A DNA stretch of 55,615 nt, filler included, from Basidiobolus ranarum (lineage: Eukaryota), in NCBI GenBank assembly GCA_040143965.1. It is 4 parts of 4 records of this genome, joined end to end, with 100 filler letters (N's around TTAATTAATTAA, not from the genome) between each part and the next. Parts side by side here need not be neighbours in the genome. Positions count along the whole stretch, not along the records: positions 1 to 13,848 come from JASJQH010007331.1; 3 more parts are not named here. One strand, given 5' to 3'. Shown here in pieces: positions 1-55,615 of the stretch. How positions within the stretch are numbered: the first letter of the stretch is position 1; every line of letters starts with the position of its first letter. Below the pieces are notes generated by a model. It ran no database searches. It was not told where the DNA came from and was given only the letters and a program-made list of their open reading frames with translations. The position numbers and the translations under genes are program-made.

Positions 1-1
1 T

Positions 2-763
2 GACTTTTCCTCCGAAATTCTGAATCTTGGGGATGCTTGTATGCTCTCTAGTTTCCTCCCATCATCCGCACCTCAAGGTATTAGTTGGAATACTTTATAC
101 ATTGGCTCAGAGCATGGATATAGCATGAATCGCTTGGAGACTAGAGTCTTTAAATACCCCGGGCCCACCATACTCGTAGCAAAAGTATTCGTAACTAAAG
201 CAGAAGGAACTTCCAAAGGCAACATCAGCGAAGGCAGTGAAATGATTCTTGGTGCATATGTCAACGAGCCCTGGCGTTTTTCTAAACAATTTTGGGGGAG
301 TAATGATTGTAAATTATTTGAACTTGCTCCACAATTTGAAGTGTTCCCTTCCAATGGTCGTACTGAATCACACGTATATTGCCATTCCTCACAAGGAATT
401 GGATTTGGAGGTAAACCCGGACAATTTCAATTATGCTTTGATAATACCTTTCAAACAGGTAAATTCGTAAACGATCCGCTGTTAAACAACATAACATATA
501 CCATGTCACACTCTCGTCCGGATTTCCAAATTGAATTCGATGTCATCGAGATCGAAGTCATCGGACTCGGTGGTGAACAAGCCAAGCGACAACAAAGTAG
601 AGAATGGAAATTCGAAGCGAACGAGGCTAATCGTCGTGGCAACGTAAATCTTGCAAATAAAAACCAGAGTCGCCAAATCCTTGAAATGGCAGGGATATTG
701 GATACTTCAGCAGGTGAGTTGGAAATGATGCGTGGACAGTCGGAAGACAAAGAACAAGTCTAA
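2..763 (+). CDS. TLDc-domain protein (Rtc5/OXR1-like), 3' part; 5' end lies outside the contig
   Basis: Open frame from base 2. TLDc motifs: LYIGSEHGYSMNRLETRVFKYPGPTIL, GAYVNEPW, FWGSNDCKLFELAP, GIGFGG, FDVIEIEVIGLGG, followed by a Rtc5-like tail (QQSREWKFEANEANRR...ILEMAGI). Confidence 0.85.
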   Translation, partial: DFSSEILNLGDACMLSSFLPSSAPQGISWNTLYIGSEHGYSMNRLETRVFKYPGPTILVAKVFVTKAEGTSKGNISEGSEMILGAYVNEPWRFSKQFWGSNDCKLFELAPQFEVFPSNGRTESHVYCHSSQGIGFGGKPGQFQLCFDNTFQTGKFVNDPLLNNITYTMSHSRPDFQIEFDVIEIEVIGLGGEQAKRQQSREWKFEANEANRRGNVNLANKNQSRQILEMAGILDTSAGELEMMRGQSEDKEQV

Positions 764-1410
764 ACAAATGCCCATATCACTCTTGATTAGTCATCAGCAT
801 GTATTGATTAGATATATGTTTACTACAAATTTCATATTAAAGTATACCCAATGTGTAAGTGGATCTGTTGGTCGTAATAGTATAATGAGCAAGCACTACG
901 TGGCTTATGGAAACACTCTTCAATGAAACCTGCATGCTCTAACTAGTTTCCAAAAATAGAGTTCTAATATAAAATGCGAGTAATGAACACTATACTAAAT
1001 AAACGAAGACCTGTACCTCAGATAAATATATAATATATACAAATTCAGACTAATTTGGAAATTTCATTTAGAAAAATAGGATTCCTCCAATCCGAATGTT
1101 TAATCAATTTATGTAATAATTAAGGAAAGCGGCAGTAATTCCTTACGTTGAGTTCAAATTTCATTGGGTGTGATTATGAGGAGGTTACGAGACTTGATAT
1201 CGGAGATACTAATCATGAACATTTAGTTATTTTAAAAGTCGGACTACAATTTAAAATTGATTATATAGATATTAACTAAGTGGACTCCACCGTTTGCGGT
1301 ACCAGGTGAATTGTCTACAAAATAAAATCAGAAAGTGGTATCTATCGTACAAAGTGTGTTCGTGTAGGGAGTTAATGTTATGTACAGCGTGTTGATCCCT
1401 TTAACTAGAT

Positions 1411-2438
1411 TTATAAATCCTGTCGTTTGCGTTTCAAGTGATTTTCAATCTGAATTTTGCAATCTTTATCAAGATGCGTTAACAATCCCGTTAGTCCATT
1501 AAAGCGGCACCGAAATCCGTTTTTAGCCATAAGATAAGTAAAGGCAGCCTGATCCTGTCGATGGTTAGCTCGACTAGAACCAACTGGAGCAATGCATTCT
1601 TTCATAAGACCGCACTGAGCCCATGGTCTAATCACCTTGTTCATAACGGTTGAGTTCTTAGAGTCAAATGCAATGAAAGCTCCGTTACAGTTGACAAACT
1701 CCGTGTAATGCTCCATAGTATCAGTAAAGTACTCTATCATACCAGGATGTGTGAAATCAGGAATAGTGCCTTTACTGGGCGGACTAAAGATACCATGCTT
1801 CTCCACATAGCTGACTACATCCAGTAAGAAATGGGGGAAAGCGCGATCGCCAGAGTCCATCCATAATATTACTCCGGGGTACTTTTGAGCCGCTTCATGG
1901 ATAATACCAGTTTTCCAACCATATTCTCCTCTATTAATGTGAACACTCCAGAAGGAAGGATATTTTGTATAGTCAAATGACACCAGCTCATGAAAATATC
2001 CCTGTTTCTGAAATTCTTTGAGTGTGGCTCTTTGTCCCTCGCCTATTCCCAAATCGTACACCACTATTTTTGGTTGCGCCGAAGAGGGCATGAATCGGAG
2101 GGTATCTTGCAACGTATACAAATAGCTTTGAAGAGGACAAAAGTGATTCGCACTTGCGGCTGTCACTATGGTGTATCTGTATTCGGGTGTATTGTCTAAA
2201 GTTTGAAAAAGTGAGGTCAGAACAGATTGCTTAAGACAATACATAGGAAATACATACCTTCTAAATAGGACAGCTCAGCATCCACACTCTCCACATAATG
2301 TGAACCAATGTAAAATAGACCACTAATAATCAACACCACTTGTAGTATGAAGAAAGTTTTTAAAGATTTCGAGAACTTGGTGTTATGAGAAGGGAGTTCT
2401 TCTACCGGAAGAAGTGGTTCTTCAATATATTTCGCCAT
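1411..2438 (-). CDS. DUF1647-like type II membrane protein (putative glycosyltransferase-like), 2 exons
   Basis: Exon 1 (2438-2258) carries an N-terminal TM. Intron 2257-2196 (GTATGT...CTGAC...TTTAG) joins in frame to give EDNTPEY. Motifs VTAASANHF, VYDLGI, YGWKTGII, WMDSG, NHRQDQA. Confidence 0.7.
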
Positions 2439-3443
2439 GATTTTTTCAGGATTAGGTGAAGAGAATATGGAAATGATATGTAGAAAAGCAAAACTTGGAC
2501 ACGGACAAAGACGTTATTTATGAGTGCTCAGATTTACGAAGGCGCTACGGAAATGAAAAGGGTAGAGAATAGTCGATTGATTATTATTCAATTAATCTAC
2601 AGCTGGTAATTGATTTAATGGTTGACAAATGTGCTTGATGGCGTTCAATCAATCTATTACATCATCACTCATTTGGTTACACTTGTAACGCCATGTACTA
2701 AATCGGTAATTACTTTAAGTAATCCGTATGTTCTTTTCTGAGCTTCCTAGGTTAAATCTGGTCTATAAGAGCTATATTGCTGTTTCTAAAATTTAGCTTG
2801 ATTCGCGATTCGCCAACCCTATTTAGACTTTACACGAAGTAGTATCCCTATCCGCCAAAGTAGAATGGTGTTGATCCTTACAAAATCGCCTACAGAATTA
2901 GCATACTACCAAATCGCACATCTCTAGATCTTGCGTAGGTTCAATTACTCGCATGTATCCGGTAGGATTGTTGATTATTCTGGAAGATTTATTTACTGGG
3001 TCAATGCTCATTTGTCGAAATCCAGTCTTCTTGCTGCAATGAAGCCAATGCTTCTGGATAGTCAAGAATCTATTGAGAATTGCATTATGAATGGAGTATG
3101 ATGCAATCCAAAGAAAATCCCGGTAAACGATCAGCGTTATGCCAGATGTAGAGGAATGATCTATTATGAATCTGCCGTTAATGTCACGAGTTGCAGAAAT
3201 TTATGAATACAATAATTGTTTCATGCAGCTAGGATGTTTTGACAGAATTCACCTATTCATCCCTTCTATTGTTAAATATACAATTGTTCAGAGAAAATAC
3301 CCGAAGTGAATGAGTTGGGTAAAACCTAGAGATAATTTGCCATGGACCCAATTTTTCGCAACTCTATTTACTTATCGATACTCTGTCAGTAGGCTTCTAT
3401 TTTCAACACCATCTTTCCAGTTTTCTACTCTTCGGTGTATGCG

Positions 3444-4906
3444 ATGTTCTCCACTTCTTTGATTTTATTTCTAAGTATATTTGCATTTGAGTGGTTGTCA
3501 GTAAGTTGTATTCAACGTCATGGTTTCACGCAAATTTGCTATGATCACCCGAGGCCCTGGCAAAAAAACCACAAAGTTCGAGTGGAATGTGAGTTGGAGG
3601 ATACTGGTAAAATGCGGGGGGATAGAGTGTTGTCCCCTGGTGAATCCACGATGAAATTGCAGTTTCAATGCAATGCCGCCTCAGATAAATGTGAAAAAGT
3701 GAAAGCTACTTTTGATACTGCTTTTCAAATCATTTCGAATGTTGTGGTGTTTCGAGAACCTCTCATCGTTAATGCCTCTTTTATTTCTTTCTGTAAAGAG
3801 TTCAAAGAGTGTGACACTAATTTTCGTATACTAGGTATCATATTCTATGGTAGTTCAATTTACATACATAAGCATATTAACAATACATCAGGAAGTGCAG
3901 GTCCTGCTAGAACAATCGTCCTAATAGACGAGGATGGTAGAAGGAGAGCATTTCCACAGGCACTACTGAAACAGAAAGGTTATTCGAAGCATCCCAAATT
4001 CAGTTCTTCTGATATCATAGCCTCATTTAATTCTGATGTGGACTTCTGGTTTAAGGTAAATGGGTTAATTAAATCGCTCCCAATTAAAGTCATTATATTC
4101 ATCTTTTGATATAGGACGAGGGAGCAATCCGACGGAACCAAAGCGACTTTTTATTTGTTATAATTCATGAATTGATTCATGGCTTGGGAATCTCCTCATC
4201 TTGGATGGACTACATCCACGACACAGCGCAAGCATTGACTCCAAATATCCTGGTATCAACCACTCCCGAGCTTTATATATTTGGGGGCTTTGTAGAAAAT
4301 ATGTTTGATAAATTTCTGGTCGAATACCCATCACTAAAGCCATTGACAGAGACAGTAAATCTTCTAGATCAGTTTGCCAGTGGACCTGGGACGATCTTCA
4401 ACAATGAGGAGGAGTTTAATAGAACCTTTTATTATTCACCACAGTACAAACTTTCCTCAAGAATATGCAAGTTAGCTACTACCCCTCAAAGTTTGGCATT
4501 TGTGCCTCGAAATGCGACCATGAACGAGCCTATTATCCTAGAAACAAGTCTCAGTCCGTATATTCCTGGAAGCTCTATATCTCATTTTGACTTTAGAAAA
4601 TTTACCAATTCTCCAGACTTTTTAATGCGATTTATGGAGGATCGTGGGGTTTCTTTAGAAGAAGATGTTATTCGCGGTGGAAATTATGTAGGTGGACCAA
4701 TCGGCCCGCAGTTGACTAGTATTCTCGAAACGTTAGGATATACCATAAATCCTAACCCGAAGCCATTGTCAGAGTTCGTCTCCAAAGTCTCATCGCCCAG
4801 TACAAGTGGGGAAGGGGGTGTTTGCGTTCCTTACCTCTTCTATCTTCTCACACTATATACTTTGTACACATATCTGGAGGATACTATGAATATCCTACAG
4901 CGATAA
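3444..4906 (+). CDS. Secreted/surface zinc metallopeptidase-like protein (HELIHGLG); C-terminus altered by an insertion
   Basis: Signal peptide, with introns near 3835-3891 and 4056-4113. The spliced product reads ...DFWFK|DEGAIRRNQSDFLFVIIHELIHGLG, then LETSLSPYIPGSSISH and a hydrophobic tail. Confidence 0.75.
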
Positions 4907-5117
4907 CTGAGGAGAAAGAGAGTTTGATTCTTGACTTTCCTTTTGCTTGCCTTTTCTTTTACCTGGCCTTTGGGGCATAAATCGGTCAGGACAGGTACCT
5001 TTTTCTCTAAACGAAGTTAAGATGTGACGGAAATTCAGTACTGCAGCAAGGTCTCGGTTCCAAAGTCGTCTAATGCTACTGGCTGGCGTGGTCTTCAAAC
5101 ATTCGGTGTACACATAT
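4863..5117. repeat. 11-bp direct repeat TGTACACATAT (4863-4873 and 5107-5117), target-site duplication
   Basis: The two 11-mers are identical and the bases outside them differ on both sides. Removing the insert plus one copy restores a clean host C-terminus ...LYTLYTYGLNLYNHL*. Confidence 0.85.
4874..5106 (-). mobile_element. 233-bp Fanzor (TnpB-like) 3'-end insertion with 11-bp TSD; putative omegaRNA module
   Basis: The minus strand encodes ECLKTTPASSIRRLWNRDLAAVLNFRHILTSFREKGTCPDRF (last Zn-finger Cys plus the RuvC-III WNRD motif typical of fungal Fanzor1). It is flanked by the exact direct repeat TGTACACATAT at 4863-4873 and 5107-5117, with a terminal hairpin at 4874-4900. Confidence 0.85.
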
Positions 5118-6150
5118 GGCCTTAATTTATACAATCATTTGTAGAATTCCCGAATTTTTATGCAAATTTCCTTGATTCTCCATATTTATCAGATTTAGAT
5201 TGTTATTGATGTTTAATGTAATACTAAATAGATATTTTCACCGCATATCCAAAATGCATCAATGGTACACTAATAATTTCTCAATGAAGAGTTTTGGTGG
5301 TACCAGCGAGTTCATAGAAGCAGGTATTCCTCAAAGAGTACCCAAAGAATCGTTGCTTTACAACCAAGTTTCTGTGGAGTTGGTTTTCTAGGAGTGCAAA
5401 AATAAACCTATTCATTTCTTTGTCATTACCAGGAAAAGTGTATCATATAGATACGGTTTGTCTATAAAGCTTGATATCCTTAAGAATTTATTGAAAATGT
5501 AATGATTTAAGATACATCATAAGTTTATATATATAAATAGATATGACAGGTATTTATGTTATAAGCCCGAAAAGTGACAATAGGCCTAATTATCCTGACC
5601 AAATTTAACTGATGATGATTACTTGAAGCTCAAACTTAGTACTCTCGAAGCACTAGTATTGGCCTGATTTTAAAGTTAGTAGTTCGACTCAACTATTGAT
5701 CAATTACGGGTCCAGTCTTAGTTTGCGATGCATACACCTCATATAACACTTGAATGCTCAAGTTCATAAAATTTCCATAGATTACGTAAATTTTGCTTCT
5801 TAGCAATTTTTGTTAAATCAGATCGAAGAATGTTCAGGTGAAACTTAAAATAAATTTATCTATACACTGGCATCTTTGAGGTTGATATACACTTTTGTGA
5901 TCTCTATGTAAATTGGATGACATCTTTAAAATCCAAGCTCCATCTATGAATGAACAAGAGAAATAAACAGCATTGAGTCGGTGGTAAAAACAAATAGACG
6001 AATATGATATGAGAAAACTCAAGAATAGATTTGTAAAGTTTGACGGCTTTTACACCAAGGTCAAGCAAAAGAAAGGTGAGTTCAGAAGTATATATGTGAA
6101 TTTGAACAAGTGAAGGTATGTAAATTTTACTCACTTTTTTAGATACTAAG

Positions 6151-7130
6151 TTATGCTAGTGAAGTGGATTCTGAAATTAACTCTACACAATGCTTGGGAA
6201 AAACCCCCTTAACACGTCCTCGAGTTTCGTTGATTCCTTGTACCCAACCATCATCATATTCAACTATAACAGTAACTTGGTCACCTGGATATATTTCTAA
6301 TTCATCACCCAAAGTTGGTGTATATGTGTTGACTACAGTGTAAGTCTTTTGCAAGTGAGGTGGCGGTAATTTGGCGTCTTCAAATATATTAGTGTCATAT
6401 CCACTACTATACCTGCCAGAAAGCTGAGATTTTGAGTACTTTTTGGATTGCTGTCGGCGATACATTAGCAGAGCGAGGCCTGCTACTCCCACTACTACCA
6501 CAGCTACTATACCACCAATCGTTCCAGTAGAAATTTTGGTTGAACTGGGCTGGCTCCCGGTGCTAATCTGGTCATTCTTAATTTCATCTGAGGCAGGTAG
6601 ATTTTCAGAAGGGTGGGCAGAGAGAGGTTTTTTGGGGGGTGTATCTAGAAAAATCAACAAGAAAGAAATCAGATCAAAAATATTCACACATATCCTATTA
6701 AAGAAGATTAAATCTGACCTAGTTTTGAGGCATTACATCTCACTAAGGAGTTAACTTTGGACGAGTGGCAAAGGAGAGTTTTATCAGGCCCAACTAATGC
6801 AGAGAAACAACCGTGAACAACAGTGCCGTTTCCGGCATCAGAAGTGATATCGCATTCAACATCTTGCCCGTTAAAACTTCCCATTTGAACAGGAATTGTA
6901 TCTTCTTGGCAATATCCCCAATTGTCTTGTAAAGTAGATTGTCGTAAAAAGCACCAGGGTTTCCCTTGATTATCAGTCTCTGTACATCCTTGGTATTGAA
7001 CTCCTTTGTATACAAAACTAGGTGCACAATCGGAAAATACAACAGTCGGATTTATAGCGGAGACCAGAGAAAGATTTGTGGCCAACAAAGAAAGGGCTGT
7101 AACTAGTACATAAGGTAGGTGTAACTTCAT
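6151..7130 (-). CDS. Type I membrane protein: signal peptide, fibronectin type II domain, second degenerate 4-Cys repeat, S/T stalk, TM, cytoplasmic SH3
   Basis: ATG at 7130; phase-1 intron 6718-6645. FN2 motif CAPSFVYKGVQYQGCTETDNQGKPWCFL..WGYC; TM IGGIVAVVVVGVAGLALLMY followed by RRQQ; SH3 YTPTLGDELEIYPGDQVTVIVEYDDGWVQG...GVFPKHCV. Confidence 0.8.
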
Positions 7131-8439
7131 GCTGTGCGCGAAGAAATCAAACACTGTTGATATCGTATGATGCTAGTGCAAAAATTGATTGATTCTCACT
7201 AACCAAACCCAAGGAGTATGTACTCGTGATTAACGATAAATAACGGATGTGATACTTTCCCGGTAGATTATACGAAAATGACTGGGAGCGAAAGCCAAAA
7301 ATCACAAATGTATCGAATCTATAATCTTGATCAAATTGTGTTTCCAGTGAAGAAAAACGCCCAGAATCCGTTCCGAAAGCGGTAAACTATCGATAGAAGG
7401 TACAAACTGCAAATCTTCTGTCACAAAACAGAAATAAGGAAAAGCTCCAGGGGTTATTATAGCAGCAGCAACCAAGAAGGAAGGGTTACGACAATCAAAA
7501 GAAGATACCTAAATAATTTAAAATACTGAAGGTACACGATCGGATTCGGGAGGAATTCACCTTAATATATGATTGCATAAGCCCTGCTTATATGCACATA
7601 ACAAAACACAAATGAATTTCGCCCATATGTCCCAGTTTGATTATATATTTCCTTCAGATGGAGTTCAAATGCACCTGTTCCGAATCCAGATAGGTTTACA
7701 ACGAAGAAATTAACCCAAAACTGGTTTATGGCCATGCATCCGAGTATCGTATACGACAGTTGACAGCAGCCTCGTTAATCCTACACGCATACACGCTCTA
7801 CGCTGCCTAATTGGCAGAGTCTTACTTTAATACACAGGATTAATCCCACAATGTATGCCGAGATGATATAGAAACGCATATAATTTCGGAAAGAACGAAA
7901 CCATTTGAAATCGTGAAACAACGAATGAAATAATCGTTGACGTATCTAACTTTGCATACAATGATATTTGATTAAATGAAGTAAAAAACATTCGGTTTCA
8001 TGAAAATGTAAGAGACCGTTTCCAAAGTAATCGTTAATTCGGCCGTTACCGGAGCAAAACCGGCTATGTCACCTGATGACTATGAGACAAGCCTTATTGA
8101 TTGTATTGTCAAAATCATTAAGCACAGACCAAAGTATGACTTGACTCGTGGATAGAAGAAAACAAGCTCCAATACTAGAATTGGAAAATGTTGGGCGAAC
8201 CTTGTGCTACAGCAAATGCCAGTTACTGTCCTTTAGAAACCCCCTAGTCCCTTGAGATCATCAAGCAAGTTTTCACGCCAATCATCCGCTATCATATAAA
8301 AGAATGCATGTTTCATTTTCATCAAATTAACAAAGGCGATATTCCCTGGTTCATCAGTAGTTTCATGGTTTGATATTTGGCTATCGGTTTATCAGCAAAC
8401 AAAGGTGAAAATATGTAACACATGAGAAGATATCTTTCC

Positions 8440-9560
8440 GATCACAAGATAGTCAATCAATTTAGAACTTCTAAACTTTCGTCATTGTAATCGAAAGTGT
8501 CATTAGTAAAAATTCATAACAGATGGATCTCGATTCTATTTGCATGGCACTCTCGTTGTCTAGACAAGATTGATAAAGTTGTGGTCAATCATGACACTTG
8601 TCGCTGATGAAGCTAAGAAGGATCAATCCTTTATGCTTCTATTATATTGTTAGAGATATCGCCATACGGCTTCCACATTTATTGTAACTTAAAGCGTTGA
8701 CCTGCCAAAGAATTTGCATCTACTGGCACTAAGTGATGAATAAGCTGATTTTCATCAAGTCCGTAACTCAGGAATGCGCTAAAAGTAGTTTTATCAAATC
8801 AAAAATCAACGGATGTCTATTTGCATGAGGGCAACAAAAGTGGTTACTGTCTTGTTCACTTGCGCTTGTTTGCTCTAAGTTAGCCAGAATTCCTTTGTAC
8901 TTGGAAGTAATTTTAATGCTAAGACGGTACAGGAAGAATATCCTAGGGTAATTCACGTTAGGAAATTCCCTAATTTCGAAGACCATAATCTTGATATACA
9001 AAACAGAGTAAAGCCAAACTTGGTGCACACAAATATATCGGATTGGCATATATTTCTTTCGGATGTTTTGGTTCTTGAAAAAATCACGAAGTGAGTCGCG
9101 GGGTCAAATATGAGGAGTTATCTAGAAATATTATCTTTCACCCGGTCCTAAAAGGCCTTGGCGTAGCTCCTCTATTTTAGCCTCTTCAATTTCGTCAGTC
9201 AGGTATCTGGCATGACACACAAAATAATAGCGATATTCTTGAGGTGATTTTAAGATATTTGAAGATTCCAAAAACATTGAATTTTTTTGCAAAAAATAAG
9301 TTCCAAGAGAATGCCAATGACGTAGAATAGTTGGTGCCTCAAAGTGTGCCATGGCGATCACCTTTTAAGCATCATAGCTTTTTTAGAGTGCTTTGCATTA
9401 AACTATCTCTTAATCGGGACAAATGTGCAGTGCCCAAGCAATACCTACCTTAAGGCTAGGTTTTTTGGAATGAGGTCCACTTTCACCATGTTCTTTTCGC
9501 TTGTTATCAATAGTCATGATAGGAATATCTGAACTAATAGCTAACCTGGATCGAGTGAAG
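8440..9560 (-). mobile_element. Highly decayed Mutator-like (MULE) transposase relic
   Basis: Fragments on the minus strand occur in the expected order: TILRHWHS (~QLCxWH), HFCCPHANRHPLI (~HFxxHPLIP), VEAVWRYL* (~VWxYLW), AMQIES (~TTMxIES), KLIDYLVI (~RLDYLV). There are many stops and frameshifts, and the boundaries are approximate. Confidence 0.4.
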
Positions 9561-10882
9561 CCAAAGTCTGGAGATGTAAGAGGCTACAATCGAAGTTAGA
9601 AGTAGTAGTCGATTCACCTTGGGATAAAAATAACTTACTAAAACAGATGTTATGCATCAGAAGAGCCTGATAATCTAATGTGTGAGCAAAAAATTGTAGT
9701 TACAGTCTTAAATAATATACCCTCGAAGAAACCGCGGTTGTATCCTTTTCCTTCCATCCTTTTTAACAGTGACTTTCTGTGGGATTAGAGTAGAGAGTGC
9801 ACCTCCAGAGCTTGAAGTCAGGCTAGCAGATGGACGAAGAATCTCATTATTGAATTTTAGCCTTAAGGTTGTAATAATATTTCTGGGAAATGTGCATGTT
9901 TTTGGAACCTCATTAATCTCATTCTGAGAAGCGATGTAGGCTTAGAAGAGTCACCTCCCATAAGATCAGTAACACGTTTAGGCGCTTGATTTTTATTGGT
10001 AATAGGGTTTTCTTCCTCAAGTGAAAGTTGATCTGGAGTTTCAGCGATGATGACTGCCTTCTTCTGATAGTCACATTTAGCTAGCAATACTTGCTACAAG
10101 CCGTGCCGATCCCAGTATAAGTTACTGCTTACTAAAAGTTCAAATATCCCAGATAATCACATGGCCATCTAAGCCTCAAGAAGCAAGATAACGGCTATCG
10201 GAGGCCACGAAAAACTGGTAACATCTGTAATTGATAAAGGTTGAAGGAGGTATTGATATCTAGAAAGGATTGAAAGCAATGCGTAAATAAAAAATTACCC
10301 GACTTGTACTCTGCCAACCTCCTAGTGCTCTACATTTTCAACTCAACCGAAACTACTAAAAAGAACACTCTCATATCCACTTGAAGGTCTAGATATTTTA
10401 TAAAGCGGATTTCATTTATGAAATTCTTGCAGAGCTCTTGGCAAAGATTATACCGATCTAACTCTCAAATGAGAGTAATATTGTCGTCAGAGCCAGAGTC
10501 TAGATAATGTCTGTTGTACGTGCGTACTATAACAATAGTAGTAGTAGTAGACAATAGCGTTGGAACATCTGGCTTTCCCTCCTCTGTAAGATTGAAAATG
10601 GGTTCCATATTTTGATTTTAGAGTAAGGATAAAAAAACAAATTTGATGCTTTTCTCTAATATTTCTGTATCCAATGAAATGGAGGAGTATCCAAACTCTC
10701 GGTTGCCAAACGTGTTCCATCAGAGTAAAGGTGCTCATTTTTCTCTTTTTCTCGTCTTTAAAAATAATAGGAATTACTGTTGAAAAAATCAGATTAGTTT
10801 ACTTGCCAAACTCTATTAATTTATTATTAAAAATAAGGAGAAAATCTATAGATGAATTGATTGCAAAAAGTCTGATAGAATA

Positions 10883-12534
10883 CTATCGTTTGCGTGCTAA
10901 TACAACCATGTTTCTGGGACTTTCTATTGGATCAAATATAGGAAGTAAGTCAACTTCACAGTCGTTCTCTTGAAGATAGCAAGCGCGGTCCATGAGTACT
11001 AAGGCCTCGAGTAACGGCGCCAGTAAACTTCTGATTGTCCAGAAAATTGCAAGTCTCTTGTGGAAGGGTAGATATTCTTGATAGTATTTGTGGAGAGTAT
11101 CACTAGAAACAGCATCGGAGGGATAATTTAGTCGGGCAAAAGCCGACTGACAGTAGACCTCGAAACTAACAAAGCAGTGTTTCCGCAACTTTCCGATCTT
11201 AGGTGGTTCATCAGTTATTTTGATTAATTCCTCTTTAACCATGATCAGCTATAATAGAAAGTATTAATATTTTGCGCGTTAAGATACTATCATTACCATT
11301 ATAACAAACCTGAAGCAGTGCTCTATAGAAATTGTGCTTGAAAAATTCAGCACCATTCTCATTATTGGACCATCTCTGTGGAGCTTGACAGGCTAGCATT
11401 CGAAGCGTTCTTCCCAAAAAATAGCCATCTGATTTCATTTTCCTACTCAAAGGGAAGCCCACGAAGTTTGGATTACTATCTGATTTTTCACTGAGTAAAT
11501 TGTAGCAACACCCAATGTTAAGCAAGAGCCGAGAGTCTGATTGAATGAACATGTGAGCCATGGTAGCAGAAAGGTCACCACATGCGTGAAGAGAACACAT
11601 TAACCACGGGTCATTTTCTTCCACAAATTGATGGATTACACTATTGAATGACTCGATGCTAACATGCTCATTGACTACTGTAAACTTTCCTATCTCAGTT
11701 GAGTTTGTATTTCCTTTCTTGTGTGCGAATTCAATTCGTTTGATGATATCATTGACTCTTTTCTTCGCTCCGCATGTTTGAATTTCATTATTATCAACAG
11801 CGATCACATCAAAATTACATTCACATGCTAACATACAGGAAAGATACCCTTGTCCTGCCCCGACATCGACTACTTTTCTTACCGAATGCTGCTTTGCAAT
11901 AGTTTCCACAAATCCAGTAAGTAAAGGAACCTGAAATTTAAAGAGTTTTAGTTGCGCACAAGCAACAGAATTAAGACCGAAATTAACCTCATGCTTTTTC
12001 TTGGGCGTCATTCCATTAAACCAGGAGCCGTCTTGTTGATGAATTCAGAGTGTATATTAAAGGTTGTTCTGTATAGTAAGAGAAAGGTCGTCGCAAATAT
12101 TTACCTTTAAACTCAGTTCTCAAAAAATCGTAGTTTTTAGTGGGTTGTCGATTTAATTCCAGTTTTTTGATAGTTTGTATAAGCTCACTTAATTCCAGTG
12201 GCCAGTCCTCCTAAAATTTAAAGTAATCGAGGTTTCCAAATTAGTAACTACTTCTTGAATTATTATAACCAAAACCAGCTCTAACCTGAACTTTATGTTT
12301 AGCAGCTAATTCAATAAGTTCTTCATAATCGTCAGAGATAAGTTCTTCTAAGTGTTTCCAAGAAGTGGGGATTCGTGTATCGTCCCAATGGTTTTGGGTG
12401 AAAAAATCAACAACGTGAAGCTGAAGAAACCAGCGATATTCGTCGATAAGCTTTGCTAATTGAAGGAGGTAAGTTTGAGTCGAGTGTTGATGACTCGGAA
12501 GGAATCCTTCTCGGTCTTGAAACGCAAAGTCCAT
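10883..12534 (-). CDS. METTL25/RRNAD1-like SAM-dependent methyltransferase, multi-exon
   Basis: HVVDFF, GMTPKKKHEV, VVDVGAGQGYLS, SLHACGDLS, GCCYNLL, ACQAP, LAPLLEALVLMDR, IFDPIESPRN. The introns can be resolved in frame. Confidence 0.88.
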
Positions 12535-13597
12535 TATTGACTATTTCACTTGAATATATACCTCAGTCGAAAAGTCAACCGAGGTGTTGACCAGTTAATC
12601 AAATCATCTTTTTTAACTGAAAATCTCAAGATGTAAAATTAGATATTATTTTTCCGACATAAATGTACATTGATAGGTTTTTTAATATTGGTAAAAATAT
12701 ATCAAATGATATTCATTAATCGTGAGATGTACCAGTCAGAGGTGAATTAGTACTAATGGGATGTAAAGACGAGATATGATTACAAAGTTGTGAAAAGAAG
12801 GAACGGACCGATTGGGTGAGTGAATAAAATAATAGAAGAGAAGAGTGCAGGGTATAGATATTGGAAGTGATACATCGAATGCCAAATCAGGCCACACACA
12901 TATATTCAATAATTATAAAAGTGCATTACTTGGATATTTCGGACAAAAGCAAGTACCATCGAGGTATGTGTATATATGGTAGTTCGGAAACCTGAAACTC
13001 ACGTTCATCATTCCCGTAGCAATAAATTTTAAGAGAGATGACTGTTTACTGGCAATGCCACCGACGAACATATCGAACCGTTTCTGTAGATCAATTCGGT
13101 TTTCTAGTCAAAATCGCTTAGAAAGCTACCCATCCCAGAACTTTCATGAGTCAGGATCGGAGAGAACTGCTCTCTTTTGACACTATCATCAAGAATAGTA
13201 AAAGCTTTGTGTATAGCTGAGATAGTATGCAGTCGAACATTTATACTGTATTATTCAGCAAATCACGTTTGAGAGCTTCATAGGATCCAAGATTAAAATT
13301 GTTAGATGGAGCTCTCCGAATTAACAGATGCTTCGTCATGGATTGGACAGCTCTTCAATATCCCCGTTGAAATATATCTTTTTCGTCTTGAAGTAGGTCA
13401 TTCAATAAAGCTTCACCTCGATATGTTCGTATTCTCTCTGGAGATCTTTTTTTCTAATCGTCCATAATCAGATCAAACAGAACTTTAGTATGTGTATACA
13501 CGAAGATGGATCAGTGGCTAGCAAGCATGTAGCTTATTGTTGAGTAGATATTTTATTGCACAACTTTAAATCATTGCAATCAATCACGAAATATACA

Positions 13598-13848
13598 TTA
13601 GATTATCATACCCAAGTTTGATTGTTCACATTTTTTCAAAACAAAGCTAGCAAGAGAAATGTCAGCTACAGCAGTGCCTACACATTTAAACAATGTAATG
13701 TCTTTTTCATGACGTCGAATTATGTCCAAGGTATTTTCGTTGCTGTACTGACAAATCTCACGAAGATCAGCAAGTAAATCGCTTCTTTGAATAATACCTT
13801 GATGGAGGGCCTGAATCAGTTCACCGCTTTCTTCAAGACAACCTTCAT
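13598..13848 (-). CDS. Ornithine cyclodeaminase/mu-crystallin family protein, C-terminal fragment (cut by contig end)
   Basis: Not in the ORF track. Manual translation gives EGCLEESGELIQALHQGIIQRSDLLADLREIC...RRHEKDITLFKCVGTAVADISLASFVLKKCEQSNLGMII*, matching the family motif ITLFKSVGxAxxD. Confidence 0.75.
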
Positions 13849-13948
13849 NNNNNNNNNNNNNNNNNNNNNNNNNNNNNNNNNNNNNNNNNNNNTTAATTAA
13901 TTAANNNNNNNNNNNNNNNNNNNNNNNNNNNNNNNNNNNNNNNNNNNN
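13849..13948. other. Artificial contig linker (N run with TTAATTAATTAA)
   Basis: 100-nt N spacer with a six-frame stop sequence; genes are truncated on both sides. Confidence 0.98.
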
Positions 13949-14773
13949 CAAGCTATAAAATCCGGTCGAGAAAATCGCCACCGTAAAGATGCTCCTACTG
14001 ATGAACGCAATCTAGATACTATTCCGGAAGCTTCAAACATGGAGAGCAGTCATAGTGAAGAGATTAGTAGTAACCCATCCACTCCCATCAGAATACAAAA
14101 CCATTCGCCAAGTAGGGCGAATAAGGATCTACCTTCCGGCTCAGAAACTCTACCAAAGAGAAAACCCAAATCAGCCTGGTTGCCCTCATCTGTTACTCAA
14201 TCTCGAAGAGCTGAGGAGTTTAATTCCGAGCATGCTGAGCAAAGTTCACTTAGTTCTCCAGATCTTTACGTCAAACCAGTTTTTTTGAAAGGGTTATTTT
14301 CTGTAGCCACCACCAGTACTAAGAAACCCAGCGTCATCCGAGCTGATATTCTTCGTGTATTAGACGATCTGGGCTATACCTGGCGTGAAAGCTCTGGCTA
14401 TTTTGAATGTATTCAAGGTGGTCGATTCTCAGCAGGATCCAATCCTTCTAGAGCAGAGAACTCAGAACACACCAATTCTTTTGCTTCTACCAAATCTATT
14501 GATCAAGAGGGAGCCACTACTCAACATCCTGAAATCCACAAAGGCACCTCCAATACTAATAGCTTACAAAGCTCTGCATCCACCACTACTTCTGAGCATC
14601 ACAATGAAGATATTAGCGGTCACGGAGAAGAAAATCCTGTTAAATTCCAAATCTCTATAGTTAAAATGCGCTGGCTACTGGGGCTTCATGGTCTGCAATT
14701 TAGACGGCTATCAGGTCACCCATGGGAATATAAAAATGTTTGTCAGCAAATATTGCACAAGCTGAAGTTGTAA
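13949..14773 (+). CDS. Kin1/MARK-family kinase, C-terminal part with KA1 domain (5' truncated)
   Basis: Open from the contig start. KPVFLKGLFSVATTSTKKPSVIRADILRVLD and KFQISIVKMRWLLGLHGLQFRRLSGHPWEYKNVCQQILHKLKL*. Confidence 0.88.
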   Translation, partial: QAIKSGRENRHRKDAPTDERNLDTIPEASNMESSHSEEISSNPSTPIRIQNHSPSRANKDLPSGSETLPKRKPKSAWLPSSVTQSRRAEEFNSEHAEQSSLSSPDLYVKPVFLKGLFSVATTSTKKPSVIRADILRVLDDLGYTWRESSGYFECIQGGRFSAGSNPSRAENSEHTNSFASTKSIDQEGATTQHPEIHKGTSNTNSLQSSASTTTSEHHNEDISGHGEENPVKFQISIVKMRWLLGLHGLQFRRLSGHPWEYKNVCQQILHKLKL

Positions 14774-15156
14774 AGCCTTGAAATCTTTTTATTTTGATCA
14801 GTTCCTGGCTTCAGATTATCGTTGATGTATCTTTAATATTCACTAATATATACATACTCCGTCATCAAAATTGTAATTTTCTTGTAACCGTGCACACCAT
14901 ATCAGATTCACTTGTTCACTCTGGAACCTTCACTACCTGAATATTTGTCTAGATGAAGTTTACAGAAACCCTAAAATAATCCTTTCGGCCCTCAGGCAAA
15001 ATTAAATCCTTATTAGCAGAAAGCATTATCGTTCCCAGAAGATAACATGGTGGTGCATATATAGATTTCAATTGACTAATTGTAATATAGATTAACTAAG
15101 TCTTATCCAGTTTAATCAGTAATATGGGTAATAAATGTGTGCTAGGATTTCTGAAT

Positions 15157-16369
15157 TTAGAGCTTTGGAGTAGTTTTTGATAGAGTTTGCATGAGTTTGA
15201 TAGCTTCTTGATAACACTCTTGAATGATCTGTCCAGCTGGCTTTATAGAATTTACTAAACCTACTCCACTTCCCGCGAAAATGACCTGAAAGTTTCACTA
15301 TTGGATTAATACTTATCAATTGCGATTCTTCTGTACTTAAACTAATCACTACCCCAGTATTAGGATCGCCATCAGCCATGGCTTTTTGGAAGCTTGGTTT
15401 GAGATCTTTAACCTGGGTAGAATTCAACCGTAACTGTGCAACTTGACGTGTGGTCACATTGGTTAATACTCTCCCATCATAGGTTTCAAAATCCCAAGGT
15501 ATCTCGCGTAGTTGATCGAAGATGTGAGTTCGAATGGTCGATTTCCCACCATCCTTAGTGGCAATAATTTTCTCTTTAAAATTTGGATGGAGTAAACTAA
15601 GGTATGTGTTAGTGTACGATTTGAAATAACCCAAACAGGCGTCTTCCATTTTACCTTTCAGGGCTTCCTAATAAACTAGTTCCTAAAACCACTCCATTTG
15701 CACCTAATGATAAAGCAGCTACAATGGCTCTTCCATCAATAATTCCGCCAGCAGCCAGTAATGGTACTTTGCCATCTAACCGATCAGCGATCTCGGGTAT
15801 TAAAGTCAATGTAGAACCATTTGTCTTAGCGCCATGTCCACCTGCTTCATTACCCTGTCCAACAATAACGTCCGCTCCATAGTTGGCCATTTTAATGGCT
15901 TCATCAACACTTTGTACTTGTACAAAAATACTGGTCGTAGGAGAGTGTTTACGAATATGCGAGAACCATTTTCTACAGTCCCCAAAAGAGAACCAAATAG
16001 CTTTAGGCTGGTACTTGAGTATATCCAATAACAGTTGTGGATACATATCTAGGTGAAATGTTATGTATCCAATGCCAATAGGGGTCTGACTTTCCTCATT
16101 CCCCAAGTTTAGTTTCCTCCGAGCTTTTTCAATCTCTTCCACCAAGAGTTTGGACTCTTTCATATAACCTAGAAAAGAAAGGGTCAAAGTCATTCTTTTA
16201 AACAGTGTCTTGAGGAAACTTGTTCAATTGATTTACCGGCGGCAATGAAACCTAAACCACCTGCTTTAGTTACCTCCGTAGCTAGAGCGTAACCAGATAC
16301 ACCAGCCATGGGTGCTCCCACTATAGGAATTTTCAACTTGAATAATGAAGAAAATTTAGAATTTGACAT
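15157..16369 (-). CDS. Nitronate monooxygenase (2-nitropropane dioxygenase) family, 4 exons
   Basis: PIVGAPMAGVSG, AGGLGFI, GADVIVGQGNEAGGHG, AAGGIIDGRAIVAALSLGANGVVLGT; last exon VIFAGSGVGLVNSIKPAGQII...PKL*. Confidence 0.9.
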
Positions 16370-17345
16370 GGTGAATGGAAATATCAAGTTGCTGTAGCGA
16401 AGACTATCTAATATTATGTTATCCTCAAAGAAAACCCCACTACTTACACCTGCTAAGCCTCATCAGTATCACATGACATTCATGGCAGTGTCATCCAAAC
16501 ACTGTTTAGTGACACAATTCATCACTCATTGGATAATCAAATCGCTATTAGACTAGAACTCACATGTTATGCTTGATGAGTCAAAAGGAGTGAAGTAGAC
16601 AATACGCGTATCACTTGTCCAACTGATTCCTAATTACTAAGCGTGGTAAATTCATAACACGCAATGTGACTTTTTTACGTGATACACATTATATAGACTT
16701 TCACCTTAAGAATGGAGGAACTCAACCACTTAGGTCACTTTGGCTAAAATAAGCAAATATCTATTTATTTTAAGTAAAGTTATTGAGAAGCACTACAATG
16801 GAGAGGAAAAATGTTACCATCCTAATAGATTGCAGTTGTCTCAGAACCGCTGCCTCTCAAGCGAGATTTCACAAGCTGCTAAGTACAAAATTCCATATGG
16901 AATCTGCATCCAACGCCAAGCCCGAAAGAATTATTTATAGAAGATTCAAAGTTGTAACAACCCAGATAACTCGTTCAGACCATTGGTGCATTGCTCAAAA
17001 GATCTATCAATGGTACTCCAATGTGCTATGTATCCGACATCAGTGAATAAAACCATATGCTTACGATTAGCAATACGCAACGAATTACAGCAATTGCAAC
17101 ATACGATTTTGTGCAAGTTGTGCCGACAAATTTTCTAAATAGCACCTATTTGAGTAACTGAAAATCAACCAGTTATTTCGATACGAGATTGCTCAATCTT
17201 TGAACAATTTTCTCATTATTTATTGGCTATTAGAAGACGTAATCAATGTTTGGTGGCTGGACTTTTACGTAAAGGATGGGCTCCTTATTAAGTTATTCCT
17301 TACCAACGTTTCTTCTAAAGGTTCTTTTTCCGGAATAAATCGGAT

Positions 17346-19531
17346 ATGTCTGATACTAACAAGAAAGAGCAAAAGCCCGAAGATTTGGTTAGAGACAAGG
17401 TTGACCAACTATTCAACAACCTAAGCAACCTAGGCTCATTTTCGGGTGGTTTTATCACTGACACTCTAGACAATGACTTGATTAGTATGTATTTCCTCGA
17501 GAGTTGTATGAATCTTATCTTATTGACTAAAGTTGGTTTTTAGACATTGCTTACATCCGTTCCCAACGTGATGACGTCAGACAAGCTAGGCGTAAAGTAC
17601 TCAGCAACTTGATTGTGTCGAAAGATGCGGCGGGAAAACCCAAAGTCATTTATCGAAGTGCTGCATTAGATGTAGGAGATGTAAGCCTACAGACGCACTC
17701 GCCCTCGGGCAAGTTTAATAGTGTTCTAAGGACCGTTAATACTTCTAAAGGGGAAAAGAAGCGCTATGTGGAAATATGGAAAAATAATTACTTGATACTC
17801 AATGTTGAAGTAACTAAAGAACATGGTGACTTTTATACAGATGAAACGTTCGGAGCTTTATCTTGGTCTGCCGATGAGAACAAGGTTGTTTATGTTGCGG
17901 AGAAGAACATACCTGATGATTCAAAAGTCAAGTTTGATCTGAAGTTTGATTGGGGAGAGCGTTTCAATAAGAAGAATCCACCTACTCTTGTAGTCCTTGA
18001 TATTTCAGAGAAAAAGGTGAATATCGTGGAGTTGGAGTATCATGGGTCACCCGGACAACCAATATTCAATTCGAATGGAAAAATCATATTTACGGGCTAT
18101 GAGACAGAGCCTAGGTATTATGGCATCGTTTTCTGCCACAACAGAAGAACTGCCATTTAACAAGTGAATGATGATGGTACAGAATTGCAAGCTCTTACCA
18201 AGAAGTTTGCATCTGTTAGATCTCCCCGTCTCAGTCCCGACGGTAGCACTTTAGTCTATCTAGGAAATAAGGCCGGTGGACCTCATAACATGTGTACTAG
18301 TTTGGTAAAGTATGATTTTTCTTCTCAGAGCACTGAAGTACTCACCGAAGTAGTCGATGAAGCGAGTGTGAAGGAGTTCCCTGGCCTTTTCGTTGCCCAA
18401 CTGCCTAAACATTGTTGGACTACCCTCAATAATGAACCTCACTTAGTTTGCCATACTTTATGGAGAAGTCGTAAAACTATCATTGGAATTAGCTTAAGCA
18501 CTGGAGGGGTCATCGATCTAACTCCCAAGGAGGAAAGTGGCTCGTGGACCATTTTCTATGCTAGCGAAAAGAAACTTCTAGCTACAAGAAATTCACCCAC
18601 ATCCCCTTCAACATTAGTGCTTGGTGAAGTTTCTGAGGGTAGAAGTGAAGTTCAATGGGATGATTTGGAGGAGACAGAGCTAAATGAATCTCAACCGATA
18701 TTAGCTAAATTGAATTGGAAACTACACAGATTTTCTGAGCGTGGTGAACACTTGGAGGTAATCTTGTTGAAACCAAACGCCGAGGATCAAAGTGCTACTT
18801 TAATTGGCGGAGATAAGCCAGCATTGATTGTATTTCCACATGGTGGTCCTCATTCGGCATTCACTACTGACTTTTCCGTTTATGCTGCCGGATTAGCAAG
18901 CCTTGGCTTTGGCGTAGCTATGATCAATTACTCTGGGTCGATTGGGTTTGGTCAAAGTAAGGTTGATGCGTTGATTGGTAAAATAGGAGATCTGGAAGTA
19001 GAAGATGTTCATTTCTCTGGTAAGAAATTAATTGAACTTGGCGAAGTAGACTCGGAACGTAGATGCCTATTTGGTGGGTCTCATGGTGGATTCATATCAG
19101 CTCATTTAGTTGGTAAATATCCTGACTACTACCATGCCTGTGTGATGCGTAATCCAGTCATCAATGTGGGTGAAATGGTAAACAAAACCGATATTCCAGA
19201 TTGGTGTTTTTCTGAAGTAGGAGAATCATATCACTTCGAAAAACCAAACGTAGTCACACCCGAGCTTTACAAACAAATGTTCGACTCATCACCCATCTTG
19301 AACATTGATAAAGTGAAAACCCCCACCCTGTTGCTTCTGGGAGAAGGGGACAGACGCGTGCCACCGGAACAAGGGCTAAACTGGTGGTATCATCTGAGAG
19401 GAAAGAAAGATTATGAAATTGACCTGAAGATGTTCCCAGATACCGGACATTCTTTAGACAGCATGGATGCTGAGAAGTTTGGATTTATCGAGTTGTCTAC
19501 CTTCTTTGTAAACCACTTTGCTTCTCGCTAG
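17346..19531 (+). pseudogene. Acylamino-acid-releasing enzyme (APEH, peptidase S9C) with one in-frame TAA at 18158-18160
   Basis: Intron 17485-17543; beta-propeller region; PHGGPHS, GGSHGG (Ser), DRRVP (Asp), GHSL (His). The reading frame continues unchanged across CHNRRTAI*QVNDDG and there is no usable intron at that point. Confidence 0.75.
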
Positions 19532-19832
19532 TTACCACTGGAATAGGAATCGTTCTTCGTGTTCTAAGGTAGCTGATATTGTAATATTTTTGAATCTATT
19601 GCTGATCATCTCTACGTGCAACTCGCAATAAAGCAAACGAGTTCTTCGAAATCATTTTCTGTTTCTTGGGTTTTAACATATTTAATTTGAAATATTTCTA
19701 TCCAGAAAAGTATAAAAATTCAACCAAATAAAGTATTTTACATTAAAAGAGGGATCACAGACTCCAAATGAACGAGATATATCCAACACCACGCGACAAC
19801 AGATAGACAGTAGGTTTCAAACGATGAATATG

Positions 19833-21187
19833 TTAGTTGTGCTTAAAAAACACACAAATATTCGTGGTATTGTCATCAAAATCCGCACGTTTTTGAGCTT
19901 CTAAGCTGAATTCAGGTATCTGCCGAGTGGCTTCTTGAACCTCGATTGGTGAGTATTTGCCCACCAGATCAACAGCCTCTTGGCTTTCAACTCCTTGCCA
20001 AACCCCATCAGTAGCTATTATTAGGAACCTATCTTCTGGCTGAATATCGTATATTTTGATTTCGGGTTGGCATAATACACCAAGTCGTCGCGCTGTTTTG
20101 CCAGTAAAAGGTTAGACTATGTTCAACGAAGGATACAGTATTTGCTATCAACATACCTGATGAATCTCCGAAAGCTCGGGTCATTGCAAGTCTACATCCC
20201 AGACAAGATGAGTAATTTATCATGCTATCATAAACATTTCAATTGACATACCCAGGGTACGGCAGTGAGCCCTTGAAGATTCGAAGAGGTCCTATATAAT
20301 GCAATTTTAATGAGTGAGATGATGGTAAAATTAATAACTATTAGGAGTGTAATTTCATACCATAAAAATCATCACCAATCTGGAGTTGCTCAACACGAGC
20401 ACCAAAGCTCTTAACCCTTTCGACCTCAACCGGATTCTCGCATGAATGGTCCCTACTCGGCATATTCCATCAATATTCTTGATCATACAGAAACATAAAA
20501 TGAATGGTATATACTCTGAAAGTGAAATGGCTTTCAAACCTCGGCTTGTTTCTTTAGCTAAAACAGCACGACTATCACCAAGATTGATTACTATTAATTG
20601 ATTTTTCAAAACCATTACCAACACCGCAGTAGAGCCACTAAGATACGTATCAATGGTACTCTCTTCGCACAACAATTCATTGACCATTTCAAACAGTTGA
20701 GTCAATGATTTTTCTATATTCTGATTGAGTGCCTCTTTATGAGAATCGATGAGTTGAGTAAGCGTGGTTTTAACGAAACGTGAGCAGGAATCTCCCTATG
20801 TTTCAAAAGTAGAATTTCACAGTTGAATAACGATACCAAATATAAACCAACTGTTAGTGTACTGTGGATTACATATGTGCCATGTCCGTCAAATACACCA
20901 TATAAGCTGCATATATCTGAATTAAACAGCGAGTTGACAATTACTGCGTCGTCTTGCTATCAAAAAAGAAACCACAAATAAAGGTCCAACATTGTATAGG
21001 AATGAAATGCGAGGAAATGTAAGGAAAACAAGTCAGTATCTTTCAAGTGTCAATGATAGATATACACTATGTGTATTTCTTTAAATAGCTTGTTTACCTG
21101 AACTTCAACGTTTCCGATGTCAGTTGAATGTGCGGAAACCACAGAAAAGTTACTAGTCATCGATGGAAAGTTTCTTAGTTTGTAACC
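19833..21187 (-). CDS. PP2C (PPM) protein phosphatase, multi-exon; 5' end unresolved (may extend to ~21800)
   Basis: Spliced motifs QQDDA, GVFDGHG, SGSTA, NLGDSRAVL, EDHSC..EVERV, PYPGLAMTRAFGD, FLIIATDGVW, DDNTT. Confidence 0.85.
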
Positions 21188-22140
21188 TAGAGTAGGAGTG
21201 AATCTGAATTTCTCTAATTGACTTGATGTAACAGTACTACTTGTTATGAATATGGCGATGAGGCTTAAATTATATCTATTGAGAAGTTGTTATCAGTCAT
21301 GAAAGCTCACACAAAATGCATCTAATTTCGTGCTGCAGCTAATATCCGGCTACCGATCACCAGTTCTATCATCTTTTTTAGCAGGATAATGGTCATCCTC
21401 AGCTGGAAATATTATTTGGTAAACTTTATGTATAACACAAATGTTCTGAGTAGGTTACTTGATAAGCTACGCAATGTAATATCTCATGTATAATAACCAG
21501 TCCTATTGATTTACTGGTGAAAATAATCCTCCGGAGTACTGTTTGTATTACTTGGAAAATATCAATATGCACAAAGCCTATTAATGTATTTAAGGCACAT
21601 TCATACACCCTACAAAAACAAGCCCACCTGCAAACGGGGAAGAAAAGAAAGGAAGTGCTCAGCATCACTATTTGGGGCATTGACATTATTTATTTGTAGT
21701 AAACATGATGAGTGCTCTCAAAAACGTGTTGAACTCTGGTCACACTATCTATGGATATCATTGCAACGTTCAGGCTATAATATCAAATTTTGAATACACA
21801 AGTAATCAGGTTTTTCTACAATCAAACTGATCTTACTTTATTTAGATTTAAAGAACGCTCCAACCAAGTGTACTATTATGGCCTACCGACATGAAGGATT
21901 AGACGAATGGCACATACTTGCAATAATGCCCAGTATATGTCTGAACCTCTCCATTGCAAAGACTAATTGGTTAGTCATTGAGTTCTTTACATATTAATAA
22001 TAATCAAATAGAGGCACATTATATTACAAAGTAATGAGAACAAGGTTCTGCGCTTGCTCAATATGAGCATTTCAGAGTTTCTATCACTTTAGAGAAAAAT
22101 GCAACAGTTATCGTAATAAATATAAATTTTACGAAGTGCC

Positions 22141-23038
22141 TTACTTCAAGAAAGGCATTTGCGAATTCGGTCTTAGAACCAACATTAAACTATCGCTACA
22201 ACCGGAACTGATCGCTTCCATTAGAATTTCGCCCAAGAAAGACGATTGAAAACCAAATGAAAACTTGCGAAGTTCCGGTACAGCTTTGGTTGCAAGTAAC
22301 ATATTCTGAACAATGGAAATATCTTCTTCGACTACATAGCTCAAAAATGAAGTTCCAATCATTGAAGTAGTCTCGTAGCCTAGTAAGAAGCTAGCTGCTT
22401 TAGAAGTATATTGAATGATATGTAGTTTGGTGAAGCGATCTATAATCAAACATACGCGAGGCTCCAATGATGGGTCCTCACAATCTTCTATGCTTGCCTC
22501 AGGAAGCGATATTACCCGATGGAATTGATCCTAGCTTGGAGATGATAAATCAGAAACCAACGTATTCTATTAGTATCGAGGAAAGACAGCTTACGTAAGA
22601 GATATGGTAGTTGAGTAGTATTCTTTGAATTGGAGAGTAGAGATAAGCTAGGTTATGAGATATTTGAGCAAGTGAAGCTACAAATTTTCTAAGCACTAGA
22701 TTTGACTTACTCAATATTGCCGCCTCCATGGATTCTCGCAAATTAAATATGCAAGCTACAACGTCGTAACATAAAACACCTACAATTTCCACTGAGATAT
22801 AACGCCCAGTTTTATGTCGCATTCGACACACGAGAACGGAGCCGAATGTATTGTCTCGAATACTTGCTAGGAACAAGCCCATAATAGAGTCAACCTCATC
22901 GGGGTGATAAAAGTCTAGCCAGCTTTTACTAATTACTTCCGCAGGCTCATGCCCAAGAACTTCGCAAATAGATTCCGATACATATATGAACTTTGCGTAT
23001 GGAGTAAGGTTAAATAATCCTATGAAAGCTGGTTGCAT
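22141..23038 (-). CDS. Small dual-PAS-domain protein, 3 exons
   Basis: PAS1: FIYVSESICEVLGHEPAEVI...FYHPDE...RMRHKTGRY. PAS2: EPRVCLIIDRFT...LLGYE..IGTSFLSYVVEED. A short middle exon restores the phase, and there is no output domain. Confidence 0.8.
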
Positions 23039-24785
23039 AGTATAAATAGCAGTGGAAACTAAGTCACAATGATATGTTAGCAAAGCAGTATGTGAAGGGC
23101 TTTCTGATTTTATCTTCGTTTCTATATTTCCTGCTGCGAAATGGCTTATAAATACACCAAGGTAATTTCCAGAGTAGACTGATGACGATCAGGAGTCATC
23201 CTAATCTGATTCCTTGATCAGTGTCCAAACTATCAACCATTTTATGGAACGTAAATAATGAAGTTTAATCAGATTATTCTACCTAAGCTTCAATTACACA
23301 GAAAATATCCAAGAATTTGAAACTTGATTCAAATGGATCCCAAACCGTGGTAGTTTGCTGTTACAACGATTTCACTTACAACATTAGACATGGCTGAAGC
23401 TATCAAGTATTGAAGTGGATACTTATTTAATTACGAGTCAATGATTGCTCCGTAATAGGTTTTGACAGAAACACTGTTCTTCCATACCATTGTTTGTTTA
23501 TAATTGTAAGATTATACAAGTTGTACTAGGAACATTATTTTACGTGATACATAAATAGGAGATCGCGCTTTTCTTGAGCATCTATTAAGCTTTGGTGAGC
23601 TATATAATGGTGAAAAGGAAGCGAGGGATTACCCTTTGATTAATAAGCTAGTGTAACGAGTATAATCAGGTGACCATAGTATGAGTTTAGTCATGTTTGA
23701 TTCAATAATGGAGAAACAGGTATTCTCAAGATAGGTTTGAAACTCTGTATTATTAGCTAGGAGTACGATAGGAGTAATGTACAATCTTTATTATGAGGTC
23801 AATTGCTATCTATAAATTATTATACTAATAAAGCTAAATAGTTTTAGTGTTAGGAACATGTTTCTGGCACCTACTGGAGAGTTACTCTGGATACCTATCA
23901 GTCCAGGTAACGGACACCGTGTGTAGATCGATATACAACTTGAATCTCCAATCTCAGTCCCAACGGGATACTTGTACAAGTGTGGAAATTACTCCAGCTT
24001 TTTCTGAATACTCGAAAAGACAATTCATCCTACGTGTGATGGTTGAAAGATCTGAAAATCTCAATACCTCTAGGCCGTAATCGAATGAGCCATATTCGTT
24101 AATGGAGTACATGCATAGTAGCAATTAGTTTTAGCTATATGTATGAGATAAGAAGAGGAACGTTCTACTCTTGCATACATTGTATATTTACTTGAAGTCG
24201 CCAGACAATCGGATTGCTATGCTAAAGTAAGTTTACAAATATCAATAATATGGTACCCTGTTAAGCATTCAAGTGGTTTAAAATCACATGGATGCTTTAT
24301 GTGCAGTAAAAAATTGCTTTCTCAATGAACGATTCATGTTTGAATTTTTCTCATCCAGTGAGGCAAACTAAGAAATATACCATACATATTGTAAATGAAT
24401 AGTAATTTAATTTGTTAAGCTTGACAATCTCACTCGCCTCTAGCTTATTCTGGTTACCGAGATGTTAGATATGTGTATATGTCGATGTTCGTTTCTGGAT
24501 CATTTAAAATATCACCATAATTGGCTAAAGCATACCAATTTAGAAATTTTATTCGGATGTTACACCAATAAAGGAATTGGCATTATCCTCCTTTGATTAT
24601 ATTCAGTCTCGGGTAACTCGCGTTGATCAACTCCTAAATGCTGGGTTCCAATGCCGGAAGTTACAGCATGAACATATTTAAAGTGTGCAAATGAAGAAAC
24701 TTTGGTCATTTAGTGCTACTAATATCTTTCTTTCAAAGTGTTACTTTTATTTTTTCCTCTACATACTCTAGATAATTAATGAACA

Positions 24786-25169
24786 ATGCCAGTCGGACAT
24801 AAATTACTCTCCTACGATATCCGCGAAAGACCTCAGCGAACAGATAGCTTAGGCCACCAAAACAATGCAATGGGTAACTCCTCTTGGAGTCATATTTTCT
24901 CCAGATTCTTTGTACGTCGAACTAAAAAGAGGTGTAGCGGTAAAAACTTCTGTTACCGTTCTTCAAAATATGAAAAACTAGAGCTTGCCGAGGCCAAGGT
25001 GGAACTCCAAAAAGAGACGAATGATTTTGATAACATCGTCACACACGGATTTAGTTTGGGTCAGGCAGGATCTCGTCAGCCAACTATTCGCTTCTCGCTA
25101 ACACCCAAAAAGTTACGACACCCTCAGCTGGATATGAGAAGGTATCCAGAACTAAGTAAAAGTTTTTGA
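24786..25169 (+). CDS. Small hypothetical protein with C-terminal FDxIVxxGF...PTIRFSLTP motif
   Basis: 127-aa ATG ORF that shares its C-terminal motif with the convergent ORF 26077-26448. Confidence 0.6.
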   Translation: MPVGHKLLSYDIRERPQRTDSLGHQNNAMGNSSWSHIFSRFFVRRTKKRCSGKNFCYRSSKYEKLELAEAKVELQKETNDFDNIVTHGFSLGQAGSRQPTIRFSLTPKKLRHPQLDMRRYPELSKSF

Positions 25170-26076
25170 ATCCATAATATCAACTTACGAACGATTGGGA
25201 GTATCTAGAACTCCTACGATTACTCATTGTTCGAAAGGCATCTGGAGCTTCTCTTTGGTTCATTACTTTTTTAATTAATATTCACTACATATTTCATTTA
25301 TAGACCTACTATTTAATTTATTACGATGTAAATTAATCTAATCTTTCTCTGCATTATTCCCCAAGACAGTTTACATCTTGCTAATACACCATCAATTTAA
25401 CCTAGTAATTGAACGAAAATAACCTATAATCTTGGCATTCATGGTCATATTAATTAAAAGCTCTCATTTCGAACCGATTTTTTTTATCAAAAGTTTAGTA
25501 AGGTACTAATAACATCACATCACCATAATGCTTAGTATACTCGAATAATCTTACAATAGTATGAAGGTTTTTTATTTTTATACTCCAACATTTGGAATCG
25601 TCTTGCCTGCTATTTTGAATCTTGCCCGGCTAATGATCAAGTAATACGTTTTCGTAACAAATACAATGAAGGCAAAAATGTATAAAAATGTTCAAAAAAT
25701 GGAAAACTTGATAAACATCGAAAAGTATATAAAAGTGTACAAAAAATGGTTTGCCAATTGCCATTAGTAGTAGAGCTCTACAAATAACTAAAAAAAGTAT
25801 CGCTAATTTGATCGGTATTTTTCGTATTAGTCATTTTTGTACATGAAGACGTTGACATAAATATTACAAACTGAAAAAATGTGTACATGATGCTCAATAA
25901 GTATCTCGAGTAGAATCGAAACCCACGAAGCAGGAAGTGGCACAAACAGTACATAAATTGATGGCTTATAAGGCAGTTGATCAACCCTACTGAAGTCCAA
26001 AAAAAACCGTAAATATACAAAACAGTGCTATCTTCTCAAATGTGTACCTACATTGTGTGTATGATACGGAAAATTT

Positions 26077-26448
26077 CTAGGCACGCAATACCCGTGGAGT
26101 CAAAGAAAATCTCAATGTAGGCTCCCGTGTTTCATCAATCAAGAAGCCGTTGCTAAGTATCTCTTCAAAATTTTCCAGTTGCTTCAATGTGCCTTTGGCT
26201 TCTTCAAAGTCGAGGTTATCTAGTATGAAATGGTTCAACTCAGGCTGGCCTGTGCATGCAGCACATTGACATTGCTCTGACGTTGTTGATTCTACCACAG
26301 GTTTGGTTCTATTGAATATCTTTCGAATAACTTTCCCTATGGATTTACGAAGCTTTAAACGTTGGTGTTCATCTTGCTCCAATGGAATAGATCGTAAAGA
26401 GTTGGTTTCTGAAGATTTCGGTCTTGATTTGAATAAAGAAGTGCGCAT
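26077..26448 (-). CDS. Small hypothetical protein with C-terminal FEEILSNGF...PTLRFSLTP motif
   Basis: 123-aa ATG ORF with a motif paralogous to 24786-25169. Confidence 0.6.
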   Translation of the reverse strand: MRTSLFKSRPKSSETNSLRSIPLEQDEHQRLKLRKSIGKVIRKIFNRTKPVVESTTSEQCQCAACTGQPELNHFILDNLDFEEAKGTLKQLENFEEILSNGFLIDETREPTLRFSLTPRVLRA

Positions 26449-27381
26449 TGGTGTGGATGTAACAAATATTAAGTCTAATCGCTAAGATGGGCAACGCAAA
26501 AAGTAGAACTCAACAAGAATAAAAGGGTGTATGATACTGTCTATAAGATCTCAAACCTCTGAAGATAGGTGCAGGTAAAAACAAGAGATTTTTTGATTTT
26601 GAAACTCAAGGTAGAGTTAACTCTGATATCTATATAGCTAGCCTGAGTTCTAGGGGAATGCAGTAATATTCTCATCTACACAAGTACTGCTTAACTTCGT
26701 ACAGTTTACATGCCTTAGCGTCTAGATTTTATTTGCCAAATAACAAATATTATTTAACTTCCTTAAATTAATCAACACATCATTCGCTCAAGCACTATGT
26801 AAGGAGTATATATTTGATATTAGTTTAGAAATTCTCCAACACTCGTACTCAGCTTGCAGCGCGTGCTTCTTACCTGAAGATACTTAAATATTGGTAATAC
26901 AAACTCTTGATGACTTCCTTGGCTTAGCTCGTGTAAAGAGCAATACATGTTCCCAATTATTAAAGTGAATCCCAAAAACACCATTAATTTGGATTACGAA
27001 TGACTGAGAGATCTGACCCACTTCATCACTACCAATAACTAAACCATGATATATGAGCACGATTCGACTTTTCTACGCTTCTTCATAGAAACAGCTAAAT
27101 CATGTCAATAACCTAAATGTGTTGAGACCTATCAACAAACTCCGGCAAACAGTACATTTCAATTCATGTTTATCATAACCAAAAATAACTACCTAAAAAT
27201 ATCGTGCGCCTATCATTCATACGATCTATTTCATTAATGCATAAAAGCTAATTAATTGCGTAACATAAATCTGGTTAAATATTTACTTTAATTATATCAA
27301 ATGCTCATTTACATAATCGCAAAGGGATGGAGTTGAATAGATATGGAAGAATTTTGACCATAACTCCACAATCGAGCCCAT

Positions 27382-27789
27382 CTACTCAAGAGTAGATTTG
27401 AAGCGATAAGTTTTAGTATCTTCTGGGAATCTACAACCCAATTCCTCGAGTTTGACGAATGCCTTGGCAAAGTCGGCGAGAAATCTATCATTATCTTTGG
27501 CGTAAATTTCAGTGTATTTCTTAAATGCTGGATCTTTAACCATTTCCATGTCAGTTGGCAACATCATCAACTCTCCAGATGTTTTGTCAACATACTGGAA
27601 GGGTCCGTTCCATTTCTTCGGAACCCATTGCTCCTCAAGCAATAATCGATAATACTCATTTGTAAACATAGTAGGGGAAGTGGTCCATGGGCCATCAAAT
27701 CCGGAACGGTCGGCGTGACAACGTCCAAGAGCATGAGCACCTGATAAAGCAACAATTTCTTGATCAGTGAAGCCCATACGATAAAAGAT
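27382..27789 (-). CDS. CCP1: Cytochrome c peroxidase, C-terminal part (5' truncated by contig end)
   Basis: [59 protein letters not shown]. Confidence 0.9.
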
Positions 27790-27889
27790 NNNNNNNNNNN
27801 NNNNNNNNNNNNNNNNNNNNNNNNNNNNNNNNNTTAATTAATTAANNNNNNNNNNNNNNNNNNNNNNNNNNNNNNNNNNNNNNNNNNNN
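27790..27889. other. Artificial contig linker
   Basis: 100-nt N spacer with TTAATTAATTAA. Confidence 0.98.
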
Positions 27890-28547
<658 letters not shown>

Positions 28548-29571
28548 AGTATTCGAAAGTATTGACCAAGTCAAAGAACAGCGCCACCATTGCAACGAGA
28601 GCTAAGTACTCTTTAAAATACCATTTTACTGTCGTAATTTACCGGCACCGAACCCTTTTTTGAAATTCTTTCCCTAGAGTTGGGGCAATTGTAGAGCAGA
28701 ATAGGTTCCTGAATTTCATGATAGACACCCCCACTCTGATGGGATCCTTCAAACTAGCTTTTGTCACTAATAGGGAAATGCACTCCCGTGCATTATCCAG
28801 ATTAAATCATTCTGTAATATAAATTTGGGCTATTTCAATTACAGTGCTCTATTCAACCACGACATCTATTTGCAAAAGCGGATATACGACATTTTAACCT
28901 GATAAGACATGCGGACTAATATTAAAGTATGTACGACCAATGCAACCATCTGAGTACGCATTTGTATGATGATTTACATCTAATCAACGGATAAAAACCC
29001 GGTCGACATTGGGGACTTCGGTTGGTGCAAAATAATAATATCAATAGGTCCAACTTGCGTCCACGCCTATCGGAATAAATCCAAGAAACATTCCCAGGTA
29101 ATATTGGCAGATGGAGATGCTGCTGTGCGGTAGTAATGGTATCTTACCTATTGTAGCGATTGCAGGGTGCTGTTTGATGAAGTATATCAAGCATAAGCAA
29201 ATATCACGTGAAAGCATTGCTCTTCTGATATATCCAACCTCATAATTGGTTTAAGAAGCATCGCCAAGTTGTTTAGTAAGACTTAGGTTAGTTGCGAAAT
29301 GCAAAGCCATACAAGAGTATATATGACGTACAGGGTTGTTCAGAATCATGGCCACAGTTGAAGGCCCTATATTGGAGTGTTTCTAGGTATGGTGCCGCTA
29401 AGTAAGCTACTGGAATGCCTCAAATATCTCATGGCGAAAATTCTTCCTGATTTATCCGATCAAGAATGTGGAAATGTATCAATCTTGGAGGAAATTTTTG
29501 GAGTCCACCACAACTGTTCTCTTGTGTGAACTCAGGTCCAATTTCAACTATATTTCACTATCTGCCATAGT

Positions 29572-30661
29572 ATGCACAAATTGACTGTAAGTGGCAACTC
29601 TAATTGTGTCTCTTCTTACCGCCATTTATGTGCTAAGTAGAAGCACTCAACAATTGTTTGTCTATTTTATATCAGAGGCTTTACAGCGTTCGACGAAACC
29701 TCCTGAATTTATCTCGTCAAAATACATGCAGAACTTTTGTAAGTAGTTTAAAAAGCAATCACCAGGTAGGATTCAATATTACCCTCTGCCATTCGAAAGT
29801 AAACCTAACCCATCTCTTTCTCCAGGTATATAGTACATCTTCAAACCAGAAAGATGTTCAAAAAGACGAAGAAGCACCAAACAGCCTTCTCGCGAGATTG
29901 ATGAGCCCAGTTGTCGACTATTACAAACCAAAGTATCATGTTATTCAACTTGGAGAGATATTTTACAAGACTTGCGCATTACAAGGCTGTGACAAAGAAT
30001 TTTACATTAAAGGTTACAACACCCGTAATTTCTTTATATTTAGCTGAACTTACTAACCGTAAATCCCTATTTTCTAAATCAGATTGTAATCTCCCAGACA
30101 ATTTCCAAACATGGTTTTCTATCACCCAACTTCACGTATGGATGCTCATGGTCAGACTTCGAGCAGAGCCTAACGGGAAAGAAATTGTGCAGCAGATGGT
30201 TAATTTCTACTTTTTGGATGCTGAGCAACGTATTAAAGATGCAGGAGTAAATACACAAAATTATGTAGCATTTTATTTATTTAATGAAAGCTAACCCTCA
30301 TAATTGTTGCTTAGGTTACTTCTAGTAAGATTGTCACAAGTACTGTTAAAGATCTAGTGGCCGGCTTTCATGGTGGCGTTATGGCCTATGACGAAGGGAT
30401 GTGTAAAGACGATCCGGTCTTAGCAGCTGCTTTATGGAGGTTTGTATTTTTACAGCAATAGACTTAAACTTGTCCATGTTCTGATTTTTGGTGATGGTTT
30501 GTAGAAACCTTTTCACCACCGTGTTGAGTCACAAGCATGGAAAAGAAATGGCTTATATGACACGCTACGTACGTGAGCAACTTTCACATCTTGATCGTAT
30601 CTCTTCTGAAGAGCTTCAATCCGGCAATCTGGAATTTGGCAAGCCCAAAGCTTCACTATAA
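29572..30661 (+). CDS. CBP3: Ubiquinol-cytochrome c reductase assembly chaperone Cbp3/UQCC1, multi-exon
   Basis: Micro-exon MHKLT (29572-29586), then intron 29587-29675 and an Arg-rich presequence. Motifs LPDNFQTWFSITQLHVWMLMVRLR, AYDEGM..DDPVLAAALWR|NLF, YVREQLSHL. Confidence 0.88.
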
Positions 30662-31160
30662 CCTGTATCTTTTCTCACAAATTCAACGCATCACATGACT
30701 ATTGCTTTTGCTGTACTCATAACACATCTTTGAGGAATCCACAGATATTTATTTTCCATAAATTCCTCCTATTCTTCTCGGTTCCTTGTAACTAAAGTAT
30801 CTGCACCATTATTTGCTTTCCAGCTAAAATAAATCAGTCTCCATTATTTGTCTGAAGCTTATCTTTATACCAAGTTAGATTCGCGAGTTTTTAGATGGTA
30901 GTTTTGAGTAATTTGGGAATATAGCCGATGCTAATGATGGATTACCTTCGCTTCGCATGAAATTATCGCTTAGATTATGATGGGTTAATTCATAGCATCT
31001 GAGATTGCTAGAAGTTAGCCCAATACCCCATGCGAATTTTCCCTGGGGGGTAGTTTGATTTAGATATGATATTGGCCAAGGAAATAAGGCCTGGAAATTG
31101 TTACGGAAAAGCTCGCTCTTATTTTATAGTTGAAAGTGAGCATTTGTGAAGTGTAACAAC

Positions 31161-32002
31161 ATGCCTGAAGTCGCTATTGAAACTCCCTATCCCGTTATCG
31201 ACACTGACCCTCATTTCTTCCGGGTTGTTCGTTACTTCCGACTTGAAGATTACGCTCTCTTAGCCGCAGGCACAGCTGCTTTCCCTGGTGCTATGCATCT
31301 GATGGGTAGGTGGTGTTAGTGATTTCTCTTTCTTATACATTCCGGCAACTACCATTACATGACTGAAGAGAGAAAAATTTCTTTATTTTGTTTTATATCG
31401 ACTACAACCTATTGAACTACATTTGATATACTTCAAATACCCTATGTTCATTTGCAAACTTTTCTATTGGAACTTTAGAATATATTCATCCTACCGGCTC
31501 TCGTATGAGCCCTACATTGTGGAAAAATGCTATGAGATCCTCCATATTTTTCGGAGCTGTTGGTAGTTTCTTACTTGCTTATCAAAATAGTAGCTGTAAG
31601 TATTTAGCTTGAATACAAACTTCATTCACAAAGAAAAGGTAAATTTTACACCCACTTTTCTAGTCCGTTTCTGGGGTTGGAGAGAAAATGAACGCGAAGT
31701 CAGAAAGGATTTCATCGAAATGAGAAAAAGAGCCAATGAAGGCAAACCTTTATACGGTGAATCCAATCTCAATGATTATTCCCAACGAGTTGCCGCCCAA
31801 AACTCTCGTTATTCCGCCTTAAAATTTGGTAAGAGAGGGTTTATTTTTGACACTTCAATTGAGTATTCCTTCCTAATCGACGTATATCTTGGAATGATAT
31901 TCAGCTGCCGTTCCTTTCTTCAATTTCGCCAACCATAATTACCATGGTGTTGATACGGACAAATATTATAAAGGAGTTGATAGAAACAAGGATTTAGAGT
32001 AA
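31161..32002 (+). CDS. NADH-ubiquinone oxidoreductase 21 kDa (NUXM/20.9 kDa) subunit, 4 exons
   Basis: YPVIDTDPHFFRVVRYFR, FLLAYQNSS, RFWGWRENERE, PLYGES, NSRYS, PFFNFANHNYHGVDTDKYY. Confidence 0.9.
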
Positions 32003-33206
32003 AATAGAAAATCTTATTAGAGAAAAATGTGTTGGTTTCTATCCTTGACTTAAACCAATGATAACAGCCTACATATTGTTAAGAATTTCTCTTTTATTAC
32101 TTGTTGAATTTTTTTCTTTATGTGAAACAAAAGTCCAAGGGTTTTGGTTCTAATATAAGAAACCGACTTTTCTTTTCAAATATACATAAACCCCAGATAA
32201 CCCAAATTTAGATCCCATTTTGAACTTTTTTCCCTTAATTTGTTTTAGAAGTATTCTATTAAACGGAAAATGTACAGAAGTTCATGAAAGGTTAATTCCC
32301 CAGGTTGTTTGGTTTCAGTACATGAGCTAGTGTACTTGTTTTTGAAAAATCCATCTTTAGCACAAACTGATTTTGATGCTTTTTATAATAGATGGACTAC
32401 TTTATTGCTAAACGGAGTGTCTATTGGAGTAAGAAGGTTGCCGCCTATATTGATTATTAGATAGTTTAAAGTTAGAGTTGGAAAGAGGTGATTACATTTA
32501 TGACGAAAAGCTATTAGGCGATTTTATGCTATTCGTATTTTTTCGCAGCTCTAAACCATATTTCCCATCTACGTATGCTACTGTCTGAGATTGATAAGTA
32601 TCCTTGGTACGATATTATTAGGTGTCTAAACGGTAGCATTCCATCACTTGGGGTTATTCTCATGGTAATTGGATTGAGAGAATGAGCAAAAAACGGACTC
32701 TATATGTTAGGTCAGAAAACTTTGACGAAATCCAGTGAAGATGTAGGTGTTTATTGATATTCAAACAAACTGAATGGAGTCTAGCAATGCACAGAATCCT
32801 TTAGAACAAAAAATCAGATATGTAGGCAACTTTCGCGATGGTCTAACAACATTACAATTCTTGAGAGGGATATATAATAATGCAATGTAGACACGAAAAT
32901 TCGTCAGAAAATAATCATCGAAGGATAAATACGAGAATGGCATCATGGATGAGAGAGAAAATCCAAAATTGATTCTCAAGAAGTGGACTCAAAAGGAAAA
33001 TTCATAAAAGTGGAATCGGAGAGATAATCAAGAATTATAAAACAGAGTAGAAAAGATCTAGTATGTTCATATATACATATACAGAGATATGGCGCTCTAA
33101 TCTTACCCATACATGAGAAGAGAAGACAGGAATATATATATAGTAGTGCTTAAGCGTAGCCCCAACTTGCAATATTACAACAGGTCTTTATGTACTGTTC
33201 TTCAAC

Positions 33207-34583
<1,377 letters not shown>

Positions 34584-36203
34584 CGTTGTTACCTTTGAGA
34601 AGGAAAAGCTTTGGAAATGTAGGGATATATAGTATACAACAGGTGTCTATTTCGAGCAAATTTGAAGACAGAAGGGGTCGAAAATATCTTACGAAACAGA
34701 CAAGTGAAAAGTAAGGGCAAGGCATGACCTCTGCTGATCCTTTTATTTATAACAAGGATTTGAGAAAGGCGATAGAAATCATGCCCACGCTGTGCGGGGC
34801 ACAGATTTTGTGACCAAAAATCTACGAATGAAACATGCTACTAATGTGAACATGAATAGACCAGTAATAGCTATTGACTTTGTATATCAATACCGAATGA
34901 TAGCGGACTCATCATGAATTCCTTATGAAGGCACCCGCCTTTCATGATGAGCAAGAATAGTACAGCTCTCCAAACTTAAATTGCTATCTGCTTTACTCGA
35001 GATCGTATGCTTCTTTCACGCCGGTCGCTGGATCATTGATATAACTAGTCTGTATCTGGCGCGATCAGTCGTAGCTTTAAATTTTGAAACAAGCTTGCGT
35101 GGATATTTCGAATGTGGAGTGTATGCTAATCATCGTAATCCTTCCAATCCCAGGCATAAGATTGTTTTTATTACAATGCATTTGCTTAAATTTGCATACC
35201 ACCTAATGCTACTTGAAAGTGAGCAGATGTTGATTGCTTCAGTCAACCTTGCTTCACTGGGAGGGATATTCCACTTGGCCACTTTGCCATATACGCTCTC
35301 AGTAGTGATCGTACTCGCGTGAATGTGCATGTAGCCGGTGTTGTACCTACCCCGACCTTTCCTCGCCAAGGCAGCAGCTCTCTCCAACCTTTTTCTTTGC
35401 TGATCCTTAGTAGTCTTATCTCGAGCGGACTTTAGAGTTTTATAAATGTTCAAAACGGAATATTGGCCAATCTGTATCCTCTATCTTCATATTAGTTTGA
35501 CTTCCAACGCCAATGTTTCGCCTACGATCCTCACTTGGATCTATCCTGTATTATTTATTCGACTTGTAACCTCAGTGGCTAGATTAAGGTTGGAACATCC
35601 ACTCAAACGCGCAGAATATTAGGATGAGCTGACATTTCTATTATCCTTCAAGAGTGTTCAAAAGTTTTTTTCTGTATTATACTCCAAACCCACCGCGTGG
35701 ATGTTTCCTTCGGGTTTCTCTAAATACTTACTCTCTGAACACTATATCAGCTCTTACCCACGACAGGCCAAGAAACCAAACAGAGTTACATTACTAGTGA
35801 TATAAGTCGAAATATCTGCTGGGAGGCACACAGAACCAAGGGTTTTTAATGTATCCGCTACAGTTTGGTTCTATGGGTCACCCTGATGTGTCATAGATTT
35901 AATGGCTAGTAAAACAATTTGTCACCTGCAAGAAGTATTGGATTTAAATATCGCATAGCCAATATCGGCTGGTGAATATCCATAATTAGTATCGGAACTA
36001 ATAGGAGCTGACATTGAACTTGTAATTCCTGTGACTCTACTTGTTCAACATATATACCGTTTGCTTCTCTTTATTGAATTTCACCCGGACTCTCTACGTA
36101 TTACACTAACAACGCCAACCGCGATTATATTCTGAACCTTCTCTCCTGAAATTCACTGTTATCTTTCCATCCCTTGTTGCCTCCATAACAATTGACAACA
36201 ACG

Positions 36204-36743
36204 ATGTACCTTAATCATAAATTATTCGTAACGATTACCATTTTACTTCTAGCCCATTTATCTACCTCTACTTTACCGGAGTGGTATGGGAGTCAAAACC
36301 ATGAAACACATGATTATTATACTTTGAGATTAAATACTGCTCATGTCTCACCTTCCGATATCGCTTCTTTGCTTGGTATTGAGTATGTTGGAGATGTGGG
36401 GGGTGTGCAAGATTATCATTTATTCTCCACTCCAAAAAGTTACCAACATCCTCATGGTTCAGTCGAGAAACGGTTTGCCCAGTTGAAAGAGGATCACAAT
36501 TTAGGCAACTTGAGAAAGCGAGAACTAGAAATATTTAGTCAAATTCAAGGTCTACTCGAAAAGCAAGTCCTTAAGAAACGAACTAAGCGGATTTCACATG
36601 AACTACCATCAAATCTCCAATATGTTTCAGCGATACATAGGAAGAAAAGTATAGCTAAAAACTTCAATTTTAGTGAACCTAACCAATGTGAACTAGTCAA
36701 TTTAGAATTGCAACGTCAGTGTTCAGTGGAGGGCCTCTTTTGA
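36204..36743 (+). CDS. Kexin (Kex2)-like propeptide-only ORF (signal peptide plus S8 prodomain, no catalytic domain); possibly a pseudogene
   Basis: Signal peptide; HDYYTLRL..SPSDIASLLGIEYVGDVGGVQDYHLFSTPK; EKQVLKKRTKR processing site; degenerate NQCELVN (~QWHLxN), then stop. I saw no subtilase motifs before MCM7. Confidence 0.65.
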   Translation: MYLNHKLFVTITILLLAHLSTSTLPEWYGSQNHETHDYYTLRLNTAHVSPSDIASLLGIEYVGDVGGVQDYHLFSTPKSYQHPHGSVEKRFAQLKEDHNLGNLRKRELEIFSQIQGLLEKQVLKKRTKRISHELPSNLQYVSAIHRKKSIAKNFNFSEPNQCELVNLELQRQCSVEGLF

Positions 36744-37308
36744 AATTTGATTTACTCTTTGTCTTCCTTAGTTTCATGATACATATGTGATTAGTTTCGA
36801 ATTAATAGCAATAAACCCTTGAATTGTCAAATATGAAATTACTAGTTACATATATAAGAAAACTGTACAGGTGCAGAAGGACAGTATTCACATGGCAATA
36901 TTTAGGCATGACCAAGAAGCCGTGCTAACGTCGAATAAAATCCTGTACCATTGCCAGGATGAATAAAAGATTCAAAAATTGTAGCAACATGTAGCTATAA
37001 TATTTTATTAAATTTAAAGCAGTGCAATATTTGTTCGATATTCCCAAGTAACTCCACGAAATTAGTACTAGGTTGACCAACTCATACAAGCCAGGGTATG
37101 CCATGTAAAAGTTAGCCCAATCAATAATAATGTTTACAAAAATCAAAAGTCTGGTTGAGCAAGAAGGTGAAATCTTGACAACAGTGAAATATAATTAGTT
37201 GTTATATTTGAGACTATCTATTAAGCTGGTGTTTTTATTCACTCTTTAATACTTGTGTCTGTAAAAGTTTATTCACATAACTATATTTGCAATATTTAAG
37301 TAATAATC

Positions 37309-39328
37309 ATGAGTAGCGCTCTTTATACCGTCTCGATTCCCATTAATATTGATGACGAACTTGACAAGATCTCGTCATTTTTCGAGAAGTTTTCCGTTGC
37401 CGGAAAGTCACACCAATCTTCTGTTGATGAAGATTCCATGGATATTGATACACCACAGACACAGACGCGCTATAAATATCTTGAAAAACTACAAGAAATA
37501 GCCAATTGTGCGATTGACTCGGTAACCATTGAATTAGATGACATCGCCAAATTTGAAGAAACTGAAAATGGTCTCGTCAAAAATATCATACAAAATGCTA
37601 AGAGATATCAAGACTTATTTTCAAGAGTAATTGATCGGTTAATACCTGCACCCACTGTGGATATCTCCATACAAGGTTAAGTCATCGATGTTATCATTAA
37701 TCAGCGCCGTCAACGTGACCAAGAACGAAGTGATGAGACTGGTCCAAAGTTTCCCGATATTCTTACCCGTAGATATTCAGTATATATCAAGCCTCTTTCG
37801 AGTGACAAGGCTGTATCTGCACGTGATATTCACGGCGACCGTGTTGGTCAATTAGTAACAGTTCGTGGTATTGTAACCAGGGTTTCGGATGTCAAGCCAC
37901 TTTTGTCGGTTTGTGCGTACAGTTGTGATTCTTGTGGATTTGAGGTGTTTCAAGAGATAAAGCAACGACAATTCATGCCTCTTACAGAATGTCCTTCCGA
38001 GGAATGCACCAAAAACAAAACTAAAGGACAATTGTTTATGCAAACTCGTGCCAGTAAATTTTTGAAATTTCAGGAAATCAAACTTCAAGAAATGACCGAC
38101 CAGGTACCAATGGGCCATATTCCTCGTACTATGACAATTCACATGTACGAAGATTTAACTACAAGCGTCAATCCTGGTGATGTGGTACATATCTCCGGCA
38201 TCTTTCTACCAACTCCATTTTCTGGATTTCGTGCCATTCGCGCTGGGTTGATCGCCGATACTTTCCTTGAAGGTCAGCACATTGAGCAACTCAAAAAACA
38301 ATATGAGCACATGGAGGTAACTGATGAGATCCGTAACGAGATTGTGGAGCTTAGTCAAGATCCTGATATCTATAGCAGACTAGCCAAGAGCATAGCCCCC
38401 GAAATTTACGGTCATGAAGATGTCAAAAAAGTTCTGTTACTTCTCTTGGTTGGAGGGGTCACCAAAAATACTGAAGATGGCATGAAGATCAGAGGGGATA
38501 TTAATATATGTTTGATGGGTGACCCTGGTGTTGCCAAATCCCAGATGCTCAAGTTTATCTCCAAGACCGCCCCAAGAGGCGTTTTTACCACTGGCCGTGG
38601 TTCATCTGGCGTAGGTTTGACCGCCGCTGTCATGAGAGATCCAGTCACCGACGAAATGGTGTTGGAAGGCGGTGCGCTAGTCTTAGCTGATAACGGTATT
38701 TGCTGTATTGATGAATTTGACAAGATGGACGAGCAAGATCGAACTGCCATTCACGAAGTAATGGAGCAGCAAACCATTAGTATCAGTAAAGCTGGTATCA
38801 ACACTACGTTGAATGCCCGTACTTCGATTCTTGCTGCAGCCAATCCCATTCATGGCCGCTACAATCCTAATCTACGGCAACTCTTATGTTCAAATTCGTC
38901 ATGAATACTTTTCTCACCTTAAAGGAGGCTCCCGAAATGGACAAAAAGGGCCCGCAGTTCACATTACCGCACGTACTCTACTCGGAATCATTCGATTAGC
39001 CCAAGCGTTGGCACGAATTCGTTTTGCCGAGCAAGTAAACACCCAAGATATTGACGAGGCTTTACGTCTCATGGATTCCGCTCATTCCAGTCTTGATTTA
39101 TCAAGTAAAAGCTCCCAAACTACCCCTCAAGACACCATCTTCACCGCTATACTTCAAATGTTCAATGAACTTCCCGGAGAAAAAGTACTCAAATATCGCT
39201 CTGTGGTTGACCGTTTGTCTAGAACAGGAAATAGTGAGAAGAAGATCATCGATGCTATCAAGAAGTATGAAAACCTAAGCATCTGGGTACTTAACCAAGC
39301 ACGCACGAAGTTGACTTTGATCAATTAA
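37309..39328 (+). pseudogene. MCM7: MCM7 copy, intronless, with an in-frame TAA (37678-37680) and a frameshifting internal deletion (~38873)
   Basis: [23 protein letters not shown] Zn finger, [25 protein letters not shown]. After [12 protein letters not shown] the sequence jumps, in another frame, to NSYVQIR...TARTLLGIIRLAQALARIRF; the SRFD arginine-finger segment is absent. Confidence 0.85.
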
Positions 39329-40019
39329 ATTCTTTGGAATCTGTTGTAAATCTTACAAGCATCGAGTTTGGATTTCCATAGTTTTCACCCTTTCTTCATA
39401 TATGTATATAGATTTTTTTCTTTTCATTTCAAAGAAGAGGAATTCTGCATGATAGTTTTGAATCGCATCGCTAATAAAGCTCTTAAATATATGTCAGATA
39501 AACGTGATCGGCAGTGTATAAGAAGCAACTTCTGGCAAGGGGTATACATGAAATGTGCATTTTAAATACTTGACTACACCGAAATATGGGCAACAATTCT
39601 TTCTCCTAGTGTTCGTAATCAAAGATAATTCACGCGTATGAAGGCGTATCTGCAAATATGGAATAAAAATTCATAATTATCACACAAGTACCATACAAAA
39701 CTCTGCTATATTTTCCGACTCCAATCTATTTGTTTCTTATGGAAACCTTCAAAGGGCTAGTTTTCCAAACAAAGCCACAAAATTGTGGAAACATACCACT
39801 GGTTGATGAATGAGCACAAGAGTTGGGTGTTTGAGGATTAGAACAGGGCTGTAGTTTACTGAAACCAATATCCATCTTTGAAGCAGGTATTTATAATACT
39901 AGGGCATTCAGTGATTCAGTAAGGAGCTTTCATATTCAAACAGTACAGGTATTTGATGAAATTATGACAGGCAGTAACAGTAATTTTGTGTTAGAATATA
40001 TGTCCTGCAAATACTGATA

Positions 40020-40288
40020 GTGTTGAAATTAGCATTGCCTAAACACCTATATAGTCATATATAGCTTAGTATTTAGTTTTCTTATATTTCACTAAGATAT
40101 TACCCATTATTTTCAATTGGAATTTACTTGGAATATTTTTACCAACTTAGAAGTTCTCAGAAATATAGATTTTTCAAACTAGTGCTAGTAGCCCCGAACT
40201 TTGCACACATGTTCCTGGGACCTTCCTTAACACATTTTACATGTTAGTTTGCTTACATCTTGACAGGCTCTCAAATACTTTAACATTT
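40020..40288 (+). repeat. Long repeat copy A (internally deleted terminal repeat)
   Basis: Reverse complement of 40288-40606 and direct copy of 41285-41622 (e.g. CATTGCCTAAACA.CTATATAGTCATAT, TTCCTGGGACCTTCCTTAACAC). It lacks ~70 bp between CTTGACA and GGCTCTCA. Confidence 0.9.
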
Positions 40289-41622
40289 GGGAGCCTGTTG
40301 GAAGTAGTTTGGAGACTTAGAGAAATTAGTGGTTTTCACTTGTTGATTTATTAAGTATTCAGATGACATTTATAGTTTTGTCAAGATGTAAACAAACCAA
40401 CATGTAGAATGTGTTAAGGAAGGTCCCAGGAACATGTGTACAAAGTTTGGGGCTTCTAGCATAAGTTTGAAAAAATCTATAAATCTGAGAACTTGTAAGT
40501 AAATTCCTCATGAGAATAATAGATAATATCTTAGTTCAATATAAGATAACTAAGTACTAAGCTAGATATGACTATATAGGTGTTTAGGCAATGCTAATTT
40601 CAACACCAATTACTTTTACAGATAGTACTTCTCCACATAATCTCAAGTTTTTACATGAGAAAGACTTGAAGCTGTAAAATAATGAAGAATCAACCAAAAA
40701 TCATAGATGACTACATGTTGCAATAAACACAGCCTAAACATCTATATGGTCAACAATTGCTTCACAAGGCATTTTCAAATCATTGATTGCTGAGAAACAG
40801 CATTTTCTTTATGTATCTAAAGCTAATTTGGTAGGAGCCTGTCTGATATTTATAGATTGTGTGAGATCTGGTTGGTAATGAATAAAAATGTGCATAATAT
40901 CACCTTGATAACTGCAATAGCTGTTCTTTGGGCTTTGCTTAGGTAAAGTGATAAAGTTCAAGCTAATACTTTGGATAAATGCAGAGATATTATCATCAGA
41001 AAAATGGATGCAAAAAAATTGAATCAGTTATGAGCGCTAGTGTATTTCTTGAAAATTTGGTCAAAATATTGTAATGCTGCAAGGCATGCCCAATTTCATA
41101 GTAAGAATATCATAGATAAGGAGAACTCTGATGGAATAGACTTTGTAATAAAGATTAACACTCTGATATAGAGGATCTCTAATCCAGTTATTGTTGAATC
41201 CAATGCAAAAACATATTGGAAAATATAACATTTTTCAGTTACGCTACAATTCAAAGAACATCCATCTACTATTGGTAGTAGTTGATGATGAAAATACCAT
41301 TGCCTAAACATCTATATAGTCATATACAGCTTAGTATTTAGTTCTCCCATATTGAACTAAGATAATACCCACTATTCTCAAGAGAAATTTATGCAGAATA
41401 TTGACACCAGCTTAGAAGTTCTCCAATATATAGATTTTCAAAGAAGCCCCAAACTTTGCACACATTTTCCTGGGACCTTCCTTAACACCTTCTACACATT
41501 AGTTTGTCTACATCTTGACAAAACTATAAATGTCAGCCTTCAACTCAATAAGTGAAAATCACCAATTTCTCTAGTACTCCAAACCACTCCCAACAGGCTC
41601 TCAGAACACTTCAACAGTTGAG
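40288..41622. mobile_element. Non-autonomous DNA element with ~320-bp imperfect terminal inverted repeats (40288-40606 and ~41285-41622), foldback/MULE-like
   Basis: Arms align by eye as reverse complements over their length. The AT-rich interior is non-coding and contains a short extra motif GCCTAAACATCTATATGGTCA at ~40732-40752. The superfamily was not determined. Confidence 0.65.
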
Positions 41623-41712
41623 TATATACTACTATATATGTATTATATAAGCTCTCTTCTGCTTTTTGTTGGATAATTAATCTTTATTCAACATCATAGT
41701 TAACTTTAGATA

Positions 41713-41812
41713 NNNNNNNNNNNNNNNNNNNNNNNNNNNNNNNNNNNNNNNNNNNNTTAATTAATTAANNNNNNNNNNNNNNNNNNNNNNNNNNNNNNNN
41801 NNNNNNNNNNNN
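41713..41812. other. Artificial contig linker
   Basis: 100-nt N spacer with TTAATTAATTAA. Confidence 0.98.
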
Positions 41813-42175
41813 ACCGGTGATAAGTAAAACATAACCCTTGAATTCGTCACCAAGAGAGGCACCAGGGACCTCAGAGGACATACGTTTGTCATAGAAAGCA
41901 CGACTATAATATAGATGGTGTTGATAAGTAATCGGAAGGATCTCACTAGGCACAAGTAAACGGTACTTACACCTTGCGCTCATCATCAATTTCGATGGTC
42001 TTTTGGCAGCCAGTGGCTGGGTTGGCGATGTTCAACTAACAAAGGAAAGGAGTTAATGGCTGAGTTTAGGGTTGCTTCATTAATTCCAAGATTGATTCAT
42101 GTGTCAAACTTAGGGGAAGGTAGGGAAAACGAAGCAAGTAAATGCACAGTTAGATGGATCGCTAATTACCTTCAT
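41813..42175 (-). CDS. RPS6: 40S ribosomal protein S6 (eS6), 5' part, 3' truncated by contig end
   Basis: MK|LNIANPATGCQKTIEIDDERKV|RAFYDKRMSSEVPGASLGDEFKGYVLLITG; two canonical introns. Confidence 0.95.
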
Positions 42176-42804
42176 TTTGGATGCAAAGAGTACCCGCTGA
42201 ACGTGCGTAAAAGAGAAGGTCCTAAATTCGAGTTTTCCCTTTTTTATGATGTGGTCTATTTTCACTAATTTAGGGATTATTTCCATGACCCTATTATTCG
42301 ATTTGATCGAAATCTGCTTTCATGAGGTTTTTTTTCTTGATTCTTTTGACAATGCGAGTTGATGAAATAGCCTTTCGTAATGTTGAAGGGTAGTTAAGGC
42401 TGTCTCTATTGGTTTTATTTATGCTATGAATTAACCCAGTCCAGCGTACCCAGTATTCTCAGCATTCCCAGCATACATCAATACACTTCGCAGATGTCTA
42501 ATATATGAAAATGTCACGTGCGTATATTGAAGTAACACATTCCCTCGCTACCATCAAGTTAATCCAGGTCACAATCAACGTCACTAAAATTAGCATTAGC
42601 TAAATCACACCAAGTTCGTTTGCCCCTGCCTTTATGTGTTTATTTTAACGATTCTTATTTAATATAGTGATAATTATAGTAACCACTGCGCCCCTTGTTA
42701 TATCAATCGTGCATTGATCCTATTCACTCTTTAGAAGAAACTCGCTTATTTTGGTGCAAGTATTTGCTCTATCTTGTTCTATATACTGAAGCCGCTTTGC
42801 TCCA

Positions 42805-45800
42805 ATGTCTTATGTTAGTCCAAAACCTAAAGTTAGAATAAGAGCACCACCACGTAAAGTATGAAAAATTCCAATATCCTAGCACTTTTTTCCAAATTTT
42901 GAAACAGTTATTATTAGTCTTAGTAATAGTCAAGTATAAGCTCACTTTCATCTTTTCAATAACGTAGAACTTTAAATTTCTACAGGGGTATTTTCCCAAG
43001 TTTTTATTTCGTTTACTCACCAATTTTCAAACTCCATTTCTATTTCTCTTTATACGAAACCAAACAACTGATCAGTCGATATTTTCTATTTTTTTTCTCA
43101 ACGAAAACTGAATATCCAACCAAATGATATTTATTTAGGCGGTCACGGAAAAGCATTTTGAAGAGAGTTGGGAAAAGATATCTCAGGCGATACGTCAAAT
43201 TTATTGTAAAAATGTGTCCACTTTAAGCTTTGAAGAACTTTATCGTACCGCTTATAATATGGTATTACATAAATGCGGAGAAAAGTTATACAACGGTGTA
43301 AAAGGTGTTATCACTGAGCATTTAGAGGGCGAAACTATGAACAAAATCATGCCCGCTTTTAATTCTTCTGGTAATAGTAATGGTGGAATTTCTACGAACG
43401 GTGTTAGTGGTATCACTTCTCTTAAGACTTTAAATGGGGTTTGGACGGAACACATCACATGTATGCGGATGATTAGAGATATTCTATTATATATGGTAAT
43501 TTCTTGTTCTTACATCTTGGTCCATTTCATGCTAACAGTTTTGTTTGTGTGTTATATTATTTAGGACCGTATCTATTCAGCCAAAACCCCGGATTGCCCA
43601 CCAGTCTATGATTTAGGATTGTTTCTTTTTAGAGATAGAGTCCTTCGCTCTTCTAAATTCTCCATTCAACCACAATTAGTTTCGGTACTGCTTCAACAAA
43701 TTCAACGAGAAAGAGAGGGAGAAATGATTGATAGAGGCGTTATAAAGACCACTATCGATATGTTACTCGACTTGGTAGACGATGTAAGCACCGTCTCTAC
43801 TGTGTATCAGGTGGATTTCGAAAGCAAGTTTCTTGATGCCAGTGCCCAATTCTACAGAGTTGAAGGTCAGACACTTATTGGTGCATGTGATGCATCTGAA
43901 TATCTAAAGAAGGTTTATAGTTTTACGGATTTCAATTGCGCTTCTGTTACCAATAACTCTAAACATGTTCAACCTGTAGTCCGAAAAACGACTTGTCGAA
44001 GAAGAACAACGCTCTCAACATTATTTATATTCTGGTACAGAGCCGAAAATCAGAGCTATAATTGAGAAGGAATTATTAGAACATCACCTAAAAACCATCA
44101 TTGAAGTAAGCGATTCTAATATCCTATCTTATCGAGAGTTAAATGGTTTTTAACCAAGTCAACATTCAAGATGGAAAATTCCGGTTTGGTTGCTATGTTG
44201 GCAAATGATAAGAATGATGGTAAATATATAGTCCTCTTGTGGTTGTTATGTTTGAAGATTCTCATCTTAAACACCTCTTGTAGATCTTTTCAGAATGTAT
44301 AAACTATTTACACGTGTTCAATCGGGCCACGATGAAATGAAAACCGCTATCAAAGAGTACATAAAGAAGTTAGGAAACACAATAAATTCGAACTGTGAAG
44401 GGACAGATACGGTCGGCTCTACTGGCAAAGGTCAAGGAGCTATCGCTACTACTAATATTGCACTCAGGTGGGTACAGGATGTTCTGGATCTAAAGGACAA
44501 ATTCGACCAAGTTCTCGAGCAGGCAACTGGGAAAGATAAGCAATTCCAGATTGCAATTAACAATGTAAGAAGGTTACAGATTGTGTGAGAGTGGATTGTT
44601 ATCTAATCCGCTTTTTTGTGTAGGCTTTTGAACACTTTATAAATCAGAATCACAAGAGTCCTGAGTATCTGTCTCTTTTCATCGATGAAAATCTCAAGAA
44701 AGGACTCAAAGGAGTAAGTATGAAGGGAAGCTATCATTGAATATAGTGGATTCTTAATTGTCCATCTTTAGAAATCCGAGGAAGAAGTTGATTCACTTCT
44801 CGATAAGACAATATCCATATTTCGTTTCATCCAGGAGAAAGATGTCTTCGAAAGATACTACAAACAACATCTGGCTAAGCGCTTATTGAACAACAGAAGT
44901 GTTTCTGATGACGCAGAGCGTGGAATGATATCCAAACTAAAGGTACGACCAAACTCAAGTCTAGTCGATTCCTAATGATGCTGAATGTTTTGCTTCCTGT
45001 GAATCTGTAGATCGAGTGTGGTTATCAGTTCACTACCAAACTTGAAGGAATGTTTAACGACATAAGATTGTCTTCGGATACGATGTCAGATTTCAAAGAA
45101 TTTATTAACAATCTGACGGAAAATGAGGTAATTTACGATTTATTCCCATTCAATTTATCAAGTACACTCTCTTATTGCTACGAAACATCATTTGTACTAG
45201 GGCATGTCTATCGAGCTTCACGCATCTGTCTTAACATCCACCTTCTGGCCTGTCAACACTTCCCTCACATCATGTATGCTTCCTCCTGAAGTCATGGCTG
45301 CTTGCCAAACCTTTGAAAACTTTTACCTAGGAAGGCACAGTGGGCGCCGTCTCACATGGCAAACAAGTCTTGTATGTCTACAAAGTCTATAATACCATTA
45401 ATGACGGATAACTTAGGATTCTGTTGATTTAGGGTTCTGCTGATGTTCGTGCTCACTTCAAAACAAAGAAGCACGAGCTAAATGTGTCCACCTATCAGAT
45501 GGTCATTCTGATGCTTTTTAATGATGTTGAAGAAGGAGAGTCCATATCATATCAAGTAGGGTAACTCAAATATCACTCTCCATGTTCGTGGCCATACTAA
45601 TGACGCTTGTCTCTAGCAAATTAAAAGTGACACTGAAATCCCTGAGAACGAGCTCAAACGCCATCTCCAGTCCTTGGCATGTGCTAAATATAAAATCCTA
45701 TTGAAAGAACCGAAATCAAGAGAAGTGCATGATACAGACCAATTCATGGTCAACTACAATTTCAGTGCGCCATTGGCCCGTATTAAGATCCAGACCATTG

Positions 45801-46131
45801 CTAGCAAAGTGGAGAATGACGGAGAGAGAAAAGAAACACGTGAACGTGTTGACGAAGATCGTAAACATCAAATTGAAGCAGCTGCGGTGCGTATTATGAA
45901 GGATCGTAAGACCATGGAGCACAACAACCTCATATCAGAAGTTACGCGTCAACTATCTTCTCGTTTCTTGCCCAATCCAATGGATATAAAGAAACGTATC
46001 GAAGCGTTGATCGACCGAGAGTACCTAGAAAGGTCTGAGGAGGATCGGTAAGCACACCATGTAAATTGAACTCTGGCAATAAGCAACTCACACTTTGCAT
46101 TCACAGGAAAATGTACAATTATTTAGCTTAA
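42805..46131 (+). CDS. CUL3: Cullin-3, intron-rich
   Basis: [18 protein letters not shown]|, [112 protein letters not shown]. Confidence 0.95.
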
Positions 46132-46956
46132 ATATGGATTGTTGCTATCTTTGGATGGCATCTACGTGATCATTAATAACGCAGTATTTTCTCTTCTATA
46201 TCTTCTTTCATGTTCTTTGTAATTCTTCGTTTCCGTCATGAATCTTGTAGCTCACGCCCATGCCCACACCCACGTCTACTAAGAAAGAACAATAAAGAGC
46301 AAACCACCCTTTAATCAGCTCAGAGACATTTGTACAAAAGAAATAACTCGTAGCACAAAGTAACATTACAGTACCACAGTCACAGCTTGGTAGCATATGT
46401 TTATGTATATAAGGCGCAATCATAGCAATCATACCACCAAATTATTGTTATTGGATCGACTTGTTTATGTACGTGTGATGATCATGAAGTAAAAATGCAT
46501 TGGTGTTACAGGGGATCCAGATATATACGGGACACTAGTTGCCATTTCCCCGAGTTGATTAATATACAGGCCATTTTTAAAGCATAATATGATTCGTAGG
46601 AAATATCCCTATTTCGGCTTATCTTGTTTGATTGGTACTGAATATACTAATTGTGCATGTGAGGATATATATCTAGTGTGCTAAAGTATGGAAGAATTAT
46701 TCCCTTCAGTAAACTCAAATCACGAGGTGGCCTACATTTACAAAACATTTGAATGACTTAGTTGACACTATTAAGGATGGAATTCGTATCTTATCATTTC
46801 GTATTTTTGAGTACATACAAATATTATCTAATTCTAATTTGGAATCATGGAGCGGATCAAGAATCAGTAGGATTTTCACCTAGTGTTAAATCAGTATTAT
46901 TTCAAACTGGAAAGTCAACCATCTTCATACAGGCCTTTCTGCTCAAAGACTACTTT

Positions 46957-49900
46957 ATGATGGGGAGTTCACAACCACCACCAGACTCACCATATAGTAA
47001 ATCGTCAGTATCACATGAAAAAATAAAACGTCCTCCTTCCCCTTTATTTCCCTATCCTTTATCGCCCACCGAATCTTCTCAAGAAAGTCAAAATACTGTA
47101 AACTTCTTCTCTCGTGATATTTCCGATTCTCCCAGAACAATTTATGATAGCCCTCCACTTCCACCACGGTCTAATTGGTTTACAGAAAGAGATAATGGTC
47201 ATAATCAACCCTATAGAGAACGTTGTTTATCTTTAAGTAGCAGTCCAAGATTGACTTCCATTTCACCTACCATTTATTCGACCCAATCATATGAAGTAAA
47301 CCAGAGAGCTATGAAAAGAGCCTCTACGCCAGTACGTAGTACAACCGTAATTAGTCATAGAAAACCGCTTCCACAACCACATCAGAGACCTACAAGCTTA
47401 CAATTTAACGATGATGACACTCCCCTAATAGCATATAAGACCCTCAAAGTAGAAAATAGTTCCTTTTCTGAATATCGAAAGACTCCAAACCATAACAAAC
47501 CACTTCCAAAAATCCCTCGTAAATCTTCACTTTCAATATCCCACACTTCCGGGGCAGACAAGCAATGTACTTCAGGTTCAACTTTACTAGAGCAGGTTCA
47601 AGACACTTCCACACCAAAAAGTAGTCCAACTCACTTCAGACACTCATATACTGAAGCATATACGCATACACTTTCTAAAGCAACTCCTTCCCCTGAGCCT
47701 TACTCGTTTAGTAAGAGGACAAGTAGAGCCGAGGTGAGAACATAATAATCTATAGCTTTAATTAACAGATGTTACGCTTCTTTTGTCAAGATAATTTATT
47801 AATCGATGAGGTCTCATTTTTCTATTAGCGAGAGCCAATATCTCAACTCGACAATAGTAATTCATTAATGGATACGGTCGCTTCTCCTTCTCCACAATTA
47901 GCGGAGGATGCAATGAGTACGCGACGACATAATTCGCTTTTCCGACATCCACGGCTAAGTGTTAAAACGGAATCCCTGCGTAAAATATCTTTACCAGAGC
48001 TAGGCCAGAAATTCCATGGGATTGATTTAGATCAGGAGAATACCGACAATAAACCCAAACCATTGTCCGAGTTGGATAAACTAAGAAATATAGCAGAACT
48101 AAAACCAGCTTTGGCCGAAATCAAAGCAATTCTCGAATCTACCGATTCTATACCCACTTCTTTGGGTAGTTCTCCATCGAAGATAAACCGAGAGACAGTA
48201 GATACCCGAGAAGTTAGAAAAGATTCGGATTCTGATACAAGTTCAAATGGATATATGGGTCCTTCTGTTGGTTTAGATGAGGCTTTGTTAGTTTCCGATT
48301 TATCCAGCGATGAACTTAGTTTATCGACATCATTCTGTGACAAAGAACTCAAAGAGTTGGATGGAATCTCTAGCCTTCACGCGGAAAGTACCATGTTCCA
48401 GCTTGAGGAGAATGAGAACGAGATTTCGACAGTCTCTGAAGATTCTACTATCTCAGAAGATTTGGAAATTGATTCAAGGGATTCCAGTCTCGACTTGACA
48501 GCCAAGGAATTCGATCCATCAAAAGAGCCCTCTAGAAAGAGTGCTGAAGTGTCAAGAGACAAGGTCTGTTGATTCTTATATACCACTAAGGTTTAGATTT
48601 TTTTACTTACCGACTTGTATGAAGCAGCTGAGATGCTGGATGAATACAGTGCCACCAGATATAACTGAGAATATGTCCGAGAAAGATATCAAGCGACAAG
48701 AAATCATATTCGAGACTATATACACCGAAGAGGAGTATCTGGCTGACTTGAAGCTAATTGAGAAGGTAGTTGATCGAAATCTTTCTCTGTATTTGTTAGA
48801 AGTGATTCGATGTTTTATTGATGCATTTTCCTACTAGGTATTCATAATTCCACTAAAGGAGCAGGAAATTATAGAAGAAAGTCGAGTTGATACGTTTGTA
48901 CAAGACATTTTCTCGAATGTAAAAGAGTTGGAACTGGTACACAGTAGAATTGTCGAAGCTCTAGTTGCTAGACAGAGTGCGAGTTCAATAGTCGAAGAGA
49001 TTGGAGATATCTATTTGTGCGAGATCAAGTCTTTAGAAGCGTATCTGGAATACGGTTCCAATCTAGCCGTAGCCCAGAGAGTACTAGATAAAGAACTAAA
49101 AACGAACCAAAACTTGGTTAAGTTTCTTCAGGTAAGTACTGTGTTGCTAATTCACCGCTAAAATTGATTTGAACTCACCACATCGTCTGTGCATTAGGAG
49201 CAGGAAAGAAACCCTGAGACAAGAAAGTTGGATTTGAAGAGCTTCATGAACAGGCCTACAACCCGCCTGGGGAGGTACAATCTATTATTCGAAAGTATTA
49301 TGAAATACACCCCTGAGGAGAATCCAGATAAAGAGATCCTTAGAAAAGCGCTGGATGGAATTAGAGAGATTCTAAAGAAAATTAATGAAGAAACTGGAAA
49401 AATGAACTCCATCATACGGATTCATGACCTGATGGATCAGATTGTTTTCAAGTCTGGTGAATTTCAGGTTAGCTTTGTTCGAGGTGCTTTGAGCATCTTT
49501 GCGGTGACTAACAGTCATTGTATGTCTATTGTTAACAGGATTTGCGATTAAACGACCCACAACGCAAGCTGATACGCGAAGGGCAGTTCAAGCGACCTTC
49601 AGGCAACTCTCTACGAGTCTTTCTCTTTGACCACGTTTTCTTGCTCACAAAAGAAAAAAAGGGCTCCAATGGCTCCATACTGTATCGTGTTTATGGGAGG
49701 GTAAGTTTATTTCTCTAAATCTTCGTCTAACTTGTTGCAATTATCTAACTCGGTCTTCTTTCTTTACCAAGCCAATTCCGTTGGAATTGTTTGCTTTTAA
49801 CGTGCCAGATTCTGTTTCACCTGAAGTAGCTGATTCAGCCAAATCTGGATTTCCGTTCTGTTTCACTCACATCAGTAAGCGTGGGTCCACGTACACGCTA

Positions 49901-51052
49901 CTTGCCACTTCTCCAGCAGAAAGAAAGCAATGGATCAGTAGAATACAAGACCAACGTGCACGCAGAATGATGGAGCGTCAGCATGTGTTTGATATTATTA
50001 CGATTTCGGATTCGACATTTAAACTCATGTGCAGGATCAATTGTTCCACCCACTACACAAATGCAAACCACTCACGTAAGATCGTGATTGGTGCGGATGA
50101 TGGTGTGTATGTTGGTATTGAAGGGAGCTCTGCTAGTTTCGAAAAGGTTCTTAGCTTGGAGAAGATTCGACATATTGAAATACTAGAGGAATTCCAAATG
50201 ATACTAGTTTTGCAGGATAAACTGCTGCTTAGCTATAGTATTGACTTGTTGGACAATCCTAAGAGATCCGTCAACCGCTACGGTCAAAAGCTAGCTTCAC
50301 ATGTCATATACTTCTGTGCGGGCACACTTAATGGTTGCAAGTATGTTGCGGTAATGAAGCTCAAGGGGTTGAAATCGTTTTGCAAAATTCTAGAGCCAGT
50401 GGAGGTTAGCAAAGTCCAAGGAAGGCCTAAACTACTATGTCAAAAAAATGGACATGCTCTGAAATTAGTGAATCAACTTTGTATCTCGTCAGATTCTAAT
50501 TCAGTACGCTTCCTAAAGAAAAAACTCTATCTTGTGTCCAGCAAGGGATTCGAGGTTCTTGATCTGGTGAAAGAGGCCCACAAGTCTATACCCGACCCAA
50601 AAAACGAGCGGCAATTTGCTTTCTTCTCGAAGTATGAACACTATAAACCCTTGGCTATGTATCGAATTGGATCACATGAACTGCTGCTTTGTTATGACGA
50701 ATTTGTATTTTATATTGACAATGCCGGGCAGCGTTCAAGGCCGGATTTCTTTATGGAATGGGAAGGGCAACCGACAAATCTTGCCTTCCACTACCCATAT
50801 TTAATTGGATTCAACCCTTCATTCATCGAGATTAGAAATGTAGAGACTGGAGCATTGGAGCAAGTAATAGAGACGTCGGGTCTGAGATGTCTAAATAATG
50901 GCCAGAACAAGACGGGTATTTACTGTGTTATGGAGCCATTTCAAAGTCACCATCAGTATATCTTCCAATTAAGAATGCCGGCTCGTTCACAACCGCCCAC
51001 AAATAACAGCGCTGAAGGGGCTTCTAATCTTCAACTTTCTGATGTAGTATAG
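46957..51052 (+). CDS. Rho guanine nucleotide exchange factor (Rom2/Rgf-like: low-complexity N-terminus, DH, PH, CNH)
   Basis: KRQEIIFETIYTEEEYLADL, RKLDLKSFMNRPTTRLGRYNLL, VFLFDHVFLLTK; CNH motifs GADDGVY, KGFEVLDL, LLCYDEF, WEGQP, HYPYLIGFNPSFIEIRNVETG. Confidence 0.9.
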
Positions 51053-51670
51053 ACTGTTTTACCATTTGATTTATCTGTTTAATTTTGTTTCCATCTTAAT
51101 ATTCTTTCTACTACTTCTCGACCCGATTTACATCCTAGCTACATCTTGAGCCCCACGCGTTTCCCTGTTGCCCTTGCTTTGCCAATTTAACACCAGAGTA
51201 ATTGCATTTCCATCTTCTTGAATAGGTTGCTACCACGCAAACCTCAACCACCACTGTAACTTTGATCTGAATAATTACTATATCAGAAACCACTAATCCT
51301 CACTGAGTAAAGTAGAACTCTGTAAAATACAGCATCATTGGTTTAGTTACTTTATTTGTTAATATCAACATCTGGATTTTCACTCTATTTTTAGCTAACT
51401 TACCGTATTCGCGGATTTGTGGCGATCGAAATAGATGTTGACAAAACAACACGTTTTCTCAGAATGTTTCCATATAAGGGGATCTATTTTGAACCACCAG
51501 ATATGGTCAATTCTACTCGATAATCTGTAGAATTCTAAAAGTCATTTGAGGTATCATTTGACATATTGGGATCGCGAATTCCCGACTATAATTACCTTGA
51601 ATTTCACTTCATGTATCATTACTTTCAAATCAGTTTTCTTTGCGCTTTTTTCTAGTCGTTATATTCTATT

Positions 51671-53071
51671 ATGGGCTCTCACAACAGGTACAGACATGGA
51701 AGAGATTGCTACAGCGAAGATGCAGATCTCATACTTCCTGTTGAAGAGAATTCAGGTCGCTTTAGCTACAGAAAAAATCGCCCCGTCGAGCAATATACTC
51801 GCCAGATACGCACATACGATTATCAAATAGAGAAAACCGCTCCCTCGCAAGTTATAAAAATACCACCACCGCAACCTGGGTTTCTCGGTAGTATCCCTAC
51901 AGGACAGAATGATTACCCTCCCTCGACACCTTACGAACATTATTTAAATACATCACCGTCACCACCTCTACCAGTACAAGAAATGTATACCATACCGCAG
52001 CTTGATTCGAAACAAGACATGGTGCAGGAACAGTCATTTAAAAGAAAACATTGGAGACCTTGGTTCATTAGAACTGTTAGTTTGGCACAGCTAGTACTGG
52101 TGATCTATTCACTCTATAGAAACTCGCAATTGACGGGTAGTTGGATTCAAACATCTCCATATTTTAATTGGCTTATCGGTCCAGCACCAGAGGTTCCAAA
52201 AGATTATTGTTCACTATCAATTCATGGTCACACTTACTTACTGTTCTTTTATTACTAGACTTTAATTAATATTGGTGCCCGCTATGTTCCTTGTATGCGT
52301 TCCACTGGGATACTAGGTCAGCCAATTATGTGCAATAGTATGGATACTTGTAACTTGGAAAAGCTATGTGGATTTGGGGGCTTCAAGGGAGGGGATCCCA
52401 ATCAATGGTTCAGGTTTATAGTACCAGTGTTCTTGCACGGCGGAGTTATCCATTATCTTGCCAACATGACGTTCCAGCTTACCAGTGGAGCACAGATGGA
52501 GCGTGAAATGGGACCATTCAGAATGGCATTACTCTACATGAGCTCTGGGATAGGTGGGCTAATCTTTGGTGGTAACTTTGCCCCACAAAGACTACGTAAG
52601 TTTATGGAATGTGTGTGAAGGATACAACAGATATTAACAATATATTTACATTGTGTAGCTTCTGTTGGTGCTTCAGGAGCTTTGTTTGGTCTTATCGGTT
52701 GCCAACTAGTAAATCTGATTCAACATTGGAAATCGTTTCGTAGTCCTTGCTGTGAACTAATCAAGATTATCTTGGTAGTGTTGATTAACTTCGCCATCGG
52801 GTTATTGCCAAATATTGATAACTTCGCTCACATTGGTGGCTTCATATGTGGAATTTTCATTGCTTTGCTGGTACTCCCCACTGCTCATACCTCTTCTTGG
52901 GGTAAGTGGGTCAAGCGATTCCTAATGGTTCTAGGCTTAGGGGTCGTAGTCGCACTATATTGCGTAGGATTGAAATTCTTTTACAGTGGAGAAAACCCTA
53001 ACAAATACTGCCCGTGGTGTAAATATTTAAGTTGCTTACCTATCCAAGGCTGGTGTGATACGCTATACTAG
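51671..53071 (+). CDS. Rhomboid-family intramembrane serine protease, 3 exons
   Basis: IGPAPE|TLINIGARYVPCM, PNQWFRFIVPVFLHGGVIH, SVGASGALFG, IDNFAHIGGF, CPWCKYLSCLP. Confidence 0.92.
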
Positions 53072-53306
53072 TCTCTATATAGTAGCATCATGGTTATTTT
53101 GTAAATATTTGGAAATCTTCCACTCGATATATATATTAATTTGATAAATAATTACTCTAAAAATGATATGCCTTGCATTGCTTTGTTGATCCAAGTGTGT
53201 TCCTGTAGTTGACGCATTTGAGATAATATTAAGAAAACATGGCCAACGGAATATAAGATCCCATTTACTTCGAATATTCCTCATTCATATCATTAACTCT
53301 TCAATC

Positions 53307-53947
53307 ATGAAATTCTTCTTCTTATACGCACTTGTCGCATTATCTTCAGTAACTACACAAAATACATCCATGCCTGCCAAAGGTAAATAGATTCCATCCT
53401 AATCTTGTGATCTGTATCTAAATCTTAGTCCATTCCCCCAGAGTGTCTAGCCAAATGTGATCAGAGTAATGCTTTATGGGTTACCTGTGCTGCCGAGTGT
53501 GTTGGTGTGCCACATCCAACTAACAAAGATGGTATGTTCGTTACATGATCATTTATCGTAACCAGGATTTACTAACTCTTTGTTATCAACGTAGTACAAG
53601 AGACAAAAGACTGCTTTAATAAGTGTAGCAAGAATGACGGGAATTGTCAGAACAACTGTATCAAAACCCATTTCATTGGTAATAACTCTGACAATCAATC
53701 TCCTGATAATTCCAATGCTAGTCCTATAATCAGTGGATCTAGAACTATAGCCAAACCCACTGGTACTAATGGATCGTCCACTAATATTTCGAGTCAGACT
53801 ACGACAACTGGAGCTTCTGATATAGCAACTTCAACCGGAGCAAATAGGTCACCTTCAGTCACCGCACAGAATGGGTCAATCAAAAATGATGTCTCTATTG
53901 TGGCTATAGGAATGCTCATGGGAAGCCTGGTTTGGACTCAAAGCTAA
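53307..53947 (+). CDS. Small secreted 8-Cys, S/T-rich, probably GPI-anchored protein (copy 1), 3 exons
   Basis: Not in the ORF track. MKFFFLYALVALSSV...|ECLAKCDQSNALWVTCAAECVGVPHPTNKD|VQETKDCFNKCSKNDGNCQNNCIKTHF, then an S/T/N stalk and a hydrophobic tail. Confidence 0.8.
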
Positions 53948-54560
53948 GCAACCGGAGCTACTGTTGCCTATCTACAAACAATCTACAGATAACCTATTAT
54001 ATTCCCATTTATTCACTTACCCGTAGTCAATTGAATGCGAATTAGTTTCTATTCCCAGTTATATACTTTAGAAAGTCCACTTTCGAGAAGGGAAGTGACG
54101 TACATCTCAATAAAGATATCTCCAAATACACGTGTCTGATGTAATAGAAATATGGGGAAAATCCAGTTTACCCTAATTCCATCCAATTGTCCCAAATATC
54201 TAAAATAATGTTCAGTCACTCTTACATCTGATCTGATCAAATTGAGTCAATTGCAATCGAATGTGCATACTTGAACTCGTGCTGTAGAGAAATTGCATGA
54301 TGGTTGTGGATGTACCAGATGATATTCAGGTATGGAGTGACTACTTGCACTTGATATTGTGCTGGAAAGTTAAATGTGTGGAGATTCACACCTCAGTATA
54401 TTGATTTGCATTCCTTGTTTGAATCCTATTCTTGAATCGGGTATAAAGTAAGCGACGAAGCAGAACTTAGTTACAATAACAATCATCACTTTGACTATTT
54501 CAACTAGAAGTCAAACAACTCTTTGTCATTTACCTCCAACTCATCTCAACCAATTCAAAC

Positions 54561-55251
54561 ATGAAATCAATCTTTATCATTGCTCTTACTACCTTTTCTT
54601 TAGTAGCCGCACAAGTAGATAATTTTGAGATTCAAGGTAAGTGTAGATAAATGAACTGAGTTGTAAGGAAATAATGACCAAGTGGAAATCTGTTACAGAA
54701 TGTCTATCCCACTGTGACCAGGAGAGCCCACAATGGGTAGCTTGCGCATCGGAATGTGTCGGGCTACCCCACCCCGATAATATTAACAATGACGGTTTGT
54801 CCCTTATATCTATAATGCCATCATATTCTATCGAGATTCATTTCATTTGAATGTAGAAAACGCCATGAAGAAATGTGTCAATGATTGCCAATCGGATGAT
54901 ACTGACTGTGAGAATACGTGTATTAGTAGTCACTCTGAAGATGGTAATATTGAGAGTGAACAATCCAGTGAAACTCCAACAAGTGTTACAAGTACTAGTG
55001 AGACTAACCAAGAGTCCATTACTTCCTCGGAGTTGGCTACTCAGACAAGTGCTGCTACTCAAACAAGCACTACTGCTAGTCAGAGTACCAACTCAATGAA
55101 TACTATTGCCTCATCTCCAACACCCTCAACTCGAGTTGGCCGTAATCCTGTACCTTTCGTGCCACAGCTTAATGAATCCTTCGAGATACGAGCTTCGCTA
55201 AGTGCCATAACCTTAGCAATAACAGTAACTCTAAGATATTGGGTCCTTTAA
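54561..55251 (+). CDS. Small secreted 8-Cys, S/T-rich, probably GPI-anchored protein (copy 2), 3 exons
   Basis: MKSIFIIALTTFSLVAA...|ECLSHCDQESPQWVACASECVGLPHPD...|NAMKKCVNDCQSDDTDCENTCISSH; intron positions equivalent to copy 1. Confidence 0.8.
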
Positions 55252-55615
55252 TCGAGATATTGGGAATTCATTTGTAAACTCAGAACAAACACATGCACAA
55301 TTTCGCATATATGCACAAACATCACAATATATGCTCAATCATGAAATAAATATGACTAGACAGTATCCATCAACTATCCATCCTATCCTACCCAACTTAA
55401 CTAACCTTAACTATGTCATTTTAAGAAAATGGTTGTGGGAGTGCTAGAAGTTTGAAATCAGAAGTATCTCATCGTAACTAAAACAATATCTAATCTATCA
55501 TTGAGCCAATTGTTAAAGGAGATTCTCAAACATGTTGACTTGTGCCTTAACTGATGTTGAGCTACTCTCTATAAATACTGAATCTCGGTACATGGATAGA
55601 GCAGTTCATTCACCA

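Follow-up and report, generated by a model that had tools for sequence, protein, structure and literature searches.

The Insertion Locus and Its Host Gene

The window, i.e., the whole stretch of DNA that was analysed, comprises 55,615 nt of the Basidiobolus ranarum assembly GCA_040143965.1 in four joined parts, of which the part at positions 1–13,848 comes from JASJQH010007331.1. A host gene encodes a secreted HExxH protein whose C-terminal tail is hydrophobic, and its last exon lies on the plus strand at 4115..4906. The protein corresponds to P0007, which has 392 aa and is 100% identical over 253 aa. Within the last codons of this gene, and antisense to it, lies a 233-bp segment (4874..5106, minus strand) that was recognised by tblastn with Fanzor1-type proteins as a 5′-truncated, 3′-terminal fragment of a Fanzor1 element. 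Host codons 4874–4903 and the stop codon TAA at 4904–4906 derive from the antisense strand of this insert, i.e., the insertion has rewritten both the final ten codons of the host gene and its stop. P0007 terminates in ...LYTLYTYLEDTMNILQR, whereas the host frame without the insert would read ...LYTLYTYGLNLYNHL followed by a stop, and deleting the insert together with one of the repeats that flank it gives back a plausible hydrophobic host C-terminus. Before the insertion, the site is predicted to have had one TGTACACATAT, with GGCCTTAATTTA after it. The host protein's best-matching non-self relative, P0008 at 63% identity, does not end in the same C-terminal tail and so cannot reveal how the site read beforehand.

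A Bounded Insertion with an 11-bp Target-Site Duplication

The insert is flanked by exact copies of TGTACACATAT, a left copy at 4863..4873 (3′ of the insert on the element, i.e., minus, strand) and a right copy at 5107..5117 (5′ of the insert on the element strand). These are the only two matches in the whole window, where 0.02 would be expected, and two or more matches occurred in none of 100 shuffles. The repeat cannot be extended by even one base on either side; on the element strand it reads ATATGTGTACA, beginning with ATA, and the insert's 3′ end, ...GTATCCTCCAG, adjoins it directly. Exact 11-mer pairs as such are common by chance, with 27 k-mer pairs spaced 50–1000 bp apart in the window where 100 Markov simulations gave 24.2 on average, and the significance of the repeat therefore rests on its position relative to the borders of homology. 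It lies at most 5 nt from the 5′ homology border and about 11 nt from the last 3′ base confirmed by sibling proteins, a placement whose chance we estimate at about 1e-4 (roughly 225 offset pairs times 4.9e-7 per 11-mer, at the base composition of the window). This supports a bounded insertion with an 11-bp target-site duplication (TSD), as had been proposed in a previous reading made from the sequence alone (hereafter, the sequence-only reading). The repeat, the coordinates, the open reading frame with its TAG 21 nt from the end, and the hairpin adjoining the TSD were all present as that reading described them.

The absence of terminal inverted repeats (TIRs) and of poly(A), also claimed there, was likewise confirmed. 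Only 12 of 40 terminal bases are identical in register, an end-to-end search for inverted repeats came back empty, and the insert has no poly(A), A-run or simple-repeat tail at its 3′ end, such as marks a LINE retrocopy. No second copy of the 233-bp insert was found in the window, and matches of 12 Fanzor1-type proteins to the window (tblastn, E < 1e-4) were confined to 4890–5125.

The Fanzor1 Coding Remnant

The coding remnant comprises 69 codons (4898..5104, minus strand), identified with B. ranarum sibling proteins and with PpFz1 of Parasitella. The minus strand of the insert starts one codon ahead of a Cys codon (TGT, 5101–5099), reads ...RRLWNRDLAAVLNFRHIL...GTCPDRF..., and stays open until a TAG at 4897–4895. 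The Cys is the last of the zinc finger; it is followed by WNRD with the RuvC-III Asp (5062–5051; NRD at 5059–5051) and, further downstream, by a basic tail (PGKRKGKQK). The peptide is 84–91% identical to four short B. ranarum proteins (P0001, 91%; P0004 and P0005, 84–85%), and its residues 2–43 align with residues 1212–1253 of the solved PpFz1 (9cf0) at an E value of 7.2e-5. The Fanzor assignment in the sequence-only reading, which was staked on such similarity, is borne out by this match. The sibling P0004 reached E values of 2.4e-7 against 9cf0 and 0.0045 against SpuFz1 (8gkh), and a Coemansia relative, P0002, reached 5.5e-94 and 8.6e-38 against the same two structures. A Pfam scan assigned no family to the window peptide or to P0001–P0003; longer relatives carry a precomputed PF26935.1 annotation in the protein database.

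Taken together, the sequence comparisons support identification of the peptide as a Fanzor1 C-terminus, with the last zinc-finger Cys, the RuvC-III NRD and the basic tail. Bao and Jurka (2013; PMC3627910) describe the Fanzor1 motif as a C4 zinc finger with the RuvC-III RD 5–50 residues behind it, and of this motif the insert holds only the last Cys and the NRD, the other three Cys lying beyond the truncation. With 69 codons only, it lacks the complete RuvC (D, E, D), and there is no other Fanzor similarity in the window at E < 1e-4. The insert is a gene fragment that encodes no nuclease.

The 5′ Break and Related Copies

The 5′ break of the insert falls within the zinc-finger coding region and is crossed by both B. 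ranarum proteins that reach it, P0004 (CTNQN-CLKT) and P0001 (...RYTNQN-CLKT), the comparison resting on these two since P0005 and P0006 begin downstream of the break. P0001 (191 aa) has about 85 further Fanzor residues beyond it. The sequence-only reading had seen in the segment a defined module, a description that does not fit a break inside a coding region across which P0001 and P0004 continue. P0004, P0005 and P0006 extend into the 3′ terminal region of the insert, and the Fanzor tail is held by all five Basidiobolus-type copies (the window and four proteins), none of them full length; for the siblings, this count draws on four proteins annotated in a single related genome, and it could be skewed by gene calls made on small contigs. 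We also considered whether TGTACA at the end of the TSD could derive from the parent element, as siblings read C-T (TGT ACN) 15–18 nt upstream of the break; this idea was rejected, as it explains only 6 of the 11 bases and requires a frameshift.

Apart from P0001, no protein named as coming from Basidiobolus was found among 3 proteins longer than 122 aa or 7 longer than 336 aa. The protein search with P0001 returned 7 proteins from 1393 candidates, all from Mucorales, Coemansia or metagenomes, and this null for Basidiobolus is weak evidence. In metagenome scans, the peptide alignment gave 191 pattern matches and an 18-nt pattern of the 3′ end gave 54 loci; the former included no relatives, and when the latter were compared by tblastn none resembled Fanzor, their longest match in DNA being 37 nt at 86%. 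No relatives were present among 66 pattern matches in contigs of prokaryote genomes or among 22 in viral contigs. A single viral locus (L055), taken up with a wider alignment, was rejected because it matched only in a low-complexity tail and the Fanzor core was absent.

The 3′ End and Its omegaRNA-Like Portion

On the element strand, the insert ends in a 27-nt hairpin (4874..4900, minus strand), CTGTAGGATATT-CAT-AGTATCCTCCAG from 4900 to 4874, with a 12-bp stem containing one U-C mismatch and one G-U pair, a CAU loop, and its last base at the junction with the left repeat. The RNA fold (-9.5 kcal/mol, z -3.06) was equalled by 1 of 200 shuffles, and the DNA folds on the two strands have z values of -3.23 and -3.33. 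We regard this hairpin as a candidate transposition signal and/or the last stem of an omegaRNA. An alternative SL1-like stem-loop, CCUCAG-UUAUCG-CUG(U)AGG (4894..4912, minus strand), is predicted as a suboptimal fold (-7.9 versus -9.5 for the minimum), and the two are mutually exclusive at full length because CUGUAGG is used by both. The 10-mer AGTTATCGCT, found at a single place in the window against an expectation of 0.13, is common to the insert and the experimentally defined PpFz1 omegaRNA. The entire 233 nt folds no better than shuffles (z +1.06), about 185 of them being ordinary coding sequence that shows no surplus of structure. Rfam gave no matches at E values up to 1 in the region 4600–5400.

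Only about the last 40–50 nt resemble the scaffold of a Fanzor1 omegaRNA. Of the proposal that an omegaRNA lies at the 3′ end, the presence there of an omegaRNA-like stem-loop with the shared 10-mer is supported. The label “omegaRNA-sized” for the whole segment is not supported, as the Fanzor1 omegaRNAs characterised in PMC11423790 measure 75, 90 and 150 nt. Fz1 omegaRNAs are described as extending 14–15 nt past the element or TSD (PMC10432273; PMC10711439), and by analogy a read-through omegaRNA would carry the flank at 4848..4873 (minus strand), consisting of the 3′ TSD copy and about 15 nt (AUAUGUGUACA + AAGUAUAUAGUGUGA), as a putative guide.

Origin of the Insert

The sequence-only reading offered three options for the origin of the segment, one of which was a one-ended transposition product, and this is the one we favour. 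Specifically, we give about an even chance to the insert being a dead-on-arrival, 5′-truncated copy of a longer, TIR-less Fanzor1 transposon, made by a 3′-end-anchored insertion with an 11-bp TSD. On this reading, for which we infer a parent element, a direction of copying, an enzyme and any present activity, the insert would comprise the nuclease gene's final 69 codons and what would be the true 3′ end of the element. Insertion would be anchored at the 3′ end of the element, the site of the terminal hairpin, and copying or strand transfer would run inward from there and stop early, within the zinc-finger coding region. The free end would then be joined to a target with nicks staggered by 11 bp, and fill-in would produce the TSD. 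The reading draws on several features: the exact 11-bp repeats, which bound the insert and come to within 5 nt of where homology starts on the 5′ side; the Fanzor1 identity of the peptide; the variable 5′ extent and the excess of 3′ ends among siblings; the hairpin in the last 27 nt, where Helitron2 elements have theirs; and the lack of both TIRs and poly(A), together with the published precedents of CRe-1/2/3 and MCi-2. Counted against it, 18 open reading frames scanned in the window (12 with Pfam families, none a transposon protein) include no Rep/helicase, Crypton, MuDR or reverse transcriptase gene. Against a CRe-type mechanism in particular, the four bases that precede the 5′ TSD on the element strand read GGCC rather than TTTT or a T-rich sequence, and against likeness to MCi-2, ATATGT of the TSD agrees with only four of the six fixed positions of ATAATTNNNN(N).

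The picture at this single locus would equally be expected from one-sided gap repair or from retroposition. Non-autonomous DNA transposons usually originate as internal-deletion derivatives, a circumstance that speaks for gap repair that was one-sided and broke off early, acting on a cut-and-paste Fanzor1 element, e.g., of the MuDR type as in Mucorales. A full element with a long TSD would have been excised, and repair from the sister copy would have covered about 230 nt, running inward from the 3′ end alone, before end-joining to the other TSD flank. Such a history would retain both TSD copies and a single element end, as seen here, and would fit the five unassigned bases (CCGAA) at the 5′ junction; moreover, MuDR-like TIRs together with 9-bp TSDs are reported for Fanzor1 elements of Rhizopus, Phycomyces and Mucor (PMC3627910). 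We nevertheless consider it unlikely, if still a serious contender, given that the 3′ end is a hairpin and not a recognisable TIR arm, that at most one base of the would-be 5′ TIR (CTGGAGG...) is present, that the TSD is 11 bp and not the 9 bp reported for MuDR-type Fanzor elements, and that the MCi-2 and CRe precedents account for the missing TIRs with no extra steps. Retroposition, in which a LINE-type enzyme would use a staggered nick for target-primed reverse transcription of a Fanzor transcript or omegaRNA precursor and leave a 5′-truncated cDNA with a TSD, appears improbable to us. This process classically leaves a 5′ truncation and a TSD some 11 bp long, and the terminal stem-loop could be the recognition site of a “stringent” LINE; on the other hand, the poly(A) or simple-repeat tail is missing, the window holds no reverse transcriptase gene, and the insert stops at the hairpin with no parental flank. 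Since Fz1 omegaRNAs run 14–15 nt past the element or TSD (PMC10432273; PMC10711439), a copied omegaRNA should bring such a flank along at its 3′ end, and one of the PpFz1 type (71–75 nt) would yield an insert only about one third as long.

Two further explanations seem to us more doubtful still. A selected guide-only mini-element, i.e., a “ghost” locus mobilised as a unit and retained for the omegaRNA it supplies to a Fanzor encoded elsewhere, is quite improbable, even though the SL1-like stem-loop has the PpFz1 hexaloop and two compensated stem pairs, and 134 ORF-less omegaRNA ghost loci are documented in Spizellomyces (PMC10432273). Such an element is hard to reconcile with the large share of plain, unstructured coding sequence, with a 5′ end that differs from that of both informative siblings, and with the inverted repeats that published ghost loci keep at both ends and of which the insert has none. 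An intact Fanzor was not found among annotated Basidiobolus proteins, which is weak evidence, and both a promoter for an omegaRNA of the insert and its expression would be putative. Finally, an old, decayed Fanzor remnant might lie between two chance copies of the 11-mer, with no TSD insertion at all. That exact 11-mers recur within 1 kb at chance frequency speaks for this possibility, which we judge extremely unlikely in view of repeats that lie close to the 5′ homology border and adjoin the hairpin and of the host C-terminus restored on removing the insert and one repeat. In addition, the 84–91% protein identity to siblings and the flanks with no further Fanzor similarity indicate that the segment is not the eroded island of a larger relic. 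The sequence-only reading had itself set aside simple decay of a full element on the grounds that both TSD copies hug the fragment. This argument is not supported, as 5′-truncated Fanzor1 copies with 7–19-bp TSDs have been published (PMC3627910) and gap repair would also keep both TSDs.

A more far-reaching variant, which we consider very unlikely, is that a Fanzor-omegaRNA complex takes part in integration itself, making a staggered cut at a target that starts with AT and handing over the 3′ end for target-primed copying. It is based on the ATA at the start of the TSD and on the target-adjacent motif (TAM) of the closest characterised enzyme, ATN. If true, the nuclease would be the integration endonuclease of the element and not merely a homing helper. 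In the same line of thought, the clean insertion of a copy that has only the omegaRNA-bearing 3′ end would leave the omegaRNA-coding end as the sole requirement in cis for mobility in this TIR-less Fanzor1 lineage.

Under the favoured one-ended reading, the clean 233-bp copy would place whatever is required in cis within no more than the final 233 bp, and the insert would point to a 3′-anchored mechanism in a second fungal lineage. This bears on the mobility of TIR-less, long-TSD Fanzor1 elements, a question open since 2013, when Bao and Jurka gave MCi-2 no class and offered no explanation for its “fuzzy” 5′ ends (PMC3627910). Truncation would also join internal deletion as a route to protein-less loci that bear an omegaRNA. 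Fanzor biochemistry as known is unchanged by the insert, which would be at most an accidental “ghost” guide locus, usable by a Fanzor in trans if the minus strand is transcribed. The sequence-only reading had such an insert create a new guide locus for a Fanzor encoded in trans; as a kind of locus this is not novel, “ghost” loci with an omegaRNA and no protein having already been published (PMC10432273). Overall, the sequence-only reading is partly supported.

Comparison with Known Systems

The nearest solved protein is PpFz1 of Parasitella parasitica (Xu et al., 2024; PMC11423790), with which LWNRD.AAVLNFR.IL is conserved. Its omegaRNA (71–75 nt, Table S3 of that paper) has AGTTATCGCT, a 6-bp stem and the hexaloop UUAUCG in common with the insert. 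By eye, and between these two sequences, the stem arms (CCAAAG/CUUUGG in PpFz1, CCUCAG/CUG(U)AGG in the insert) appear compensated, and a similar ...AUCC(UC)CAG stands just ahead of the flank. The long terminal hairpin of the insert, by contrast, is not seen in PpFz1, and the PpFz1 ORF stops 6 residues past the aligned region, where the insert has a 26-residue basic tail.

In Spizellomyces punctatus, the ghost Spu-1 loci are described as keeping the omegaRNA-coding right end with no Fanzor ORF, and were proposed to supply extra guides in trans (Saito et al., 2023; PMC10432273). They have both 30-nt inverted repeats and a conserved body of about 550 nt, and form a uniform family of 134 loci. 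The insert differs in having one end only, 69 ORF codons and no known twin, and the two informative siblings differ from it at the 5′ border. With 5′-truncated LINE copies and processed pseudogenes it shares the 5′ truncation, a TSD on the scale of 10 bp and the dead-on-arrival state; it differs from these in lacking an A-tail or 3′ repeat, and in being the tail of a DNA-transposon gene that ends at an apparent terminus of element DNA. The MuDR-type Fanzor1 elements (ROr-4, PBl-3, MCi-4), with TIRs and 9-bp TSDs, contrast with its 11-bp TSD and lack of a TIR arm; as the insert has no 5′ end, a TIR in the parent is possible.

Closer parallels are found in CRe-1/2/3, the Helitron2-type Fanzor1 elements of Chlamydomonas, which are described as “frequently 5′-truncated” with an intact 3′ end and TSDs of about 7–19 bp, a pattern termed “one-ended transposition” (PMC3627910). 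According to the same source, they have a hairpin in the last 20–30 bp and no TIRs, their 5′ TSD lies directly downstream of TTTT or T-rich tetranucleotides, and their defining features include asymmetric terminal inverted repeats and an autonomous partner encoding RepHel. The insert resembles them in its 5′ truncation, in an exact 11-bp TSD within the range of 7–19 bp, and in a 27-nt 3′ hairpin at the junction; that its 3′ end is intact is judged from the terminal region shared by P0004, P0005 and P0006, the 3′ end of the parent being presumed. It differs in that the CRe host is a green alga and not a fungus, and in that the 5′ TSD of the insert follows GGCC instead of TTTT. MCi-2 of Mucor circinelloides, with TSDs of 11 or 12 bp, no recognisable TIRs and variable, “fuzzy” 5′ ends (Bao and Jurka, 2013; PMC3627910), likewise belongs to an early-diverging fungus, carries its Fanzor1 gene at the conserved 3′ side and has a TSD with an AT-rich start (ATA...). 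The insert matches it in TSD length and in the absence of TIRs, whereas MCi-2 copies are 7–9 kb long with complete genes and their TSD pattern (ATAATT) agrees with that of the insert at four of six positions. On present evidence, the insert is most likely a further example of this described pattern and not a new type of guide-RNA element.

Identity of the Fanzor1 Fragment

The 233-bp segment at 4874–5106 carries on its minus strand an ORF remnant (E-C-LKTTPASSIRRLWNRDLAAVLNFRHILTSFREKGTCPDRFMPQRPGKRKGKQKESQESNSLSPQLSL-stop) whose TAG stop codon, at 4897–4895, lies 21 nt from the insert end. The local Pfam scan assigned no family to this peptide. In the protein database, it matches four short B. 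ranarum proteins with 75–91% identity (P0001, 191 aa; P0004, 79 aa; P0005 and P0006, 64 aa each), and Coemansia proteins of 636–667 aa are 58–72% identical to it over the tail. One of these Coemansia relatives, P0002, matches the solved Fanzor1 of Parasitella parasitica (PpFz1; 9cf0) with an E-value of 5.5e-94 and that of Spizellomyces (SpuFz1; 8gkh) with 8.6e-38. The segment peptide itself matches 9cf0 (E 7.2e-5, residues 2–43 to 1212–1253, across LWNRD.AAVLNFR.IL), which bears out its assignment to Fanzor in the sequence-only reading. These matches identify the segment as the part of a Fanzor1 gene that encodes the C-terminus, with the final zinc-finger Cys, the Asp of RuvC-III and the basic tail. 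It is a fragment rather than a whole gene, and further Fanzor similarity is absent elsewhere in the window. For the long Fanzor1 relatives, the protein database holds a precomputed PF26935.1 assignment while scanning those proteins against our local Pfam-A gave no family; the two Pfam copies therefore differ.

Borders of the Insert

The segment is flanked by two copies of TGTACACATAT (4863–4873 and 5107–5117), and its earlier base-level description was confirmed base for base on reading both strands. These are the only two occurrences in the window, against 0.02 expected, and at least two copies were found in none of 100 shuffles. Exact 11-mers repeated within 50–1000 bp number 27 in the window, and 100 Markov simulations averaged 24.2; the repeat by itself is no more than chance, and its placement is the improbable part. 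One copy adjoins the terminal hairpin, and only 5 nt separate the second from the nearest base of certain Fanzor origin (Cys codon, 5101–5099), a coincidence whose probability we estimate by calculation at ~1e-4. Terminal inverted repeats and poly(A) had been reported missing, and indeed the insert ends are identical in register at 12 of 40 bases, with no end-to-end inverted pair found, and an A-run is absent at the insert 3′ end. When the insert and one repeat copy are removed, the host ORF, as read from the sequence, acquires a plausible ending (...LYTLYTYGLNLYNHL-stop). The segment is very probably a Fanzor1 tail that was genuinely inserted between these borders.

The repeat contains the palindrome TGTACA. 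In a 73-nt fold, the repeat and the next flank bases can also pair directly after the terminal hairpin (UGUGUAC/GUAUAUA, 7 bp; 4853–4871, minus strand), which may be a low-complexity accident.

The 5′ border is reached by two siblings, and both read across the break: P0004 (CTNQN-CLKT...) and P0001 (...RYTNQN-CLKT...), the latter with ~85 residues of mid-Fanzor sequence in front. P0005 and P0006 begin downstream and are uninformative on border crossing. Because the break cuts the zinc finger, the 5′ border is no RNA or domain border, and the proposal of a defined module is not supported. The siblings appear to have common 3′ ends and differing 5′ extents, a pattern seen at the protein level in few sequences, and the segment is probably the product of a truncation, not a defined module. 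In P0001, mid-Fanzor sequence (...LKRKFGEDAV) runs straight into the region of the last zinc-finger Cys, skipping the RuvC-II and zinc-finger stretch of full-length relatives; this reflects either an internal deletion in that element copy or an artefact of the gene model.

In P0004 (...SVIAAGHP) and P0006 (...SVIAVGYQ), a second frame runs through the first arm of the hairpin. The corresponding frame of the window (SVIAVGYS-stop), which passes through the tail at 4884–4958 on the minus strand (...GKSRIKLSFSSVIAVGYS-stop), matches their C-termini, and the C-terminus of P0005 (...PPQLSL) resembles that of the window ORF. Since the tail frame differs between P0004/P0006 and the window/P0005, the family has small indels (~10–11 nt) in the basic tail, and either frame may be the native ORF end.

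Terminal Hairpin and OmegaRNA-Like 3′ End

The last 27 nt of the insert (4900–4874, minus strand) form a hairpin with a 12-bp stem, which stops where the repeat begins. Its RNA fold has an energy of −9.5 kcal/mol (z −3.06), equalled by 1 of 200 shuffles, and as DNA the z-scores of the two strands are −3.23 and −3.33. By contrast, the whole 233 nt gives z +1.06, with 171 of 200 shuffles folding at least as well, and Rfam returned no match for the segment.

Comparison by eye with the PpFz1 omegaRNA of PMC11423790 revealed a common 10-mer, AGTTATCGCT, on the window minus strand, where it occurs once against 0.13 expected. In both sequences, it forms a stem-loop with the hexaloop UUAUCG; the stems are CCAAAG/CUUUGG in PpFz1 and CCUCAG/CUG(U)AGG in the window (4912–4894, minus strand), two pairs being changed on both sides, and both sequences reach ...AUCC(UC)CAG just before the flank. 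This SL1-like fold is suboptimal but close (−7.9 vs. the −9.5 kcal/mol optimum), and it and the terminal hairpin compete for CUGUAGG. The idea of an omegaRNA-coding 3′ end is thus supported by the likeness to PpFz1 for the last ~40–50 nt and does not extend further; the other ~185 nt are coding sequence. The description of the segment as omegaRNA-sized is not supported, as published Fanzor1 omegaRNAs measure 75–150 nt (GtFz1, 150 nt; SpuFz1, 90 nt; PpFz1, 75 nt, printed as 71 nt in Table S3; PMC11423790). Minus-strand transcription, if any, could give an RNA with the SL1-like scaffold and the guide flank AUAUGUGUACA-AAGUAUAUAG.... The annotated Basidiobolus proteins in the protein database yielded no intact Fanzor, which is weak evidence of absence.

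Host Gene and Surroundings

The window has the dense gene content ordinary for fungal DNA: Pfam families (TLDc, SH3, MCM, forkhead, peptidase S9 and others) were assigned to 12 of the 18 long ORFs scanned, and none of the 18 matched a transposon protein in Pfam. At intervals of about 13.9 kb (13849–13948, 27790–27889, 41713–41812) there are three pairs of N runs of 44 bases, the two runs of each pair being separated by 12 bases; they resemble masked or withheld sequence more than assembly gaps.

The insert lies antisense within the final codons of a gene on the plus strand (3393–4906) that encodes a secreted HExxH protein and is identical in product to the database protein P0007 (392 aa). Read antisense, the hairpin region (4874–4906, plus strand) supplies the final ten residues of P0007, LEDTMNILQR, and the stop, which appear to replace an original ending GLNLYNHL at a C-terminal hydrophobic, GPI-signal-like tail, so that the insert would be exonised in the host tail. 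Relatives of the host protein (P0008, P0009, P0012) end in a plain hydrophobic tail. The family of the host protein, in which the motif HELIHGLG is conserved, is large (395 representatives with E ≤ 0.001), and local Pfam gave no name for it.

Origin of the Segment

The nearest relative of the host protein shares just 63% identity with it and differs in the tail, and the orthologue route therefore yielded no empty site. Scans of metagenome, prokaryote and viral contigs returned no relatives of the segment either, so the mechanism is drawn from a single locus together with four sibling proteins and from precedent in the literature. By analogy with that precedent, the segment would be a dead-on-arrival, 5′-truncated copy made by 3′-anchored, one-ended insertion of a TIR-less Fanzor1 element, a reading that we prefer while giving it about an even chance.

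The remaining weight is spread over several alternatives. One-sided gap repair of a cut-and-paste element might also have left such a segment, although we consider this unlikely. Retroposition is more doubtful still: a tail is missing, the insert stops at the hairpin and not beyond, and its length is ill-matched to an omegaRNA of the PpFz1 type as published. We think it very improbable that the segment is a guide-only element maintained by selection, and a repeat arising by chance is scarcely credible.

Comparison with Published Fanzor Elements

A full-text search found no papers on Fanzor together with Basidiobolus, and elements published from other hosts serve for comparison. The Helitron2-type Fanzor1 elements CRe-1/2/3 of Chlamydomonas are often 5′-truncated with an intact 3′ end, their truncated copies having TSDs of ~7–19 bp, which the authors termed one-ended transposition, and Helitron2 elements have a hairpin within the last 20–30 bp (Bao and Jurka, 2013, PMC3627910). 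The unclassified MCi-2 of Mucor has TSDs of 11 or 12 bp with the pattern ATAATTNNNN(N), “fuzzy” 5′ ends and no TIRs (PMC3627910). The window copy shares with these cases the truncation, TSD length, hairpin and lack of TIRs. Unlike CRe, which prefers a T-rich tetranucleotide before the 5′ TSD, it has GGCC there, and its TSD agrees with the MCi-2 pattern at four of six fixed positions. Yoon et al. (2023, PMC10711439) noted TSDs up to 12 nt, and described Fanzor1 guide RNAs in which the TSD is part of the scaffold and which extend ~15 nt past it. Saito et al. (2023, PMC10432273) reported 134 “ghost” loci with an omegaRNA and no ORF, proposed to provide guides in trans. The original observation is confirmed, and its interpretation is partly supported. 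The main value of the segment is as a very short example limiting the cis requirement to the 3′ end in a still unexplained Fanzor1 class.
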